The notes under the pieces: generated by a model
The model's input: only the letters and a program-made list of their open reading frames with translations
Told to the model about the DNA's origin: nothing
Databases searched by the model: none
Source of the DNA: Dimorphilus gyrociliatus
Lineage: Eukaryota; Animalia; Annelida
Reading direction: 5' to 3'
Assembly: GCA_904063045.1 (NCBI GenBank)
Contig: CAJFCJ010000011.1
Coordinates: forward strand, 992,001-1,056,000
Length of the DNA stretch: 64,000 nt
Part shown: piece by piece, positions 1-64,000 of the stretch
Numbering within the stretch: position 1 is the stretch's first letter
Layout of the letters: each line of letters begins with the position of its first letter
Program-made: the position numbers and the translations under genes

Positions 1-1807
1 AAATGTCTTACCTTAAAATAAGGCTTTTTGCAAATCTTTTGTTCCCAAGAATAACAAAAAATTCCTGAATTGAAAAAAAATAATTATTAGATTCAGAAAG
101 ACTCTTTTAAACAAATTATACGATAATTTTAGCTAAATATTTTTATTTGTAATGAAGAAGAACCGGTAGTTCTTACTTCTTTCTTACATTTATATTATTC
201 TCAGTAATAAGTCATCTAGAAAGTTTAGACCCAAAATAACAGGTCAATTGATTCAATCAGCATAGTTTGCAATCTCATTTAGCTACTGTATCTATTTTTG
301 AGCCTACAATTTATAGCTTCGGAAAGAATTGACGTCCAAAATGTAGATATAAATAAAGATGAGAATAGAATGTTATGCTTTCACAAGCAATCATCGTTAA
401 AATGTTAAAAAGACTATTATATATCTATTTATACTTGAATTATTGACTGTTTTCATACAACACTAATAATAATTACACTTTTTAATACATACCTAACAGC
501 GTAAGAAAGCTAAAGAGCTTCATTCTGTCTTCCCAAGTTTTCGACTGACATGACTAAACTTTGATGGCGCCACTGTATTAAAAGAATCTTTTAGTGTATG
601 ATTGATTCTATCCCATTATAAACAAACAATATTTTAATTACTACATGAGCATTAAAAACAATTAAAGAGAGATTGAAAACTGTATTATATACATTATGAA
701 TAAACACACTAGTAATTAATCATTCATAGCGTATTAAATGATTATATATAGCAAGTTTAATATTTAAATTAAACAAGTAATTATAATTCATTCATATTTT
801 TCAAATGTTCGCTTTCTATACTTTTGAATAGATCTTCTCTATATCTTCTCTTCCGCTATTATGTACTCTTGAAAGGGTAGACTAAGTGAGTAAAGTATGG
901 TAAATCCAAAAAAAAGGAACTAAGGAAACATAAAAGCAATAACAACGATAGAGTAATTAAAATAAGTGCCATATTAACCATCAATTAAATAGAGATGCAC
1001 GATAACCTAACAGTGTCTAAAATATTAATAAAATTGAGAATAATTGCTTTTAATTTTATGTTTGTTTCTCCAGTGAACAGCCAATAAGTCTCTGTCTGAT
1101 AATGTAAAAAATATAGAAAGAACATTGGGAAATAGGAAATTAATTAAGAAACTCTTGATTAACATGTGAAAATAACTAAGTTTTCTTACAAAATATAGCT
1201 TACAAGCTCCTAAATTACAAGGGCTTAATAGTGTAAGAGATTAATTAAAAAGTGATTTCTAGCTACTTTTCCTATATACCGTAGTAATAACTTTCTGACG
1301 TTATTTAGAAACTTTCTATCTTTTCTATATATAATAAAAAACAGGATTTTGATCAATTATTTTGTTGAAGAAAAGTAAAAGTGAACTTGCAACTTGACCT
1401 ATTGAATCAGAAAGTTTAATTGTATTCGAGTTTTACTTGATGATAACATTCAACTTACATTAACCTAATTATGAGATTTGAAAGAAAAAAAGAAATATGA
1501 TAAAAAATTATTCAGAAGAAAGGTTACATATTAATTTCTTAAACAATGTCATTTATCTTTGTATATTTTTGTATTTTTCTTGCTTTCTAGTTATAATGAA
1601 TTATTTTAAACATTTAGTGAAAGCTAAAAATAAACAGCATAACATTAAATTGGATTATGTGTAGTTTATAGTAAATCCCGTAGACGGCGTATTTAAAAAT
1701 TTTTCGTCAACTAGAGCCACCTAACAAGGTGGATAATTTCTGCCATACTATGAACTTTTTCGTTTCCATGTATGGTATCAAGCTAAAGTTTGTGGAAGTT
1801 TATTCTT

Positions 1808-2875
1808 CTACATGATTTGTGCGGATATCATAAATACGTCTCCCAATCTTGCTTCTGTTGCATAGTTTACCATGACATTTTTTGCAGAATATACGAATAT
1901 AGGAAATGTATGGCCAGAAAGTATTTCGTAGCTGCAAGGTACAGTGGAGGGAGAACCTTCAAAAACAGTTAGCCATCCTTTATCAACTCCACACCCGCCC
2001 CAGTTGGCATTCATATAAAATCTTCTATCAGATGCATTATCACTGTCGATTAAAAATATTTTAATATAGATTTTTTTAAGGCGTTAAAAAGTAACCCATC
2101 GATTGAAAAGTAGTTAGTTGTTGGTTTTGGAGATTGAAGTAAATCTGTATATGAGCTTGCGATAATTTTATCGATGTCCAACCAGTTCATTTTGTCAGAA
2201 TTTGTAGAATTAAAAACAACAAATGCCTTTTCTACATTGTTCTCATATACCGAAACACGAATCTGTTTTTAAAGTAAAACTTGAATAATATAATAAAGCA
2301 TAAGTTAATGTTAAAATTTCTAACCTTTTTTACTTTTTTCCATTCAACTTCATCATCAATCATCTTGGATTTGAATACTCCCTTATGACTTGGGTTGGAA
2401 GTCTGAAGATCTGCATTATAACTGTTCAGAGAGTTTGTTGATTTCCAGAGATCAAATAATCTTGTATTTGTGTTTGCAGAACTTCTGAATAAAATTATCC
2501 AATTATCATTTTCCTAAAATAAAATGGACTTTACAGGAAAATAAACAAATGGAGTTAATACATCACCTCTCGTAAAATAGTAAAGTATGATTTGTTACCG
2601 TAAAGGATTAAAGGATTTTCAGAATTTATTACAGTTGTCAACTTCTTTTTCATGCAAATTCTATCAGGAGTGTAGACTACAAGATCACAGTTATCATCTT
2701 TCAAACAAATATAAAAACAACTGGAATACTCTAAAGGGTCATTATATATTTCCCCTATAACTTTCCCATTAGTAACCCCATATTTATGTATAGTTCTAAT
2801 TTGGGATTGTATACTAACAGCAACAATCCCAAAAAAAATCGCGCAAAACAGTACTCTTATCCTTAAGTTGCTCAT
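1808..2875 (-). CDS. Secreted protein: signal peptide + PAN/apple domain + unnamed invertebrate domain (about 299 aa, 4 exons)
   Basis: Exons 2875-2567, 2513-2325, 2262-2096, 2042-1808 join in frame across GT-AG introns of 53-62 nt. Hydrophobic N-terminus (MSNLRIRVLFCAIFFGIVAVS); apple-like Cys pattern (CFYICLKDDNC..VY..RIC); C-terminal NYFSIDG-DNASDRRFYMNANWGGCGVDKGWL. Confidence 0.8.
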
Positions 2876-4179
2876 GATAGAAATGAAACAAAAAGGTATG
2901 AAACACGCATTATTTGCGATATTGACTATTTAAAAGCTGAAAGCTTTTAAATCAATCTTTAGAACAAAAGAGGAAAAACGTCATGAAGAACACATCAGTG
3001 GAAAGATTACCAAAAGAGATAACTATTCAACTGATCGTGGTGATCTAATTGCACATTTATTTGATCAATTTTTATCAAATAGTCTTATAACATAGTCAAA
3101 TTATAAAACAATTAATGAATCTATCGCGTACATAAAAGAAATAATAGGCGTTTTTTCCAACTTTTTACCATGACTTTTAATTGTCCAAGTTAAGATTCCA
3201 GTCTGAATAAATGTTGAAAACCATATTAGATTATAATATTCATCTATTTTACATTATATTATCCGTATTATGTCGTTAATACTGTAGTAAGTTTCTTCTC
3301 TAAAAGTATAACATTAAGAAGGGAGTAAGATTACAACTTTTATTATAACTAATGATATATCTGATATTAGAAATTTTCCTTGAAGCTATAAAACAAATGC
3401 CTATTGCCCATATAGACCTATATTATGCTTTACAATTATGACTCTATTTTATATTATTCCAGATGAAATTACGAAAGAATTGTATATTTGTGATCAATTA
3501 TCCATGAAGTTAGTTTGATCATTAACAAGCGTATCTGAAACGAAAAAAATGATCCTGACCCCATAAGACTCTAGATTGTCAAAAGGTTCAGTGTACTCGT
3601 ATAGTTTGTTAATTAAACAATAAAAATATCATAATTAATCTATATTATTTCACAATTTTTCAATATAATAACTTAGTTAACCAATAAAAGGGCGTTTATT
3701 TACCTTCTTTATTAAGTTTAATATACATTTCACTAAGAACACAATGATTTAGTTTCATATTAAACACCTTTTAAATAATTGTTTCGTCTTCAAGTAAATA
3801 TTTGTTAAATAATAAACTACTTAATTAAATTAAGACTACAAACTAGTTTCTTTTATCTCAATAAGACTGCTTATCCTTATGATTAACGCATCTTATGTCA
3901 TCATTGTGTATCAGGACAATTTTATCGACATATTTTAATCATTTTCATTTTAGGAAAAGTCAGTGTGAAGTATTTAAAAAAGAGAAGTTTTACTGGGACA
4001 CCCCCAATGAAACACTGTATATGGGCATAATAGAGATATCTACAACTTTTTCTTCTTTTCCTTTCAGTGAAGCAGGTCTTAACCGAAATTATAATATATA
4101 CAACTGTAAATATAAGCACATATATATACTGTATATATAATATAGACTATGTATAAAAGAAATAATAAACCGTACTCCA

Positions 4180-4195
4180 TTGCCATCTAGCGGCC
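4180..4195 (-). promoter_or_regulatory. CTCF-like motif (GGCCGCTAGATGGCAA)
   Basis: Close match to the CTCF core CCNCYAGRKGGCR in intergenic DNA upstream of RIM. Motif match only. Confidence 0.55.
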
Positions 4196-5096
4196 ATTCA
4201 AGAAATTTATTATAGAATTCTGTATGATAATTCGAAGATGACTCTTATTGCAAATAATTCTAATTTCGTTAAAGCCTTATTTTTCATTTAAACTTTAAAC
4301 ATAAATTAATTATTCATATCTATTATATTAAAAATATATAGATATTTAGTCCTAGATAAATTTAGTCTTAAGGAATTTAACATACTGTATTTCTCTTCAT
4401 AGAGTATAATGAAAATATGTTTATAAAACCTTGTTCTCTTTAATTAAATCATTCGAATCGGATGAATGTGTGTTGTTGTTGATTTTTGTTTTTACTGTAT
4501 TACACTATTCAGAATTAAACAGTTCTTGATTAGTATTTTAATATAAACTACAATAAAATGTATGCCCAATGAAAATGTTCACAAATGTATCAATGTGTTG
4601 AATTATCAGCTAATTATAATTTTCTAAAAGGTAAAATCAAGTTCACTGATTCTCTGCTACGTTAATTTTTAGGTTAAAACCTTTGAAATAATTGATTGCA
4701 TGTAAAAACCATATATTTGATATTTAGTAAGATTTACGTAGCTTTATATTCATAAATATTATCTTTTAGTATACTATACACGTCATTTACTAAATAGAGC
4801 AAATGTTCCATAATGTTAAAGTGTAAGCCAGTGTTCTATTTAGAATACAATATCAGTTTAATTGAGAATACAGATATAACGAGTTATATAGCCATAATCA
4901 CAATTATAAACATTCATAAATGTAAATTTGAATACATGCAGATGTTCATTTATCTATATTCAAAGCCTCAAAAAAATGCTAATATCAATGTTTTATCCCT
5001 ATGCAGTAATATAAGGTTACAACTTCTACGCCTGAAAACAGCTTCTATATCTACCTTAAGCGTTCTCTTAAATAGCATACTACAATGACAGTTTGC

Positions 5097-5436
5097 TGAT
5101 TGGTCAACTGCAAAACTCCGCAGTTAATTTCTTACGATGCAATATATCGAGAAAAGAAATATTTCTACGTATTTAGAATTTAAATTTATATTTACACGTT
5201 TAATGTGAAAAAATAATAATTTTTCCCTATACTAGACAAATCACGTGACTAGACGGCGCGAATTTTTCATAAGCTGCAGCAAAAAAATCAATATGACACT
5301 GCACTGTTTAAAGTACAAACCGGCTAACTGTGCAGTTGAACGGAATCTATTCAAACATCTTTGAGAAGACAGTCGAAAATTTTTAACACTAAGAAAAATC
5401 TACTGCAAATTTCGTTGATTGGCTGACTGCAAAACT
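5097..5436 (+). promoter_or_regulatory. RIM promoter region with duplicated inverted-CCAAT element and E-box
   Basis: TGATTGGnnnACTGCAAAACT at 5097-5117 and 5416-5436; TCACGTGA at 5241-5248; immediately upstream of the first RIM exon. Confidence 0.4.
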
Positions 5437-5598
5437 GCTCATGCATAATTCATAAGAGACAGAATCAAGATGGACGACGTCGACGACAGATTCGGCAGGC
5501 GTTCGTCGATCGTCGTACATAGGAAAACTGTAGGAATATGACCTACATTTTTCCCAATCTGGAAAACTGTAAAAATTCGGCCTGAGTCGGATTACGTA

Positions 5599-6356
5599 AT
5601 GACGACGCGTCGTCCGTCGCTCCCTCCTTTACCGGATCTTTCTCACCTAACTGAGGCGGAGAGAAAAATTATCGAAAGTGTTCTGGAGCGGCAAAGGGAA
5701 GAAGAAGAGAGGGAACACGAAATATTAAGGTAAGCATCATTTACATTTGACAATAAATGAAAAATTACAGTAGAACGGATCGAAGCCGCCATTTTGACTA
5801 ATCAATGAGCGGAGTAGGAAAATCGCCTATAGATTATCGTCTTGTCTATTTTTTACTTTAAATGGCATGTTTGATTCTATATTATCTAGAAATATTCAAG
5901 TATAAAGCTAAAACAAGTCAAAACCCACGCATTTTCTTGCATAGGTAATATTCTACTTTTGCACATTATACATTCGGCCATTATGTGCACTATTTACATA
6001 AACTAGACCATTCTCCGACTATACATGACACAATATGACTTATAAAATATTTATTGTTGCGAAAAAATGCCGAACGCCAACGACATTATCATAATAAATT
6101 GATCGAATTATCTATTCTTTTCCTTTTTATACATTTTTGTTCTTCACTTTCCTTCTATGCTCCTCGATTTTTATTCTCTTTCCGTCTTTCTTTCTTCTTT
6201 TTTTTGCAAAAGAAAACCGTTCAATTTTTGTTTTCCAAAATGTAAACATTTCAACTTTTTCCGTTTAAAAATAGCTACCAATGACGTCACATTAGTTGTT
6301 TGTCAATGGAATCGTCGTTACTTAGTTGTATTTTTATTCATATACCTTTATATATA

Positions 6357-6396
<40 letters not shown>

Positions 6397-6547
6397 GAAG
6401 TATACACAAAATATATAAATTTTATATATATTATATATATCTTTACACACATAAGCATAAGCCATATACTGTATATTTTATATTCGTATTTACATATTTT
6501 ATACATGCACATAATGTGTATAAAAATTATTTACATTTAAATACTTG

Positions 6548-6606
<59 letters not shown>

Positions 6607-6731
6607 TGTATATATGGGAAACTATATATGAAGTTATATATATAACTGTGTATACAGTATGCATAGTACATATAAATATCAAAAGCATATACAGCATATA
6701 TCCATATTATATTGCCAATATATACACACGC

Positions 6732-6767
<36 letters not shown>

Positions 6768-9700
6768 TTATATATATACTGTATATAGTAACAACTCATG
6801 ACATATTTTCTAATAAACTATACATCACTTATAAAACTATGTACAATTTCTTTCTTCTGTTCTGGAATTTCTCGTCAAGTTTTTTGTATTGATAATCGAT
6901 TACTCTTTTAATTCAACCGAATCAGATAACTTGAAATTATATAACCCTTTTTTTTGCGGTGGGCAATCAAAAAGGCAGACGTTACTGACTAAATGAGTCA
7001 TTGTAATTGTTTTGATTATATCGAATTGCTTCTGTTTACAATTTGTTAAGAGAAATCCTCTATTATATAATCTTACAGCTTTAAACGTATGTCGGTTATC
7101 CCATTTCTGGAATTTATGTATCTTTTAAAAAGTCATTATATTTTAGCCCTTTATTCTTCAATCTCTCTTGTAATACTCTTTTTTTTCTCTCTAATGAATT
7201 TTACCGTTACCTTTCATTTTTTATTTTTTTTCTTCTTTGTTTCCTTCATAAAATTGATTCCCTTACGTAATAATAGACGAGTAATCTGGGAAAGTAAGTC
7301 ATTGTCTACATTATGTAGATACTCATAAAATTCATATCTTTATACGTGAGATACAACGTTTACTATTGCATGTTTAATATACATTATAATGCTTTTAGGC
7401 CTATATATAGTCTGCTTTTAATCTAACAGTGTCTGATAAATGATTAATTAGCATTCGTTCAAACTTATATTAAAACCCTCTTTAATGTAAAATGCGATAA
7501 TCAAGTTCTTAACAGGATTAACTTTTTATTTGATTGATAGCACATTTTTATGCATAATCTGCATATGTAGATAATTAACTGAACATTGAATGTCTGTGTA
7601 AACGGATTTATTTATACATCGTCTTCTAGGTCGATTACCTTCTTGATTGCATCTATATATTACATAACGATTAGTTAGAAGAGCTCTAAGGAAGATTTTG
7701 TGCAAATGTGTTCTTTCATATTAATGGAAAATCATTTTGTAGAGTGCGTTCAATTCCTATTATGACATAAATTTTTCTAGCTTTATACTTTATTCACATT
7801 ACTCATATTACTATATTGTTTGCACGGTATAAAGTTATTTTTGGTCTGTTAAATAAGGCCCATAGAAATTACTTTATGTAACCTTTTCCCTAATTTGATA
7901 GAGAAGGAAATAGGAAACTTAGCTCGTAACGTTTTTTTAAAGCAAATTCAAACGTATACCAACAGTAATATGAATTTCTTAAAACGCCATCTATGTTGAT
8001 TTACAGGAACTTACAGAACGAGGCAGACAAATGCGACACCGCTATTCGTCAAAAACATGAGGAGGTACAAAGAAAGCAAGTTCAAGCCACATCTGTCGGA
8101 CAGGATGTAGAGGCAATTTGCCAAATTTGTAATAAAACTAAATTCGCAGACGGTGTTGGGCATCGGTGTCATTATTGTCAATTGTTATCTTGCTCGAGAT
8201 GCGGTGGAAAAATTCACATGAAAGCCAACAGGGTTAGTATTTTCTCCTTGCCGTCATGTATACATACTTTTTACATTTACTGCATATTATAACTATATAT
8301 ATATATGAAAATAGCAACTACCTAGTAACATATACAGTATATACTATACATGACAACATATACAAGTATATTGATACTTAAAAATCCTATTAATTCTTTC
8401 TCGGCGTCCCCTCACTTCCTCCTCTCTCTCTCTCTTGCTATCTCACTCTCTCCCTTTTCACTATATTTAGACATAAATATTTATTAATGACGTAGAGTCT
8501 GCTCTATTAATTTTTCAAAAACTTATCTAAAATATGTAAAATGAAAAATAAATTCAAAGTTTTTTCATAAAAAGCAATTTCAAGACTTCTTACGTGACAA
8601 CGTAATACAGTCGTCCTAAAAATAGTTCAAAACACAGCATATGATATCATTAGCTATTTCTTTTATTTTCTTAAATAATAGACTTTGACACATAGAGTAA
8701 TAAATATATTGTACATACAAGTATATACCCTTCAAAAAAATATTGTTTATATTCTTTATGCTATATAATTACACTAAGATAACACATTGTTTAAAGAATT
8801 CAATAAAATGAGTGTTCAATTTAATATTTCGTAATCAAAAGTCTAAAAACAAATCATATTATTCTAATGTTATTGACCTAAAAATTGGCAAAATCTTTTC
8901 AGGGTGGCAAAATGGTGCATACTGGTCAGGTAAGAAAAAGTTTAGATAGGTTCATAAAACAATAAAATAGCAAAGTAATAATGGAAAAAAATAAATAACG
9001 ACCCTTCAAATTAGCTCTAGTTATTTCTTTTGTTTCTCGTTTGTTATGTTTTTATTTTAACTGGTTGTTTTTCATTTGATGCACTGTATAAAAAAAATAT
9101 TGAAAGAAAAAATTTATCATACTTTTCCTCAGTTTTTTGATCTGCTTCAAAAAAAAATATTAGAGATATGTAGGAGCTTTTTTCAAGTTCCACTTCACAA
9201 ATTGAGTATCTTATATTATATGTGTTCTATGCACTAGAAATTAGCTTTCAATTTAATGGTAAAAAGAATAATTTAGTTTTAATTCTGTTTATTTTTCTTG
9301 ATTACAGTTACTTTGGTGCTGTACATTATGTCGAAAGAAACAAGAACTACTGGTAAAGACTGGTCAATGGTACCATGGTGGCCAAGCGCGACCAGTGCAA
9401 TTGGACGTTGATTCCCCATCTGACACTGGATCGATAAGATCCATGCCACCATCAATTCCCTCGCAAGATCACAGCAAACCAACAACATTTAGGCGTCAAT
9501 ATTCCCAAGCTGATCGAATAGATGCCGCTAAACGTAATATACAACCTCATCAACCGGACAGGTTGATGAGAGGTCCTCATGAGTTTGACCACCTTGATCC
9601 CTCCAAGGCGAGAAGATCAAAAGTGGATAACAGTATGGCTCGAAACGATTCATTATCATCAGACCCATCTGATTGCGTCAGACCTCCTCCTCCCCGTCCT

Positions 9701-12700
9701 CACAAACAACGACGAAAACAACTTCATACAGTACCGCAACAGTCGCTCTCCTCATCGGATGATGACGTTCGAACAACGCCAGATTGTACCAGTTGCGATG
9801 ATCAAGAATTAGAAAGCGAGAGCGTATCAGAAAAAGGTAAGATCACTTTGTATATTTATCCCACGAATCTTTTCCTAACCTACAAATTTTTCCAGTATTG
9901 TTTTTTAAAAGAAAAAACAAAAGAATGTAGACACAATAACATAAAAAATGTTGATAACAAATAGAAGCTAATCTTCCAAATAATATTATTAATACTATTT
10001 AACATAACTTTTAATCTTTTTAATGATCTACATTACTAAAAAAATTACTGTTAATTAATTACGTTCAGCTGCGCGACAAGTTGACCGAAACGAAATTTTG
10101 GCTGCGAAAATTAAAAAATTTTTAGCGGTGAGAAATAATATACACTTTATACACTGTGTCATACCGCAATATTGTTTTAGTTCTACTATTTTTATGGTTA
10201 ATATTTGTATGTGAACATATACATTTATAATAGAAATAACAAAAATTTGATATAAAAATAAATGCAGTATCCTAATACGCATATAATACTATATTATGCA
10301 TATATTTACAGTATAATTTATATGTTCACATATAACTCTTCGTAATTGAATATTTTTATAGGTCTTTTAGAGACGCGTGCTAACGACACACTAAACTTCC
10401 ATTTTTGCATAAAAGAATTAAACAAAAATAGGGGAAAAGAGAATGTAAGAGTGAAACAGGAATAGAGAGCAATTCGGGAACATAAAGATTAGCTCCCTCA
10501 TGACAAAGCAGACAGAAAAAAAAACATTTTTACTTACTCTCTTTATTCACTTGTTGCCTCCACTTGAACTAGATATAAGTAGGCCTTTAAAATAACACAG
10601 TACAATATACTAGTAACTTACAGCTGTTGAAAAACATTTATTCCAGTATTATTGTGTTGGAAATCAATTCCTGACTAATTGTGAGACATGTTACAGAGCA
10701 TTGAAAAAAGTCTCTCTTAACAATACTTGTATGTTATATTTCTTTGCAATTTCTAAAGAAAAGGTGTAAGATGTTTGCAGTTGATCGATTATGACCAAAT
10801 TAGTTTACGTATGTAATAAACAAAATTTTTTTTATTTCTTTCGATCTTTTTATTCGTTTTTTATGATTGACCAAAAAATACTCAATTCTTCTTAGAAAAG
10901 GCAGTTGAGACAAGGGATATAGTTTTAATAAAGAAACAAAATAGAATTAGAATTTTATTGAAAGCGACAAAAAAACAATTAAAACAGGCTATGGAAGTAT
11001 GGCGGGCAGCATCGGCGACGTGGCAAGAGCTAAACCTCGTCTTGCTCGCCAAAAAGAGAGTAGGAGTTTGGAGGAAGATAGCGGTTGGAGTGAACCTCGC
11101 TTTGCACCTTCTCCGCCACCAAATTTGGAAGAAGAAGAGGACGATAGGACCCCGGTTTCAACTACTTTTAGTGTTCAGGTTGATAAAAAAAACCAAACAA
11201 AAAACCATCATCTTCCTTCTTGCCTCGTTCACCCGTGCTGCCCGCTGTTGTTCGTGTGCCACGTGATCTCTACTGGCCCCAGCTTTCGGGAATCGTCGAC
11301 ATTTTATTTTTCTTCGAGTCTTCTTATAATTTCTTTATTTTCATTTTCTGCATGAATTTATTATCAGAAACAGATATTTTAATTTCAAAGTGTTATTTTT
11401 TAAATAGAATTTTGGCATGCTTCAATGTTCAGAAGAAATTGGATGAATTGTAGAAATTTATATCCAATTTTTTCTCAATTTAATTTATTTCTTTAAATAA
11501 TTTCTCTTCATTTTAATGATAATTAATTTTTCTTATCTACCATTATCCCGATAATATTTCAAGAGATCTTATTTAAATGAACATTAATCCTTAATTAGAC
11601 TACTTTGCTGTATAACCTTCTGTTTTTAGACTTTCGTCTTCTCTTGAATCCCATTCCATAAGAAAAATTTGACATATTTTATATGAATTTTTGTTTATTT
11701 TTTCTTTTATCCTTTCCCTATTCAGCATCCGGTGCGATGGGAAGTATCAAGAGACCAGACCAAATTGACTGGCCATATGATATTAAAAAAGGGAGAGCCG
11801 TCCTATCCAGGCGATACGCGTGGTAACATCTTAGGTAAGGAAAATTTAGGTAAGACAAACAAACTTTTTAGGCTTTTCTGTTTATATTTTACTGAAGAAG
11901 AAAAAGAAATCACTATCTATTTTTTCAATTTAGATGCTATCAGCAAAATATTGCTGTGCATTTTTATGACTTAGCACTTTACGGCGCTTTCTAGAATAGT
12001 TTTTCTCACCTGACAAGAATTCAACTTGTTCTGTCTCTTTCACCTTCACAAAGTTTTAAAAAAGAGCTATTACTATTCCTTGTAGTATTGTATTATTTTT
12101 TTGAGATTTCAGAATAAATATTTATCTAAATTATGCCTCTCTTAACAATAATCAATAGGCCTAAAGGTTACTGGAGGAAAAGTGACTGAAGATGGTTACA
12201 TGGGAGCGTTCATAACAAAGGTGAAAAAGGGCAGTATAGCAGATAGAATAGGATACTTGAAACCGGGTGACGAAGTCCTGTATTGGAATAATCGTCCGCT
12301 GAAAGGAACGACTTTCGAACAGACTTATGATATAATAATGGAATCAAAGCAGGAACCACAAGTGGAACTAACTGTTGAAAGGATAATCACAGAGTAAGTG
12401 ATATATTTATCACAATATGCAAAGCAATATTATTCAAATGTTTTGCTAAAACTGAAACAGTCCATCCAGCCTTCCACCGGAATATATTGATTCCCATGGC
12501 TATAGGATGAGGAAAGATACGCCTCATCAGACTCATCAGCGTCCTCATCATCCTCCCAGTGTTACTGTCACATCACCTACTGCCTCACCGGTCCGCCAAC
12601 ACAATAAGGGGGCCGAAATCCTTATTAAATTACTGTATGAAGATCGTGACCTGCAGCTGATAGTCACAGTTATCAGGGCCGTTCGTCTCCCAACAAGAGC

Positions 12701-15210
12701 GAATGGTCAGCCCCGGAATCCTTATTGCAAATTGCATATGATTCCAGAACATCGGTAAGTAGAAATCGTTAGAAAAATAGAATGCCTCTTACTAGCTGAA
12801 GTTATATTTATTTAAATTTAATTAGAGCTCAAACGGGCAAGCAAAAACAACGAACGAAAACTGTTGCCGCTTCGTTAGAACCGAAATGGAACACCTCTTT
12901 CGTCTACCACCCTTTCAAGGAGTCAGATGTTCATTCGAAATCCTTAGAGGTCACTGTCTATGACTACGACCGAATTGGATCAGGGGAATACGTTGGGGAG
13001 GTTCTTATTGATTTGAGTAGGGCTAACCTATCAGATAAACCTGACTGGTATAAGTTAATTAATCAAGAAACGGAGAGTATAACATCTTCGATAACCGTAA
13101 GTATTTACAATTCTCTTCTTCTATACCACTTCTCATTCTCTTTAATCAAACCTACAGAGTTTGCAGAGGAGAGGAGATCATCTTTCCCCTCCCATGTCGG
13201 TTACCAGGTTAAGCGACAGTGATTTATCTGAATGCGAATACGACGAAAACGCTGCAGGTAAATTATCCATTTTTGTTGTTAATTTATTCCCACAGTAGAT
13301 GTTGTTAATTAAGAAAAGAATAGAAAAATGAAATATTAATTTGTGAAAATACATAATGTACATATTTGTCGTAGCAGAAGTTAAATTTATGGTAGTTAAA
13401 CGATCATTTATCCAATTTAACACAGTGGCTTATTTAATGTTGTTCATCATTAATGTTGTTCAAACCTGCCCCTGCAAGATAAATTCTTTTATATAATATG
13501 GTTACAAATTATTCAGGGAGAATTCGAAAGGTGCTGCCACCTGCTGGCGACGGACTTAGCCTAAGCTCATCTTGCAGTGAACTACAAGGTTGTTATAGAG
13601 AAGGACGCAGAGAAATCTATAGATATAATTTTTTAAAAAATGTTCATTTGATTAATGATATACCATATGTTTTAATAACTATAAAAAGAAAAACTTTAAA
13701 AACTAAATGACTATTGGTAGAGACTAGGATCAGTTTTCTACATTTTTAAAAGGTTATTATTTATACATTCATACGTTTTGCAGATCCAATATTCGAAAAT
13801 TCTAGATCTCGTAAACATTCGTCGCAATCTGCCGATAAATTGAACATCCCGTCAAAAACTTCGAATCCGTTACCCAGAAAACCACGCTCAGTGTCTCCAA
13901 CTCGTCCACAACGCCACTCAGAACCTTCAATGGGATCGTCTACTAAACGTCGTCATCTTCCCCAAATTCCAGCTCTCGATCATGGTACGCAGTTAGAGCA
14001 ACGGGCAAGAGAAATGAAAATGAAGATCCGACAATCAGTTTCTACGCCTGTTTCCGATAGTGAAGGATCTTGTACAAATCGCTCTAGCAAGAGCGCTGAG
14101 GCGGCTGTTCAAAGGACATTACCCCCAACACCACGCGTCGTTCAAAATCGACGAGTGTATGAAGACGACGCAAGGTCAGATGTTTCAGAGACGTCGGACG
14201 TATCTGAAATGAGTAAGATGAGCATAAGATCGACGCAAAGCGAACGTCCGAGACGAAAGCTCTCGGAATTTGCTAGCCAAATGGAACAGAGAGGCTCGAG
14301 GGTGGTTGGTCCTCGTGGGGCCATCATTAACCGCTCTCAATCCAACACCGACGTCATAAGGGCTGACATGGAGAAAAACGACGGTAGTATCTCTGATTCT
14401 GCAATCGCGTCTTCCAAACTAGCAGCACCTACAAGACCTCATCGGAAAAGGAGGCCTTCATTAGGCTACAAGGTAGCTGCCTTAGTTGGTTTATCAAGTA
14501 GGAAGAAAAGTTCCAGTACTTCCTCTCTCGTTCAGCAAAGAAATCCTAAGGATTCGGCCAGTTTTCAAAGAAGTGAGGAGGTGGGGGCAGGAACAGATAT
14601 GCTTACACGGCAGACAAGTAAAGATTCAAATGATGGTAGTATTAGTTCTGATGGTTCAAATGCTATGTGGCTTCCAGCTGGCATGAGAATAGGGCCTGAA
14701 GGGCAATTCGGTGATTTTATCGATAAGCTAGGTCCATCTCAACTGGTTGGTAGGCAAGTGCTTGGTTCGGCTTGTTTAGGAGAAATTCAAATGGGCTTAT
14801 CAGATAGGAAAGGACGGCTAGAAGTTGAAGTGATACGAGCAAGAGGACTTTTATCTAAGCCCAATGCCAGGGTTCTACCTGCTCCTTATATTAAAGTTTA
14901 TTTAATGGAAGGAAAACAGTGTACAGAAAAGCAAAAAACAGATCCGGCAAGAAGGACTCTTGACCCACTTTATCAAGTTCAATTGACTTTTAACGAACCG
15001 TATAAGGGCAAAATACTGCAGGTAACTGTCTGGGGTGATTATGGTAGAATGGATAGGAAAGTTTTTATGGGAGTTGCACAAATACTATTAGATGACTTGG
15101 ACTTGTCAAACATCGTTATAGGATGGTACAAGTTATTTCAATCTAGTTCCTTAGTCGGTCATGCGACACATTCAGCCCGTCGAAATTCAACCGAACCGGC
15201 AAAGTTGTGA
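5599..15210 (+). CDS. RIMS: Rab3-interacting molecule (RIM/unc-10): RabBD-zinc finger, PDZ, C2A, PxxP, C2B
   Basis: Exons 5599-5729 (PDLSHLTEAERKII), 8007-8232 (CQIC..KTKFADGVGH..CSRCGG), [8903-8929], 9308-9836, [10362-10444 or 10988-11178], 11726-11834 (HPVRWEVS), 12159-12393 (PDZ, LKVTGGK), 12461-12754, 12826-13096 (C2A), 13158-13257, 13517-13588, 13784-15210 (RHLPQIP, C2B: APYIKVYL, VWGDYGRMD). Splice phases are consistent. Confidence 0.95.
6348..6785. repeat. Cluster of (TA)n microsatellites in RIM intron 1
   Basis: Long TA runs at about 6348-6392, 6555-6605 and 6733-6780. Confidence 0.9.
8903..8929 (+). CDS. Candidate 27-nt RIM microexon (GGKMVHTGQ)
   Basis: Acceptor tcttttcag, donor CAG|gtaaga, phase 0/0, stop-free; lies within the zinc-finger coding region. 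Confidence 0.6.
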
Positions 15211-15383
15211 CGAAGAATAATCATGCAGATTCTCTATAGTTCTTTAATTTTTGCACTCTCTTATACCGAGAACTCGTTCGAGGGTTTTTGTACGGTTCAT
15301 CTGTAGATGGATAGATGACGTAGTTACAAAAAATATAAGTGTATATACAGTATATGTTAATACTATACTGCCTATATATTTAA

Positions 15384-15387
<4 letters not shown>

Positions 15388-15420
<33 letters not shown>

Positions 15421-15460
15421 TATATATATATATACAATATATATATAACATATATATCAT
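15388..15460. repeat. (TA)n microsatellite in the RIM 3' UTR
   Basis: Visible TA run. Confidence 0.9.
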
Positions 15461-16127
15461 ACATCCAACAAATGTATTCTCATGCTTATAAATGACTAAG
15501 AAAAGTATGAAAGTTCTTTGACTCTAGTTGATGTAATAGTGCAAACTGTCCTGCAATGGTGCACCCTTCAAAAACAAACAAAAAACATTAAATATGCTTT
15601 CCAGCCGTGTGCTAATATAAAACAACTCACCAAGAGGAGAAGCCCAGCGAGAAAATAGAAGATAAACAGTTAACAGATATATAAAATGTTCAATTTTAGG
15701 AGTAACAATTCAGTTTTTATACATATCAACATTAGATGACATATAAAAGAAATAGGAAGAAAAAAGACTTTAAAAGTGAAGATACAATTTTCTCTCGCTC
15801 CCTCCTCTTCTGCATACTGTACTCTAAAAAACTTTGCATATCCATAACTATCCACTTTTTGTGGGCAAACAGTTGACATTGATAAACTAAAGAACTCTTT
15901 TGCCTACAGTAGACATAGAGTTGTATACATCTGTAGACTATACTAAGAAAATACTCTCCTCTCAAAATTTACAAAGGATATTAGAACCAAAAAATAACAC
16001 AAAAGGAATTTATCACTTTCTGCAGATTTCAGCGTATGACGACCCTCGGCAAGTGATGATGCAATCTCATGCAGACTCTTTCTCTTTTCTCTCTATCTCT
16101 GTACAGTGCCCTCTCTCTATTTTCGCC

Positions 16128-16158
<31 letters not shown>

Positions 16159-17225
16159 TTGGTTCGTTGTTTGTTTCGTTCTTTTTTTCTTATAGGCAAT
16201 AATTGAATGTGTAAAGGGAAAAAAAAGAAAAAAATGAGAAAAATTCAAGAAATTATCATGTTTATAACTAAAAAAAAACGAAAAGATAAGATATATCGAG
16301 ATTACTTTTTAATGATACAAGAGGAAGTCTTCAAAATTCTTTTTTTTTTTTTGGAATGAACGCGTTTTCTTCGGATGTAGAAAGAAAAATATTTTTTTTC
16401 CTAATGCAGAAAAGTTTCATTCTTTCTGTCACGTCAGTGCCTGTAATTCTCTCTATATACTTCTTTCACTCTTTATGTATATTTTTTTATTTGATAAAAA
16501 AAACTTGTATATTAAACAAACAATACGTTATATAGAAAAAAAGACGAACTTGTTTTATTACTATTATTTTAATTATTATTAATGAGATAAATAAGGAAAA
16601 GATGTTATATGCCTGTTTATTGAAGTATTATTAATTGATTATTAATTGATGCATTATTTTCTTTCACTCCTTTTTTTCCTTAAAATTCTATTATTATGAA
16701 ATATGCAAAGAGGGTTATTAGTTCTCTTTCAGCCTAGATAACTCGTTGTTATAAACAATAATCAACTATCTGATCTATGGTCTCAAAGAAAGAGTACAAA
16801 TTAAGTCTAGGCCTATGATAAAGAAATATAATCGAAATATTAAGCCCTTTGAGTACAATCCTAGCTGTAGGTTACTCATTAGGCGATCGAATGAAATCGA
16901 TTTACAGCTTCCATTCGATTTATTAATTTTTCTTTTTATGGCTAGAGTTAAAATGGTCACTCTCTTTACTTGAATAAAATCGGTCGAGAAGCACTTAACT
17001 TTTCTATACGCCAATTCAGCTAAATCAAACTAAAACACTCTTAAACGACTGGGTGCTTTTTCAAGCTTAAAGAGAGTCAAATTTTAAATGACCAAGTACT
17101 ATAAACCATATAAAATAATTAAAAATAGATTTATTGAAAGATAATTTTCTTGTTTTTTTTTTCATTATTAAAAGTATAAAATATACATTAGATGGAAAGA
17201 GTTTAAGAATGGCGATAAAAAACGA

Positions 17226-17654
17226 CTAGGCCTCATCCTCGCGCTGTTTAATATTTTGAACATGTGAACTATTCTGGCGAGCTATTTCATCTATGGCGGC
17301 GTCATCGAAAACACTGGAGGTATCATCTTCACAATCGCATTGCAGAACTTTGATAAAATCACTCTGTTCTGAATGACTTGAGCTATCTCCAGCTGGCTTA
17401 GAAGACTTTAATGGCGGCAAAAACTTAATAGAGCTGTGCGATCTATTCTTTTGGTATTTTTCTTCAGAGGCTAATTTCATTGCGAATTGGGCTTCCGGTG
17501 AAAGGGTAGACGAGAAACGATATTGTTTGTGCCTTCTTGATTCGTCCAAACTCCACAAGCTAGCTCGACGTTCGGTTTTGAATCGGCGAGCCCGCTGAAA
17601 CTGTTCCAATTCATAGCGTGTTAGATTGAACGCTTGGTCGGAATTTCTGGACAT
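17226..17654 (-). CDS. Uncharacterised 142-aa single-exon protein
   Basis: ATG-to-stop ORF with higher GC than its flanks; convergent with RIM; no recognisable domain. Confidence 0.7.
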   Translation of the reverse strand: MSRNSDQAFNLTRYELEQFQRARRFKTERRASLWSLDESRRHKQYRFSSTLSPEAQFAMKLASEEKYQKNRSHSSIKFLPPLKSSKPAGDSSSHSEQSDFIKVLQCDCEDDTSSVFDDAAIDEIARQNSSHVQNIKQREDEA

Positions 17655-20600
17655 ATTGAAGCTTTTCCATTTAGAACTGTTTCAGTGAAAGTAGTTTCAA
17701 AATATATTTATAAAATAGATAATCCGTTTTTTTGTTGGGATTAAATTTACCAAAGCGCACACTATGAGTTTAAAGCGATATTTCCCCATATCATATTTCA
17801 ATAAATCGATCGTCAGATACACAACTTGAAAAGCCTTCGTGTTGAAAGAAATTTAAAATAATTGTCGTTAGCTATTTCGTTATCTATAAACTCTTGGATA
17901 CAATTTATTTTATCTTATCTCATGCGCATACAAATGATTTATTGACTGAACGGTTTTTTTTTTAAAAAAAAAAGTAAAATAAAAATTACAATCTATGAAA
18001 CTTATTTTCTTACGCACTTATTCACTGAAGTTAAAAGGACTATATTAATTGGATTTTACTAATTGATATGAACTAAATGGAAGCTAATTTTAAAAAGATA
18101 AATTGTTTTATTTTAGCCGATCGAAAAAGAAAGACTTAATAAAATAATCATGATAGAATATTATGATTGTGATACTAATGATAAAGGAAAAGTTTTCCAA
18201 GTACTTACAGTGCAGCTAAATTGGAATTATTTCGAACACAAATTTTATTAAAAAGTTAATCCATAGGATTGACTTTTTATAAGAGAAAACAGCATGCTAA
18301 ACGTCCACTGCTTATCTAACAACAACCGAATCGAAAATCAATTACTTATTATACTTACTAGTAAAAAACGCCACCTGCTTTAACTGTACTTCTTAATTTT
18401 TTGTTTCCATTTGCGCCATCTATAGTCTATAACGATACTTTATTTAATATTAATTTTAGTGCTGAGACTATATTTGTAAATTCTCGACTTAAATTTACAT
18501 ATAAATAATCTAAAAAATATTTCGCTTAGAGATTGTTATATGCTCGAAAAATTTTTACTCAGTAGAACCTAATCTTACGGGAATTAGACGTAATTTGGTA
18601 TTGAGTATTTAACTTTCTGTATTTCCTACTTAAACGAAATGCTAAACCCATACACAAACAATACAATCTTACAATCCCCTCACAATTAAATAGGCCTAAG
18701 GTGTAGCTTTTCTTTTTTAAGTGTTCGGTAATTGCTAAATGTTTTATTGGTCTATTATTATTTGAAAGTCTTCTTTATCATTTTCTTTGAATTATTCAAG
18801 AAACTCTGTTAGTTCTCCGTATCGATTTTCTGACCAGTTAGGTTTGAAAAGGTTGTTTATTTATTAATACACATCGTCTACGTAGTTCTCACGCTTCATT
18901 TTTTATTCATTTGTTAAGAGAGATTAAGTTCGACTAATTAAAATTAATAAATATAACAGATGGCGCAACAGTCTACCTAACAACGTGGAGAGAAAAGTTT
19001 CTAAAGTAGAGAGTAAGTTAAATGTATTTATTTTTATTGAAAATAAAGAATATTCGAAAGAGAATTTAAATTAAAATATATAAGCATTTTGCGTGAAATG
19101 TTTACATAAGCATTTTACAAACATACAACAAGGTCAATACAGAGATACTCTAATAAAACAATTAGATATGAGATAAACTGTAGTAATTGATGTAGAAGAG
19201 CAAACTGTTTATAAATACATGTTGTTGGATTCCTAATAATAATAATTAGTAATACTCTGAAAGAACTTACAGGTAAGATATAATTACGTATTCCGATAAC
19301 TTTCATTTACAATAAGTGTTGAGAGAGGAATTTTAAGCAAATAGAATACATTCTCATCAAAATAAAGTTATGAAGTTGTATTGCACGCTGAATATATATG
19401 TATAAATGTATTTATAGAGCATCAGATTGTATATATTCAGTATATATTTATAAACGCTGTTTTTTAAAAAAACAAAGATCTATTATGCAACTTTCAACCC
19501 ATGAAAGTCAACAAAACGTCAGACAACAATTAAAAATAACACAGTTGAGAATAAGATATCAAAAAGTAGCACTATAGTACCATACTCTAGTAATTAATGA
19601 ATGAGTATATTTTTCGATTGACGATATAACCCCTACAACACCTATTCCTGTTTGTGAGTGTGAGTTGTAGTTTTGAGGGGAATGGTAACCAGCTATCATG
19701 GCGATTGTGTGATATACCTCCTCTATGCGGCTCTGAGTTTTTTGAGTATTTTCTCATTTCACTCAAATTTTAAGGTTTATATATGTTCATTTGTTATATA
19801 TATCGTTTAAGTTATTTAATCATTCTTTGTAAAAATATTTTTGTCGTGTTAAAGTGTGCGTTGTGTGTTATAACTTTATATTACAGTTTTATTCACGTGT
19901 TGCAGGAATTTTTAGAAAATTCAGGCGTTATTTTTTAGTATTATACTCTTCGTCTATGACGTTTATATTGCTGTACTAATTTAAATAAGTTTATGTAAAT
20001 TTAGCTATAGAAAATTTAAAACTTTAGTAAAAGTATAACTCAAAAATACTAATAATTTAATAGTTTTCTAGTCGAGAAAAGCATAGAAGTGTCAGTGGAA
20101 AGTGTCGACGGGACTTTATTTAGACATGAATTGCTAATTAGGATATTAAAAGGAAATAAATTTATAAAAAATAAGTCTGATTTAATTATCAATGAATTTC
20201 AACAGATGCTACAACCTATGGTGGCATGTAAACTATGAATCCATAGCAATAGATTACAGTGTTAAGATTACATAATTGAAAATGATAAAATGCATATAAT
20301 TAGTTCATATGGATATATAACGGATTTGAAACAAGTATAGACAGACCGCATGAATGCAACAGGCCAATCAGAGACGGCTGGCAGAACACGTATATTCTTA
20401 TAAATTTATTGTACAGGTTTACAAGAAACAATATTAGGCCGTTTTTACTACTAAATTTTAGTACGGTATATTTGACAAATAGTCTAGACTAGAGATATTA
20501 GAAAAATTTCTGCGGTCTTTGACATAATTCTTATTTGAAATAGAATTGAATAATAATTGTTTTGATAGGAATCACTGCAATGACATACTACATATTTAAA

Positions 20601-23083
20601 GTTTATCTTAATGAGATGAAACAATTCAAGGAAAATTAAAGATTCAAATTTTTCCATCTTGAATGATAACTCCAACTTTTCATTTTTATTTTACAGATTT
20701 ATAATTATTTTATTAAGATCGCTGAATAGATTATAAATATTTTTATATTCCCTTTTTCTCTTTTTGGAATAGATAGAAATTGAAAAGTGAAACAAAAACA
20801 ATCTGATATTTTCACAAGGCAAATGTCAAGTGCTGTCAAACACCGAAAGGCGTAAACAATTTGAATATTGCCATATGTAGACAGAGGTGAAGATTGAATA
20901 TAATATTTAATGTTGAAATAAAAAATATTCATCATACCTTTACTTTTTAAAACTTTAGATAATAAATGTAAAAAGTTTGGCTAAAATGTCTTCAGTACAG
21001 TATATTCCGAAATATAAAACAATTAATAGATCATAATTAGATCTCGAGATATTTTTTGTCTTTTTTTAATAGTGTTACAACAGCTTAAAATAAATATCGC
21101 CTTAGGCGTTTTGTTTTAAAATGATAGCCCATTCTTTAAGAATATTTGATTTAATTATGTTTTTTATGGTTTATAATATTCATATGTATTTTTTATATAA
21201 CTTTTAACAATATATAAGAAAACTTTAATAGGAATAAATGTAGTACAAGGCAATCAATCACCTACTTATTGTTTTCTTTGTTTCAGCAGCGCCTCTGCCT
21301 CTGAAATTGATGCTAAGATTTGCCATTTTCGCTTGCTTAGCTGCTGTTATCTTCTAGAGTGCAGGTAACTAAAGATATATATTTTTATACCAATTATTTG
21401 TTTATTACGGATTTTATACTTTTGTTTACTACAGTTTTTCGGACGTTTTTATTCTTTATTTTAAATTAATAGTAATCAATTGTATAATAATTATATAGAT
21501 ATTTCAAGCTAGTTTTAGTAAACATTATTAATAACTTTATCAAAAGGGCAATATTAAAAAAGGAAGATTATTCTTTCTTCTGTAAACAATAAACTTTTTG
21601 TTTAATGTAAATAAAGAATTTGTAAATGTACAACTTTTATGAACCTTGAAAAAATAATATTTAGCATAGGCTTGTGTAATTTTGTCGTAATGTTCGTTTA
21701 TTAAGTTAAATAATTATATTAGATTATAGTCTAAATGGCTATCTATGGTCTGGCAATTTTTTCCCAGTATTATATATTTTAACATACTTATACAATTTCA
21801 ATTATTTTAACTTGTAATATTTTACCGAGATATAATCAATTCTACAAAAGCAATAAAATATTTCTTGTTGGTTTAGACTATCAGCAATTGTGAAAAATAG
21901 TACTTCTGGAGACAGATAAAGTTCTTTTAGAATATACACCTTAAACTTGTTACATCTATCAGGTATGACAAATGATAATATAATTAAGAACAAAACATAA
22001 GGCTTTATTTTCCTATTCTGAACCTATTTTTTTGTTCTACAGTATATAGACTTTTTCTTATTGTAAATTTATTTCAATATTTCTCTACCAGTTTAACAGT
22101 GACAAATTTTCCATAAAAAGTTGTAATCAACGCTTTGGCGTTAAGTAATAGTTATTGCAAAGTTTCGTATAATTTAGTAAAAAATTGCACAAAGCTAACC
22201 ATCTTCTGACAGATGTCTTGTATCGATTTTTTAAATAAATATACTATAGATACATATAAGAAATGCGCCATAGTATATGCTTTTTATACATAAATATATA
22301 TATATATATCTATATACAAATAGTTAAACAGAGATATATTTGCATATTTTTAGATGAGTTCGTAAGTGCGTACGTATGTATATGTATGTGTTACTTTTGT
22401 TATTATTATTATTATTATTATTGCGATAATCTGTCGTTTGAAGAACTATCTAGAATGTTAATATAACATATTTTAATAAGTATTCAACACGTTTTTTTCT
22501 GTTTAGTAAAATGTATAAATTTTTTAAATAATATCTTCATTCAATACTTAATTTTCATATTTGTACACAATATTTCTTATTGATTTAAGCAAGAATGAAG
22601 TATTAGTTTCTACGATATGTTAATTATAGAAAAATAATCTTTTTGTTGTTCATAAAGGATTAGAAATATCTATTATTAAGAAATAAAAGGAAATAAATTT
22701 GGATTTCTTTGGCATTTTTATGCAATATTAAATCTATTAGAAAAAATTTCAATCTGTCGTATTTAATTCAAGGATTAAATAATAAAATATGTTGTTTTTT
22801 AGATAAATTTGTAACCTATAGACATTTTTGTCTAAATTATTTGTGCAAGCTCTGTTCAGCTATTTAATCTTTGTCTGCCTTAGATTTCAATAAGAATTAG
22901 GATAGAACAGAAATTTTTAAATAGAATTCTAATTGACTTCCCTCAAATTAAATTTGCAAACGATTGTTAATAACTCTTATGCTTTTACAGAAACTTATTG
23001 CTTCTTCAAAAATTCAATAAATATCATCCTTGCCCAGAGTGGTAAATGATCTAATAATATCATTTATATAATATATAAACAAA

Positions 23084-26000
23084 ATGGGAGTTAAGGAAAG
23101 ACTTTGTATGAATCGATCTTCGAGAGAAGAACGGCAAAGTAATTGCGAGGAGACCCAAAACATCAATCAGGAAAATGTAGTAAACGAGGAGCCTGCTGAA
23201 CCTGGACGAATTAAATGGTCGTCGCCAACAGAATTTATGTTAACTTGCATTGGTTACAGCGTTGGTCTTGGAAATGTATGGAGGTTTCCTTACTTATGCT
23301 ATAAATCTGGAGGAGGTAAATTACATCTAAATATTCTTAATTCTTTACGCAAATTCTATAGTAAATCATCTTATAGATGTTTAATTATTTCTTTGCTAAT
23401 TACTCTTGACAATAATCTCTTTGTTAAGACAAAACAAATATAAATACACATAGTTAATATTATATTCACATACATGTAACTACAACCTCTATCACATCTT
23501 ATCTATTTGAATAAGCTATCATTTACTTTACATTTCTTTATTACAGGAGCCTTCCTTATTCCGTATATGATCATGATGGCTCTTATTGGTTGTCCAGGAT
23601 TATTCTTGGAATATTCATTTGGTCAATTTTGGGGAATTGGCGGATTAACTATATTCAAAAAAGTTTGCCCTTTATTTCAAGGTGGGTTTCTAATAATTTT
23701 TCTACAACAGCCTATTCAATTTTGTCCATGTGACGACACTTCACCATAGGCCTTTAACTTTTTCAAATAAGCATTTCGAGTATTTCTACCCATTTACCAT
23801 AAAATCTATATTAAGCATTTTTGAGGTGAAAACTATTGTAAAGCCTTTATGAATGAATATATCTTTCGCAGCTAACAAGTATAGCATACGTGAGGTCAAT
23901 GTCAGTAGAGCGTAATTCCTTATTTGAATTGAATGGAACTGTCTGATTTTGGCAAAAGCAAATAATTCAATTAGTTTCTCCCTTTCAAAAGCTGAGATTT
24001 GTCTCATTTTAGTAAAAGAATTCAATTAATATTTCTCTGATTCGTAAGCACAAGACTGAAACATGATACGAATAATTACGAAAGGTTTTCCTCTCTTTGT
24101 TTACATTAGCGGAAGACGACACACGAATATATGAATGATTATACGTCGTCCATTTTGACAAATAAGTTGATTCACTTCCTTCTCTAGTCACGGGAAAAAC
24201 AACAGTTAAAAGACTTCTTTACATTTCTTTTGAACTTGTAAATTATATCATAAAAAGTTCATTTCAATTTAAACATTGAAAATATGTCTGAAATTATATC
24301 AATGGAACGCTAAGGATTATGCTGTTTTCAATTTTGCACTGTTACTACAACATTGATTTATGTAGGTCAAAAGCCTTATTCTCTTTATAAAATGCACACC
24401 TCCCCTCTCGTATGCTTTAAAAGCTTAAAATATTCTTCTGAAGATCTTAAAGTGTCATCAAACATATTTTTTTTCGTCTAATCCTAGCTATATCCTTTTT
24501 TTTATTTAAATAATAACAGTAGATGTATTAATTTACAAAACCAAAATTACACTGTTTTATTGAGGCGGCTAAGTTCAATCATTTCATCCGGTTTTAATTT
24601 ACCATTGTTAAAACATGCCATTAAGTATAATCCTATAAATATTCGTTTTAACAGATTATTTCCGTTTTCCAAGATTATTTCTGCTTTGACCTTAAAACTG
24701 CGCGTTGGTTGGTTCTTTATTGCCTTTTTCAATGAATTGCTCACGTTATATGCCTCTAGGCAAATTACACGACACGTATTTGTCACCATGACACAGAATT
24801 TTAGTAAAGAGATTGTAAATTTTATTTTATTGACTAGGCAAGACAAAACGTTTTTATTTAGTAAGCTCGACACTATACTCCGCCGGCAAAAATATCAATA
24901 AATGCCAACACAACTGTTTAAATTAAAAATGACGTTTCAAAAAAAAAGAAGTATATACAGAATATTTTAATATATAAAAATGTATTAATTTTAACTGTTC
25001 CACATATTTCTGACTCAGAGATCATTTTTTGAGAACAATTTCTTTTTTATTTTCAATCACCTATTGTACATTTAGAAATTATTAACAGTGCTATTATTCA
25101 TGTATTTTAGCTGTAAAGGAAGCTACTTTCTAAAGAATATTAAATACGCTGTCTCGAATGAGAATATATACCCTCTTCTTTGTTTTATTAATCCTTGAAA
25201 AAGTTGCTTAGTTACAATATCGATTAGAGTTGTATACTCTTGAAGATCTTGTTCTGAATCGTTGAAACGTTTTGCCTCGTATTAATTTTTGTTACGCTTT
25301 TACAATCGTTCTCATATGCCCTAGCCAAATCAATAGTCTTTTACCCTTCCGTTAATCAATAGTCGACCTAGTGACCTATAAAAAGTCTCATTTTACAATG
25401 AAACCTAATTGAACTATACACTCATTTCGTTGATCAATGACTTTGGCCTATATAGACTATTGAATAGTAATAACTTTCGATTTTTTTAACTCGTCCTAAT
25501 CGTCTGCTCTTTGACGTAATCATGTATATATTCAATATAAACATATGTGACCTACTTATTGAGGGGGCGTTTCATCAATGCACCTTTTTACTACGTCTTA
25601 AATAAGACTCGTGTCACCTTATCAAATTAACAATCTTTTTCATCTATCTTTTACGACTTTTGTATAAGAATGTCCTATAATGGAGTATAGTATAGATGTC
25701 TTTTATTATATTTTTATTTAGTTTGTTGAAATATGATAAGGAATTTTTGAGAGAGCAAAAAAAGCCCCGTCAGATTTATGTGTAGTTGAGCAGGAGGGTG
25801 GGGGGAACTGTTACCGCCTTCGACAACAATATCAGCATATAATTTTTTCTTTACTGTATGATATTTTTAGATTCAGGTTAATAGGATTTCGGAATATTTC
25901 GAAGAATTTTTTAAACTTTATAGCAGACGAGCGAAGTAGAGTTTTTTTAGTTTGACAGAGAGTGGAAGAGATAGTGCATCGCACTTAAATTATCATGTAT

Positions 26001-29000
26001 TCTTTAGAGTAATTTTGTAAAATTCATGTAATTTAGCTTGTATAAAGCTTGGTTTTTCATAGCAAATACAGTTTATTTTGCTGGAATCACAAGGTTCACA
26101 GCTCCAGACGGGTCATTTAAGTGTCCTACTTAGAGTACTCAATTGCCAATATTAGTCTAGAACATGCACGTTCCAATCGTACTATTTGTTAGCGGTCTAA
26201 AACCTTGGCTTATACAGATATCTTTTTATTATTTATTTATCATGCTTTATCGATGTATTACAAAAAATTAATGTCTGGTGAATGTCTTACTCTCTGACCT
26301 ACTTTCCTATTCAAATATTTTTATTCTAACTTTTCATATAAAAAATTTAGAATATTTTTATTTTCATTACAGGAATCGGCCTATGCTATATGGTTTTAAA
26401 TGGTTTCGTGTGCATATACTATAACGTTATCATCGCCCTATCAATACACTACCTCTTTCGTTCATTTACAAGTGATCTACCATGGGGCAGTTGCGGAAAC
26501 GCATGGAATACTCCAAATTGCGGAGATCCAATCGCAAATATTACATATAATAACCAAATGAACAGCACGAACTTCACGACTAGTAGCCCAACAGAATTTG
26601 TTACCTCTACATATTCTCCAAATATGAATAAAACTGACAGAGTTAGCCCATCCAAGGAATATTGGGAAAGAAAATTGTTGGCTGTTACCAGCAGTCATTC
26701 CATTAGCAATTTAGGGAGTATAAGATGGGAATTATGTCTATGTTTACTAGCTGCTTGGGTAATCGTAGTCATATTTGTCAGCAGGGGTATCAAATCAACT
26801 GGAAAAGTTGCTTATTTTACTGCAACTTTCCCTTACCTCATGTTAACTGTTCTGGTTGTCAGGGGAGTCACCCTTAGAGGAGCTTCAGATGGAATCACTT
26901 TCTTTGTAATGCCACAATGGGAGAAGTTGCTATCTCCAGATATTTGGTTTAATGCTGCTACACAGCTATTTTACAGGTTTGTTAAAAAAATTCTCTTTTC
27001 ACCAGATCTAAAGTGCAGTTTTTTGTAACCTATCACTTCCTTTTTTAAGCTTAAGGAAAATATTTATTAATTTTTTTTATATATTGCATTCCATTGTCTT
27101 AGAATATAAACGTGCTAACCATATGATAGTTTTGTTCATATTGTTTTTTACTTATTTTAGGGAACTCAATACTCTAATCCATCTTGCATTTAGCACTTAA
27201 AAAAATACTCTCTAATATCCTGGAATATTTCTTCAATTAGGGAAAAGAATTATTAATCGCCATATAATTTTTAAAATTGTTCTTAAATGTAGATAAAATC
27301 CCAATATTTTCAAAAATTAAAGAAAACTACACATCGGAAGATAATCAATTATATTCAATCAAATTTTTTCTTCAGTACAAATATTGGATGGGGAGGAATG
27401 ATAACGATGGCTTCCTACAACGAGCGAAGTCATAACTGCTTTCGTGACGCAATTGTTATAAACTTTGTTTCTTTTTGTACTTCGCTGTACGCTGGATTTG
27501 CTGTTTTCTCTATCATTGGTTTTATGGCTACAGAAAGTGGACTTGACGTCGGAGTAAGATCAGGATTATCAGAATTTTCCACATATAATTTATTGAAATT
27601 AATATTTTTAGGATGTTATTCAGAGCGGACCTGAACTTGCATTCATTGTATACCCAAGAGCCCTTGCTCTTATGCCTTTGGCACCTATGTGGAGTGCGCT
27701 TTTCTTTTTTATGCTTTTCTTATTGGGAATTGGAAGTCAGGTTTGTACATTTTAAATTTAGTAGCGGTAAACAGTAATAACAAATTATCTAAAAAGCATA
27801 GATTTACTCAAAGAATTTTGAGCGCCGTCTAATTTTTTACTCAAAATACATAGGTATCAATTTATGACAAAGTTATTGCTGAGAAATTAATTTAATCATA
27901 TTAGATTTCGTATAGTTTAAAAGAGTTTTTTTTTTTTACAATAGCTATAATTTATATTATTTTTACATTGGCTATAGTATTTCAATAAGGTTATTTAGTA
28001 AAGTTAGTCTTACAAACTGTTAATTAAGGAGTTGTAAGCCAATTTTTATACCATAAACAAATTATTTATGAAAATTCGTTATTCTCAATGAATTAGCTTA
28101 ATGTCGTTCTCTTGTATAGAATAGATAGGTAGTAATGGTTCAATATGTACGCATCATACAAATTTTTACATGCAACCTTTATATCAATTGATAAGTGTGC
28201 AACACAGCAAACTATACAGGGGGAAAGTTGAGTTTCTTTTCTAAAACTTTGTATCGATTGAATGATAATCTCTGACGGAACTGTCAAAGTGAGCTAATTG
28301 ACTCAAGATCAAAATGAATATGTCATATACAAGATATATTGACATAAACTTTGCGGAAACTTTTGAAATTCTACTGAAAAACTACACAGTTAGAGGTTAA
28401 GAGAACAATCCACAAAAGCTTAGCAGATTTGTGAGACTATTAAAAGCGCTTAGTATTCATCGTGGCCAGTATTCCTTTCGTCATTGAGAATAAAGAATTT
28501 CCATGTATTTTAAGGTTGTGACAATATATTTGAGCAAATTCCAGGTCAGCCTTAATTTACAGTTAAAAAACTTAGCCTGACTTATTATATTAAGCATTTA
28601 ACTTAAAAATATATAATTGCACTAAACTTGGAGGTTAGTACACATTATACTTGTAGAGTATATTGACACTTCTATTGCACGCTCCTGCCTCTATGCTATT
28701 CTTTAAATTAATCTATTTTTCGTTCTACATCAAACTTTTCTTGCTGAATGTCCATAGTATAAATTAAGTTTGGGTTATAATATATCTGGCGTTGAAAGAA
28801 TTTTATTTAACCATATTAATATTGCTATATAATTTTTTAGACGCTTACATGGAATTATCTTTAAAAAATTTTAATATTTCTTATAGAATAGTTAATGCTA
28901 CAGCTTATTATAAAAGGTTTCTTTTATCTTACATCATTTTTTAATTTTATATCAAAAAGTTTTTATTTTTGCAATTATCAATTTAACTATTTAGTACTTT

Positions 29001-32000
29001 ATTACTTACTATAGATGAATACTAAAACCTTAAAAAATTATAGATATAATAAGCATGCATACTAAAATACTGTAAATTAAATTGTATTTATTTTATTATA
29101 TTAGCAATGTAGCTTCAAGCTCTGATTCTATTCTATTTATTACTCTATCTATCTGTCAATAACTAGTGGAGCAAGGGGAATTTTTGCACTATATTAATTA
29201 TATTTAATCACACAGAATCGTTTTGAAATAAAAATTCAAAACAGTTTAGAATAACAATATACCAAAATTTTTATATTTCATCAACAAGGCTTTTTATAAT
29301 TATAAAACTATCTGCTACTTTCGCCAAACCCCGATACAGATGGTGCTCATTGAAACTGTTGTTACTGGATTCGTCGATGAATTTCCTGCTCTTGGCAAAA
29401 CACCTTTAGCCCGCCTCGGAACGACAATAGGTTTTTGCATAGTTTTCTGCTTAGTTGCAATACCACAAACAACCCAGGTATTAGTCAATAGGAACAAGAA
29501 TCAGTAATTTTCTAATAACTGATAAAGGAAGCATTTTTCTCTTAAGAATGAGAGGATGAGCGTGACTGAACATTCATCTGTGTAAAGTTTCTATCTTTTG
29601 CTACTGTTTTTCGGCTACTTATTCATTAAGTTATTTTTGTTATCCACCATAGTTATTTCCTAAAAAGTCATCCCCTATACTCATCTAAAAATTCCCTATC
29701 AAGGCAGGAGTGTTGTAAAAGTATTTTCATAGTAGGAAATATATATTTTGCTTATTTACTTTTAAAGAAATTCTAAGCTAATAGGTTTAATTAGGTAATC
29801 CTTTCAGTAAGCGAGCAATAACGTATCAACTCGATATATAATTCGTTATTGAAGCTATTACCTAACACTGCTCCTCTCCTTAATCTTAGAAAATAATAGT
29901 ATCATTTTGCTTAGTGTTTAACTAAAAATGCATTTCGTATTAGCATGCTAAGAATATTGTGTTAGGCGTTGTTGTCACAATTCTTCAGATGGTTCAAGTA
30001 GAAACAGTGATGACCGGATTACGGGACGAATTTCCTCAATTTAACAGAACAAAAGTTCGCTATCTAGGAAATATCATCGTACTATGCACCGTGGGTTTCC
30101 TGATGGGTTTATCTTGTACAACTCAGGTTTCACTTTAACATTGACAATATATTTTCATTTTTCGAAATAGTCACACCTGTTTTCCTAAAGACAAATAGAG
30201 AGCTATTTCTTTCCCCCTAGTGCATGCTTATCCCTAGATTTTACTCTACACTCCCGTGTAAATTATTATTCTGGGCGGCGCTCTGAAAATGAAAGGATAA
30301 TTGCAGTGTTATATGAATTTTTCCACCTCAAATGAAAAATACTTCTTAATCTAGCTACTATGCTTATTTTTCTGATTGGAAAAGTTTCCTTATTCCCAAA
30401 CCAAATTTATGAAACAGAAAACTTCCGATAAAGAGCTCTTTAAAAGGAAGAAAATTACAAAAGTTACTTTTTATAAATAATCACTGCTGCAAAATAATTC
30501 TTATTAATAATTGATAACGAAAAATTCAAGAAGCGACTATAAACACATTTAGGCTTAAATTAAGTATTCAGTATAATTTTCAAAATCACATATTGAAAAG
30601 TATGCTTAATTGTCGAACATTTTATTATGTAGTCCTTTTTCATATAACGCAGATGGTAGGGTTGGAAACTGTTATGACTGGTATCACTGACGAATTTAAA
30701 ATAAAAATCTGGTGGAAACGGCTTTTGGCTACAGTTGTGGTTGCAGTCTGTATGTTTTTATGTGGTTTACCTCAAGTTACACAGGTTTGATAATATAAAT
30801 CTGTATAGTTCCCATAATTAATGATTATTTAGCTGCATTGATAATAATAGCTGATCAATCAATAATTAGCTTAAATTATATACCATAATATGCAATGGCT
30901 AGCTATACGTATAAGACATAATTTAGGAATATTTACTTAGAACGTATACAGATATATGAAAAAGCTTCTTTCATATATTGCTATACTTAATTATTCCTAA
31001 GATAATTGTACGTTGTTCCAAATTTTCTGCATTTATAACTATCAAATTCTATAAGGTTGATAGATTTTTAACAGAAAATAGCGTCCCAGTTTTAATGTTT
31101 AACCTTTTGATTTTGGTTTCCTGATTTATTCAACAAAACAATTAACAATCACTTTTATAAAAGCGTTGTATATTTGAAATGAATTTAAATCTGCAGGGGC
31201 AGTATACATAGTTATTACATCTATACAACGTGATATGCATCTTTACCTTTTCTATTTCTTATATATAAATTTATATATACATATATCTACTTGTATATAT
31301 GAATATATTATACATGTAATTTTTAAACCAAAGTCTCTCAACCATAGCCTCTTTGTTTGTTGTTAAGTAAATCGCTTCTTAATTTTCTCTATCGAGAAAT
31401 GCAGTGCTACATAAGTTTGCTTCCTTTCATACCGCTCGTCGACTATCTATTGTAATCAAGTTAATCAAGTGAATGATTGTGTAACTGCATGGCGAAAATG
31501 GCTGAACATAGATATGCTTTCCTTTAAACATTGTTTCATAAAAATTCTATCAATTCTTTTACTCTTGCATTAAATAGCAAAGACTGCATACTAATTATAT
31601 TCTTGAATGAGCTTCGGTTATGGGTTAATAAGATTATATACAATATATTTATTCATTTAAAGTATTTTGCTATTTGATTCACGAGCATAATTTTAGATGG
31701 AAAGTGTAAATTTGATATGAACGAACGCTTTTTTTCTATTTAGGGTGGGATGTTTGTGCTGTCACTGATTGACCATTACGCCGCCAGCTTTTCAGTATTG
31801 CTCATAGCTTTTCTTGAATTCATCATTATATACTGGATATATGGTGGAGCGCAATTTTCTGGAGATGTGAAGATTATGTTAGGTTCTCCTCCAGGTGTTT
31901 GGTGGAGGATATGTTGGGCTATTTTGTCACCTTTGGCTATTGTTTTCATTATTATCTTCAGTTTTATTAACTACAAAGGAGCAAAGTATGGTAGTTACAC

Positions 32001-32229
32001 TTATCCTACTTGGGCGGACTTTATTGGATGGTGTATTGCTTTGGCATCTTTCATACCTATTATCCCTATTGCTATTGTTAAACTCCTAAAGAGTTCTGGG
32101 TCCAACATATTTGAGAAATTGAAGTTCATCACTCGACCTCCCTGTGAAAGAGAAGTAGAGAGACGGCAAGATGTTGAGATGAGACAGGGACCTCTTTTAG
32201 AAGAAGCTCCCGGCGCGCTCGACGCCTAA
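23084..32229 (+). CDS. SLC6 Na+/Cl- coupled amino-acid transporter (glycine/proline transporter-like)
   Basis: Exons 23084-23315 ([18 protein letters not shown]), 23547-23681, 26373-26976, 27376-27553, 27612-27740 (LGIGSQ), one of 29340-29477/29989-30126/30653-30784, then 31744-32229. Gly at the SERT D98-equivalent position indicates an amino-acid rather than monoamine substrate. Confidence 0.95.
29340..29477 (+). CDS. SLC6 alternative exon A (TM8b-TM9)
   Basis: cag|ATG..CAG|gtatta, 138 nt: [46 protein letters not shown]. Confidence 0.85.
29989..30126 (+). CDS. SLC6 alternative exon B (TM8b-TM9)
   Basis: cag|ATG..CAG|gtttca, 138 nt: [46 protein letters not shown]. Confidence 0.85.
30653..30784 (+). 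CDS. SLC6 alternative exon C (TM8b-TM9)
   Basis: cag|ATG..CAG|gtttga, 132 nt: [44 protein letters not shown]. Confidence 0.85.
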
Positions 32230-34782
32230 ATTGTTATTCAATCATTATATCAAGGACTGAACATTATAACATCATTAAATGTTTAAATAATCTCATTTGT
32301 ATAATATTTAGGAATTATTAGGAAATATTTAAAAACTACTATTGCTAGTGTCATTTCAACTAGTAGCTTCATTTGAAAACTGGGTATTTGATATATTTTC
32401 AACACAGATATTGAGTATTTTCATGAGCAACTAGAGAGAAGAAAAAAGAGCAAACACAAGTTAATTATTGTTATGTATTTGTGTTGTTTAAAAAAAAAGT
32501 TTCTTTAAAGCTTAATTCATCATGTGCCAGAAAAATGATTTTTCAGAAAAAATGTTTCTAAAAATTATACAAAGAGAAAGATCATCAACTATTAAGCAAC
32601 AACGTAAAAACAATTCATTTACTAAAACAAATATATTAGTTTTTTTTAGCAAATTTTCGTCCATTGTTTTTATAGAGTAATCATAGTCTTAATTGTTAGA
32701 CATTATATGTAAAAAATATATTGCGTTATTTTTTCTTTTCAGCCCTTTTTTTCTGAATTTTCAATTATGCACTGTTATCAATATAAATAATAAAACATCG
32801 AAAACACGATCATTTTAAATTTTGATCTTGTTCATTTTAATTAATAATTATATATAGTCAAAAAAATGCTCTCTACTCCTTCTACACAGGACACGTAAGA
32901 AATGGAGTTTTCTTGCCTATAGATAATCTCTGAACGTTAAAGATAATCTAGAGGATATTAGCATCTACGCTTACAGATAGCCACAACAAATTACATATCT
33001 AAAAATACCCTCTCTCGTATGCAAATTATTCGACATGTGATCCCACAATTCTTCCGCCTGTTGAGTTGGACTCTTCCAATCAAGGAAAATACTTAAAAAC
33101 TTCCACAACTATTCCATAACCACTTGAATCAAAAGTAGAATGTTTAAATAGGTTTTCTACAACTTCATGATAATTACAAACCAGATACCTTTTTCTGAAT
33201 AGCTACCAATGAGAATACGCCAATGGAACAAGATTATGGAATACAGATTATATGAACAGATAATTTGCAGATTAATTTACTCTCCAGTTGATCCTAATTC
33301 ATAAATTATTGCAACAAGTTCTGAAAAAAAGCACATTAAATCGATGTAGGCCAAAATTTTTAAGAAAATTCACTACTTTTAGAGCGAAAAGGATAAGAGA
33401 ATATGATTAATAGATTAGATGGAACTCTACTAGTTTTGATAAAATTTTAAGAAGCTGTAGAACGTGAAAACTTTCTGAATTGTTATTTTGAAGGTAAAGA
33501 ATACACGTCATATTCGTATATATTAAAATAAAAAACTGGAATATTTTACTGCTGTCTAGATATCATTGTTAAACAGATGCGAAACTGTCATAAAGCATTA
33601 ATGATAGATGGAGTAAGCTTATATATTCCTGTTGTTTCAGAATACTAAGATTATTGTTTATTGTGATGAATTGTTTCTGCGTCAAATTTTTCATACTGTA
33701 CATGGTTAAAAAGATACTCTTCAACAGAACTTTCAATTGAGTTCATTTAGTTCAGCGGACCAATTCAGTTTAGAATCAGTAGATGATTATATTTTATGCG
33801 TAGCCCTTGTATCCTTTATTATATTTCATTAATATGTTTAAATATAATATAGCAGAAAAAATTACTTTGGCTCAAGATATGTCAATTTTCTATTTCTGGT
33901 CATGATTTGTTACTGGCAGTTCTATTGAGAACTGAGTATATCCGTTTAAAATCTTATTTATGTTTATTTATGCAATTTCTATGAATAGTATCCACTACAC
34001 ATTTTTGTCCATTTTTAAGCAAGCTTTCTATAAATATTCAAACAATCAAAACTCTATAATTTGATCTGAAAGAAGACATTGAAGAATCGCCTTTTTTATT
34101 GGAAAGTAAATTTTATTACTAAGAAAAACCTCTAAATTTTTCATTGTTTGTGAAAACAAAATATTAAATACTTTGAATATACATAATAGTATATTATCAC
34201 TTTTAAAAATAGTCTATGCTATTCATATTTCACAAGATCTATTTAATGGAAAGATGATTATCAAAGATGATATTTTAATTTCATTGTAAAGTCTACTATT
34301 TACAAATACTAAATCAATGAATTAAAATTTCTTTTATAAAATGGAAACTTGAAGCTTTTTCAGATATTGAGAGAAATTAAGATAAAATATACTTGTTTAT
34401 GAATTTGATTTAGTGATCAGCTCACTAGATTTGGATAAAATGACATTCAATGGCCTTTTGGTCAGGAAATGAAATATCGGCGTAATATTATATTGTTTTC
34501 TATGCAAATTTTAAATTAGTTGGGTATATTTAGCATAGAAAAGTGTCATTGCACTGTTTTTAGGTTAAATTAGCATATATAGATAGGAATCGCTTTTGAT
34601 TTTAATGTTTAAGTTAATAACTTTTGATGATCAAATGGAAAAGAAGGTTATTATCTGTTCTTACAATTTTCTTTTTATAGAATTGCTGCCAATGTCTTTC
34701 CGTTCATTGACATAGTTGTTTTGTAGCTTCTATTTAACAGTTGTTTATATCTCCAACTCTATTTTATTTTAAAGTCTCTTTC

Positions 34783-34798
34783 ACCGCCATCTAACGGC
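34783..34798 (-). promoter_or_regulatory. CTCF-like motif (GCCGTTAGATGGCGGT)
   Basis: Core match between the SLC6 3' end and the reticulocalbin gene. Confidence 0.5.
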
Positions 34799-35401
34799 TT
34801 AAGAAGATAGAAACTAAAACTGTTGATGAATGTATATAAAAGTTTTTACTTTCGATGTACAAAAACTATTAAAATCAATAAATTTTATTGAATTTTCAAA
34901 CTTTAAACCCTAAAATACAATCTTCAATTGATTTTTCTCTCTCTTAGTCATAGAAATATTTAAAGATAGCTACTCTTCCAAAATATTTCGAAGAGCAATC
35001 TTTTATATTACTAATTTAATCTATTAATTTTATAAGAGATCTTCTATTCAAGAAATGCATATCACTACTGCAAAGAAACAAAAAACCAATAATTCACCTT
35101 TAACATTTTAACAATTTAAAGAAAATATAAGACTTGAATGTAATAGATTTACTTTATCTTTTTTAGTCTTTGTTTGTTTTTAAAGAATTTACTTTCGATC
35201 TTTTTTAAAAATATTCATATTCTTTAAATAGGCTAGGTAACCAGTTTTTTTTAGTTGGAAAGGATTATCCATACATCTTGTGCCAAGTATCAAATGTATT
35301 GATCAAGCATCTATAAATTTCACGTGTACTTTAACACATAGGCATTTTACTCTTGATACTTGCTTTCATTCTGTTAAGTTTGAACGTTGAGAAATTGAAT
35401 A

Positions 35402-36658
35402 ATGAAAATTCAGCTTAAGTACTTAATATTTGTAGCTTTGTTAGTTTTTTGTTCATGCGAAGATGAAAAAAAACCAAAGAAGCATGACGATCATCCTCCA
35501 ATAAAGGAAGCTCACTATGATCATGGTGAACACAATGAAGATTATGACCACCAAGCTGTCTTAGGTAATTTAATTTTTTCTAATAATGAATTATTTGAAG
35601 GTTGTTACATTCAAATACACTTCTTGTAGGTTCTGAACAAGACGCCGAAGAATTTTCTAAATTGGACGCTGCTGAAGCTAAAGATAGATTAGAGAGTCTT
35701 GCCAAGGAAAAAATTGATTTGAATAAAGATCACATCATTGATGAAAATGAATTGGCAAATCATATCCTAAAATCATTCGTTAAGTTGGATGACGCCGAGG
35801 TAGTAATCTCTTTGTAAGCTATTAAAAACGTTTTCTTATAATGTGTCGATTGCAATAGGCTCAGGTTAGATTTGGAGAAACTGATGCCGATTCTGATGAT
35901 ATTCTCACTTGGAAAGAATATATGCAAGAAACCTACGGGATGAGTGAAGAAGAACTTCAGGAACAAGCTAAAACAGACAAAGACAAGAAAAATATGTTAA
36001 ATGTGAGTAATTTCTATATTAAATACTTCAAGTATATTTATTTAATGCAACATAATTATTATTTCCTTTAGGATATTCTTATCGAAAAGTCAAGATTCTT
36101 TTTGGCTGACAGAAACAAGGATCAAACTTTGGACAGAAAAGAATTTAACGCTTTTTACCATCCATTTAATTACGAATATATGCACGAAAATGAAGTGAGA
36201 CTTTTTAGTTAATAAGCCATAATTCATTCATTCTTATTAATCATAATTTTCCATTTCTAGATTAACAATACTTTCAAATTTCATGACAAAAATAGTGATG
36301 GTTTCATTACATTCAACGAATACTCTGATGAGAATGCTGATAAAGAGACAGCCGATTACGATAAAGAACACTTTAAACAATACGACAAAGACAGCAATGG
36401 AAAATTGGACAAAAAGGTAAGATATCAGATGTTAGAGCACGTTTTGGGAAGGAGTAGTTAATTTATATTTTTCATCAGGAAGTAGAAAAGTGGGTTATTC
36501 CCGATCACGGACAATTGGCTATTGATGAAGCTAAGCATCTCATCAGTGAAACAGACGCTGATAAAGATGGTAAACTCACTATAGATGAAATTAGAGATCA
36601 ACATTCACTCTGGGTTGGAAGTCAACATATTTCTTTACACGATCCAGAAGAGTTGTAA
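35402..36658 (+). CDS. CREC-family EF-hand ER protein (reticulocalbin-2/calumenin-like)
   Basis: Exons 35402-35564, 35630-35799, 35859-36002, 36072-36194, 36261-36416, 36479-36658. Signal peptide, EHNEDYDHQAVLG motif, six EF-hands (e.g. DKNSDGFITFNEY), C-terminal HDPEEL retrieval-like signal. Confidence 0.92.
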
Positions 36659-39266
36659 AAAAATAATAATAGCATTGTTGAATTTTCACAATATATTTAT
36701 TTCTATAAAACACAAAAGTTTTTCTTATATGAAGACAAAAATTAGGAATATAGAAATCGATGTTTTAAGAATCCAGATGTTCAAATAAAAGTGTCTACTG
36801 AAAATATCTTAAGAACAGGTGTTCCTTAGTTTTCACACATGTTTGAGTTTTCGATTTTTTAACTTGAAAAACACTCTTTGTGCTTTTATAAAACAAATGT
36901 CTGCTAGAATTAGATTCACTAAAATGCTACAACTACATTGAGAGGTAGACACAAAAGGGGACAGATTTGAAAGGAATAAAAGAGAGAAAGAGAGAGAGAG
37001 AGAAAAAAAGAAGTTTCGCAATAAAATAATATCTAATAAGGAGTTTTAATATAATTCGTCTTTTAATGAGTGAGATGATATACAAGCGAGCTTTTGATAT
37101 TATTAAATCATTGATTGCTCAGACCAGTAGATCTACTGATATATCATTAAAGAATGTTTGCTCAAATAGTGACAAGTAGATTCTCTGTCAATAAAAAACC
37201 GTTGCAAGTAAAGACGAGATTTTATTCATTATCTTTGACGTATACTTTAAAAATGTCTCATTTTACTTACTAAAACTAAGTTTATAAACGTAAGTGTCTA
37301 ACATTAATCTAAAAAACTACTCTTAATAAATGTATATTAAGCCATTTTATGTAAAAATGTTTGAAGCATTACTAAGGGATTATCATTCAATAAAAAATAT
37401 AGGAGAGGCCCACTAAAGATTTATAAAATGAGTAGATTATCTTAGTATAAATGCCAAATTGAATAAAATAATATGCGACCACTGCGCAAGAGTTTTTTTT
37501 CAAGCAACCAATCAATAAGAGAATTATAAATCATTGGGAGAGAAGGTGGTATTTTGCGCTATATTTTGTTTGTTTTGTTCGCCAAGTAGAGTGTATGTTT
37601 ACATTCTAACCGAATTTGTTTTGTTAGTTAGAAGACTGAAACTGGTTGGAAAACTTCTCTTATCATAAAAGAAAACTTTTAAAAATTAAAGTAAGTTTAT
37701 TAATAGATTAAACAATTTGTTCAAAAGCATTTTTTGAAATGTTCTACCTAGTTTTTTTAATATTTCTCTTCTATTTTTGAATTTATATCTTTAGTTTTTT
37801 TTCAAAAGTTTAAATTTTATTTTTATTACATTTAACTGAAAAAGTAATAAAGCCAACAAAACCTTTTATTATTAAAATTGCTTAATAGACAGACAATATA
37901 TTATAATCTATAAAAAATTTTTAGGCAAGAAAAAAGGATATAAGAAAGAAAAGAAAATGGCGCAAAATTGTCCAGGATACATGCTTGGAGCAACTAGAAA
38001 AAGGTTGATAATTTATATGCATTATACTTTTTATAATATTATCAAGAGTTTGCCTATCATTAAGTACTGAACACGTAAAGTAAACTACTAAAATATTATA
38101 ATCTTTCGCAAATTACTCAACGGAAAGGTTATTGAAATAAAATTTAGATAAAACGTTCATATTATATTCTGTAGTTAACGATAAAAATAATTTTCCCCGT
38201 TATTTAGATAATGTATTTCTAGATTATCAATAAGTAATTGGCCTCTAGCTTATTTTCTAGAACTTTGTTTATTATTTCATCATTTTTAACTATTCTATCT
38301 ATCAAATCATCATCCTCTTTTTTTAATCGATAAACAAACAGTTGCGATGAGAATTTAAACAGAAAATTGAAAATAAAAAGAACAAAATACAACGAGTTCT
38401 AATTAGTTAGTCAATTTTTAGTCTTTTGAATATTAACAAAGTTTATATACCATATAGATAATATAGATTTTTACATTTTTTATATATTTCTCTCAGTTAT
38501 GAAAGTTTTTTGATTGAATGTAACCATAATTCTCTATTGTTTTTATTTTTCCATTTTTTATCATGACACATTTAAACTATTAGCGAATTTTAAACAAAGC
38601 AAATGTAAAATATTATTAACAATAATACGAAGATAGATAAGCTAATTTTTTTTTTATTATTATGATATTATTCTAGTCAGCTAAGCTTGCCATTGATTAA
38701 CAATCACTTTCAACTTTATTCCGACATAAAAATGTATTAAGTAATATATAATATAGTTAATTTCCTGAAAGTTGTACTAATTATTAACCTAAGATCATTC
38801 TATTGAAATTTTAGTTTTTCCAATAGTTAATAATATTCTATAGATATAGATAAAAAAGTATATGTATACTGCATTAATCAATACACATTGAACTTGCTTA
38901 TAGGCCTAGACACGCTTTACACTTACCTCTCAGGCCTACGTAATCCAATTTCTTTTAAACGCCAAACAATAAAGTTTAACTATTGAAAAAGGATTAGGGA
39001 AGAAAGGTTTCGTGCGTAATTTTTATCACTTGATGGAGTCAAGTCAAAGGTCAAAGTATTGAAAGTTAATATGATAAGGGAAATTCCTTTCAAACAATAT
39101 AACATTGACTTTTTTTCTCTCTTCCATATTTGTATAATAGTTCTCGCTTAGCAACGAGGATTTCTGTTGACACATTCTTAGCCAATCTAGAAATTGTTTT
39201 CTTGTCTCTACTGAACGATATCGTGAGGCTTATCATCTACCGAATTGATAGTATACAAACGTTATT

Positions 39267-39816
39267 ATGTTTTACCCGGGAGAAAATCGTCCTACATCAG
39301 TAGGTTATAGATTGAAATCTCGTTCCAGTGAATTCCATCAGAATTGCACGCCGAAAGAGAGAAGGACTGTACAAATAAGAGAAGCGGAAAAACCTGTTAC
39401 TGAGGCTGAATTGTTGAAGGCGAACTTCGTTAATCAGGATAAGATTCATAGAGAGACTGTAGACCAAGAGAAAAGGGGCGCTAAACAATGGTAATTAATT
39501 AATATAAAGTTAATTTTAAGTAATATCTAATGTAAAATTAAGAATGCTAATTTATTTATTTATTACTCATATCCTATAAAACAGGGAAGAAAATTGGGGT
39601 TTCCTAACAGAATTCGATTCGAAAGGGAATCCAATAAAGAAAGAAGAATTGCCAGATAAGGTTACATTCTACTCTGAAGATATTCCACCCACTAACTCGG
39701 CCAATTATGGATCAAGACTGAAAACCGATGTTGGGACAACCGTTCAAAAATTAGAGTTCGCTTTTCACGCTCACAATAGAAAGAAAAAACTTGATTCCGA
39801 AATGGTCTGCTATTAA
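39267..39816 (+). CDS. CIMIP5: C2orf50 / ciliary microtubule inner protein 5-like
   Basis: Exons 39267-39490 and 39585-39816. Motifs RPTSVGYRL, QDKIHRE..EKRGAKQWEENWGFL..D..GN, YGSRL, RKKKL match C2orf50 as recalled. Confidence 0.8.
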
Positions 39817-40357
39817 AAGCACAGTTTATTAGATAGTAAATGTTACTTTATGCTTGAATAAGAAGGCGTATTCTACTTATATAAATCCCTATTAGGATGT
39901 CATAAACTTTTTATCATATCTATCAATAATAAGTAATTGCCCAATGCTTTATAAGTAATACAACAATCTCGCTAGTTTAATTGTCATCATTAATATTAAA
40001 ATTGTGTTAATATATCAATTAAACAACGTTGGATGAATTATTTTGTGCAGAAAACCTGGAAAGAGCTATTATATTATATGTATAGTCGATAATGGTCCTA
40101 CTACTGATATTTTAAAGTACTATGCTGTAATGAATGTAAATAGTATATGTTGATGTTCTTTCTCTAAAAATAAAAACAGATGTTGAAATAGTTCGAAACA
40201 ATAAATAGCTCTTGTTCATGTACACTGGCTGTATAATTACAAATGAATCAAAATGGTAGAAATAATCAAATTATTCTAAATTCTATCTCTGACTGCCATA
40301 CTCACTCTCTTCTTCGTAACTATTTCATTTATATTTTAAATTGAGCAACATCAAAAC

Positions 40358-43300
40358 ATGGGAGGTGCAAAAAAATTTTCTGCCGAAAGTAAAAAATTTG
40401 CAGATGAAACGTCATTTCATGGAATACGTTACCTGTCTTCAAAAGATATTAACATCTTTCGAAAGTAAGTAACACTTTTAATATATAATTATTTCTTATT
40501 CTATTAAAGTTTTTAATTAATTCTAGAATAATATGGCTTCTAATAGTTCTCTGTTGTTTTACTGTTTTTGTGTACGTTATGGTAATTAGATTAAAACGGT
40601 ATTATACTTATCCGAAAACAGTTAATGTTGAAGTTAATTTCGTGAACGAGCTACCGTTTCCTAAAATGGTCATTTGCAATACTAATTTATTCAAATCCTC
40701 TTCTCTAGCTGAGAGTGGATTATATGATGTAATTCAAGACAGCTTAGTAAATCCCAATGACGATGATGTAGCTAAAAAAGGTTGTAGTTTATCTTATCAA
40801 CAATCAATTTTCTTATCAAATATATGGATTTTATAGCATGTAATACCTTTACGTATTATCGTCAGTGTTTACCTGACACTTTTTTTTTCAACGACACTGT
40901 GATGTCGAGAACTACAAGCTTCAAAGTAGTATCGCTAACATCATGCCAAAGTCTGTGTAACGGTTTATACAGCTCAACTTGTACAAGCGTCATTTATCAT
41001 AAAATTAATAGAATATGCTATCTGACCCAACTCGACGTCTCACAGAACATTTCACAATTTCTTTCATATAGTAATAAATGTTCTTTTGAATATTATTTTT
41101 TCCGCCGAAAGAGATGCTTAGGTGATATTTAAATTAACATAATTCCATTCATAAACCTTATAATCTGCTTTTTTTCTGAAAAAAAAATACAGTGCAAAGC
41201 GTTCGCTGCAACCGTAAAACAGATAAATGTGAATTAACAACGAGTCATATATGGGATAACATTGTACATCCAGATATCTCTGCTACTAACAGAATCGGTA
41301 AAACTACTTTTAAAAGCTTTAAATAATCTGATCATTGCTTTTTTTTAAATATAATTAGCCAATAGTTACTTTGAATTAGTTCAACACAGGATAAATGTTA
41401 ACCCAAAAGCCTATCTAATTACTCCTTTTATCGATATGAGAAATAAATGTTTAAGATTTTTCTTTAAATACTCTGCACAGACTGAAAGTATCTTTTCGGA
41501 CGAGTCAAGCTTTACTGTAAACATTAAATAATATTTGATAATGAGCATAGTTTTAATTTATGATTATCTTTCAAAGACTTATCTTGCCTCTGAAATCGGA
41601 AGTGAAATTAACATATCTTATTTTAGGATTACTAAAGGTTACCAACTTTCTTTTAAATAGTATAGTCGTCTTTTTAACAAAAGAATTCTTTTTTAAATAC
41701 AAACTCCCTAATTTTGTAGAATATCAAAATGATCGTTTTAATGTATTTTTTCTAAATCTATACGAGAGTTTGAAAGATTTGGAGCAGTTGATATTTAAAC
41801 TTCGCATTGAAATAAATTTAAAATTACCGGGTTTAAAGATCACTTTTGGTGAACTCTTAATACAAAATTGCGACAAATTTCGTAAGAATATTTCGGATTA
41901 AAAATTATCTGGAACTTATATATTTTTCATTCGAAATAGTTGATAATTGTAAGACGACGACAGAAGGTTTTCTTTATGCTGGCAATAATGATAAATCAAT
42001 TTCTGGTAAAAGCTGCTATCCAATTACCAAAAAGTAAGTTTTTTTGAAGAGTTTAATATCTTTAATTGAGCTCGTAATTTAATTCAAACCATAATTCTTT
42101 CTTAGTTTATTAATAGAAGACACAACTTTACCATATGGAACTCATTGCATTAATAATGGTGCAGAAAAATTGCCGATTTGTCTAGTTTCCTATAATAACT
42201 CTGGTATAGTATTAACTTTATATGTTTAGTTATTGACAAACAATTGAATCTTCGATTTCACAAGATGACAAATTAGCCCAATTTGAAAGATATGAGTATT
42301 GTGACATATCCTTTTGTGGTGAGACATTCAATAGGTAACTTTTTAAAAAAAAAGAATAAAGCCATATTTTAAAGCCTGTAAAGAAGAAGAATTTCAATGC
42401 GAAAATAAGAAATGTATACCTAAGTTTTTAACCTGTAATGGCGTTAACGATTGCGAGTCAGGATCGGACGAATCAAATAACTGTGGTATGTCGATAATAT
42501 GTGCTATTCAACTTTCCCGAAAACTAATATTTTATATCTCTAAAGAACGTCTTCAAAATATCGAATGTAACTTTGAAAAATCATATATGTGCGGATATAT
42601 CACATTATATGCTCTTTCTGCTACTCGGATTGTTCTGCAAAGTGGTGGATCACCCAACTCTCTGAATCGTATCGGCCCTCTAGCTGACCATACTTTTAAA
42701 AGTGACTTTGGTCATTATGGCCTATTCGATTCAACTCTTTTGCCTAAAGGAAGCCGTTTAGTAATTAAAAGTCCAAAACATTTTGTCCATGATAGAGACA
42801 ATTGTTTGAGAATAATGGTAACGTTACCGTATAGTGAAGAAAACATATTCTCTCCCTATGGCATAAGAGTATTACTAATTGATGCAAAAGGTTCGATATC
42901 TCATCTAATATTTCAAAATTTAGAAAGAAAACAGACCTTATCTTTTCATCAGCTTCAGATTCTTTTTATTATTCTCAAGTGGGAAATTTTCACAATATAA
43001 CTTATAACAAATGGACGGCCATTGATATACCTATCACTACTATAAGAAAGGATATCGCCTTCCAAATAGAATTTACTTCTTATAGAATGAATTTATCAGA
43101 TATAGGTATTGATGATATAAAAATTCATTCTTCATCATGTGCATTTGCTCACAGCAATATAAACATAGAGCAAACACTTGATTGTCAATCAGATAAGGTA
43201 TTTAAATGTGAAAGACCTTTAAAGACATGTATTGATAAAAAATACATGTGTGATGGAATTGCTCATTGTATAGATGAATCAGATGAATTTAATGAAATAT

Positions 43301-46300
43301 GTGGTAATTATTATATCTGATAAATAAAAATTAATAGATAATATATTAATTTCAATAGAAACTCAAAAGAATATTTCCTGCACCTTTGGTGATTCTAGTT
43401 CGTATTTATGCGGATATAGACAGAGATCATCATATATGGGCTATAGATGGGAAAAATCTGATGAAATATTAAAATTCAATCCATTCGAAATAACCGGAAA
43501 TGGAAAACCAAAAACTGTTAAAGCTGCTCTTATTTCTCCTCGTCAAAATTTCTCTTCAGGAGATTATTGCGTTGAATTTACATATGAGAGTAATACTCTT
43601 CTTTCACTTTACAAGGAAACTGACTTAGATACTATGCTACTATTTAAACTAAATCAAGAGTATGGATTTTTCAAAATGGACTCTGTTGAATTTACAGTTG
43701 ATCATACTCTTTCCCTTAACCTTGTTTTCCTAATAGAAGCTGATGATATTGAAAGAAAAAAGCCTCTCTCCAGTTTTAAATCAATCGACATTTTCAACAC
43801 CAAATGTTCAATTGTCTTCTATAGGAAGTGTAATTATCTTTCCAAGTTTTTTGGATACATAAATTTATACGCTATACTAATTAATTCTATTATTATTAGT
43901 CAGTAACATCTTGTTACACAACCCTCTAAATTGCACATTTATGAATATGAGTGATTGCCATTTTCAAGATGTATCTTCAGGCGTTAATAAGTGGAATCAT
44001 ATCTGTAATAAAATATGCCACTTAGAAGGTTACCTTGACCACCATAGAAATTCAATCAAAGTTGCTTTTATACTAAAGAAATATGATTCATCTTGCATAA
44101 AAATCAAACTCTATTCAAAAATTTTGGAAAAAATTTCTTTTATTAAAGAGCCTATAGGCGAATTTGGCCTTGAAATTAATACTCTTAACCTTAATACCTC
44201 AAGTAATAAGACTAAGAAATTTCTTGTTTTGAGGTATACAAATATACAATATCATAAAAACTGTTCTTTAACTTTTACTTCTCAAATAATTAGGTATTCG
44301 ACATCGTATACTCTATTCATTCCAGCAAATAACACTCAAAATGGGCTTACTATTGAAGCTTTTGTCAATGGATCAGTTGGCGAAGTTTTCATTGAACACA
44401 TTGAACAGATAGAAGGCATTTGTACGTTTCACTCTTTTAATGTTCAACGATATTGATTAAAATAATTATTTTATACAAATAACAACTTTCAAATTAATTG
44501 CATAACTAGCACAAAATACTAAATCTTCTAAAAAAATAGGCGAAGCGGAAAATCCACCTTCAGTCGTTTTTAGAGCTTACCCACCCCCTGCTACATCAAT
44601 TGCACTCCCTTACTATTTGAATAAACTAAAATATAATGTAAATAGTACTATGAGTTTAAAGCCAAGCTCTAAAAAAGAAATGAGAGAAGACTTCCTGCAA
44701 ACAATAACTTTGGAAACATTTAGTGAGACTTTTAATCACAACAGAACTTCATCTCTATTACAGTTTGTTTCATTACATTAAGCCTGCAAAAAATATTATT
44801 TTAGTTTGTTGTTTTCATAGTTGTTCTTGGAAGGGTAAACCATGTCAAGAAAACATGATACAAACGCATTTTTCGAATATAGGAGACTGCTTTACATTTA
44901 ATTATCAACATAATTTCATGGTTTATCAAGCTGGAACAGGACATGGTTTAAAATTATTAGTTGACATAGAAACGTACGATTTTCTTCCAAATATTAAAAC
45001 GCAAATGGGTATAATTGTATCAGCGATTCCCCTTGATGATATTCACTTAATTCAAGATAAAGGCTATGCAATTTTAACTGGAACAAATTCACTTCTTAAA
45101 ATTAAGATAGATGAAGTAAGAATTGTTCTAATATATTTAGACGTAGTAATAATAACAATTATCTTTATGATTCTTTTCAAGATACAAAGTCTTTCTGAAC
45201 CTTACGGAAGTTGTACCGACAAACACTTACAGTACTACTTAAACTCTACATATACATCAAATAAGTGTGTGACACAATGCCATACACAAATGATAGAAGA
45301 AGCGTGCGATTGTAAACCTTCATATGTTTCTGGTTCTAAACGAGATTGTAATTTACTAGAATATCTACTGTGCATTTATCCTCTTATTGGTTTGTTTTTA
45401 TTATTAAAAGACGTTGACAAATGAACATTAAACTTTTTACCTTAGAGAAGAGAGTAAAACCAACATATTGCAAATGTTCTAGTCCATGTAAAACAACAGT
45501 GTATGGAATGGAGTTGTCATCATTAAGTTTAACTTCAGATAACCTTCGTCTCTTGCTGGACGATAAACTTAATTTTGTCCAGAGAAAGTACTCCAATGCT
45601 ATAAACATCAAGTTTAGATTTACGCCGAAATTATTCAATTCAACGATAACGTCGTTTTCATTATTAACTACATATCTTGATAAGAATGATGAGTATATAA
45701 ATAAAAAGCTGAAAAAGGAATATTCTCCCTTTTATCTGGCTGTAGAAAGTTTTTTTGTAATTCTCGAGCCCATCAAATATGATATAACAGAGAAGCTATG
45801 GGATTATAGTAGTATATATATATATATATATATCTTTTTTTGTTTATTTTTATTTATTACATAGTATTCTTTAAAAATATAAATTTCTTTCATTCAGCTT
45901 TCATCGAACAGAAATATCTAAATATGATCGACAAGCCAATCTTTTTAGTAATTCAAAGTTGTTCTACAACTCTTGAAAGTTTATTGTTCATTAAAAGAGA
46001 ACTTTTGAAAAATTCATATGCTTTAACTGAAGATTTTAACTTGAACACTCAGGATATTTATAACAATTTATTACGAGTAATCAAAGTTATATCTGGATTC
46101 AGTACAGATGTAAACGAAGAAATAGTAAATGCCACTGAATTTGACTTTACGTTGTCCTACATTAACGATCAGAGAGTTAAGTTTTTTTCTATCTACTATG
46201 ATGTTGGATTTGTTTTGAATCGACGTTGTTATGATGATTTAGTTCATTTATCGAGCAATTTAACACGTTTTATCAGAATTATTGAACAATTGGACAAACA

Positions 46301-47516
46301 AAATAGTACAGAAAATATTTCGTTACTTGAGAATTCAATTGACTTGGGTGTTTCAAATCTATATAAATTTCTTACATGTCTTAATGGTTTGAAAGATGCC
46401 ATTGGACCTTTTGAAAATGGTAAACGTCAATATAAAACTAATCTTGAACAACTTGAAAACAGTTTGCGATCCTCTCTCACCATAAACGATGAACTGGGTA
46501 AAACCATTCAGAACTTGCGATTAGAAAGTACAAAATACAATGATATGAAAGAAAAGTTTGAAAATAATGTAATAACTATAGCAGAATTGGCTAATTCTTT
46601 GACATCCACTGATTATAAATCAATTAGAAAAAGGCTAAATGAATTCGAAAACGGTGTTACAAAAGTTCTTGTAGAGCCTTTCCTAACAGAAGTTGATCGA
46701 TCCATAGAAAGAGCAGTTGTCTTGTATACTTTTTCAATGACAGCTGTAAATGAACTTTTAATTAATTTGGATATTAACCATACGTCGTCAGATGCTATTA
46801 ATGTCTACAAAAACATAAGAAGTTTTAATATATGGCGCAATCCAAAGTTAGATACTAAACTAAGTTTGGAAGTTCAGTGGCAGGATCCAGATCCCTTCAT
46901 TTCAAGAATTTGGCCGTCGTCACAGAGTTTAGATGAATTCTTATCAGAAAAAGGATCAGCTATTAAGGAAATTAAGAATCTTATACAGAATTTCATGAAA
47001 GAAGCCCTTCGAAAGGTCTGTTGATGAAGAATCAATTTTTATTCTAAATGACCAAAAATCAATTTTAATAAAGGTGGTTGATATCGAAAATGTAGTTGTG
47101 GAAAATACACAAAAGATTAGAGATGTTTTAGATGAATTAGATAACATATTGGCTGCCTATACCCAAGCATCACAAATTGATGATGATTTTATTCGGTTAA
47201 ATATGTTTATCAATAGAAATCAATTGAATGTTATCTTATATTCGTATTTCAGAAAAAATATTGTAGAATTGGAAATTTACTATCCTTCTCTTCAACTTGA
47301 ATCAATAAGTCAAAGAAAGGCTTACGAAATTGAAGACTATTTCGGTAATTTATATAAAAAACTTATATAAAAAATAATAAGTCATAGTTTTCTATCAAAG
47401 GTGATGTTGGTTCATATATGGGTTTGCTACTAGGAGCAAGTGTCATAACTGCACTGGAATTTGTAGACTTTTTACTCTCGGCTCTTTGTAGAAGATCATG
47501 CAAGAAGATTACTTAA
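40358..47516 (+). CDS. DEG/ENaC (ASIC-like) channel with large ectodomain insertions
   Basis: TSFHGIRY (HG motif), TM1, FPKMVICNTN, CSWKG..C, GDCFTFN, GLKLLVD, Cys-rich thumb, KNIVELEIYY, TM2 GDVGSYMGLLLGASV, stop at 47514-47516. Many GT-AG introns; some internal exon boundaries are approximate. Confidence 0.9.
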
Positions 47517-48193
47517 CCTTAAATACATAAGAATCTTTTCTATTCCTTTCAAAACTGTAAACATAAATGTTCACAGAAAATATCATCTTATTAAATAACG
47601 ATTAAAAGATATCCTCCATTTGATAAGCTAATTTCTCAGACAATTTATCAGTTATAAGATTAGACGTTTACTAATTAGCTAATTCTTTTATCACAACAGA
47701 AGGCTTACATGGTTTTTTAATTAATATTTCTCATCTTTATAGGGATTTATAAAAATTTACAGTGTAGACTAATAGCCATAATTAGTATAAAAGTAAGGCA
47801 CGTAGGTGACGTTTATCCCTTCCTAACTAGGAACAATTTGGCTTAATAACAATCTAATAGAGCATAATTAACAATGACTGACAGAATGGAGAAAGTGTCT
47901 GCAGAAAAAAAAACAAATAAAATGTTTCTCACAATGCATTAATAAAGTTAATATAGAATCCATTAAATATTTACTTTGAATAATACGGTTGTACCGTTTA
48001 ATGGCATCTTAAGAAAATGAATAAATGATCTAAAAGTAGACATTGGACTAGTGCTATAACTATTTTCACCTGAGTTGCATACAATATGCTAATCTATAAT
48101 GTAAGATTAGTTTATAGATTGCAAAAAATATACTTGAAGACAAATTTCATAGGTATAAATTTATGTAGTCATTACAATGAAATATACTCTATT

Positions 48194-49309
48194 CTAGAGT
48201 TTAGAATTTTTTAGCTTATGGGGAAATTTATAAGAAATTTCAAAAGGATTGATATAGATAACAGCACCATTATTGTTCTGGGCTTCTAAGGCTTTCAAAA
48301 ATACATCAGCAACCGTTGAAACCCTTAGAAAAAGAAAAAATTGTGATTAATTTTAAATACTATATAATGATCTTAACTTACTTCAATACTCCCAGAGACT
48401 CTACGTCTTTCTTTATTGTCTTATAATTTTCACTGGCTTTGAGTTCCTTTAAAAAACCCTCTGAATCGGCAAATGAGGGACATAAACATAAAACTTTCAT
48501 CTTATCGCTATCAATGCTATCCTGAAAGATAGAAAGCAAATTTCAGGAATATATTTTTGTTTAAAACACAGACTGCTATAGATCTGGAATATCCAACGAC
48601 GCCGTACTTCGACGCTGAATAGACTGGATTTTCAGACATAGGAAAAAGTCCTAAAAATGAAAAGTATATACTCCAATATTACAATGACATTTAGGAAACA
48701 AACCTCCTGCAGAGCTTATATTAACAATTGCAGTTTGTTCATCTTGCTGCTTAAGGATTGGCAAAGCTTTCTTTGAAAAGTTTATTACCGCTTTCTGTAA
48801 TTATAAAATAGAAATAGTTCATTTTTTATACTAAGTTCTTTAATAATTTTACCCACCAAATTTACGTCAAGAGTCTTCATCCAATTAGTTTCGGTAAGAT
48901 AACCAGCATTATTAACAAGAATATTAAGTTTCTTATAAGTTTCTAATGTTTTCTTTAATGCGTCTGTTATAAATATGCAATAAAAAATTCGGTTATACTT
49001 GATTGATTATTGACCAAATTGTAATTACTATCAATATCAGCCGATTTTGTTACGTCACATCTGATAAACATTGCCGATCCATCTCCATATAAATTATTAA
49101 GTTCATTTGCAGTCTTTGAACCAGTTGTGGAGTCAATTTCACAAATGACAACCTTTAGGTTAACAAGAAGAAACAATAATTTAAAATGTCTCTTAGGGAA
49201 TTTTCAAAGTGCTTACTTTACAATTTTTTTCTAAAAGTCTTTCAGCAAATGCCCTTCCAAATCCCCGACCTGCACCAGTTATCAAAGCAACTGCCCCTCT
49301 TATATTCAT
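48194..49309 (-). CDS. HPGD: 15-hydroxyprostaglandin dehydrogenase-like short-chain dehydrogenase (about 253 aa)
   Basis: Exons 49309-49217, 49152-49029, 48963-48857, 48794-48704, 48650-48574, 48521-48382, 48323-48194. TGAGRGFG, CDVT, NNAG, NISS and YSASK catalytic motif; ends KNSKL*. Confidence 0.85.
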
Positions 49310-49594
49310 GATTGACTCTATTCAGCTCTTTGATATAAAACTAATATCAAAGATCACTTGCTTATTGATATGGACATCGTGATAAAAAGCTATCTTTTTT
49401 TTTAGCTATTTTCGTATTTGCAAATCAAAAAATGGCGGCAACTTGATATTTACGTTAAACGCCTCTCATAAGGAATTTATCTAATTACTATAATTATTAT
49501 TTATTTGGTTAACTGGAACGAAAATTCTTTACAAATATGAAGTTTGCCATAGTAACAGTAGTCTTACTTTCATTCATCATGCAAGACAAGAATT

Positions 49595-49610
49595 AATATA
49601 GATGGCGCCA
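49595..49610 (+). promoter_or_regulatory. CTCF-like motif in the divergent HPGD/RRM promoter
   Basis: ATAGATGGCGCCA; a YY1-like AAAATGGCGGC lies at about 49430-49440. Confidence 0.45.
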
Positions 49611-49856
49611 GTGGTTTTTTTTTAAGTTTTCCGAATCGCTTTGTACACGTAGAAACAAAGACACCGATATAACACGTTATTATATATTTTAATCTATAAG
49701 GAAAATTTTACAGGTAAATTTTTCAGAGATTCCATAAATCCGATACTATTTGATTCGATTACAGAAAAAATTTTCCCTCGATCCACTTGGAGCTGACGGC
49801 GTTGTCTGACACACTTGAGCGATAATACCGTATTAATACAATCCAGCTAATACATC

Positions 49857-51104
49857 ATGGTTAAAATATTTGTAGGAAATATACCTGACGATTTATATGG
49901 TAATGAAATTCGAGAATTATTTGAGAGCTTTGGAACGGTTGAGGAGGCGACAAGATTGTCTAAATTTGCATTTGTTGTAAGTAATAATCTTCTTCCTTAA
50001 CTTATACAATGGGTTTTTATTTATTATTGATATAAGTAGTCACTTATGTATAAACTTTTTTAGTTAGTTACATTTGTTTCTCGCTAGACCGACAATGCAT
50101 AAAACTTATATAGTACAAAGTTATTTTGCATGAAACAGTAGTATCCTTGTAATTGGATATCAGATCTATGTAAAGAATGAAAAGCGTGCCCTATGGTCTC
50201 TTTATTATGTACTTTTGAAATAGCAGTTAAACCTTTAAAGTTGCTTATTTTTATCGATGATATTATAGCTTTGGTTTTTAACTTCATTTAGTTTATAAGT
50301 TTAAAACGTTATTAACCACCAAATTTCTATCCCAACAGCATATGCCCAATAAAGAAGAAGCAGATGAGGCCTTAAAGGGACTGGATAAATATCATATCCG
50401 TGGATATAATATCAATGTTGAGGTAAATAATTGTAAAAGTCATTTTTGTAGTATCTAGACAACTGATTGGGGTAAACTTATCTTATTGATGATTTAGTTC
50501 TTCATGCCGAATTTAACTATAAAAAAAATACAAAAACTTTTATTACTTTAATGGACTTTATTATTAAATGCCATAATACTCATAGGTCTATTTTCATTTT
50601 CTTTAGATTTCAACAAGTACCGCTGGAGAAAAAGGTGGACCAAGAAACAAATCAGACAGATCTGCTTTCTCAGGGAACAGAGGCGGTGGTTCTGATAGAG
50701 GTGGAATGATGAGACGTGGAGGACCTCCAAATAGGGGAGGATTCAATAGAGGAACACCAGATAGATTTCATCCATATGGCTTTTCTAATCCATATGTCGA
50801 TTCTGGAAGATCAGAGTATGAAAGGTACTTTGAAAAAAGGCCGCTTAACGATATGGAAAGAAGATTATTAAATGTTTTACTGAAAAGGAGAGACGATTTT
50901 GATGGACCTCAACAGGAACCAAATTGGGATCCATACAGTAGGCCACCCCCAGATGCTTATAAGCGACCACAAGAAGCGTAAGTAGAAAAACCATTATAAA
51001 TAATGAATAAATATTCACTAATTTCTGCAATTTGAAATTGTAGCTTGGGCTCCACAGCTCCTCAACCAACCGCCGGAAACGCTTTTAACTCGACAAGTTT
51101 TTAA
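49857..51104 (+). CDS. Single-RRM, RGG-rich RNA-binding protein (RBM4/RBM14/lark-like RRM)
   Basis: Exons 49857-49976 (MVKIFVGNI..FAFV), 50339-50422 (HM..A..L..INVE), 50607-50977 (RGG repeats, RFHPY), 51044-51104. Confidence 0.85.
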
Positions 51105-51951
51105 ATCTTAGACTGTCTTTAGTTTTTATTATTTAGTGTACATAGTGTTGTTTGAAAGATTTTTTTTGTATCGTTTGGGCCTTTGACCAATAGAAGAAAA
51201 AGTTAAGAAAAAAAAGAAAAAACTTGAGAAGAAAGAACAAAAAAAACCAGTTAATAAAGAAAGAGAAAATAACAAAAATTCATCCGCTTTTAATTGTTTA
51301 TTTTGTCACAGTTTTTAATAATTTTGTTTTTGTTATAAAAACAAATAAGAATGTAAGTATAAAGTTTTTTTTCCATTTTATACTCATTTGAAATATTATC
51401 TGTATATAAATTATATACATTGAAAGTTTATGAATATCAGCTCACTGTATTTACAATAATGTGTACACATATACGTTATGTACATATATATGTACAGTAT
51501 ATATGTATATTTGTTTTATCAACAAAGTTATGAAAATTTAAAGCCTTAAAATTCTGTTAATCGATAAAGTAGCACTTTTAAACGATTATTGACTACGTCT
51601 AATTTTTATGTTGATTCTTGTTCATACCCAAATATTTACTGATAGCGTGATTCCAATGATCGAAACAGACAAAACCTTACCTTTTTAATGAGTACTATTG
51701 ATTAGGCCTAAAATCGATCCTTTTTTCCTCATTGACTTGTTGCCCAGGCTCCTAGATTTTTGTTCTGAAGCTTTTTTTTAAGGCCATACTATAGCAAACA
51801 ATCATTTCCTTCTTTCCTATTAAATCTATGACGTATACTTTACGATTATTTATAGTCCAATGTCTTAATAAATTATACCAGTCTTATCGGTACTTTTATA
51901 TTATATAAACTATGACTTTATCGCCATTCAAAAATCATAAAAAGAAGCAAG

Positions 51952-52610
51952 ATGGCGGATAGCTTGGGTTTTAAGAAACGTTGGAATAATATTCAACATA
52001 CAAAAGCATTAGAAGTTGAAAGAGAGAGAACAATGAAGAATTTGGTAAAAAATTCAAATAAAATGCAGAGAAAATTGAGACAATTAGAACAGTCAAAGTA
52101 TGAAAAAAAGTTAACAAACCTTCAGTTTCATAAAGCAGCGACAAGTTTTTCCATGTCTAGACCAAGTTCGGCTGCTAGTGAATATGCTTATAAATCTTTG
52201 GAAAATTCGGGTATAAGGTAAACTGGTAAATTGTCTAACAATTCCCATTTAAAGAACAGGCGAAAAATGTAGGTTTTAAAATATTCTTTCGTTTTTTTGT
52301 TAGAATTCGAAAGTGTTGGGCTGGGGAACCGGAAGCTATTAATAGCGTTAGAAGGAAACTAAAAACTCCAGACGAAAGAAATTTGGAAAAGTTTCTTCAA
52401 CAGGCCGAAAAAGATGTTCTTGAGGAAGAGAAAGAAAAGAAGGAAGAGGAATATCACAGATTTATACCTCCATACCCAGTTCATTTTCGATCGTCCAAAA
52501 AGGAACGAGTGCCAAAGTCAACTGCTGAGGTAAAATCTGAGGAAATTGATTTCGGGAAGCAACTTGTAATAGAAAGACCTATCAGTGGATCTTATCAAAC
52601 AGCTAAATAG
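51952..52610 (+). CDS. Uncharacterised basic coiled-coil protein (2 exons)
   Basis: Exons 51952-52217 and 52304-52610 join in frame (AG|A). Confidence 0.75.
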
Positions 52611-53073
52611 ACAGAAAATCTGTTTGATAAAATTTATGTAACAGTTTAAGTATGAAAGAAAAACCTTATTGATATTTGTTTTTGATAGAATATAGGCTTA
52701 AAGGTGTTATCTCATAAAAATTTTTGGTTATATCTCAACCGAAGTCTATATACTTGATTTTTAAATAATAAAATATTGATGTCAGATAATTTATTTCTAT
52801 TTTCTGTATCAATACAAAAATTTTTGGATATTTTTAATTAATTTATGCAGGTTAAGTCTAAAAAAATATTAATTAAGTCATAGAGTGGAATTTTGAGAGA
52901 TCTTCTTTGTTGAATTAATGAATAAAAGCTATAATCAATAGGATAGTCGCATTGAAATTATAGTTTGATAATGAAAAGAAAAAGAAAGAATAAGAAAAAG
53001 AGAAAAATGTTGATAATTCATAAATTGTTTACCACAATATAGCACATTTTTTATTCGCAAAAAAATCCCTTGA

Positions 53074-54012
53074 TTAAATAGTAGCTGGAGTATGTACTTG
53101 ACGAGTTGATTTTACTGTTTGAATCCGTAATTTTGTTGCTGTGGATTCCGCAACAGCAATTTTTGGCTTTTTCAAACTAGAGACCAAAGACGTTCTTGAT
53201 TGAGTAAAATCAGGATCGTAGGGTGGTTCAAGTTGCCTATGATTTTTTTTTTATAAAAAATTAAATATTTGCACGGATTTAAATGCACTGATTTTGAAGT
53301 AAGAATAGGCCTGATAAAGTAAAAAAGTAAACTAGCGTCAATGTAATTAATAAATATCATAGATTTCATTTTAAATAAATTGAGCGTAAAGAATTAATGT
53401 TATTAATCCATTTACGTTTCAATTTTATTTATTAATGCTATGTCTTTTTTATTATCGAAACAAACTTCGTGATTTACTCGTTTATTGAGACAAATAGGCC
53501 CGATTATTATATAAACGAAAAGTAGTTTTAATATCATGCTTTCTCACGATTTGATAGGTTTTTACTTATAATTTGTTTGCAATTGAATCAATTGTAAAAA
53601 AAAATGGGTGTGTAGGTTACGATTTTTAGCAAATGTATTAATATTATTACTATTAAATTAGGAGTGTTTTGTGATTTGTGTAATTTTCTCGTCGTTTTCA
53701 TTTCTATACAACACGTTCAGGAAAGGAAATTACTTTTATATCGGTTTACCTGAAATTTTTGTCGGCTTGTAAGAAGGCGGCGTTAGGACATAGCTGTAAA
53801 ACTTCTTCGTCCAAACTGCAAAGTGGTTTTATGAATTGAACGCTTTCAATTTGCTCTTTACTTAGAAAAATTTGACTAGACTCGGTTTCAATTAATTTTC
53901 TCCTTATCCTTACGGGCGGTTTTCTAACAGTAGCAGGTGCTGTAGATATCCTCCTTACTGGAAGATTTGTCGGTCTAACGGTAAAAATTCTTATGCTCCT
54001 TTCCATCACCAT
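53074..54012 (-). CDS. Uncharacterised basic protein (2 exons)
   Basis: Exon 54012-53750 (AG|gtaaac) joins in phase 2 to 53236-53074 (RQLEPPYDPDFTQSR...PATI*). Confidence 0.6.
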
Positions 54013-54202
54013 ACTCTTATTTATAATGAAAAACTAAGCCAATTGATAACTGAGATACGTATTTCTTTATTATCTCTTATCACTCTCCGGATTAGTTTTC
54101 TCGACCGTATGGCGTCGATAACGAATGGGCCGACGGTTTTTTCTTGGCAGTGTCAATATTTTTAGTTAAATAATCGACCAGGAGACGAGAATTTTGCATA
54201 AA

Positions 54203-54218
54203 AGCGCCATCTACTAGA
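54203..54218 (-). promoter_or_regulatory. CTCF-like motif (TCTAGTAGATGGCGCT)
   Basis: Core match between two tandem minus-strand genes. Confidence 0.55.
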
Positions 54219-54354
54219 CTAATACCGCTTTAGACTTTTTTTTTGTAAAAATGTGTATAAGAACAGAATTGTTTCTACGTAATGCTTCATAAAAGAACGC
54301 TAAAAGGAAGCGTCTCACGTACAGGAGATAGTATTAAATATGATACAAAAGAGA

Positions 54355-55065
54355 TTATCTCGGTAAAACAACTGTGGTTAGTTTTCTCTTTGGAGAAGAC
54401 ATCCCGTAATTAACTACCCAATCATCTGGCCTTACTTTTTCACTATTCTTTCTCAATTGAACTAGCAACTGTGCTAAACCTTGCTGCTTATGCAAAATCT
54501 TATTTTTTGACGAATTCTGACGTCTTCTTATCGATCTTGCTTCTAAATCCGATATCAATTTCTCAGTATTTACACTGCTTGTAGCCATCTTTAAACTGGT
54601 TCTAAATCTATCTAAAGCCGGCTTTGTTTGATCTATGTCAAAACCTAGAAAGAAAAGTAAACTGTATAAACATTCCATCCATTTGGCCAAAGTAATTAAA
54701 AGCTCATTTTTACCAATTGAGTTATACGATTCAGAGACTCTGCAGGGCCAAATATTGCATGTAATCTTATTCCTACTGGGATAAGCAAATTGACAATCAT
54801 AGCTTGGACTATTTCGGGGAGATTCTTTCAGCTCTTTTTGTTTGAGAGCTTCGTCAGCTTCTTTCAATTCCTCATTAGTCAAGAGTTCTTCAACCAGAAG
54901 TTGTTTTTCTTTCTTTATTCGACTTTGTGTTTTTTCCCAAAAAGTTTCAAGTCTTTTATAAGTGTTTTGCAGTCTTAAGTCTTCGTGTTCATGAAAAGAC
55001 TTCGTACGAAGGTGTTGAGCTTTAATTCTGGCATTTAGTTGTTTTTCTCTTCTAAAACAATCCAT
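54355..55065 (-). CDS. Uncharacterised coiled-coil protein
   Basis: 236-codon ORF; probably contains a 69-nt in-frame intron (54713-54645, gtaaaa...tttctag). Confidence 0.75.
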   Translation of the reverse strand: MDCFRREKQLNARIKAQHLRTKSFHEHEDLRLQNTYKRLETFWEKTQSRIKKEKQLLVEELLTNEELKEADEALKQKELKESPRNSPSYDCQFAYPSRNKITCNIWPCRVSESYNSIGKNELLITLAKWMECLYSLLFFLGFDIDQTKPALDRFRTSLKMATSSVNTEKLISDLEARSIRRRQNSSKNKILHKQQGLAQLLVQLRKNSEKVRPDDWVVNYGMSSPKRKLTTVVLPR

Positions 55066-55578
55066 GTGTTATCTCTATTATTCCTGTCAAAATGTAAATG
55101 TAAATGTTTTATGCCAAATAGTCTTAGCGACAGCATTGACCGTATATATACGTTATTTAAGAGCCGTTCAATTCATAAAAGGTTATTGTTGTCATTTACA
55201 AGAGATTAAATGCCAGTTAGTGCTGTAATTGTTGATAGTTTTCCACAAATAATACATTGAAACGCCATTTCTGAAAACATGCATTCAAATACAGAAAATT
55301 TACTTAATTTCCTTTTCATTAAATATGCATATTGTTTCTACGTTCAATATAATTATTGCTATATTCGTATCTAGCAGTTGTATTATTTATTCCTGTATGT
55401 TATTATAGATGTTTATACCGTTAATATCGAATTGTACTTTAATAATTAACTATGTAGTTTTTAATTATAAAATTGCTTCGTTTCTCTTTAAAAGTTGCGA
55501 AACTTAGGCTGTAACTTTTTGAATAATACATTTAATAGATCGCGGTTATATATTCGATCAGTTGCTTCACATATCATA

Positions 55579-55672
55579 GCCCGGATAGCTCAGTCGGTAG
55601 AGCATCAGACTTTTAAGAGAACACTAAATATAAGTGATCTGAGGGTCCAGGGTTCAAGTCCCTGTTCGGGCG
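55579..55672 (+). tRNA. tRNA-Lys(UUU) with a 21-nt intron
   Basis: GCCCGGATAGCTCAGTCGGTAGAGCATCAGACTTTTA-[55616-55636]-ATCTGAGGGTCCAGGGTTCAAGTCCCTGTTCGGGCG; matches the canonical metazoan Lys-TTT once the intron at 37/38 is removed. Confidence 0.95.
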
Positions 55673-55678
55673 TAATAC

Positions 55679-55683
55679 TTTTT
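55679..55683 (+). terminator. Pol III oligo-T terminator
   Basis: T5 run 6 nt downstream of the tRNA. Confidence 0.7.
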
Positions 55684-55841
55684 GGCGTTTTTTTTGTTAC
55701 AATTCTATTTAGTTATACTTGATAACTTTTTAATTTGTAACTTTGGCCTATTTTTTTTCAATTTAAATTGAATGTATCGACGACATTCCAACAGAGCGGC
55801 CTATATTAACTCTCAACATTGACACTTTAATTGCATATAGC

Positions 55842-55858
55842 AACAGCAGATGTCGCTA
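55842..55858 (+). promoter_or_regulatory. CTCF-like motif (AACAGCAGATGTCGCTA)
   Basis: AGATGTCGC variant of the CTCF core, about 170 bp downstream of the tRNA. Confidence 0.5.
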
Positions 55859-56256
55859 TAGAATAAGCAATAAGAAAAGAACACGAACGCATCTACCTAA
55901 ATGAAAATGATACAGTTTATATAAAAAGCAAGGCTTGAGTTTTATATTACATTCTATACATGATAATTAATTCGTAGAATCTTGACACGAATAAAACATA
56001 GAGAAATTTATTATAGAGTAGCCTAAGTATATTTTATTTTTCTGTACTGTACAGAAATTACACTCCTATAAAAAGCTTCAATTGAATAAATAAAATACAA
56101 CACGGTCATAATTATACCTAAAAAAGAATATTCTTTAACTTGATCAAGCTATCTAGCGATGTTATTTGTTAGCTGTTAAAATTTCAAATTGTCATAAAAA
56201 GAGAGAGAGAGAGAGAAAGAGATATTTTACCTGTGTTTGTAATTAAAGAGGAAATA

Positions 56257-57691
56257 ATGGGATACAAAAGTAAATTAGAAATATTGAATGGAAGCAAGGC
56301 TAATTCTTTGTCATTAACCAAAAAGGATTGTCTTAAAGTTGATAAACCTAAGGAACAGATTGATGGAGGCTATGCATGGGTGGTATTATATTCTTGTATT
56401 ATATTACAAATGTTCGGTGCCTCACTTTTGGGAACCTACGGTGTTCTTCTAGTTAACATTGTAGATTCAACAGGCTATAAAACATCCTTTATATCTTGGT
56501 ACGGGGCATTAACATGCTTAACACAAGGTTTCTCATCGTTTTTTTTGGGACCCTTAGTAGAAATTTACAGTTGCCGCACTGTAACAATAATAGGATCATT
56601 AATTTGCACATTTAGCTACATTTCAACAGCTTTCGTAAAAGATATTCCATATATTCTTTTTACGCTGGGATTTGTGCAAGGGCTTGGTATTTCATGTTTT
56701 CACGTTTGCCCTAATATCATTGTATCTAGATGGTTTTCTAAGAAACAATCTATGGCTTTAACATTAATAACTTTTGGAAAGGGTATTGGGCAACTTATGT
56801 GGGGGCCATATGCAGCTTATACGGTTGACTTATATGGTTGGAGGGGATCATTAATTATGATTGGTGGTGTTGTTCTTCATGGTTGTATTCTTGGAGTCCT
56901 CATAAAAGATCCGGTTAGCGTCAAAACTGTAGAAAAGAAGGGCGGACTATTTAAGGTTCTCTTGAAAAATATGATACCAATCGAGTTGATTAAAAATAAG
57001 TGGTTTATTTTATGTGTATTGGGGAATTTTCCTTTATTAATTGGCCATGGTTCAGTTTTATCCATGCTTCCAAGAAGAATTGTCGACATCGGTTACAGTA
57101 ATATTAAGGCTTCGACAACAATTTCCATTATAGGCGGAACAACTAGTATTGTACGTCTAATTGTTTGTGGCTTATCAGGGGTAAGCTGCTGTAATAAATC
57201 GATGGCATGTGCTGTTGCGACCTTGATTACAGGCGTCTCGGCAATTATGACCATATTTTTGAAGGATTATACAAGTTTTGCTGTCTTTTCCGCAGTTTTT
57301 GGCTCAGTCTCAGGTTGGTACACACTATTTCTCTCTAACAAACTTAACTGACAATAGCCATATTTATTTAGCCGTCTACATATCCTTAATTACACCAATA
57401 ATAATTCAATTGGTGGAATTGGACTATGTTTCACAAGCAGTTGCCTGGCTTAACGTAGTTGTGGGTCTTTCTATGGGAACTTGTAGAAGTTCAGTTGGTA
57501 TATTATACGATTTGCAAAATGATGCTACAATATGCTTTGTTATGGGCGGAGTCTTTTTAATAATTACTAGTCTGCTATTTTTATTTATGTACTTTGCCGG
57601 AGTTGAGAGAAAATCACCAAAATTGATCATCACTAAAAGTCATGAGGAGAAACAATCAATTAGTGATAAATATGAAGTGACTCATTTATAA
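56257..57691 (+). CDS. SLC16 monocarboxylate transporter (MFS)
   Basis: DGGYAWVV TM1 motif, RWF..K..A motif, GWRG, about 12 hydrophobic segments; exons 56257-57313 and 57372-57691. Confidence 0.92.
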
Positions 57692-58188
57692 CAAAAGCTG
57701 CGTTATAATCTTACTATTACTACGTCCTCTCTGTCATTCGTAACTTTACATATCACTCAATAATTTCCGTTTATCCTTATCTTTGCAAAACGTAGTCAGT
57801 TTTAGCAACCTTTTGACCCATAATGAATACACCACTGTCACAATTATACTTTAAAAAAGCCAACTATAAATAGTCAATTCGAAAAGTTGCACACTCGAAA
57901 TAAAAGGAAGAAAGAGAGTATAGAATTTAAGTTCAACGGTAAAGTTATGTCTAATAATTTAATACAAAAATTACCTAAATCTATTCAAACTTATTACTAA
58001 AGTTAAATATATATTAGATAATTATTGTAACTATATGAGACTAATATAATTCCGACAAAGATATTAGCTACGAATATCAAATAAGTAAATAAGCTATAAT
58101 GCTAATTTATTACGGTTTAGTTGGTATTAATAAAGTAGAAAGTGAATAAATTAATAATAGTGGGTAGAATATAAAAAATACCATATAT

Positions 58189-58223
<35 letters not shown>

Positions 58224-58486
58224 TTTTTAAATGCTATATGTAACTGTATGCTCAGTATAAAACGCTTCGATAGACTCTTATATCACTCAATATTACGCTT
58301 ATTCAAAAATCTAAAAAAGATCAATTACAATACTGAAGAAAAATGTTTGTTAGGCCTAGTCAAGTACGTCTAGGCAAGAGACACTTCCGCTTGAGAAAGA
58401 CTCTGTTAACCTGGTATAATTCCATGCGTTTTTACTACTATATGCATTCTTCAACTAAATTCTAGCGGGAAAGAATTCAACGAAAA

Positions 58487-60860
58487 ATGACCACTAATAA
58501 TGATTTAGACTTATTAAAACTAATAAGTGACAGACTGAAAGATGACCGTAAATGTTTTTTAAAAGGTGAGTTTCTTTGCTAAAGTAAAAAAAAAACTTTT
58601 TTTGTCTCTTGTACAACGTTTTACACGAGAGGGAAAACTTATGAATTATACAACTCTACCTATATATATATATATATATACTGGATACAGTGGATATATA
58701 TAGAATAAATGTACCCAGACTAATACATAATACATATCTTATAATATTCATATTTATATATACACTTGTACATATATTTTCATATAAATAGACAATAAAT
58801 ATTGATAAATATTTTATTATCGTAGTAATAGATGTTGTTTCACGAAAAAAAAGGGAGGTGATACAGTGCATAGACTATATATAGTTGTTCTTATAAATAC
58901 AGTATATACTGTATATGTACTAATATGTATAAACTGTCGTTTTAATATCTAAAATTGCCCGACCGTACTATTTGATATATATTTTAACAATAAATGTATT
59001 CTTAAAGCTCTAAACCTAACGGATGAGTTTGATCAAGAAAACGAAAAAGATCAAAAAGAGACAGACAAAAAGTTAACAGCTCTACAAAATTGGAAAGAAA
59101 AGTACGAAGGTGAAGAATGGTTAGAACAATTGGAAGAGGAGCTAAAGGAACTTTCAGATTCCCCTATAAACGAACAAGATTTGAAAGATAAGTCTTCAGG
59201 TATTAAATTTGGTTTACCTATTAATTCTACTTATAGTCTTTCTTTTATTTCATTTGCGGTCTTATTTTTTAAGCGTTTGATAAAACATGATTAGAGATAA
59301 TATTTCTTTCGAACAGTACAAAAACCTTACTCTATAGAATAATAAGGATAGAAAAAAGACCAGAAATTCTTGTCATATTGTGAAAAAACTATTCATATTT
59401 GTGGTTATTTTAAATATTATGAAGTATCTATAGCCCCTTTTTCTCAGTATTCAACACCACAGATTGTTCTTACTCATCAAACAGAGCTCATTTTTTCAAC
59501 TCAATAGGTTCATTTAAGTTGTTTGAGTGGTTTCTAATTGTTGATTTAGGCCTGTCCATGTACTGGGGTGTGAATTTTCAAATTAACCTAGGAAGATAGT
59601 GATATTCAACGTTAGGTGGAGCTGTTCCGCGAATTTGATATTTTATTTATCTAGTTCTTTCTTTGAATTGCTTTTTTATTTTCTTTTCAGATGAAATATT
59701 CAACCTCATTTGTCAACGTTTGGATAAAGAAAATTGGATAAAATTCGCTTCCGATCTTCAATTGATTGAAGAAGAAGAGACAGACGAGAAGGACGATAGC
59801 GAGCAACTAGATTCTGCAGCGTTTTTGTGTTTGCTAAAAGACAAGTGGTTAAATGGTGAAAGTACTCTTTCTATCGAACAAACAGATAAATTAAAAGATG
59901 CTTTAAAAAAAATTGGTAGAGAAGATATTTTAGAAGCTGAAGAGTTTCAAAATTCTAATCCTGTCCCAACAGGTTATTTGCTTCTACTTTCTTTATTCAA
60001 AATTAAGCATTGAAAAGTTTTTTATTTGCTTTAGATCTATGTACTGATACGATAGAAGACGATATATCAGAAGGTTGCGTAACAGCTGTTCAAAAGGTTG
60101 TGCAAGTTGTTACCGAGCATTCAAAAGTACTCACTTCTACTTCTCATAGCTCTGAGGAAAAAGACGAAGATGAGAAGGATGGTAATAGAATATTTATAAA
60201 TACATAATAACTTACAAATAGACTATATAATCCCTTACTTTCTCTATAGAAAAAGAAGAGAAACTTGTTGCAAGTGTTAAGGAAGAACGTGTCGTAGTTG
60301 AAAAGAGAACAGAGTTTAGTGGTAAGTATTCGCGTTAAAAGCAAATCTCTATAATAATATTAAATGACCCTGTCTAATAAAAAATCACAGAGAAAACTCA
60401 AACAATAGAAACGAAACAAGAAGTTATTGTATCAACACAAAAAACTGTTCAAGTTGTTGAGGAAGAGATTGTGAAAGGTTCTTTTTTGTTTTTTAGCTCA
60501 AATATAAAATAAAGTAAACATTTTCATATCTAATTTTCAGAAGCAGACGTAAAAGTAGAAGTATCACCTTCAAACGACAAAGAAGCTAAGGAAACAAACG
60601 GTGAGACTGCTGACGAAAAACAGAGTGATGCCGACTGTAAGGAAAAGGATGACAGTATAGAGAATAAAGAGAATGATAAAAGTAAAGAGAATGGTGAAGA
60701 TGAAGAAGAGAGTGAAAATAGAGAGCAAGATGAAAATCAAGAAAAAAATGGTACAAAGGATAAAGTAGAAATCCCTGATAGCAAAGACGATGGCAAAAAG
60801 AAAAAGAAGCGAAGCATTCCCAAACTCTTCTCTTGTTTCTCAAAAAAAGAAGCTGATTAA
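58487..60860 (+). CDS. Death-domain protein with an acidic low-complexity tail
   Basis: Exons 58487-58565, 59008-59199, 59691-59972, 60035-60181, 60250-60321, 60391-60477, 60541-60860, all phase 1. Death-fold motifs W..FA..LQL, LKDKW, KLKDALKKIGREDIL; a degenerate first copy (LQNWKEK..LEEELKEL). Confidence 0.75.
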
Positions 60861-63282
60861 ACAACAGTTACGTCTTACTACTAGTAAAAAACAAGAAAAG
60901 TAAAAACAGTACCCGGCTAATATGAAATCTAACGCTTATTACATTAAATTTTCTGGGTCGAAGAAAGGATGCCTGTAAGAATATGTTTAAATTTCCTTCA
61001 TTTTTTTTTATTTTATACATTAGACGCTTCTTTCTTCTATTTATCTTGTTAAACACGATCAATTATCTTGATCTAACTATTGAGAAACTCAATATTTTTC
61101 ATAAATAATCTCTCTTTTCTTAAGAAACAAATGAATGCTACTTAAATAAATGATGAATACAAGGAATTAGTTGATCAGTTAGACGCGTTGATTTTTTAAT
61201 CTTCAGCAAAAAGATTTTAAAAAATTAGAAATTTTCCATAGAAATAGTGTAATATTACCTTTTTAATTAGATGACATATTAAGTTATGTCATCTTATTGA
61301 TTGAAGATGGTTTAGGATGCAAAATTTCAAAATAAAATAGCAGACTGCGGCTTCCTATAGATGTCGTTACGGTAGTTTCTTTCGACACCTGCCAACTAGA
61401 AGAAAGCACATTAGTAATAGAGGATATATAATAGACGCTTATTGACGTATTCTCATCATATTTTCAGGTTTGTATATAAATAGTCATTGTCTTAACAGAT
61501 ATATCAAGGCTATTTTTATGACTTTCTTGGTTGTTATTTTTTATGTATGAAAGATGAGAACGTTTTAATTTTAAGATTTTTATTCCATTTTATTGAAAGA
61601 ATATGTAAATGTAAGTAATTTTATTCAGGCTATGTCCACGCCCATGTATAATATAAGCACGCTTTTAATGTACACCTATAAAAAAAAACATCGCGCACAT
61701 ATTCTTGACGCATTTAATCATACATACCACACCCGCTTTGCTGCGGATAAAAAGACAGACTGCAAAGAGTAAGCAACCTCAGCCAAAAGGACTTTTATTA
61801 CTGTTTGAACCGGTGTGTATTAGTAGCGTTGTATGAATTTGAGATATCAATCTGTAATAATGTTAATCTGAGAGAAAAATAATATATAATCGCTATAAAA
61901 GAAGGATACTTAAATGTTGCCTTCCAGTGTTAAACGGAACCTAATAAGGTATAAAGATGCAAAGCGCTTTCTATCGTTGTTTTTAATTATTAAGAATAAT
62001 GTGAAAGCATTTCATTTACACATGTAGTTATTTTTCTTGCTTTCAATGTCTTTAAGCATAATCTGCATAAATGTGTGTCGCTTGTTAAGCATATATGCAA
62101 TATGCTGATTATCATATAAGATGGGAACATAGTATACAATATATACACATACATGTATGTATGTGTGCAATAGTTTCTATAGTACATAATTAATAGAGCT
62201 GATATGCAGAATATCTATATTTAATGCAAGTAGTATATATATATATACATTTATAGATTCATGTATATAAATTTTGGTAATGAGACTTTCTTCATTGTTT
62301 TTAATTAAATAAAAATCATATTTTTGTATACCCAAGAACTAAAAGAAGCTACTTTCAAGTATCTATTGTTTTCTTCTTATTTTCATATTCTAAATATATT
62401 TTCTTTATAAACAAAACACCTATTTTTCATTACAAACATATCATTTTTTGCTTTGTCATCATCTTCAATTTTATGCTCGTCATTTACTTGTAACTTGATT
62501 TAGTTACCTAACGGTTAAATTTAATTTTAAACCCAGTCCTTTTTTCATCATGTTTCTCTTTTCTCATATTCTTCTATTCTGTTTTTTTTATTCATTTAAT
62601 ATTCAAGATTTCCAAAATTGAAATAAAAAAGTCATGTGATCATAAAAAATGCAAAATATTCATAATGAATATTTCTTATTAAAGAAACATATAAGCCTTT
62701 AATGTTGTCGTTTTATCGCTTCAAAGAATTTTAATCATAAAAATTTGACTTGTTGCGGCACTGTTTAGTTCACTATATTGCTTATGCATGCTAAGCTCAA
62801 ACATTCATCTTCGACGCTTTTAATATGCTTACAGTTTTTTCAATTCACAAATTATGTTATTTATTAATTAATGCTTTTCAACTCAAATTGAAAAAAAAGA
62901 GAAAATACGAAAACGTTAAAGATAAAAGAGACGTTTGGAAGAAAAGTTTTACAGTTTTCATCAAACGCCTGAGAAAAAATTATTTAACAAAGAAATAAAG
63001 CAAAAAAAATTAATCGGCTACTTAAGTCTCTTTTTTTTTTAAAAAAAAAGCAAGAAATCTCTTTGTAAAAATCATTATGGGCGTTCTACGAGGCAGGAAT
63101 GACAGTGAAGCTCTGGAATTTTCGGGTAAATAAACCTTAAAATCTTAGATTTCCAAATCGATTAAGCGATAAATGTATAGCCTTCAACTACAATTTGTAA
63201 AAGAAAAAAGACATTCATTATTCTTTTAGTTGCTTGAAATTAAGTTTCCATTGCGCTAAAAAGACTATTGTTAAAAGATTGT

Positions 63283-63525
63283 TTATTTTGGACAATTTGT
63301 AAAAAAAAGAAAAGGAATGTTTAAGCTCAGAAGTTTTAAACTAATGGATATTTCTTGTTGACTCTTTAAGTAATCAGGGAAGAAGGAGACGTTTCCGAAA
63401 TGACACCGATTAATTAGTATAGCAGAAGAAATTACAAAGAGCATGACTATTAAGAAAATGACCATTTGCCATTTTGTTTTCTCTTTCGTAAACGCTAAAT
63501 TATTAATTAATTCTTCTTTATTCAA
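63283..63525 (-). CDS. Possible small membrane protein or first exon of a type II membrane protein
   Basis: ATG-initiated 80-aa ORF with one strong hydrophobic segment (MVIFLIVMLFVISSAILI); downstream exons could not be resolved. Confidence 0.35.
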   Translation of the reverse strand: MNKEELINNLAFTKEKTKWQMVIFLIVMLFVISSAILINRCHFGNVSFFPDYLKSQQEISISLKLLSLNIPFLFFTNCPK

Positions 63526-64000
63526 TTTTTTAAATTTTCCATTCGATTTGACTTTTTATTCTAATTGATATTTTCACTTCAAAATATTAGTATTTTTGCT
63601 ATAGATGGCGCCTGTTTCTCTTTATCAAAAACTTGGAAACGTTATCGATTTAAACTCAATTAACTATCGAATTTGGAATGCGTCCCATATATATGAATAT
63701 GAGTTGATTGTTTGTAATTAGAATAGTCGACATTCTCTTTACAATTTAAGTTCTATTATACTCAATAATAGTATCGTTCCTCTTAAATCGTCTATGGAAT
63801 TCTGGGTAAGTTCAATACTGCAAATAATTAAAAAGATACCTATTAGCGACGAATAAATGCAAATAGATAGATGCCACTTAAATAATCGACTACCAATTCT
63901 TTCACAACATGACTAATACAGCTTTCTATTCAGTATGCTTAATAAATATAATGGCGACGTTATATAAGACGTATCATCAAACTATTTATAGTCGAATAAC

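Follow-up and report, generated by a model that had tools for sequence, protein, structure and literature searches.

An exon cluster in an annelid transporter gene

How is one exon chosen from a tandem set of three alternatives, A, B and C, in an SLC6 (GlyT-like) transporter gene of Dimorphilus gyrociliatus, and does pairing between distant intronic sequences take part in that choice? The cluster occupies about 4 kb of the window, the 64-kb stretch of DNA that was analyzed, and all features described here lie on its plus strand. The upstream constitutive exon (27612-27740), which by translation encodes the end of TM8 (...GIGSQ), is followed by a GU 5' splice site at 27741. The downstream constitutive exon (31744-32229), the last coding exon, encodes TM10-12 and has a Pfam SNF match; a protein search with this exon as query returned no match. 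Between the two lie exon A (29340-29477, 138 nt), which encodes IL4 and TM9 and is of the ancestral type, exon B (29989-30126, 138 nt), homologous to both A and C, and exon C (30653-30784, 132 nt). Mutual protein identity among the three is 43-44%. The isoforms implied are GlyT-like transporter variants differing in IL4/TM9. The public gene model is corrected by this assignment, as the annotated transporter ends prematurely inside the docking site (see below).

Evidence from RNA consists of the contigs of one run (X1) and one mRNA contig of a relative, here called Y. Only four joints occur in the spliced contigs: 27740|29340 and 29477|31744, which connect exon A to the constitutive exons, and 27740|30653 and 30784|31744, which do the same for exon C. 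These joints show exon A to be a genuine alternative exon. Among the spliced contigs, which serve as evidence of presence and not of absence, there is no A-B, A-C or B-C joint, and exon B takes part in none of the joints of run X1. The Y contig contains exon C only. Tandem homologous exons therefore appear one per mRNA, as observed for A and C, with exon B represented by no RNA joint.

A second relative, X, has the same three exons, exon B included. Its amino acid identity to D. gyrociliatus is 93% in the upstream constitutive exon and 95% in exon C, while differences by codon position number 4/2/16 in exon A and 9/7/21 in exon B. Comparison at this level indicates that purifying selection acts on exons A, B and C. 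The protein collection searched contains none of the relatives' ORFs for exons A and B. A-like ORFs are found in many other animals, and the cluster appears to be evolutionarily young because the contig from a more distant relative carries just one exon of this A-like kind.

A probable long-range helix that encloses exon A

An earlier, sequence-only reading of this DNA had proposed that a site upstream of exon A, 28679-28690, pairs with 29702-29713, between A and B, and loops out exon A. The coordinates and letters prove exact: ACGCUCCUGCCU and AGGCAGGAGUGU form 12 contiguous pairs, one of them G-U, at -21.8 kcal/mol. When flanking nucleotides are included the helix reaches 16 bp with one bulged U (28675-28690 with 29702-29718), at about -25.0 to -27 kcal/mol across computations and species. 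Its upstream arm, R1 (UUGCACGCUCCUGCCU, 28675-28690), lies 934 nt into the intron; its downstream arm, R2 (AGGCAGGAGUGU-U-GUAA, 29702-29718), follows exon A by 225 nt and precedes exon B by 270 nt. The proposed geometry holds, as the loop of about 1 kb encloses exon A as its sole exon. Local folding pairs R1 with R2 at a probability of about 0.95 in D. gyrociliatus and X alike. When the full 4.1-kb region is folded to its global energy minimum, R1:R2 is absent in both species, and a second helix, D1:SC (see below), is present in X only.

The proposal also named a second element, R3 (GAGGAUGAGCGUG, 29552-29564), able to pair with the same upstream site, and this too was confirmed. In D. gyrociliatus a core of 7-8 bp (CACGCUC) together with CCUC:GAGG gives -19.7 to -20.0 kcal/mol, which makes R3 the weaker of two alternative partners for R1. 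X has AAGA in place of GAGG and retains only the AUGAGCGUG core, and the energy falls to between -13.8 and -16.3 kcal/mol. R2 and R3 compete for overlapping R1 nucleotides, 28677-28690. Because both partners lie in a single intron, intron 2, that competition cannot select another exon. R1 lacks a selector at each variable exon, and its suggested part as an exon-choosing docking site is not borne out. The resemblance to docking/selector systems stands in another form, in that competing docking-type pairings do occur, at a different site, D1, and R1:R2 has the character of an srp-type helix, nested and flanking an exon that it would loop out.

Chance expectation and conservation

Whole-intron RNAduplex, which chained hundreds of weak pairs, was discarded in favor of contiguous-helix and short-window scans. 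The four introns were shuffled 160 times with dinucleotide content preserved, and in six runs (about 4%) the strongest contiguous helix reached -21.8 kcal/mol. The reading that the 12-bp complementarity is a chance match of GC-rich patches, or the relic of a mobile-element inverted repeat, can call on this result, as 1 shuffle in 27 yields an equally strong helix somewhere in 4 kb, and on a few comparable helices elsewhere in the window, where other 4-kb blocks mostly top out at -14.5 to -20.5 kcal/mol with a few stronger exceptions. By the contiguous-helix scan the same cluster has two further helices, at -21.9 and -19.4 kcal/mol, whereas in no shuffle did the second- and third-best helices go beyond -20.4 and -18.4. 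A control in parallel orientation gave -14.2 at best. When 105 pairs of conserved blocks were compared, two stood well clear of the others, R1:R2 (-26.0 kcal/mol in D. gyrociliatus, -25.0 in X) and D1:SC (-24.7 and -23.0); both are stronger than the minimum of 3000 random intron window pairs, -18.4. Composition-preserving shuffles within blocks reached the R1:R2 energy in 1 of 400 trials and the D1:SC energy in none of 400. R1:R2 passes the comparison with shuffled sequence as a helix that is unusual by itself, not unique; the set of helices, and above all its conservation, is far beyond chance.

Relatives were reached through the exon C ORF, a mixed alignment of four unrelated ORFs from the window, and members of the cluster itself. 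X is represented by a 38-kb contig (L008), in which the whole cluster can be compared; comparison with Y covers R1, D1 and SC, and R2 is compared in X alone. Intron sequences of X and D. gyrociliatus are 47-56% identical in alignment, and exact blocks of at least 17 nt number only six in 3.6 kb of intron. The R1 and R2 blocks are among the six. R1 lies in an 18-nt block (28675-28692) identical in X, with a 17-nt core identical in X and Y; R2 lies in a 17-nt block (29701-29717) identical in X, with flanks that cannot be aligned. The conservation expected of a maintained pairing is thus present, with both arms in exact islands of 17-18 nt in introns otherwise about 50% identical. In an independent helix scan of X the three leading helices are again those of D. 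gyrociliatus, R1:R2 being the strongest. R1:R2 shows zero substitutions in the species compared, and covariation is uninformative for it because neither arm varies.

These observations bear directly on chance and on mobile elements. Both arms are exact in X, where the introns are otherwise close to saturation and where this helix is the top-ranked one. At up to three mismatches the 64-kb window contains neither arm a second time, and the segment enclosed is a coding exon of the ancestral type, not a transposon; inverted terminal repeats of a mobile element were rejected on these grounds. Neither was any exon-derived relic detected in the introns. Conservation appears largely to refute an origin by chance or as a relic, which we regard as very improbable. 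R1:R2 is instead, in our judgment, fairly likely to be a real, selectively maintained long-range helix enclosing exon A, one of a conserved set of helices with shared arms and crossing topology of which only some combinations are possible.

A docking-type hub and its competing partners

The docking-type hub of the cluster is D1, not R1. D1 (UGAGCGCCGUCUA, 27819-27831) begins 79 nt after the 5' splice site of the constitutive exon and is a conserved site in the intron adjoining that exon, a location that R1 lacks. It lies in a 27-nt exact block (27804-27830), and its core is identical in X. Two elements pair with it. SA (29338-29349) consists of the 3' splice-site AG and the first 10 nt of exon A and is complementary to D1 over 12 bp, at -21.0 kcal/mol in D. 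gyrociliatus and -20.8 in X; X matches exon A at each of its first 23 nt, synonymous sites included. Because D1:SA covers the AG of exon A, the pairing could repress A instead of promoting it. The other element belongs to the SC hub (30272-30301), 370 nt upstream of exon C, made up of a selector, UGGGCGGCGCUC (30272-30283), and a conserved tail, AAUGAAAGGAUAAU (30288-30301). This hub is the conservation peak of intron 3, in Y and in X. D1:SC forms 12 bp at -24.3 to -24.7 kcal/mol in D. gyrociliatus and -23.0 in X.

SA and SC compete for the same D1 nucleotides, 27819-27831. Both partners are conserved and pair over 12 bp, the one at exon A and the other upstream of exon C. Upstream of exon B, D1 finds an imperfect match of -18.0 kcal/mol in D. 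gyrociliatus and a different one, of -14.1, in X.

D1:SC also varies in an informative manner. In Y, D1 carries two C-to-U changes and keeps its pairing. One, C27829 to U, is accompanied by G30274 to A, a compensatory change from C-G to U-A; the other, C27826 to U, is wobble-compatible, and the resulting helix has 13 bp at -20.9 kcal/mol. The G30274-to-A change occurs in both X and Y, and X retains 12 bp through a shift of register. D1:SC is therefore conserved with a compensatory substitution.

The compensatory change helps to judge a different account of the arms of R1:R2, by which they are conserved as sites for splicing proteins and their complementarity is incidental. Candidate sites can be named: pyrimidine-rich CUCCUGCCUCU could be of the PTB type, GCACG a secondary site of the Rbfox type, and purine-rich GGCAGGAG an SR-protein enhancer. 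Since neither arm varies, protein binding and pairing cannot be told apart by conservation alone, and the absence of R1:R2 from the global folds agrees with this account. A conserved UGCAUG nearby in intron 3 makes it likely that protein-based regulation is also present. Incidental complementarity must still explain how two independently conserved blocks of 17-18 nt come to pair over 15-16 nt, at an energy that shuffled blocks match once in 400, why the sister helix D1:SC carries a compensatory change, and why nearly all large conserved blocks of the cluster are mutually complementary. We hold it to be quite unlikely for R1 and R2, and continue to favor a maintained helix.

A downstream block and weaker helices

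The last intron contains a downstream docking-type block, c13 (UUGCUUCCUUUCA..CCGCUCG, 31417-31438), which includes a 13-nt block identical in X. Its best partner in both D. gyrociliatus and X is the SC hub. The SC selector with its tail pairs with 31421-31438, around exon C, at -20.5 kcal/mol in D. gyrociliatus and -26.4 in X. Conserved intronic complements thus flank a single variable exon twice in this cluster, in the manner of srp: R1:R2 at exon A, and SC with its tail and c13 at exon C. A candidate selector for c13, named c7 (AAAGGAAGCA, 29524-29533), lies 47 nt after the 5' splice site of exon A, in an 18-nt block (29519-29536) identical in X. With 31418-31427 it forms a perfect 10-bp helix, at -14.4 kcal/mol in D. 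gyrociliatus and -14.3 in X, of modest significance alone. The nucleotides of c13 with which c7 and SC pair overlap. For both c13:c7 and c13:SC-tail, energies in D. gyrociliatus fall near the 0.1-0.3% tail of random windows. A further pairing, R2:SC around exon B, is weaker (-20.1 and -17.0 kcal/mol) and has five G-U pairs; like c7:c13 at -14.4 kcal/mol, it is only modestly beyond chance.

Other candidates were set aside. The pairing of 29867-29875 with 31195-31203 was taken to be species-specific or a product of chance, as 29863-29881 and 31192-31203 are not conserved in X, and the same applies to the pairing of R2 with 29866-29880 seen in the D. gyrociliatus global fold. Descent of SC from a decayed exon copy was rejected, since exons aligned locally to introns give scores no higher than those of shuffled sequence.

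A proposed model of exon choice

The conserved helices probably decide which exon is spliced in. We infer that they form in vivo and that each favors a given exon. The set comprises R1:R2, either D1:SA or D1:SC, SC with its tail and c13, and c7:c13; within this network, which counts at least three to five helices for the three exons, R1:R2 would serve to loop out exon A. For exon C, D1:SC with R1:R2 nested inside it would loop out A and B and bring exon C near the upstream exon. For exon B, R1:R2 and SC:c13 together would loop out A and C and leave B. For exon A, D1:SA and c7:c13 would zip both long introns around A and loop out B and C.

The length of the introns suggests another use for such helices. 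Splicing in D. gyrociliatus, with a median intron of 66 bp, is adapted to short introns (bioRxiv 10.1101/2020.05.07.078311). Introns in the cluster measure 959-2912 nt, and those used in the splicing observed here, at 1.6-2.9 kb, are plausible clients for bridging helices because of that adaptation. Could the helices merely bridge long introns for a short-intron spliceosome, raising efficiency with no part in exon choice? D1:SA, which connects both ends of intron 1, would fit. R1:R2 would not, as it encloses an exon and joins the ends of no intron that is used. Shared arms (D1 with SA or SC, SC with D1 or c13, c13 with c7 or SC) make the helices alternatives and not additive bridges, and looping out A to shorten the intron that leads to exon C is exon choice itself. 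Bridging as the whole explanation seems to us unlikely, and a role of the helices in selecting the exon remains the reading that we prefer.

A more tentative extension, one that we would sooner doubt than accept, holds that dinophilid annelids, after an exon triplication specific to their lineage, independently assembled five or six conserved helices into a complete RNA switch with three states. D1, c13 and SC would share arms, and each exon would have its own compatible pair of helices, excluding the helices of the other states. If true, docking/selector logic would have arisen convergently outside arthropods and vertebrates, with a spliceosome tuned to 66-nt introns.

Comparison with known systems

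To our knowledge, proof that RNA structure guides the choice among mutually exclusive exons is almost confined to arthropods (Dscam1, 14-3-3zeta, Mhc, srp, MRP1) and a handful of vertebrate genes. A literature search found no paper describing such choice in annelids or other lophotrochozoans. The cluster would add an annelid case, apparently the first, to the known class of competing RNA structures. Almost every conserved intronic block in it can be assigned to a helix, and it is compact enough for the whole logic to be tested with a handful of mutations. Its youth opens to study how competing structures arise once an exon has been duplicated.

In the Graveley model for Dscam1 exon 6, as outlined in PMC6071210, a docking site pairs with one selector at a time and the exons between are looped out. 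D1 is similar in lying just after the constitutive exon and in being complementary to alternative elements, SA and SC, of different exons. The annelid cluster differs in having three exons, with a convincing selector for A and for C and not for B, in a selector for A that overlaps the 3' splice site, in R1 not being the docking site, and in its host, which is an annelid and not an arthropod.

The srp cluster and those of Dscam exons 4 and 9 are described as using exon-flanking or bidirectional pairings (Yue et al. 2016, PMC4691838; PMC6071210). R1:R2 at exon A and SC:c13 at exon C are likewise complementary intronic sequences around one variable exon. Those accounts also have upstream and downstream pairings acting jointly and neighboring helices unable to coexist, to which the present cluster is comparable, although here it is the sharing of arms (R2, SC, c13) and a crossing topology that make the helices incompatible.

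Downstream docking sites are reported for 14-3-3zeta, Mhc and MRP1 in the account given by PMC6071210. In a similar way c13, in the last intron, can pair downstream of exons, with c7 after A and with the SC tail after B, and in such a role would draw the 5' splice site of the chosen exon towards the downstream exon. The helices differ in being short (10 bp, or bipartite with 7+9 bp) and modestly above chance in D. gyrociliatus, and in being combined with an upstream docking site in one cluster.

The human and mouse ATE1 exons 7a and 7b depend on elements R1-R5, in which competition for one element is combined with looping out of the exon pair by a long-range helix, as proven experimentally (PMC7797038). 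ATE1 resembles the D. gyrociliatus cluster in that several conserved intronic elements act together, as they would in the annelid; it has two exons and is found in vertebrates, whereas the annelid cluster has three exons and is described from computational evidence.

The transporter gene and its alternative exons

With about 29% G+C, the window is AT-rich animal DNA; it carries an SLC6 / sodium:neurotransmitter symporter gene on the + strand at about 23084-32229, recognized by Pfam model PF00209. The closest solved structures to the full-length protein of a relative are GlyT1, GlyT2 and the proline transporter. Between a constitutive exon ending at 27740 and the next one, starting at 31744, lie three mutually homologous alternative exons, A (29340-29477), B (29989-30126) and C (30653-30784), all on the + strand. 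Each begins CAG/AUGGU, finishes CAG/GU, and encodes the loop after TM8 together with TM9.

Spliced D. gyrociliatus contigs from a single public run contain the joints 27740 to 29340, 29477 to 31744, 27740 to 30653 and 30784 to 31744, all GT..AG, so mRNAs with A only and with C only exist in this species. Among the spliced contigs of that run, which attest presence and not absence, no A-B, A-C or B-C joint and no joint to exon B occurs; exon B and its flanking introns appear there as one unbroken contig. In a relative, the mRNA contig L011 has exon C as its only variable exon, with orthologous boundaries. The public model CAD5119976.1 (DgyrCDS8561, 231 aa) ends in GIGSQ plus 11 residues at 27798-27833. 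It takes D1, a docking-type block, for a terminal coding exon and cuts the transporter off, contrary to the spliced contigs, which run from 27740 into exons A and C. One contig of the same D. gyrociliatus run matches the window from 31171 on, preceded by 111 unrelated letters.

Contigs of two related species were reached via ORF fragments in a protein collection. Species X (Logan SRR23372228, 38-kb contig L008, identical to L005, L009 and L010) carries the entire cluster, from upstream through downstream exon, with intron lengths nearly equal to those of D. gyrociliatus and amino acid identities of 87% for A, 78% for B and 95% for C. Species Y (ERR14224705/6, contigs L001, L002, L012 and L013) covers two parts, intron 1 from its start to the helix arm R1, and intron 3 through exon C. 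Differences between species fall mainly at third codon positions (4/2/16 by codon position for A, 9/7/21 for B, 3/0/11 for C), so that A, B and C are all functional coding exons. The first 16 residues of exon A are common to ORFs of many other animals, and in a metagenome contig from a more distant animal (L006:567-1689) a single A-like exon lies between the same flanking exons. Exon A is thus the ancestral type and B and C are lineage-specific copies; the single exon in the distant contig places the origin of the three-exon cluster within the dinophilid lineage.

A conserved helix flanking exon A

The sequence-only reading proposed that 28679-28690, upstream of exon A, pairs with 29702-29713, between A and B, as a docking site that loops out exon A. 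Its letters and coordinates are exact, giving 12 contiguous pairs, one of them G-U, at -21.8 kcal/mol (the unit used throughout); the flanks extend the helix to 16 pairs plus one bulged U between R1 (28675-28690) and R2 (29702-29718), at -26 to -27. The second element named in that reading, R3 (29552-29564), does pair with the same upstream site, at -19.7 to -20.0; X retains the AUGAGCGUG core alone (-13.8 to -16.3).

Of 160 shuffles of the four introns that preserved dinucleotide content, 6 gave a best contiguous helix of at least -21.8 strength; taken alone, the energy of R1:R2 is unusual, not decisive. The top three helices of the cluster reach -21.9, -21.8 and -19.4. The second and third exceed all shuffles, whose second-best helix never passed -20.4 and third-best never -18.4. 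A parallel-orientation control that keeps local composition gave -14.2 at most. Blocks of 4 kb taken from other parts of the window mostly topped out at -14.5 to -20.5, the exceptions being TA microsatellites and a small number of stronger helices. Outside the cluster, and leaving microsatellites aside, the top helix of the window is a GC-rich one of 14 bp (10999-11012 / 11235-11248, -25.0).

Global alignment puts intron identity between D. gyrociliatus and X at 47-56%. Six exact collinear matches of at least 17 nt occur in 3.6 kb of intron, and both arms are among them, 28675-28692 (R1, 18 nt) and 29701-29717 (R2, 17 nt); R1 is also invariant in Y. Among the 105 pairs of 15 conserved blocks, two far outlie the rest: R1:R2 (-26.0 in D. 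gyrociliatus, -25.0 in X) and D1:SC, where SC lies upstream of exon C (-24.7, -23.0). Both are stronger than any of 3000 random pairings of intron windows, the best of which reached -18.4. When each block was shuffled internally, one of 400 trials attained -26.0 and none produced a second pair at -24.7. The top three helices in a scan of X alone are orthologues of the top three in D. gyrociliatus. Because R1 (in X and Y) and R2 (in X) carry no substitution, R1:R2 shows no covariation, and the argument for it is the complementarity of two conserved islands.

In a local fold from R1 to just past R2, the stretch as it would be present during transcription, the minimum-energy structure holds 11 of the 12 pairs, and the helix has a mean pair probability of about 0.95 in D. 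gyrociliatus and X alike. When the whole 4.1 kb is folded, R1:R2 is absent from both species and D1:SC appears in X only; whole-region folds are unreliable at such length, yet count against R1:R2.

A docking-type hub in intron 1

Conservation is strong over the initial 130 nt of intron 1, which include D1 (27819-27831, + strand, UGAGCGCCGUCUA), 79 nt past the 5' splice site. D1 has two 12-bp partners. One, SA (29338-29349, + strand), consists of the AG and first 10 nt of exon A (-21.0; X, -20.8); the first 23 nt of that exon are identical in X, synonymous sites included. The other, SC (30272-30283, + strand, UGGGCGGCGCUC), pairs with D1 at -24.3 and is the intron 3 conservation peak in both relatives. 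D1:SC covaries in Y, where docking C27829 to U accompanies selector G30274 to A (C-G to U-A) and C27826 to U retains a wobble pair, leaving 13 bp at -20.9. In X, with two changes, a one-base register shift retains 12 bp at -23.0. Shortly after D1, a 24-nt block (27849-27872) is identical in X and nearly so in Y; helix scans found no conserved pairing partner for it.

The last intron carries a further conserved block, c13 (31421-31438, + strand), whose best partner in both species is SC with its conserved tail AAUGAAAGGAUAAU (-20.5 in D. gyrociliatus, -26.4 in X). Nucleotides of c13 overlapping those that pair SC also form a perfect conserved 10-bp helix (-14.4; X, -14.3) with c7 (29524-29533), 47 nt past exon A. 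R2:SC pairing is possible as well (-20.1; X, -17.0), with many G-U pairs. Nearly all large conserved intronic blocks thus belong to mutually complementary pairs, with two alternative partners for several of the arms.

Other elements lie nearby. The 3' part of exon A (29422-29455) can pair with a conserved block shortly before exon B (29946-29977; -21.2; X, -20.4). This might hide the exon B branch/pyrimidine region from exon A, but there are other grounds for the conservation of either arm. Intron 1 holds a strong hairpin (28066-28092 / 28480-28506, -24.0, 24-nt arms, 92% complementary) whose 3' arm is a conserved block; in X the best partner of this arm is the SC region (-20.5). Intron 3 contains a UGCAUG hexamer of Rbfox type (30222-30227, about 95 nt past exon B), which both relatives retain amid drifting surroundings; regulation by proteins may operate together with the helices.

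Proposed mechanism

Complementarity, conservation of every arm, the compensatory change in D1:SC and the use of A and C one at a time are directly supported. D1:SC would loop out A and B and cut the distance between the upstream 5' splice site and exon C from 2912 to about 450 nt; R1:R2, nested within the loop, would tuck exon A away. R1:R2 crosses D1:SA and c7:c13 and would be incompatible with both; in combination with SC:c13, by which C would be looped out, it would leave B as the exon available. D1:SA and c7:c13 together would zip both long introns around A, looping out B and C. Alternatively, D1:SA may mask the AG of exon A and so repress that exon. Bridging of 1-3-kb introns is plausible as the selective reason, since introns of D. 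gyrociliatus have a median length of 66 bp and its splicing is adapted to short ones (bioRxiv 10.1101/2020.05.07.078311).

Comparison with known systems

The pairing first noticed is confirmed, and its docking/selector interpretation is supported in part: comparative sequence evidence gives good support to a conserved helix that would loop out exon A within a docking/selector-like network, but the hub of that network is D1, and R1 fits a docking site less well, both its partners lying in one intron. R1:R2 is nearer the exon-flanking pairings of srp and of Dscam exons 4 and 9 (PMC4691838, as described in PMC6071210). Full-text literature searches found no reports of such structures in annelids or SLC6 genes. 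As a candidate docking site with SA and SC as its putative selectors, D1 agrees with the docking/selector definition summarised in PMC6071210 in position, conservation, competition and covariation; unlike that definition, its network has no clear exon B selector. The block c13 resembles the downstream docking sites of 14-3-3zeta, Mhc and MRP1. The cluster would extend a known kind of mechanism to another phylum and another gene family.

Follow-up and report, generated by a model that had tools for sequence, protein, structure and literature searches.

An annelid SLC6 transporter gene carries three tandemly duplicated, likely mutually exclusive exons and probably encodes three transporters

Results

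The stretch of DNA analyzed here (the window; 64,000 nucleotides of Dimorphilus gyrociliatus) carries a gene for a transporter of the SLC6 (SNF) family on its forward strand, at positions 23084 to 32229, with seven exons per transcript. Between a constitutive fifth exon (e5) and the last exon lie three alternative exons, A, B, and C (Table 1).

Table 1. Features of the SLC6 transporter gene and of its cluster introns (positions in the window; L001 is the orthologous locus of a related species)
Feature	Position	Strand	Description
e1	23084-23315	+	Carries a motif (10 protein letters not shown)
e2	23547-23681	+	
e3	26373-26976	+	Pfam SNF profile 83-260, E 6e-63
e4	27376-27553	+	
e5, constitutive	27612-27740	+	Extracellular loop 4 and first half of TM8; ends ...LGIGSQ; Pfam SNF 321-363
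Island I1	27804-27830	+	Identical to L001 over 27 nt; complements I8, and their duplex would place A and B in a loop
Island I4	28675-28692	+	Identical to L001 over 18 nt; complements I6, and their duplex would place A in a loop
Exon A, alternative	29340-29477	+	138 nt, 46 aa; Leu at residue 3
Island I5, downstream of A	29519-29536	+	Identical to L001 over 18 nt; complements I9, and their duplex would place B and C in a loop
Island I6	29701-29717	+	17 nt identical in L001; predicted partner of I4, alternatively of I8
Conserved stretch upstream of B	29950-29988	+	Polypyrimidine tract and acceptor; 12- and 28-nt blocks identical in L001
Exon B, alternative	29989-30126	+	138 nt, 46 aa; Gln at residue 3; Pfam SNF 364-407
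Island I8, between B and C	30275-30301	+	11- and 14-nt blocks identical in L001; putative hub for I1, I6, or I9
Exon C, alternative	30653-30784	+	132 nt, 44 aa; Gly at residue 3; Pfam SNF 364-407
Island I9, last intron	31417-31429	+	Identical to L001 over 13 nt; putative docking site of I5 and I8
Last exon	31744-32229	+	TM10-TM12 and C-terminal tail; stop 32227-32229; Pfam SNF 408-523, E 2e-32

All three alternative exons are free of stop codons, are in phase 0/0, and have the borders cag/ATGGT...CAG/gt (slashes mark the exon ends). Splicing any single one of them from e5 to the last exon gives an open frame with one terminal stop (633, 633, and 631 amino acids with A, B, and C, respectively). 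Their products share 41 to 46% pairwise identity and recover one another by tblastn (E 1e-8 to 3e-4); when each exon was used as the query against the whole window, the matches were the other two copies only, and no fourth copy was found. A reading made from the sequence alone had proposed three paralogous exons at this site, and it was correct as to their positions, lengths, phase, and lack of stops, as well as to the lengths of the cluster introns (1599, 511, 526, and 959 nt, in order). Its further statement that introns of 50 to 70 nt are typical here holds in part: one intron of the SLC6 gene measures 58 nt and is seen spliced in RNA, whereas the other introns of the gene outside the cluster measure 231, 2691, and 399 nt. 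In a neighboring EF-hand gene, the open segments are separated by gaps of about 50 to 70 nt, presumably introns.

Each alternative exon supplies the second half of TM8, intracellular loop 4, and TM9, the segment covered by positions 364 to 407 of the SNF profile. Exon A aligns with the same stretch of GlyT2 as this Pfam segment, and e5 aligns with creatine, glycine, and taurine transporters (E 4e-15 to 1e-12). Pfam, alignments to solved structures, and the AlphaFold model of an orthologue, P0166 (pLDDT 85, pTM 0.84), all uphold the original assignment of the exons to TM8b-TM9. This model has the LeuT fold with 12 transmembrane helices; its helix 404-438 is cut at 423/424 by the exon border, and the exon accounts for residues 424-438 of this helix, the loop at 439-442, and the following helix (443-465). 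Structurally, the model is closest to GlyT2, PROT, and GlyT1, with which it shares the fold, and Foldseek TM-scores are about 0.8/0.9 against GlyT2, PROT, GlyT1, TauT, DAT, and SERT. Like glycine transporters, the protein has a Trp in the GWGG motif of TM6, and like GlyT1 (LGLGTQ) it has a Gly where GlyT2 has D577. We assign the predicted product to the glycine/proline/taurine-like branch of SLC6.

Comparison of the exons with other annelid SLC6 loci, a check proposed with the sequence-only reading, showed that Capitella, Lamellibrachia, and Owenia each have three such exons, arranged in the same order; the cluster is therefore ancient. Exon types group across species, and the A-type clade takes in Capitella (support 93/97). 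Among the transcripts of other annelids, P0177 and P0181 carry B-type exons, and P0177 is near-identical outside the exon to the A-type P0169. The public annotation of Owenia contains two isoforms that differ only at the cluster exon and leaves one cluster exon unannotated; in Lamellibrachia, the gene model is split at the cluster. The annelid orthologues form a separate orthogroup that is only 40 to 46% identical to vertebrate glycine/proline transporters. A strict motif search found no protein with two copies of the segment among 150 family representatives, while a looser look at the family turned up P0176, which has two.

In the related species, L001 contains an orthologous three-exon cluster with conserved splice sites and intron lengths. 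Relative to L001, exon A has a protein identity of 87% and a dN/dS of 0.11, exon B has a dN/dS of 0.12 (pS 0.64, a value near saturation of synonymous sites; pN 0.16; Fisher p 5e-7) and is intact in L001, and exon C, which is carried by transcript P0166 of a relative, has a dN/dS of 0.055. All three exons are under purifying selection. The long-term selection that had been read from copies so diverged yet intact is confirmed by these values (about 0.05 to 0.12) together with the clusters of the three other annelids.

Every exon copy keeps two residues that any SLC6 transporter needs, a Glu at its position 5 and an Asp, within DEF, at its position 13. The Asp aligns with GlyT2 D592, an intracellular gate partner (PMC4919009). 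Exon residue 3 is specific to the exon type and conserved across annelids (Leu in A, Gln in B, Gly or Asp in C), and it aligns with T582 in the substrate pocket of GlyT2, a predicted glycine-site residue (PMC4919009). The Leu of exon A matches the Leu of GlyT1 (FCL...) at the same position. Adjoining TM8 positions, the loop, and TM9 likewise vary by exon type, and the loop of exon C is distinctive in being basic and Trp-rich. Because residue 3 and its TM8, loop, and TM9 surroundings differ by type, one gene probably gives rise to three transporters with distinct substrate preferences or kinetics. The isoforms may instead differ chiefly in loop 4 and TM9, with consequences not for substrate selectivity but for trafficking, regulation, or contacts with lipids or partners; in the alignment the bulk of the divergence between exon types does fall in the loop and TM9, and the loop peculiar to C fits this alternative as well. 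We consider it possible but doubtful, given that the residue aligned with the substrate site is both type specific and conserved across annelids and that the first 16 residues of the A-type exon are identical in Dimorphilus gyrociliatus and Capitella.

The cluster introns of the window and L001 are 52 to 61% identical in a forced alignment, apart from islands of about 13 to 28 nt that are identical (Table 1); this intron comparison spans two species, L002 and L003 being identical to L001. The 28-nt identical block at the acceptor of exon B comprises 23 nt upstream of the exon and its first 5 nt. Predicted duplexes between islands have energies (window and L001, respectively) of -26.7 and -25.0 kcal/mol for I4:I6, -24.7 and -24.0 for I1:I8, -20.1 and -17.0 for I6:I8, -15.2 and -20.6 for I8:I9, and -14.4 and -18.0 for I5:I9, which is weak in the window; the window energies of I5:I9 and I8:I9 fall inside the null range. 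In unbiased scans, I4:I6 is the top pair in the window and the second in L001, and the same two pairs are among the top three in both species. Shuffling the islands never produced at least three pairs at -20 kcal/mol or below (0/300 shuffles), and reverse-complement controls of the islands reached at most -15.3. In single-sequence scans, the best duplex energies were barely above those of shuffled controls. Covariation is scant across two species with near-invariant arms; the only possible two-sided change is in I1:I8, whose helix extension is altered on both arms and still pairs. A plain inverted-repeat scan of the cluster returned chiefly AT-rich pairs at chance level. Sequence searches of Capitella, Owenia, Lamellibrachia, and Helobdella did not recover the intron islands of the window, and candidates for analogous long-range duplexes in Capitella were not above shuffled controls.

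The mutual complementarity of the islands suggests that the exon is chosen by competing RNA pairing. Pairing of I1 with I8 would loop out A and B and favor C, pairing of I5 with I9 would loop out B and C and favor A, and B would be favored by I4:I6 and I8:I9 acting jointly, which would leave A and C in loops. Alternatively, tissue-specific splicing factors acting on the islands, rather than pairing between RNA segments, might mainly set both choice and exclusivity: invariant arms could reflect protein binding, the duplex energies of single sequences lie near the shuffled range, and distant annelids do not share the islands. This explanation strikes us as rather unlikely, since the complementarity of the islands exceeds that of their shuffles and reverse-complement controls, the same two pairs stand out in both species, and the I1:I8 extension has changed on both arms yet pairs.

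Other means of enforcing exclusivity were considered and rejected. The exons are multiples of three in length, free of stops, and separated by introns longer than 500 nt (511 and 526 nt), so neither frameshift-triggered nonsense-mediated decay nor steric hindrance enforces it; U12-type incompatibility is likewise excluded, as all donors are ordinary GT sites without a U12 consensus. Competing long-range pairing between the conserved intron islands is the likely mechanism.

RNA evidence comes from X2, the sole run of this organism, which consists of assembled contigs and hence drops rare forms, and from X1, a marine metatranscriptome. X2 contains both joints of exon A (27740 to 29340 and 29477 to 31744) and both joints of exon C (27740 to 30653 and 30784 to 31744), the last of which is found in X1 too. 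Two mappings of the X2 contigs, the second at 80% likeness and 1% share, gave no A-B, B-C, or A-C joint and no joint that skips from e5 to the last exon. Because the four joints of A and C occur without any combined or skipping joint, A and C are used mutually exclusively; exon C is apparently the major form. The intron depths (209, 357, and 179) fit partly spliced intermediates of the A and C paths in which B is not included. Neither joint of exon B was found by either mapping of X2, the only RNA run of the species. The junction check proposed with the sequence-only reading therefore bears out mutual exclusivity for A and C, whereas its two B junctions did not appear.

These data raise the question of whether only A and C function in Dimorphilus gyrociliatus, with B a silent relic and the switch a two-way one. 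In addition to the missing joints, one RNA contig covers 29449 to 30679, B included, without a break, and a search for further runs found B in none. Against such decay, both species have an intact B with canonical splice sites despite a synonymous difference of 64%, with the constraint on its protein given above, they agree in all 23 nt that precede its acceptor, B outscores A and C against other SLC6 proteins, and other annelids carry B-type exons in their transcripts. We therefore judge loss of B improbable and infer that B is in use in Dimorphilus gyrociliatus.

That A, B, and C are ordinary cassette exons, combinable or all skippable, is very improbable: combinations would stay in frame and rare forms may escape contig data, but combined and skipping joints are missing from X2, each orthologue isoform known from a full-length transcript or from annotation has exactly one copy, and a second copy would add a half-helix and a helix and so would be expected to invert the topology of TM10-12.

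Discussion

Our preferred reading, to which we give a probability of about 0.8, is that this annelid SLC6 gene contains three tandemly duplicated, mutually exclusive exons that probably yield three transporters and whose choice likely depends on RNA pairing. Exactly one of A, B, and C would thus be joined between e5 and the last exon. A broader version is tentative: an annelid-wide three-way switch, older than the split between Owenia and other annelids, might swap a substrate-pocket residue to give three substrate specificities and be run by a two-sided pairing network, the first documented in a spiralian.

The cluster is a fresh instance of a well-known kind of splicing. Tandemly duplicated exclusive exons chosen by competing RNA pairing between a docking site and selectors were reportedly described by Graveley in 2005 and by Yang et al. 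in 2011, and the examples in Drosophila include exons 4, 6, and 9 of Dscam1, 14-3-3zeta, and Mhc. As in those genes, the exons here are tandem homologues of equal phase and near-equal length, with probably one per transcript, and conserved intron elements near the variable exons are complementary to elements in the flanking introns. Unlike them, this cluster is found in Annelida and in another gene family, and pairings are predicted from both sides rather than with one docking site. PGRP-LC is a related case (PMC6191721).

Exons 6a and 6e of coq-2 are an exclusive pair in nematodes, flatworms, annelids, and mollusks (PMC7434440). Both systems occur in annelids and exchange a few residues in the protein core; in coq-2 these residues are invariant, and their exchange changes substrate choice (PMC7434440); coq-2 differs in encoding an enzyme rather than a transporter, in having two exons rather than three, and in that its function was shown genetically (PMC7434440). 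Duplicated exons that encode a transmembrane segment of a transport protein, that are ancient, and whose isoforms are under selection are also known from mrp-1, with four exclusive exons in Caenorhabditis elegans (PMC4165533) and an independent origin of such exons in annelids (PMC7434440), and from the mutually exclusive exons of SLC25A3 (3A/3B) and CACNA1C (PMC5740500, PMC9741552). None of these genes belongs to SLC6. Full-text literature searches found no mutually exclusive exon cluster in SLC6, though an insect case may exist; the initial impression that none had been described at this position agrees with these searches, but the Owenia annotation already lists two such isoforms.

Known vertebrate GlyT isoforms differ at their termini and not in the membrane core, whereas the annelid isoforms vary within that core. 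The cluster also breaks gene models, as the split Lamellibrachia gene and the exon missed in Owenia illustrate. With compact introns and few conserved complementary islands, it would offer a tractable non-arthropod model for RNA pairing in exclusive splicing.

In vertebrates, the substrate range of SLC6 diversified through gene duplication. Annelids may have taken an alternative route, in which one gene holds three interchangeable modules of half of TM8 plus TM9, kept phylum-wide. Because these modules differ at a position predicted to line the substrate site, they amount to natural chimeras, and they could reveal how TM8 determines which substrates the glycine/proline/taurine branch of the family accepts.

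Three tandem exons encode the same transmembrane segment of an SLC6 transporter

The sequence-only reading had placed three paralogous exons (A, B, and C) between the fifth and last exons of an SLC6/SNF transporter gene, and all three segments were recovered at exactly those positions. Each is preceded by cag, starts with ATGGT, and ends with CAG followed by gt; pairwise, the copies share 41 to 46% protein identity and approximately 55% DNA identity. When A, B, or C is included singly, the reconstructed frame stays open for 633, 633, or 631 residues, respectively, up to a single terminal stop. The introns of the cluster are 1599, 511, 526, and 959 nt long, and tblastn with each exon over the whole 64-kb window found no fourth copy, only the two sisters rising above noise. 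Intron 2 (window 23682-26372) is 2,691 nt long (approximately 2.9 kb in L001, a contig from a related species) and has long open stretches, e.g., 24488-24898 (137 codons).

Table. Features of the transporter locus, with divergence from L001 (one-sided Fisher test) and duplex energies in the window and L001
Feature	Window position	Strand	Observation
e1	23084-23315	+	Whole-gene reconstruction
e2	23547-23681	+	Whole-gene reconstruction
e3	26373-26976	+	Whole-gene reconstruction
e4	27376-27553	+	Whole-gene reconstruction
e5	27612-27740	+	Whole-gene reconstruction
Exon A	29340-29477	+	46 residues, stop-free; dN/dS 0.11, p 4e-6
Exon B	29989-30126	+	46 residues, stop-free; dN/dS 0.12, p 5e-7
Exon C	30653-30784	+	44 residues, stop-free; dN/dS 0.055, p 2e-6
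Last exon	31744-32229	+	Whole-gene reconstruction
EF-hand gene	35399-36068		With DEG/ENaC, L001 14005-20055
DEG/ENaC (ASC) gene	about 40837-44600		With EF-hand, L001 14005-20055
I4:I6	28675-28692 with 29701-29717		-26.7/-25.0 kcal/mol; would loop out A
I1:I8	27804-27830 with 30275-30301		-24.7/-24.0 kcal/mol; would loop out A and B
I6:I8			-20.1/-17.0 kcal/mol; would loop out B
I5:I9	29519-29536 with 31417-31429		-14.4/-18.0 kcal/mol; would loop out B and C
I8:I9			-15.2/-20.6 kcal/mol; would loop out C

On the Pfam SNF profile, e5 spans 321-363 and the last exon 408-523; B and C both span the intervening 364-407, so that each alternative exon fills the same gap exactly. Each exon alone also matches solved SLC6 structures at the homologous site, directly past the end of the e5 alignment (GlyT2 580-623, PROT 404-443, and TauT 405-448). 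A structure model of the orthologue P0166, built from an alignment of 35 homologues (pLDDT 85, pTM 0.84) and closest to GlyT2, the proline transporter, and GlyT1, contains a helix (404-438) bisected by the exon border (423/424), a short loop (439-442), and a second helix (443-465). By these positions, the alternative exon begins within TM8, supplying its cytoplasmic half, and continues through intracellular loop 4 and TM9, which bears out the TM8b-TM9 assignment made earlier.

Exons A and C are used in a mutually exclusive manner

In X2, a D. gyrociliatus RNA run represented by assembled contigs, exon coverage is four to six times deeper than intron coverage; the 58-nt e4-e5 intron is removed, confirming that the run contains RNA. 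The contigs join e5 to A (27740 to 29340), A to the last exon (29477 to 31744), e5 to C (27740 to 30653), and C to the last exon (30784 to 31744), and A and C are both abundant. The C-last exon joint also occurs in X1, a marine metatranscriptome, where its source is a close relative (approximately 98% identical). No A-B, B-C, or A-C joint and no e5-last exon joint was found in the X2 contigs or X1. Given four single-exon joints and no combined or skipping joint, use of A and C is mutually exclusive. X1 contigs also match intron sequence at window 27979-28166 and 30335-30535 (approximately 93 to 95% identity); the library contains pre-mRNA or DNA from a close relative of D. gyrociliatus that lives in the community sampled.

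The sequence-only reading is supported overall, its limit being proof of B in D. gyrociliatus: the RNA joints show mutual exclusivity for A and C, and B has no joint in the X2 contigs. Searching with exon B alone turned up no additional RNA run. One X2 contig is continuous across exon B (29449-30679), and the intron depths in X2 are 209, 357, and 179, the middle value being approximately the sum of the outer two, as would be expected for partly spliced A-path and C-path intermediates without B inclusion. In this sample, B is at most a minor form; assembled contigs lose rare forms, and B may still be used.

Exon B does not resemble a decaying pseudo-exon

L001 (a 20.5-kb Logan contig) is syntenic with the window across the SNF, EF-hand, and DEG/ENaC genes and has orthologues of A, B, and C that match in order, length, and splice sites. 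Synonymous divergence approaches saturation (pS 0.38 to 0.64), and nonsynonymous differences are few. The 23 nt upstream of the B acceptor are the same in both species, within a 28-nt identical block reaching 5 nt into the exon; the cluster introns overall are just 52 to 61% identical in a forced alignment. B is also closer than A or C to the corresponding stretch in other SLC6 proteins. A pseudo-exon in decay would not look like this, as judged from the dN/dS ratio, the invariant acceptor region, and the SLC6 likeness of B. Downstream of the transporter, the order of the EF-hand and DEG/ENaC (ASC) genes is shared with the related species, and local synteny is therefore kept.

The exon cluster is shared among annelids

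The closest named homologues of the transporter are annelid proteins (Capitella, Owenia, Lamellibrachia, and Helobdella; 56 to 66% identical), in agreement with the annelid host proposed earlier. There are three copies of the exon in Capitella (MVLIET, MVQVET, and MVDVET, in order, the third of 44 amino acids), Lamellibrachia (MVIMET, MVQVET, and MVDLET, in order), and Owenia (MVQFET, MVDFET, and MVGFET, in order, copies two and three lying only 64 nt apart) and one in Helobdella (MVCVET), all with canonical splice sites; over its first 16 residues, the initial Capitella copy is identical to exon A. In another annelid, the transcript contigs P0169 and P0177 are nearly identical but for an A-type exon in the first and a B-type exon in the second. 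Other transcripts carry a B-type (P0181) or C-type (P0166, P0167, and P0175) exon. In a tree of exon peptides, A-types of different species cluster (support 93/97), as do C-types (84/88); B-types form no resolved grouping. This cross-species grouping indicates that the cluster is older than, at least, the split between D. gyrociliatus and Capitella, and the three copies in Owenia make an origin before the annelid radiation probable.

Leeches either lost the cluster or never completed it. The Helobdella robusta orthologue (L005, 6892-7029) has a single exon with Cys at position 3, a CAA/gt donor, and introns of approximately 80 to 110 nt.

The public annotation of Owenia already has two of the isoforms, CAH1785348.1 and CAH1785349.1, identical save for this alternative exon. 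At this locus (L007, Owenia fusiformis, 20866-21843), the annotated isoforms use just copies two and three, the first (Gln type) being unannotated; the gap between copies two and three is short enough for steric exclusion. In Lamellibrachia satsuma (L008, 42999-53050), the cluster splits the annotation: the public gene model ends after e5, and a second begins at the B-type exon. The 6.3-kb intron ahead of the first copy there contains a Mutator-like transposase open reading frame on the minus strand. Residues ~489-575 of P0176 (MetaClust UPI00078A481B), an SLC6 prediction that then continues into a second gene, hold two tandem TM8b-TM9 copies (FATSET...MCTR and then FAISET...MTTK), which probably constitute a so far unrecognised mutually exclusive pair of a different lineage.

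The exon types differ at the predicted substrate site

Two residues that hardly vary across the family alignment are retained in every copy: Glu at exon position 5 and, at position 13, the Asp of DEF. Position 3 varies by type, consistently across species: Leu in A (Ile in Lamellibrachia), Gln in B (Cys in leeches), and Gly or Asp in C; vertebrate GlyT1 has Leu (FCL...). We take this column to be that of LeuT I359, SERT G442, and DAT G426, and the next is presumably that of the dDAT "subsite B" residue S426. Alignment to full-length human GlyT2 places position 3 at T582, a predicted glycine-site residue in TM8, and position 13 at D592, the intracellular gate partner of R191 (PMC4919009). The D. 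gyrociliatus transporter has Trp in the TM6 GWGG motif and, as in GlyT1, Gly at the GlyT2 D577 position, which makes a small amino acid a reasonable guess for the substrate. We infer that exon choice among the three tunes substrate selectivity or kinetics. The loop and TM9 are strongly type-specific too, and the exon types may also matter for regulation, or for lipid or partner contacts.

Conserved intron islands form candidate competing RNA pairings

Several routes to exclusivity do not fit the cluster. The donors are ordinary GT, which rules out U12-type incompatibility, and the 511- and 526-nt introns between copies are too long for steric exclusion. Nonsense-mediated decay would not be triggered by double inclusion, because each exon lacks stops and has a length divisible by three.

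Competing RNA pairing is the likeliest mechanism, at a probability of roughly 0.6. Aligned with L001, the cluster introns contain approximately ten collinear islands (I1, I3 to I6, I8, and I9 among them) of 13 to 28 identical bases, several of them mutually complementary in both species. I8 and I9 form a hub of these candidate pairings. At least three pairs at -20 or below arose in 0 of 300 island shuffles, the best pair was equalled in 1%, and reverse-complement controls went no lower than -15.3. Unbiased scans placed I4:I6 first in the window and second in L001, with I1:I8 third in both; single-sequence duplex energies are close to the best of shuffled introns. In an extension of the I1:I8 helix, both arms changed between species with pairing kept, although the island arms are nearly invariant and this two-species comparison thus holds little covariation. 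The window islands are absent from distant annelids, and long-range duplexes in Capitella were not above chance.

Under competing pairing, I1:I8 would favor C and I5:I9 would favor A, while B would require I4:I6 plus I8:I9, a double requirement that could explain its rarity. The first cluster intron also has a 24-nt inverted repeat (28068-28091 and 28481-28504; 92% complementary), whose 3' arm lies within conserved island I3 and whose 5' arm was not found conserved in L001.

Relation to known exon clusters

Mutually exclusive exon clusters arising by tandem duplication are well known, in insects from Dscam1, 14-3-3zeta, and Mhc. Others are mrp-1 in nematodes (PMC4165533) and, as mutually exclusive exons, SLC25A3 and CACNA1C in humans (PMC5740500, PMC9741552); in annelids, they are already known in coq-2, Mhc, and mrp-1 (PMC7434440, PMC3912159). 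The closest in logic is coq-2, in which the exon swaps two invariant residues and thereby changes the substrate (PMC7434440). Full-text literature searches, whose coverage stops short of the key Drosophila survey, found no mutually exclusive exon cluster in an SLC6 gene. What makes the present cluster interesting is its age, its placement at the substrate site in a transporter family that has been studied extensively, and the compact set of candidate RNA pairings that it offers in a spiralian.

Follow-up and report, generated by a model that had tools for sequence, protein, structure and literature searches.

Can one transporter gene change the chemistry of its substrate pocket by splicing? 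The question is raised by a locus of the annelid Dimorphilus gyrociliatus, in a stretch of 64,000 nucleotides (contig CAJFCJ010000011.1, positions 992,001–1,056,000; here called the window, in whose coordinates all positions are given). Three similar exons lie there in tandem. A preliminary description proposed that they place Leu, Gln, or Gly at a position lining the substrate site of a transporter, as a specificity switch operated by splicing. The explanation favored here, with fair confidence, is that they are three tandem-duplicated, mutually exclusive exons of an SLC6 gene, that the resulting isoforms differ in the solutes they accept or in their affinity, and that the choice is probably guided by pairings between introns. 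As anatomy, the splicing switch of pocket chemistry is well supported by RNA joints, conservation, the mapping of the pocket, and the nearly fixed walls contributed by TM1, TM3, and TM6.

Structure of the Gene and Its Three Cassette Exons

The SLC6 (SNF/NSS family) gene occupies 23084–32229 of the forward strand in a manual model with GT..AG introns. Exons 1–4 are at 23084–23315, 23547–23681, 26373–26976, and 27376–27553. The constant exon 5 (27612–27740) encodes EL4b and the first half of TM8, and its C-terminal end, LGIGSQ, includes the Na2-site Ser and the residue preceding the cassette. Then follow, on the same strand, cassette exons A (29340–29477; 46 codons, starting with MVLIET), B (29989–30126; 46 codons, MVQVET), and C (30653–30784; 44 codons, MVGLET). 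The last exon (31744–32229; stop codon at 32227–32229) encodes TM10–TM12 and the C-terminus.

The three exons are where they had been described. They are 138, 138, and 132 nt long, all in phase 0, with AG upstream and GT downstream. Each encodes the second (cytoplasmic) half of TM8 with the conserved DEF gate motif, the loop IL4, and TM9. Their pairwise amino acid identity is 41–46%, and, as also claimed earlier, the TM8–TM9 intracellular loop is entirely different among them in the cassette alignment. The third residue is Leu in A (CTC, 29346–29348), Gln in B (CAA, 29995–29997), and Gly in C (GGG, 30659–30661), in accordance with the first reading. Residue 4 varies as well: Ile, Val, and Leu, respectively. 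Manual joining of the exons gives an open SLC6 protein with any single cassette, of 633 (A), 633 (B), or 631 (C) amino acids. No fourth cassette, including a degenerate copy in the 1.6-kb intron, was found in the window by tblastn (next match at E of at least 0.24).

Family membership is clear from the Pfam profile PF00209 (cut-off 27 bits), which matches exon 3 with 213.9 bits (E 5.6e-63) and the last exon with 112.9 bits (E 2.2e-32). Cassettes B and C align to profile positions 364–407, immediately before the last exon (408–523). The last exon found no match in a 5.8-billion protein set within the length range searched. A related species, whose cDNA and genomic contig were reached via the cluster of an 84%-identical fragment matching exon 3, provides a full-length C-type cDNA (P0154/L009). 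The orthologous protein scores 659 bits over positions 1–523 of the 524-position profile. Its AF2 model (pLDDT 84, pTM 0.85) places TM8 at residues 404–438, TM9 at 443–465, and the cassette at 424–467. In a Foldseek comparison with hPROT, GlyT1, GlyT2, GAT1, and TauT, target TM-scores are 0.89–0.95; for hPROT and GlyT1 they are 0.93–0.94, with an rmsd of 1.8–1.9 Å. According to the model, the C-isoform protein of the relative has the 12-TM LeuT fold.

The TM1 GLGNVW motif, the unwound region of TM6, and the TM8 G-x-x-S motif are all present. An orthologue of GlyT1 (SLC6A9) was considered and rejected. Identity to vertebrate GlyT1 is about 45%, against 56–67% to an annelid-only group, and the pocket residues of TM6 and TM7 differ. 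In TM6 the annelid clade has FYSTN-I/L-G/A-WGG, where GlyT1 has FYSLGCAWGG. Of 50 aligned homologs, 36 have an Asn in TM7; the 12 annelid-clade sequences all have Ser there, with an Asn three residues earlier. Given the Asn that replaces the Gly of GlyT1 in TM6, and the displaced Asn of TM7, the name "glycine transporter" is not warranted.

The Third Residue of Each Cassette in the Substrate Pocket

Alignments to solved structures (E down to 2e-28, gap-free around TM8) put residue 3 of the cassette at T582 of GlyT2, G421 of hCRT, E406 of TauT, T400 of GAT1, and G426 of hDAT, and opposite Leu in GlyT1. S427 of SLC6A14 falls at the same aligned position. In the literature, GAT1 T400 is equivalent to LeuT I359 (PMC3317675), TauT E406 is equivalent to Thr in GAT1 and Gly in monoamine transporters (PMC11923213), and hCRT has G421 at the equivalent position (PMC12435270). 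The structure alignments agree with these published equivalences, and the earlier assignment to LeuT I359/SERT G442 in the S1 pocket holds: by alignment, residue 3 falls within the S1 substrate site. The Leu of A, as in GlyT1, and the Gly of C, as in monoamine transporters, were also read correctly, and Gly is found in the creatine transporter too. The Gln of B had been called atypical. This is only mildly true, as Gln is present in 8 of 244 TM8 motifs from a biased sample of homologs.

In published work on relatives, this position is a determinant of the substrate site. Taurine is salt-bridged by E406 of TauT, and the mutation E406T raises the EC50 from 2.9 to 50 µM and also alters the maximal current (PMC11923213). 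In LeuT, I359Q converts Trp from an inhibitor to a substrate (PMC9599917), and F259 and I359 jointly serve as a volumetric sensor, by which the size of the substrate is linked to Na2 release and to the rate of transport (PMC6689989). The residue introduced by the I359Q mutation is the Gln of cassette B.

In the favored explanation, each mRNA takes one cassette, with the cytoplasmic half of TM8, IL4, and TM9, and the other parts of the pocket (from TM1, TM3, TM6, and the N-terminal half of TM8) are constant. Leu in A would give a small hydrophobic pocket like that of GlyT1. Gln in B would give a polar, hydrogen-bonding pocket. The cavity would be largest with the Gly of C, which the creatine and monoamine transporters have as well. 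Since the cassette sets both residue 3 and the next residue, the isoforms are expected to differ in the solutes accepted or in the tightness of binding.

The cassettes might instead leave the substrate or substrates unchanged and adjust affinity, turnover, or ion coupling, with tissues picking a high- or low-affinity form. The coupling function of LeuT I359 and F259 (PMC6689989) and the effects of TauT E406T on both EC50 and maximal current (PMC11923213) fit such tuning, and the cytoplasmic half of TM8 with its gate motif is within the cassette. In the nearest known analogue, the three-way exon cluster of SLC12A1, the cassettes tune ion affinity rather than substrate identity. However, residue 3 undergoes drastic changes of chemistry (Leu, Gln, Gly, Asp, and Cys), and equivalent changes alter the substrate range, as in LeuT I359Q and in the series of Glu in TauT, Thr in GAT1, and Gly in hCRT. 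Tuning of this kind is considered rather unlikely. It overlaps with the favored explanation, since large changes of affinity amount to a change of specificity.

Conservation and Selection among Annelids

The related species retains all three exons, with Leu, Gln, and Gly at residue 3. Between the two species, dN/dS is 0.11 for A, 0.12 for B, and 0.055 for C, at dS of 0.5–1.4 (about 1.4 for B). By these ratios all three cassettes are under purifying selection. Exon A is 87% identical in amino acids to its orthologous exon, and the constant exon 5 is 93% identical with dN/dS of 0.03. The introns are 52–61% identical and, apart from the conserved blocks described below, unalignable.

Exon clusters of the same kind are present, at the corresponding place in the gene, in two more distant annelids. 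Capitella has three exons with Leu, Gln, and Asp at residue 3, and Owenia has three tandem cassette exons with Gln, Asp, and Gly; AG/GT sites are found in both. Two annotated isoforms of Owenia fusiformis, CAH1785348.1 and CAH1785349.1, differ in the cassette only (Gly versus Asp at residue 3). In the cassette tree the A type forms a clade with support of 93/93, which includes a Capitella exon. Only this type is resolved, so that A is the one firmly orthologous cassette, and one-to-one orthology of the B and C types and of the Owenia exons is unsupported by the tree. The MVLIET start and VDEF/VDEY are kept in the A type from Dimorphilus to Capitella. The gene model and contig of Lamellibrachia end at exon 5 and are uninformative on cassettes. 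Judged from the three-exon clusters of Capitella and Owenia, the cluster has an old origin within annelids. The cluster was also considered as a substitute for genes lost from a compact genome. This idea was discarded, since Capitella and Owenia have the cluster too, at larger loci.

Among the first 16 residues of 21 annelid cassettes, positions 1, 2, 5, 6, 9, and 13 are invariant, and position 3 takes five states (L, Q, C, G, and D). Positions 11 and 12 vary as much as position 3. The TM1, TM3, and TM6 segments of the pocket are nearly invariant across the annelid clade.

As IL4 and TM9 are swapped together with TM8, and the variability of positions 11 and 12 equals that of position 3, selection may have favored a difference other than the pocket residue. 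This difference could reside in IL4 and TM9, acting on regulation, trafficking, lipid or partner binding, or oligomer contacts, with the pocket residue incidental. Both elements differ completely among the cassettes, positions 11, 12, and 14–17 are highly variable, and the C-type loop is 2–3 residues shorter in several species. The pattern of substitution argues in the opposite direction and makes this improbable. Within a type, conservation is highest in the TM8 half. In the first 16 codons of exon B, there are 8 synonymous and 0 non-synonymous changes between D. gyrociliatus and the relative, compared with 16.5 non-synonymous changes in the loop and TM9 part. Selection is thus strongest on the TM8 half, and IL4 and TM9 drift even inside one cassette type.

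Use of the Cassettes in RNA

RNA contigs of D. gyrociliatus support introns 3/4 and 4/5 by spliced joints. In run X3, where the sides of the joints are only 22–27 nt long, exon 5 (27740) is joined to exon A (29340) and exon A to the last exon, and exon 5 (27740) is also joined to exon C (30653), all at GT..AG introns. The joint of C to the last exon is seen in X3 and in X2, in the latter with a side of 55 nt. The acceptor of the last exon (31744) is therefore used by both A and C. Use of exon A in this species comes from one run, whose library type is unrecorded. Joints of one cassette to another (A–B, B–C, or A–C) were not found among the RNA contigs, which inform on presence and not on absence. 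For A and C, the joints indicate one cassette per mRNA, and a single cassette is likewise present in the Owenia isoforms and in the cDNAs P0154 and P0168. The proposal that the exons are splicing alternatives stands for A and C, which are used singly; exon B is without a spliced joint in the contigs of the three runs.

We infer that exon B is used in D. gyrociliatus as well. It might be an unused relic, leaving two isoforms only in this species, and one X3 contig (29449–30679) does pass through it unbranched, with a depth equal to that of the introns on either side. This is nevertheless very improbable. The frame and AG/GT sites of exon B are intact in both species at a dN/dS and dS that point to constraint, and the 52 nt upstream of its acceptor are about 90% conserved where introns are at background identity. 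Moreover, cDNAs of other annelids contain a spliced Gln-type cassette (P0168, on an intronless contig of 1882 nt, and P0172, from a transcriptome).

Together, the single use of two copies in RNA and the exon sets of other annelids make it probable that the gene yields transporters with different predicted cargo preferences.

A more specific prediction can be offered tentatively, and we regard it as possible with some doubt. The isoforms may carry chemically distinct classes of solutes, with one gene plus regulated splicing serving annelids where several SLC6 paralogs serve other animals, an arrangement kept since before the split of Owenia from the other annelids. As an example, small neutral amino acids would be the cargo of the Leu form, polar or amide-bearing solutes that of the Gln form, and bulky or extended ones that of the Gly form. 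For the Asp form, found in Capitella and Owenia, the cargo would be solutes that are cationic or have an amine tail. If true, this would be a natural "site-directed mutagenesis" of the I359-equivalent residue.

Conserved Intron Blocks and Their Putative Pairing

Seven blocks within the otherwise unalignable introns are 91–100% identical to the relative. Block b1 (27798–27878, forward strand, as are all blocks) is 91% identical over 81 nt, where the rest of the intron is about 52% identical. Block b2 (28675–28692) is identical at 18 of 18 nt, and so is b3 (29519–29536), which lies directly 3' of exon A. Block b4 (29701–29717) is identical at 17 of 17 nt. Block b6 (30275–30301), 3' of exon B, shows 93% identity over 27 nt, and b7 (31417–31440), upstream of the last exon, 92% over 24 nt.

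Several of these blocks are complementary to each other, in both of the two species compared. The predicted duplex of b2 and b4 has -26.7 kcal/mol here and -25.0 kcal/mol in the relative, a value reached by 0 of 1500 random pairs. That of b1 and b6 has -24.7 and -24.0 kcal/mol (reached by 0.4% of random intron pairs), and that of b6 and b7 has -20.5 and -26.4 kcal/mol (0.3% of random pairs). The duplex of b3 and b7 is weaker, with -14.4 and -15.7 kcal/mol, in the ~1% tail of the null distribution. The pairing of b2 with b4 would loop out exon A, that of b1 with b6 exons A and B, and that of b3 with b7 exons B and C. Block b7 is an overlapping, competing partner of b3 and b6, in a manner resembling a docking site; b6 has b1 as its other candidate partner. 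These conserved long-range intron pairings, as predicted from the sequences of the two species, would probably guide the choice of exon.

Comparison with Other Transporters

NKCC2 (SLC12A1) is also of the LeuT fold, and in vertebrates its A, B, and F cassettes tune ion affinity along the nephron. It shares several features with the present gene: a three-way cluster of tandem-duplicated exons in a secondary transporter, one cassette per mRNA, and the swap of a helix that lines the pathway. The difference is that in SLC12 the exchanged part is TM2 and the adjacent loop, whereas here, in SLC6, it is TM8b–TM9 with a predicted determinant of organic substrates. Among published tandem duplicated exon substitution events, the SLC12A1 cluster is listed (PMC9741552). 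In mrp-1 of Caenorhabditis elegans, exons 13A–D are more than two homologous exons of 3n length, one of which is used each time (PMC4165533). This too is a one-at-a-time cluster of homologous exons in the membrane domain of a transporter, but MRP-1 is an ABC exporter, and the gene described here belongs to an ion-coupled symporter family. Mutually exclusive exon clusters in transporters are thus already known from NKCC2 A/B/F and MRP-1, and SLC6 joins the short list of transporter families diversified in this way. No relevant report came from literature searches on exons of this kind in SLC6, annelids, or Dimorphilus, and no SLC6/snf gene appears in the main text of the human (PMC9741552) and C. 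elegans (PMC4165533) exon catalogues.

The SLC6 family is a major group of drug targets, whose pocket selectivity is usually studied via paralogs or mutants. LeuT, TauT, GAT1, and hCRT resemble the cassettes in that the chemistry of the residue at this position sets the preference for substrate size or charge. They vary across separate genes or laboratory constructs, whereas here the variation is within one gene and the choice is by splicing. The gene is a built-in comparison, in which a single position of TM8 switches among Leu, Gln, and Gly on an identical backbone with identical other pocket walls. The same position is Asp or Cys in other annelids, across which the arrangement is retained. 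It could serve as a natural test system for the role of the I359/T400/E406/G442 position in selectivity and coupling. The locus is also compact, with short introns and few conserved pairing blocks, and suits the study of a three-way exon choice.

The Owenia gene is an orthologue with three tandem cassettes, and its set is Gln/Asp/Gly instead of Leu/Gln/Gly. Its products are unnamed in databases, and a literature description of the isoforms CAH1785348.1 and CAH1785349.1 was not found. Outside annelids, vertebrate GlyT1 is the best-scoring named family. In common with the annelid protein it has LG-x-G-[ST]-Q in TM8 and the Trp of GWGG in TM6, and, like isoform A, Leu at the cassette position. 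The variants known for GlyT1 have their differences at the two termini and not in TM8–TM9, unlike the annelid cassettes. A wider distribution of the cluster in GlyT1-like genes was rejected in the sample checked, where, in eight isoform pairs from molluscs and nemerteans, the N terminus alone differs. A Lineus pair differs instead in the exon preceding the cassette position.

Structure of the SLC6 gene and its cassettes

The window is AT-rich (GC about 30%) and its gene structure is eukaryotic. An SLC6 gene was modelled by hand on the + strand with canonical GT..AG introns. It consists of exon 1 (23084–23315), exon 2 (23547–23681), exon 3 (26373–26976; Pfam PF00209, E 5.6e-63), exon 4, which encodes TM7 (27376–27553), exon 5 (27612–27740), which is constant and ends in LGIGSQ, and the last exon (31744–32229; PF00209, E 2.2e-32). 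Between exon 5 and the last exon lie three homologous cassettes: A (29340–29477; 46 codons, starting with MVLIET and ending in TTQ), B (29989–30126; 46 codons, MVQVET to TTQ), and C (30653–30784; 44 codons, MVGLET to VTQ). All three have phase 0 and are flanked by AG upstream and GT downstream; joined to A, B, or C, the constant exons form an open reading frame with 633, 633, or 631 residues, respectively. The protein identity among the cassettes is 41–46%. Cassettes B and C fall on positions 364–407 of the PF00209 profile, and the last exon follows directly at 408–523. The preliminary description of the three exons is thus exact. No further cassette copy was found by tblastn in the whole window.

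Use of the cassettes in RNA

Three public sequencing runs contain parts of this stretch, and their contigs were compared with 26373–32229; the RNA evidence is from assembled contigs rather than reads. The contigs of run X3, whose library type is unrecorded and which is possibly the same sample as the source of the assembly, are 100% identical to the window. They contain GT..AG joints between exons 3 and 4 and between exons 4 and 5, and both joints of A (27740–29340 to exon 5, 29477–31744 to the last exon) and of C (27740–30653 and 30784–31744). The sides of these joints are only 22–27 nt, as expected of unitigs ending at splice branch points. Run X2 is a marine metatranscriptome, about 96% identical to the window and by this identity from a relative; it contains an independent joint of C to the last exon with a 55-nt side. 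No A–B, B–C, or A–C joint is seen in the contigs over 26373–32229. Based on the contig joints, A and C are mutually exclusive alternatives. The intron between exons 4 and 5 (27554–27611), confirmed by its X3 joint, is only 58 nt long, with GT..AG ends.

Joints of exon B are absent from the contigs compared over 26373–32229, and one X3 contig (29449–30679) crosses exon B unbroken at the depth of introns. Since X3 also has introns, unspliced or genomic material is present in it. Some X2 contigs are about 93–95% identical to two wholly intronic stretches (27979–28166 and 30335–30535), and they represent unspliced RNA or else carried-over DNA of a relative. Neither stretch overlaps a conserved intron block.

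Conservation of the cassettes

Exon 3 as a query retrieved an 84%-identical fragment, whose 90% cluster includes the protein P0154 and a last-exon product on L001. P0154 is a full-length protein of 630 aa whose coding sequence runs without introns on a 2128-nt contig; this contig represents a C-type cDNA of a relative. L001, a genomic contig of 38 kb, is from a different relative, and its SLC6, EF-hand, and ASC-channel genes are in the same order as in the window. From about 35400–36000 onward, the window shares its gene order with L001 12635–20055, with a secreted EF-hand (reticulocalbin-like) gene followed by an ASC/DEG-ENaC channel gene.

In L001, A, B, and C follow one another as in the window; their AG/GT sites are intact, and their residue 3 is Leu, Gln, and Gly, respectively. 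Between the window and L001, dN/dS (Nei-Gojobori) is 0.11 for A, 0.12 for B, and 0.055 for C, with dS of 0.5–1.4. The four introns around the cassettes are only 52–61% identical over aligned columns. Within each cassette type, the TM8 half is more conserved than IL4 and TM9. The TM8 half of exon B (16 codons) shows 0 non-synonymous versus 8 synonymous changes. Together with the low dN/dS, this indicates that exon B is a coding exon under purifying selection.

The named proteins closest to P0154 are from Lamellibrachia (66% identity), Capitella (63%), Owenia (60%), and Helobdella (56%); the identity to vertebrate GlyT1 is about 45%. These values favour an annelid as the source. Capitella has three tandem cassettes behind the exon 5 equivalent (MVLIET, MVQVET, and MVDVET), and the third has 44 codons as in the window. 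Owenia also has three (MVQFET, MVDFET, and MVGFET), and its proteins CAH1785348.1 and CAH1785349.1 differ solely in the cassette, with Gly versus Asp at residue 3. One cassette, starting with MVCVET, is seen in Helobdella. AG/GT sites are present in all cassette exons of these three genera. Transcript-derived orthologs from other samples contain a single cassette per sequence: Leu-type (P0160 and P0161), Gln-type (P0168, whose 1882-nt contig has no introns, and P0172, derived from a transcriptome), Cys-type (P0162), and Asp-type (P0158 and P0166).

In a tree of 21 cassettes, the A (Leu) type forms a clade including Dimorphilus and Capitella (93/93), and the remainder is without resolution because the alignment has only 46 columns. 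At least the A-type duplication is thus older than the split of these lineages. The Owenia cluster suggests a still older origin, with independent duplication in Owenia as the alternative. The lone cassette of Helobdella robusta (contig L005, 6892–7029) is B-like with Cys at residue 3, and tandem copies are absent from the fetched locus. The cluster has apparently been reduced in the leech lineage.

Residue 3 in the substrate pocket

The preliminary description placed the third cassette residue at LeuT I359/SERT G442 in the S1 site. Each cassette alone and the 101-residue TM8–TM9 region of P0154 were aligned to solved SLC6 structures. The alignments are gap-free around TM8, with E down to 2e-28. 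Residue 3 corresponds to GlyT2 582, the Leu of GlyT1 (FCLLET), hCRT G421, TauT E406, GAT1 400, and hDAT 426. LeuT I359 is equivalent to GAT1 T400 in the central site (PMC3317675). TauT E406 forms a salt bridge to the taurine amine, and E406T changes the EC50 from 2.9 to 50 uM; E406 corresponds to the GAT1 Thr and to one of the three Gly of monoamine transporters that give space for an aromatic ring (PMC11923213). The equivalent residues are G421 in hCRT (PMC12435270), S427 in SLC6A14 (PMC9599917), and T582 in GlyT2, one of the predicted glycine-site residues (PMC4919009). Trp inhibits LeuT but is transported as a substrate by the I359Q mutant (PMC9599917), and F259 and I359 of LeuT serve as a volumetric sensor through which substrate size is coupled to Na2 release (PMC6689989).

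The structure alignments and the published equivalences agree on the numbering proposed earlier, and residue 3 falls on published central-site positions. Based on these alignments and the cited structures, residue 3 is assigned to the pocket. The likening of Leu to GlyT1 and of Gly to monoamine transporters is also correct. Gln, regarded as atypical, is uncommon (8 of 244 motifs) but not unique in this biased homolog sample.

The AlphaFold model of P0154 (pLDDT 84, pTM 0.85) has TM8 at 404–438 and TM9 at 443–465. The cassette (424–467) starts mid-helix in TM8 and stops just past TM9 in this model, which superposes on hPROT and GlyT1 with rmsd of 1.8–1.9 A.

Among the first 16 residues of 21 annelid cassettes, no variation is seen at positions 1, 2, 5, 6, 9, and 13; five different residues (L, Q, C, G, and D) occur at position 3 and four (I, V, L, and F) at position 4. 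Position 4 corresponds to the "subsite B" residue, S426/M427 in dDAT/hDAT numbering, which is named in PDB titles. The remaining pocket walls are nearly invariant in 12 members of the annelid clade: C-[IV] plus ten further residues in TM1, YYNVIIA in TM3, QLFY-[SA]-[TL]-N-[IL]-[AG]-WGGM in TM6, and LG-[IV]-GSQ in the first half of TM8. The 244 motifs, a sample broader than annelids yet biased, most commonly have L (83), M (70), G (24), I (13), C (10), T (9), N (8), Q (8), and D (5) at position 3, which by this sample is one of the variable pocket sites of the SLC6 family. The contrast between variable position 3 and the near-invariant other walls makes the pocket residue look like the point of the arrangement.

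All 12 annelid-clade proteins have I-N-x-V-S-F-x-T-S in TM7. They have Ser where 36 of the 50 SLC6 homologs in the alignment have Asn, and an Asn is present three residues earlier. The usual Asn is that of the Na1/Cl- site. In TM6, the annelid clade has Asn where GlyT1 has Gly. The clade may have unusual ion coupling. Orthology to GlyT1 was considered and rejected because TM6 and TM7 differ.

Possible functions of the cassettes

Each mRNA with one cassette would have TM8b, IL4, and TM9 swapped. The swap would thereby change how large and how polar the S1 subsite is where it meets the side chain or tail of the substrate: small and hydrophobic with Leu, polar with Gln, and with the largest cavity in the case of Gly. 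The preliminary description read this as a splicing-based specificity switch. This reading is supported in part: the exon anatomy, the fact that A and C are spliced, the selection on the cassettes, their deep conservation, and the pocket position are shown, and we infer the use of exon B in the window species and the functional effect of the cassettes. It is fairly probable that the swap changes selectivity or affinity for substrates and that the change is put to physiological use. The main rival, clearly less probable, is by analogy with NKCC2 that the cassettes might tune affinity, kinetics, or coupling for one same substrate. A role centred on IL4 and TM9, which are swapped as well, is improbable because selection is strongest on TM8b. 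That exon B, seen in no joint, is simply unused is very hard to believe, being contradicted by its conservation.

Possible control of exon choice

All cassettes are multiples of three nucleotides, so frame-shift and NMD cannot enforce exclusivity. The inter-cassette introns in the window are longer than 500 nt, and therefore steric hindrance cannot enforce it either. Seven intron blocks are 91–100% identical to the relative: b1 (27798–27878), b2 (28675–28692), b3 (29519–29536), b4 (29701–29717), the 52 nt ahead of the exon B acceptor (29937–29988), b6 (30275–30301), and b7 (31417–31440). The introns are otherwise unalignable, at background identity. Predicted pairing of b2 with b4 would loop out exon A (-26.7 kcal/mol here and -25.0 in the relative), b1 with b6 would loop out A and B (-24.7 and -24.0), b6 with b7 would loop out C (-20.5 and -26.4), and b3 with b7 would loop out B and C (-14.4 and -15.7). 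Measured against random pairs of intron segments, the first three fall beyond the 1% tail; the last lies at about this limit. Blocks b3 and b6 pair with overlapping bases of b7. In this two-species comparison, b7 looks like a docking site with competing selectors.

In Owenia (contig L006, 21513–21843), the Asp-type and Gly-type cassettes are separated by just 64 nt. Unlike the spacing in the window, this could allow exclusivity by steric hindrance of splice sites.

Comparison with other genes

Mutually exclusive exons also swap a transporter membrane helix in SLC12A1, with a three-way cluster (PMC9741552), and in mrp-1, with a four-way cluster (PMC4165533). For SLC6 genes, no report of such a cluster was found in the literature, of which coverage was incomplete. 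SLC6 is unmentioned in the main text of the human exon catalogue (PMC9741552), and snf genes are absent from the C. elegans list (PMC4165533). The two Owenia isoforms are already on record as unnamed annotation products. What the cluster adds is that the toggled residue is among the best-studied specificity positions of the SLC6 family.

Two GlyT1-like isoforms of the nemertean Lineus longissimus, P0238 and P0285 (XP_064636103.1 and XP_064636102.1), have five differences, all in the exon 5 equivalent (TM8 first half). One of them is the Ser/Thr of the motif G-L-D-[ST]-Q. This pattern suggests that the nemertean gene has a separate pair of mutually exclusive exons, placed one exon ahead of the site of the annelid cluster.

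What the first reader, a model, noticed from the sequence alone, without database searches (positions are those of the whole stretch)
40837..44600. DEG/ENaC channel carrying a roughly 1,000-aa receptor-like cassette (PAN-MAM-kringle-LDLa-MAM-LDLa-MAM-MAM) in the finger domain
After FPKMVICNTN the frame runs, mostly via phase-1 exons, through an apple domain (CQSLC..CTSVIY..C), a MAM, a degenerate kringle (C..EG..YAG....SGKSC...HC...PIC...EYCDISFC), LDLa (CKEEEFQCENKKCI..CNGVNDCESGSDE), MAM, LDLa (FKC..CIDKKYMCDGIAHCIDESDE) and two more MAM-like domains, then returns to the palm (CSWKG, GDCFTFN). The finger is the ligand/protease-gating region of this family, so this may be a channel gated by extracellular protein, glycan or matrix tether. 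The phase-1 modules suggest exon shuffling.
Basis: partly seen in the sequence, partly recalled or inferred. Interest (0 to 1): 0.78.

Follow-up and report, generated by a model that had tools for sequence, protein, structure and literature searches.

The report
Giant sodium channel with built-in adhesion modules
A small marine worm (Dimorphilus gyrociliatus) has an intact gene for a sodium channel about four times the usual size, because about 940 amino acids of protein-binding modules and a roughly 520-amino-acid helical segment are built into the two outer parts that control opening in related channels; nobody has studied what opens it.

Summary
Window 40358-47516 (+) reads as one 21-exon gene of about 1,935 aa, with canonical GT-AG introns of 55-139 nt. 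Its DEG/ENaC (Pfam ASC) core is interrupted after the first finger helix by twelve exons (40837-44421, exactly 940 codons, almost all phase 1-1).

Domain calls in that cassette:
- Firm: LDLa x2 and MAM2.
- Supported through paralogues: PAN and MAM3.
- Pattern, position and weak HMM hits only: the kringle and MAM1.
- No statistical support: "MAM4".

It marks a spiralian subfamily of about 950 aa found in molluscs, nemerteans and Owenia.

The genome is Dimorphilus gyrociliatus. The public model DgyrCDS8565 joins cassette, palm and TM2 but is cut short at the 5' end. At least six paralogous loci keep the same order, TM1-PAN-MAM-kringle-LDLa-MAM-palm. Three unnamed ENA proteins carry TM1, a cassette, palm, the long insert and TM2 in one model. 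An Intoshia protein has PAN-MAM-kringle-LDLa-palm.

No paper describes this design. The scan had already flagged the same design on other pieces of this genome (s1-080183, s1-080186). The channel motifs are intact, but gating by a ligand or tether is inference. No transcript evidence was available. Verdict: a new variant of a known kind.

The parts
40358..40464 (+). Exon 1: start codon, cytoplasmic N-terminus with the His-Gly gating motif (TSFHGIRYL)
   Evidence: First ATG after an in-frame stop. GTAAGT donor at 40465.
40527..40780 (+). Exon 2: TM1, post-TM1 strand (FPKMVICNTN) and first finger helix (GLYDVIQD); ends in phase 1
   Evidence: ASC profile 21-99, E 7e-16. ASIC5 residues 63-127. 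hhalign against the spiralian subfamily gives 99% probability over residues 1-71.
40837..41121 (+). Exon 3: PAN/apple module, 8 Cys, phase 1-1
   Evidence: PAN_1 E 0.013, 15.8 bits, below the cut-off. Aligns to paralogue exons at E 2.5e-5 and to Intoshia P0101 residues 206-267 at E 1e-5. The C2 paralogue exon scores 33.3 bits for PAN_1.
41193..41881 (+). Exons 4-6: degenerate MAM-like module (MAM1). Exons are 41193-41297, 41359-41487 (or to 41503) and 41627 (or 41577)-41881.
   Evidence: Only exon 5 hits the paralogue MAM HMM (E 0.04, positions 41-80). It occupies the MAM place in the paralogues' domain order. The boundaries of intron 5 are ambiguous: 139 nt or 73 nt, both in frame.
41940..42318 (+). 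Exons 7-9: degenerate kringle with six Cys, split over three exons (41940-42033, 42106-42203, 42265-42318)
   Evidence: No Pfam hit. With a paralogue kringle HMM, the best two of 3,480 window pieces are exon 7 (HMM 6-24, E 0.06) and exon 9 (HMM 71-82, E 0.2). Paralogues have Pfam-positive kringles at this position.
42375..42485 (+). Exon 10: LDL-receptor class A module 1, six Cys and the acidic calcium-cage motif (DCESGSDE), phase 1-1
   Evidence: Ldl_recept_a E 2e-11, 44.3 bits, over the cut-off.
42546..43303 (+). Exons 11-12: MAM2 (42546-42890 plus the first part of 42953-43303), followed in the same exon by LDLa module 2 (about 43180-43300)
   Evidence: MAM N-half E 3e-5 and C-half E 5.5e-4. 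LDLa E 9e-6, 26.2 bits. In the public protein P0001, MAM scores 39.6 bits and LDLa 52.6 bits. These two exons are the top two hits of the paralogue MAM HMM.
43359..43829 (+). Exon 13: MAM3 (divergent), phase 1-1
   Evidence: MAM E 0.006. jackhmmer converges on paralogue MAM domains. hhalign aligns the A.L.SP...CL.F.Y motif in register (E 0.004).
43900..44421 (+).
   Evidence: A 173-codon open exon with 6 Cys and 7 NxS/T sites. No support for MAM from HMM, hhalign, AF2 or the Atlas.
44510..44762 (+). Exon 15: linker and return to the finger/palm. An alternative acceptor at 44540 is the one used in the public model.
   Evidence: In-frame splice candidates. Present in P0001. No significant profile match.
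44821..45389 (+). Exons 16-17: beta-ball, palm and Cys-rich thumb (CSWKGKPC, GDCFTFN); 66-nt phase-0 intron at 45116-45181
   Evidence: ASC profile 153-336, E 3e-24. Matches ASIC1, ASIC2, ASIC5 and ENaC chains at E down to 4e-11.
45446..47344 (+). Exons 18-20: the CKCSSPC motif, then a Cys-poor, Pro/Gly-poor knuckle insert of about 520 aa, then beta11-beta12 (NIVELEIYYPSLQLESISQRKAY). Exons are 45446-45811, 45898-47015 and 47074-47344.
   Evidence: ASC profile 354-411 and 398-434 flank the insert. hhalign anchors both ends to the spiralian subfamily (E 5e-6 and 5e-7). The interior is not significantly alignable. The equivalent insert of Lineus P0044 is all-helical with pLDDT above 90.
47401..47516 (+). 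Exon 21: TM2 with the GAS selectivity-filter motif (GLLLGASVITALE), a short C-terminus and the TAA stop
   Evidence: ASC profile 432-455. Sequence read.

Best explanation
Window 40358-47516 is one intact gene of Dimorphilus gyrociliatus. It encodes a pore-forming DEG/ENaC subunit of about 1,935 aa.

The channel core is complete: HG motif, TM1, palm, thumb, CxCxxPC and a GAS-filter TM2. Two extracellular elements are greatly enlarged.
1. The loop after the first finger helix carries a disulphide-rich cassette of 940 aa: PAN, a MAM-like module, a kringle-like module, LDLa, MAM, LDLa, MAM and one unknown module. It was assembled from phase-1 exons.
2. The knuckle carries a helical extension of about 520 aa, inherited from a spiralian subfamily.

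TM1 serves as the signal anchor, so the cassette is displayed outside the cell, at the top outer corner of the trimer.

Inferred mechanism: the cassette is a built-in binding antenna for extracellular protein, glycan or matrix. Because it hangs on the mobile finger helices, occupancy or pull on it would bias opening of the sodium pore. The helical knuckle extension would act as a stalk or counter-support.

Shown: gene structure, domain content, topology logic, conservation in paralogues and other species, and intact channel motifs. Inferred: a single transcript, trimer formation, ion conduction, and any coupling of the cassette to gating.
For: Gene continuity. All 20 introns are GT-AG and 55-139 nt long, and the reading frame stays open across 21 exons. 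The genome's reported median intron is 66 bp.

Public annotation. DgyrCDS8565 (P0001) already joins kringle, LDLa, MAM, LDLa, MAM, exon 14, palm, insert and TM2 in one CDS.

Paralogues. The same order TM1, PAN, (MAM, kringle), LDLa, MAM, palm occurs at C12, C186, C2 (twice), C26, C64 and C25 (three in tandem), at only 25-50% identity.

Other species.
- ENA proteins P0140, P0051 and P0165 each have the HG motif, TM1, GLYD, about 470 aa holding kringle and/or LDLa (no Pfam cassette domain was recovered in P0165), GxCYTFN, about 550 aa, and GLLLGAS, all in one model.
- Intoshia P0101 has PAN, MAM, kringle, LDLa, more sequence, then palm.

No separate-gene features. The cassette has no start codon with a signal peptide and no stop of its own, and all its modules are extracellular types.

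Core motifs are intact.

Position. In FaNaCs the agonist pocket is formed by finger helices alpha1-alpha3 together with knuckle helix alpha6 (PMC11993918). Those are the two elements enlarged here.

Tree. All cassette-bearing and all long-knuckle channels fall in one clade (SH-aLRT 93).
Against: - No transcript evidence could be reached.
- The public model starts inside the cassette and omits exons 1-6, so the TM1-to-cassette join rests on splice logic and on paralogues and orthologues.
- This copy is the fastest-evolving one (branch 1.97 against a median of 0.54). Its MAM1, kringle and exon 14 are too degenerate for Pfam. Whole-genome protein searches with its exons find only the exons themselves. 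Relaxed constraint is therefore possible.
- Skipping exons 3-14 is in frame, so the main isoform might lack the cassette.
- Nothing shows binding, gating or even conduction.
- A joined full-length model was not searched or folded, under the scan's rules.
Confidence: 0.6

Rival explanations
1. The gene is real and single, but the cassette does not gate the channel. It serves to place, cluster or anchor the channel, for example at cilia, cuticle or matrix, or by homophilic MAM contacts. Alternatively it aids folding and assembly. Opening would be controlled elsewhere, for example by protons, peptides or membrane stretch.
For: MAM, LDLa, kringle and PAN are generic adhesion and binding modules (established knowledge of these Pfam families). 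The relatives of about 950 aa lack the cassette and have only about 40 finger residues, yet keep the same core. Cassette composition varies between paralogues and species.
Against: The cassette is inserted in the mobile finger helices, not at a terminus where a pure anchor could sit more simply. The finger and knuckle are the known agonist and protease control points in FaNaC and ENaC (the ENaC point is from established knowledge).
Confidence: 0.25
2. This copy is a decaying or non-functional paralogue. Its open frame survives, but its modules are degenerating and it no longer makes a working channel.
For: It has the longest branch in the palm tree. Several modules fall below Pfam cut-offs while the paralogues' modules score 80-115 bits. 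Exon 14 has no detectable relatives.
Against: There are 1,935 codons without a stop across 21 exons in a genome where a stop is expected about every 12 codons. All splice sites are canonical. Cys frameworks and the LDLa calcium-cage residues are kept. All channel signature motifs are kept.
Confidence: 0.1
3. There are two transcription units. Exons 3-14/15 belong to a separate or nested gene, or are constitutively skipped, and the channel is made by splicing exon 2 to exon 15 or 16.
For: The public annotation does not join exons 1-6 to the rest. An exon 2 to exon 15 skip is in frame.
Against: - A same-strand intron of about 3.7 kb would be extreme in a genome with a 66-bp median intron.
- The cassette has no signal peptide, no sensible start and no stop.
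- The public model itself runs from the cassette into the palm.
- Full-length one-protein models exist in other organisms.
- The same collinear arrangement has been kept at six or more loci at 25-50% identity.
Confidence: 0.05

Closest known systems
FMRFamide-gated sodium channels (FaNaC; PDB 7YVB, 8ON7) of molluscs and annelids
   Same: Spiralian DEG/ENaC trimers with the same core fold. Their agonist pocket is built from finger helices alpha1-alpha3 and knuckle helix alpha6, the two elements enlarged here. Lineage-specific length changes in alpha1-alpha3 are known in this group.
   Different: FaNaC finger variation is tens of residues, not 940 aa of autonomous modules. FaNaCs have no helical knuckle extension. 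The window gene is not in the FaNaC clade (weak PDB matches; tree). No peptide ligand is implied.
Uncharacterised spiralian DEG/ENaCs of about 950 aa (RefSeq 'uncharacterized' or 'degenerin-like del-10' in Lineus, Tubulanus, Haliotis, Patella, Babylonia, Pecten, Argopecten, Ostrea, Octopus; Owenia models)
   Same: Same clade (SH-aLRT 93). Same knuckle insert of about 480-530 aa at the same site. Same GLLLGAS TM2.
   Different: They have a minimal finger of about 40 aa and no PAN, MAM, kringle or LDLa cassette. The one partial exception is Owenia P0003, which shows a ConA-like lectin hit before the palm.
ENaC alpha/gamma subunits (protease-gated finger) and C. elegans MEC-4/MEC-10 degenerins (extracellular regulatory and Cys-rich domains; tether model of touch)
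   Same: The finger region is used as the regulatory handle. In ENaC, inhibitory tracts are cleaved out of it. In MEC-4, added extracellular domains and links to matrix proteins are thought to transmit force (established knowledge, not tested here).
   Different: Those additions are family-specific sequences of about 20-150 aa, not shuffled PAN, MAM, kringle and LDLa modules. In MEC-4 the matrix partners (MEC-1, MEC-5, MEC-9) are separate proteins, whereas here adhesion modules are part of the channel chain. The RRKR motif at 41103-41114 is not conserved in paralogues.
MAM/LDLa mosaic ectodomains (ALK/LTK MAM-LDLa-MAM, MALRD1, MAMDC4, enteropeptidase) and PAN-kringle proteins (plasminogen/HGF)
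   Same: The same module types, and the same phase-1 exon-shuffling logic (recalled from knowledge; not tested here).
   Different: Those are single-pass receptors or secreted proteins. None has its modules embedded inside the extracellular loop of an ion channel.
Paralogues in the same genome and the scan's earlier findings s1-080183 and s1-080186
   Same: The same architecture (PAN-MAM-kringle-LDLa cassette in the finger) at C25 (three in tandem), C12, C2, C26, C186 and C64.
   Different: The window copy is a separate locus (C11) with 25-50% identity. It has a shorter cassette (940 aa against about 1,700 aa reported for one set) and much more degenerate modules.

Membership tests
DEG/ENaC (Pfam ASC, PF00858) | Cytoplasmic N-terminus with the conserved His-Gly motif before TM1 | tested here: met
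   TSFHGIRYL in exon 1. The same motif occurs in relatives P0140, P0051 and P0165.
DEG/ENaC (Pfam ASC, PF00858) | TM1 followed by the FPxxTxCN strand | tested here: met
   ASC profile 21-99, 58.7 bits. ASIC5 E 1.5e-10. hhalign 99% probability.
DEG/ENaC (Pfam ASC, PF00858) | Palm, beta-ball and Cys-rich thumb (CxFxGxxC, GxCYTFN, thumb cysteines, CxCxxPC) | tested here: met
   ASC profile 153-336, 86.4 bits. PDB ASIC and ENaC matches. CKCSSPC aligned at E 5e-6.
DEG/ENaC (Pfam ASC, PF00858) | TM2 with the G/S-x-S selectivity filter and a conserved Glu | tested here: met
   GLLLGASVITALEF; ASC profile 432-455.
DEG/ENaC (Pfam ASC, PF00858) | Trimeric, amiloride-sensitive, Na+-selective conduction | not testable with these tools
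   Needs expression and recording.
Spiralian long-knuckle DEG/ENaC subfamily (defined here from alignment A1) | Helical insert of about 480-530 aa between CxCxxPC/alpha6 and beta11 | tested here: met
   Both ends are anchored. The window insert is about 520 aa against 477 aa in P0044. Composition is Pro/Gly- and Cys-poor.
Spiralian long-knuckle DEG/ENaC subfamily (defined here from alignment A1) | Sequence homology through the interior of the insert | tested here: inconclusive
   hhalign probability 4%, E 0.0095, though in the right region. No Atlas lead.
Spiralian long-knuckle DEG/ENaC subfamily (defined here from alignment A1) | Groups with the subfamily in a tree of the palm/thumb region | tested here: met
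   A clade of 48 rows with SH-aLRT 93 contains it. It has a long branch and no starred set holds it.
LDL-receptor class A (PF00057) | Profile score over the cut-off, six Cys and an acidic calcium cage | tested here: met
   44.3 and 26.2 bits against a cut-off of 24.1. DCESGSDE and HCIDESDE motifs.
MAM (PF00629) | Profile score over the cut-off (26.4 bits) | tested here: met
   This applies to MAM2. Exon halves score 24.3 and 20.2 bits, and the public protein P0001 scores 39.6 bits. MAM3 scores 16.8 bits plus jackhmmer support, which is inconclusive. MAM1 has one weak exon hit. Exon 14 has none, so it is not met there.
Kringle (PF00051) | Profile match with the six-Cys triple-loop pattern | tested here: inconclusive
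   No Pfam hit on any single exon. Six Cys are present. The paralogue HMM ranks exons 7 and 9 first and second of 3,480 pieces, but at E 0.06 and 0.2. The joined three-exon domain was not scanned, under the scan's rule.
PAN/apple (PF00024) | Profile score over the cut-off (21.4 bits) | tested here: inconclusive
   15.8 bits directly. The homologous paralogue exon scores 33.3 bits.

The most novel reading that the evidence does not exclude
Annelids, and some unidentified relatives, evolved a class of receptor-channels. In these a DEG/ENaC pore is opened or modulated directly by an extracellular macromolecule or by force on a matrix tether. The ligand or tether is captured by an adhesion-module antenna spliced into the finger and braced by a long helical knuckle extension. 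This would be a one-polypeptide version of the multi-protein tether model proposed for nematode touch channels.
Probability: 0.25. Interest if true: 0.85.

Novelty: new variant of a known kind. Interest (0 to 1): 0.62.

Why it matters
DEG/ENaC channels are opened by protons, peptides, proteases or force, always through a compact ectodomain of about 300 aa. This channel has PAN, MAM, kringle and LDLa modules and a helical extension of about 500 aa wired into the two elements that form the agonist pocket in FaNaCs. That would extend the family's repertoire to macromolecular or tethered stimuli.

It also gives a natural construct for testing how movement of the finger is coupled to the pore, because deleting exons 3-14 stays in frame.

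The work also exposes an unstudied subfamily of about 950 aa, widespread in molluscs, nemerteans and annelids. It shows too that the public Dimorphilus annotation fragments these genes, so they are missed in family surveys. The genome paper calls the ENaC repertoire 'canonical'.

Tried and rejected
- Whole-genome protein searches with exon 13 and exon 19 found only themselves.
- The word-indexed search with P0001 found only itself.
- AF2 on exon 14 alone gave pLDDT 30, which is unusable.
- The ESM Atlas gave no usable lead for exon 19 or exon 14.
- hhalign of exons 14, 6 and 15 against the paralogue MAM profile or the subfamily profile was not significant.
- jackhmmer from exons 4, 5, 6, 14, 15 and 19 found nothing.
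I therefore could not see the neighbouring gene calls, for example whether exons 1-6 are annotated as a separate gene, or the source of the ENA proteins.
- None of the 150 representative proteins maps at 90% identity or more to the fetched paralogue loci.
- A furin-type RRKR at the end of the PAN exon was considered as an ENaC-like cleavage site. I set it aside because paralogues have ERER, QRDR or VRKR there.
- An alternative exon 2 donor at 40729 was rejected because profile alignment shows coding sequence continues past it.
- The window is not human: it is D. gyrociliatus contig C11.
- Under the scan's rule, the spliced model was only ever searched exon by exon, by reference. No joined protein was scanned, searched or folded.

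Full report
**What is there**

The window is AT-rich (about 29% GC) and comes from contig C11 (992001-1056000) of a 77.9-Mb assembly. That assembly is Dimorphilus gyrociliatus: a protein 99% identical to the palm exon is DgyrCDS8565 (CAD5119980.1), on a contig of exactly C11's length. It is not human.

Pfam's ASC profile hits five pieces on the + strand:
- positions 21-99 at 40489-40833
- positions 153-336 at 44708-45421
- positions 354-411 at 45418-45861
- positions 398-434 at 46999-47367
- positions 432-455 at 47388-47513

The channel domain is therefore interrupted twice. The first break is about 3.9 kb of DNA after profile position 99. The second is about 1.3 kb near position 395.

**Gene model**

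I enumerated frame-compatible GT-AG pairs between adjacent open stretches and read the sequence. This gives 21 exons from the ATG at 40358 to the TAA at 47514-47516. They total 5,808 nt, or 1,935 codons plus the stop.

- Introns are 55-88 nt, except one of 139 nt that has a 73-nt alternative. The genome's reported median is 66 bp.
- Exons are 31.5% GC and introns 21.3%.
- Stops are expected about every 12 codons at this composition. Open exons of 157, 174 and 372 codons have chance probabilities of 2e-6, 5e-7 and 4e-14.
- Exons 3-14 (40837-44421) sum to exactly 940 codons, and ten of the twelve are phase 1-1. The exceptions are inside the kringle.
- Because exon 2 ends in phase 1 and exon 15 begins in phase 1, skipping the cassette, or any run of its phase-1-bounded exons, would stay in frame.

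**Domain content, exon by exon**

All scans were by reference, one exon at a time. Under the scan's rule I never scanned, searched or folded a joined model.

- Firm: LDLa1 (44.3 bits), LDLa2 (26.2 bits) and MAM2. MAM2's exon halves score 24.3 and 20.2 bits, and the public protein scores 39.6 bits.
- PAN: 15.8 bits directly. The exon aligns to paralogue exons (E 2.5e-5) and to Intoshia P0101 (E 1e-5), and the C2 paralogue exon passes PAN_1 at 33.3 bits.
- MAM3: Pfam E 0.006. jackhmmer converges on paralogue MAMs. hhalign places its A.L.SP...C.EF.Y motif in register.
- Kringle: no Pfam hit. Six Cys are in the right order. An HMM built from paralogue kringles ranks exons 7 and 9 first and second of 3,480 six-frame window pieces, at HMM positions 6-24 and 71-82 (E 0.06 and 0.2). 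The paralogues have Pfam-positive kringles at this place in the order.
- MAM1: only exon 5 hits (E 0.04).
It is a Cys- and glycosylation-site-rich module of unknown fold.

**Where the cassette sits**

Exon 2 aligns to ASIC5 residues 63-127, and the palm starts at ASIC5 residue 185. About 57 residues in ASIC5 correspond to about 1,040 here. Against a 22-sequence profile of the closest subfamily (A1), exon 2 aligns with 99% probability through GLYDVIQD. That stretch is the first finger helix in the AF2 model of the Lineus member.

**The second insert**

Between CKCSSPC (exon 18) and the beta11-beta12 strand NIVELEIYY...QRKAY (exon 20) lie about 520 residues. They are poor in Cys, Pro and Gly. 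Typical family members have about 35 residues here.

- The ends align to the subfamily profile (E 5e-6 and 5e-7). The interior does not.
- More than 20 ASC loci in this genome stop at profile position about 391 inside open frames of 750-1,500 aa and resume at about 399.
- The closest proteins elsewhere are predicted channels of about 950 aa. They come from Lineus, Tubulanus, Haliotis, Patella, Babylonia, Pecten, Argopecten, Ostrea, Octopus and Owenia, and are all unnamed or called 'del-10-like'. They have a short finger of about 40 aa and about 480-530 aa at this same site.
- AF2 on the Lineus protein with A1 gives mean pLDDT 84. The insert (residues 386-867) is all-helical, with helices up to 84 residues long and pLDDT above 90.
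- Foldseek matches only the ASIC core.

**One gene or two?**

The indirect evidence favours one gene.

1. The public CDS runs from kringle exon 8 through the LDLa and MAM modules and exon 14 into the palm, the insert and TM2. Its start is an out-of-frame ATG inside kringle exon 7, which is not a sensible start. It also skips exon 18, which hhalign supports as coding. The C12 paralogue is likewise annotated as a 450-aa fragment (P0007). These genes are fragmented in the annotation.
2. tblastn and Pfam place TM1, PAN, (MAM, kringle), LDLa, MAM and palm in the same order and strand at C12, C186, C2 (twice), C26, C64 and C25 (three in tandem), at 25-50% identity.
3. ENA proteins P0140, P0051 and P0165 each carry the HG motif, TM1, FPAVTxCN (one residue off, FPAVTVCY, in P0051), GLYD, about 470 aa holding kringle and/or LDLa, GxCYTFN, about 550 aa, and GLLLGAS in a single model. 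In P0165 the 470 aa gave no kringle or LDLa hit from Pfam. Intoshia linei OAF70867.1 has PAN, MAM, kringle, LDLa, more sequence, then palm, but its ends are mis-modelled. Owenia P0003 shows a ConA-like lectin hit before the palm.
4. The cassette has no signal peptide, no start and no stop of its own.
5. A 3.7-kb same-strand intron would be far outside this genome's intron range.

**Evolution**

A quick maximum-likelihood tree of the palm/thumb region (114 rows) puts all long-knuckle and all cassette-bearing channels in one clade (SH-aLRT 93). The nine cassette rows fall in an annelid-rich subclade (SH-aLRT 90), which is an unresolved polytomy. One origin of the cassette is neither shown nor excluded.

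The window gene has the longest branch of its clade, and the second longest in the tree (1.97 against a median of 0.54). That fits its degenerate modules. It still keeps every channel signature motif, the Cys frameworks and the LDLa calcium-cage residues. I therefore read it as a fast-evolving but constrained copy rather than a pseudogene.

**How it probably works**

Shown: topology, modules and intact pore motifs.

Inferred: TM1 anchors the chain, and the cassette and the helical extension sit on the top outer corner of a trimer. In FaNaCs, the best-studied spiralian relatives, the agonist pocket is formed by finger helices alpha1-alpha3 and knuckle helix alpha6 (PMC11993918). Those are the two elements enlarged here.

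My best reading is a built-in binding antenna whose occupancy, or the pull on it, biases finger movement and so pore opening. The main rival is that the cassette only anchors or localises the channel.

**Literature**

Searches combining ENaC or degenerin with MAM, kringle, LDLa, knuckle, annelid, Dimorphilus or Intoshia found nothing on this design. The genome paper calls the ENaC repertoire canonical. A 700-sequence DEG/ENaC survey that included Dimorphilus does not contain the word "insertion".

The scan itself had already flagged the same architecture on other pieces of this genome (s1-080183 and s1-080186). This is a further, more divergent paralogue.

Noticed in passing
window 45446-47344: A second insert of about 520 aa, predicted helical, lies in the knuckle between CKCSSPC and beta11-beta12. 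It is shared in site and length with a subfamily of about 950 aa in molluscs, nemerteans and annelids. The Lineus member folds with pLDDT above 90 into a bundle with helices up to 84 residues long.
   Followed up: yes
window 41988-47513: The public model DgyrCDS8565 (CAD5119980.1, 1,337 aa) starts at an out-of-frame ATG inside kringle exon 7 and lacks exons 1-6. It skips exon 18 (45446-45811, which holds the CxCxxPC motif) and trims parts of exons 12, 14 and 20. The C12 paralogue is also annotated only as a 450-aa fragment (P0007).
   Followed up: partly
window 40780/40837 and 44421/44510: The cassette (exons 3-14) is exactly 940 codons and is bounded by phase-1 introns. Splicing exon 2 to exon 15, or skipping any run of exons bounded by its phase-1 introns (every cassette intron except the two inside the kringle), would stay in frame. 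Variable-antenna isoforms are therefore possible.
   Followed up: no
G000:C146:23856-25083 (-): An ASC match (profile 72-391) lies inside a 3,790-aa open frame. This is a far larger insert at the knuckle site than in the window gene.
   Followed up: no
L007/L008 = G000:C11:1062498-1067987 (-), 6.5 kb beyond the window end: There is a run of about ten MAM domains (up to 103 bits), followed by a compact, insert-free ASC gene at C11:1074700-1076082 (-). This is a possible reservoir of MAM exons next to channel genes.
   Followed up: no
P0003 (Owenia fusiformis CAH1775107.1): A ConA-like lectin/Laminin_G_3 hit (E 7e-6) lies upstream of the palm in a 5'-truncated model. It hints that finger inserts of jelly-roll modules are old in annelids.
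   Followed up: no
window 41103-41114: An RRKR (furin-type) motif lies at the end of the PAN exon. Paralogues have ERER, QRDR or VRKR there, so it is probably the PAN 'R.RC' tail rather than a conserved cleavage site.
   Followed up: partly
window 55579-55672 (+): A tRNA-Leu (anticodon AAG) of 94 nt.
   Followed up: partly
P0101 (Intoshia linei OAF70867.1), residues 1-120: The N-terminus looks like a transposase fragment fused by gene prediction, from its sequence and my own recall (not scanned). The model lacks the TM1 and TM2 motifs, so the Intoshia locus needs re-annotation.
   Followed up: no
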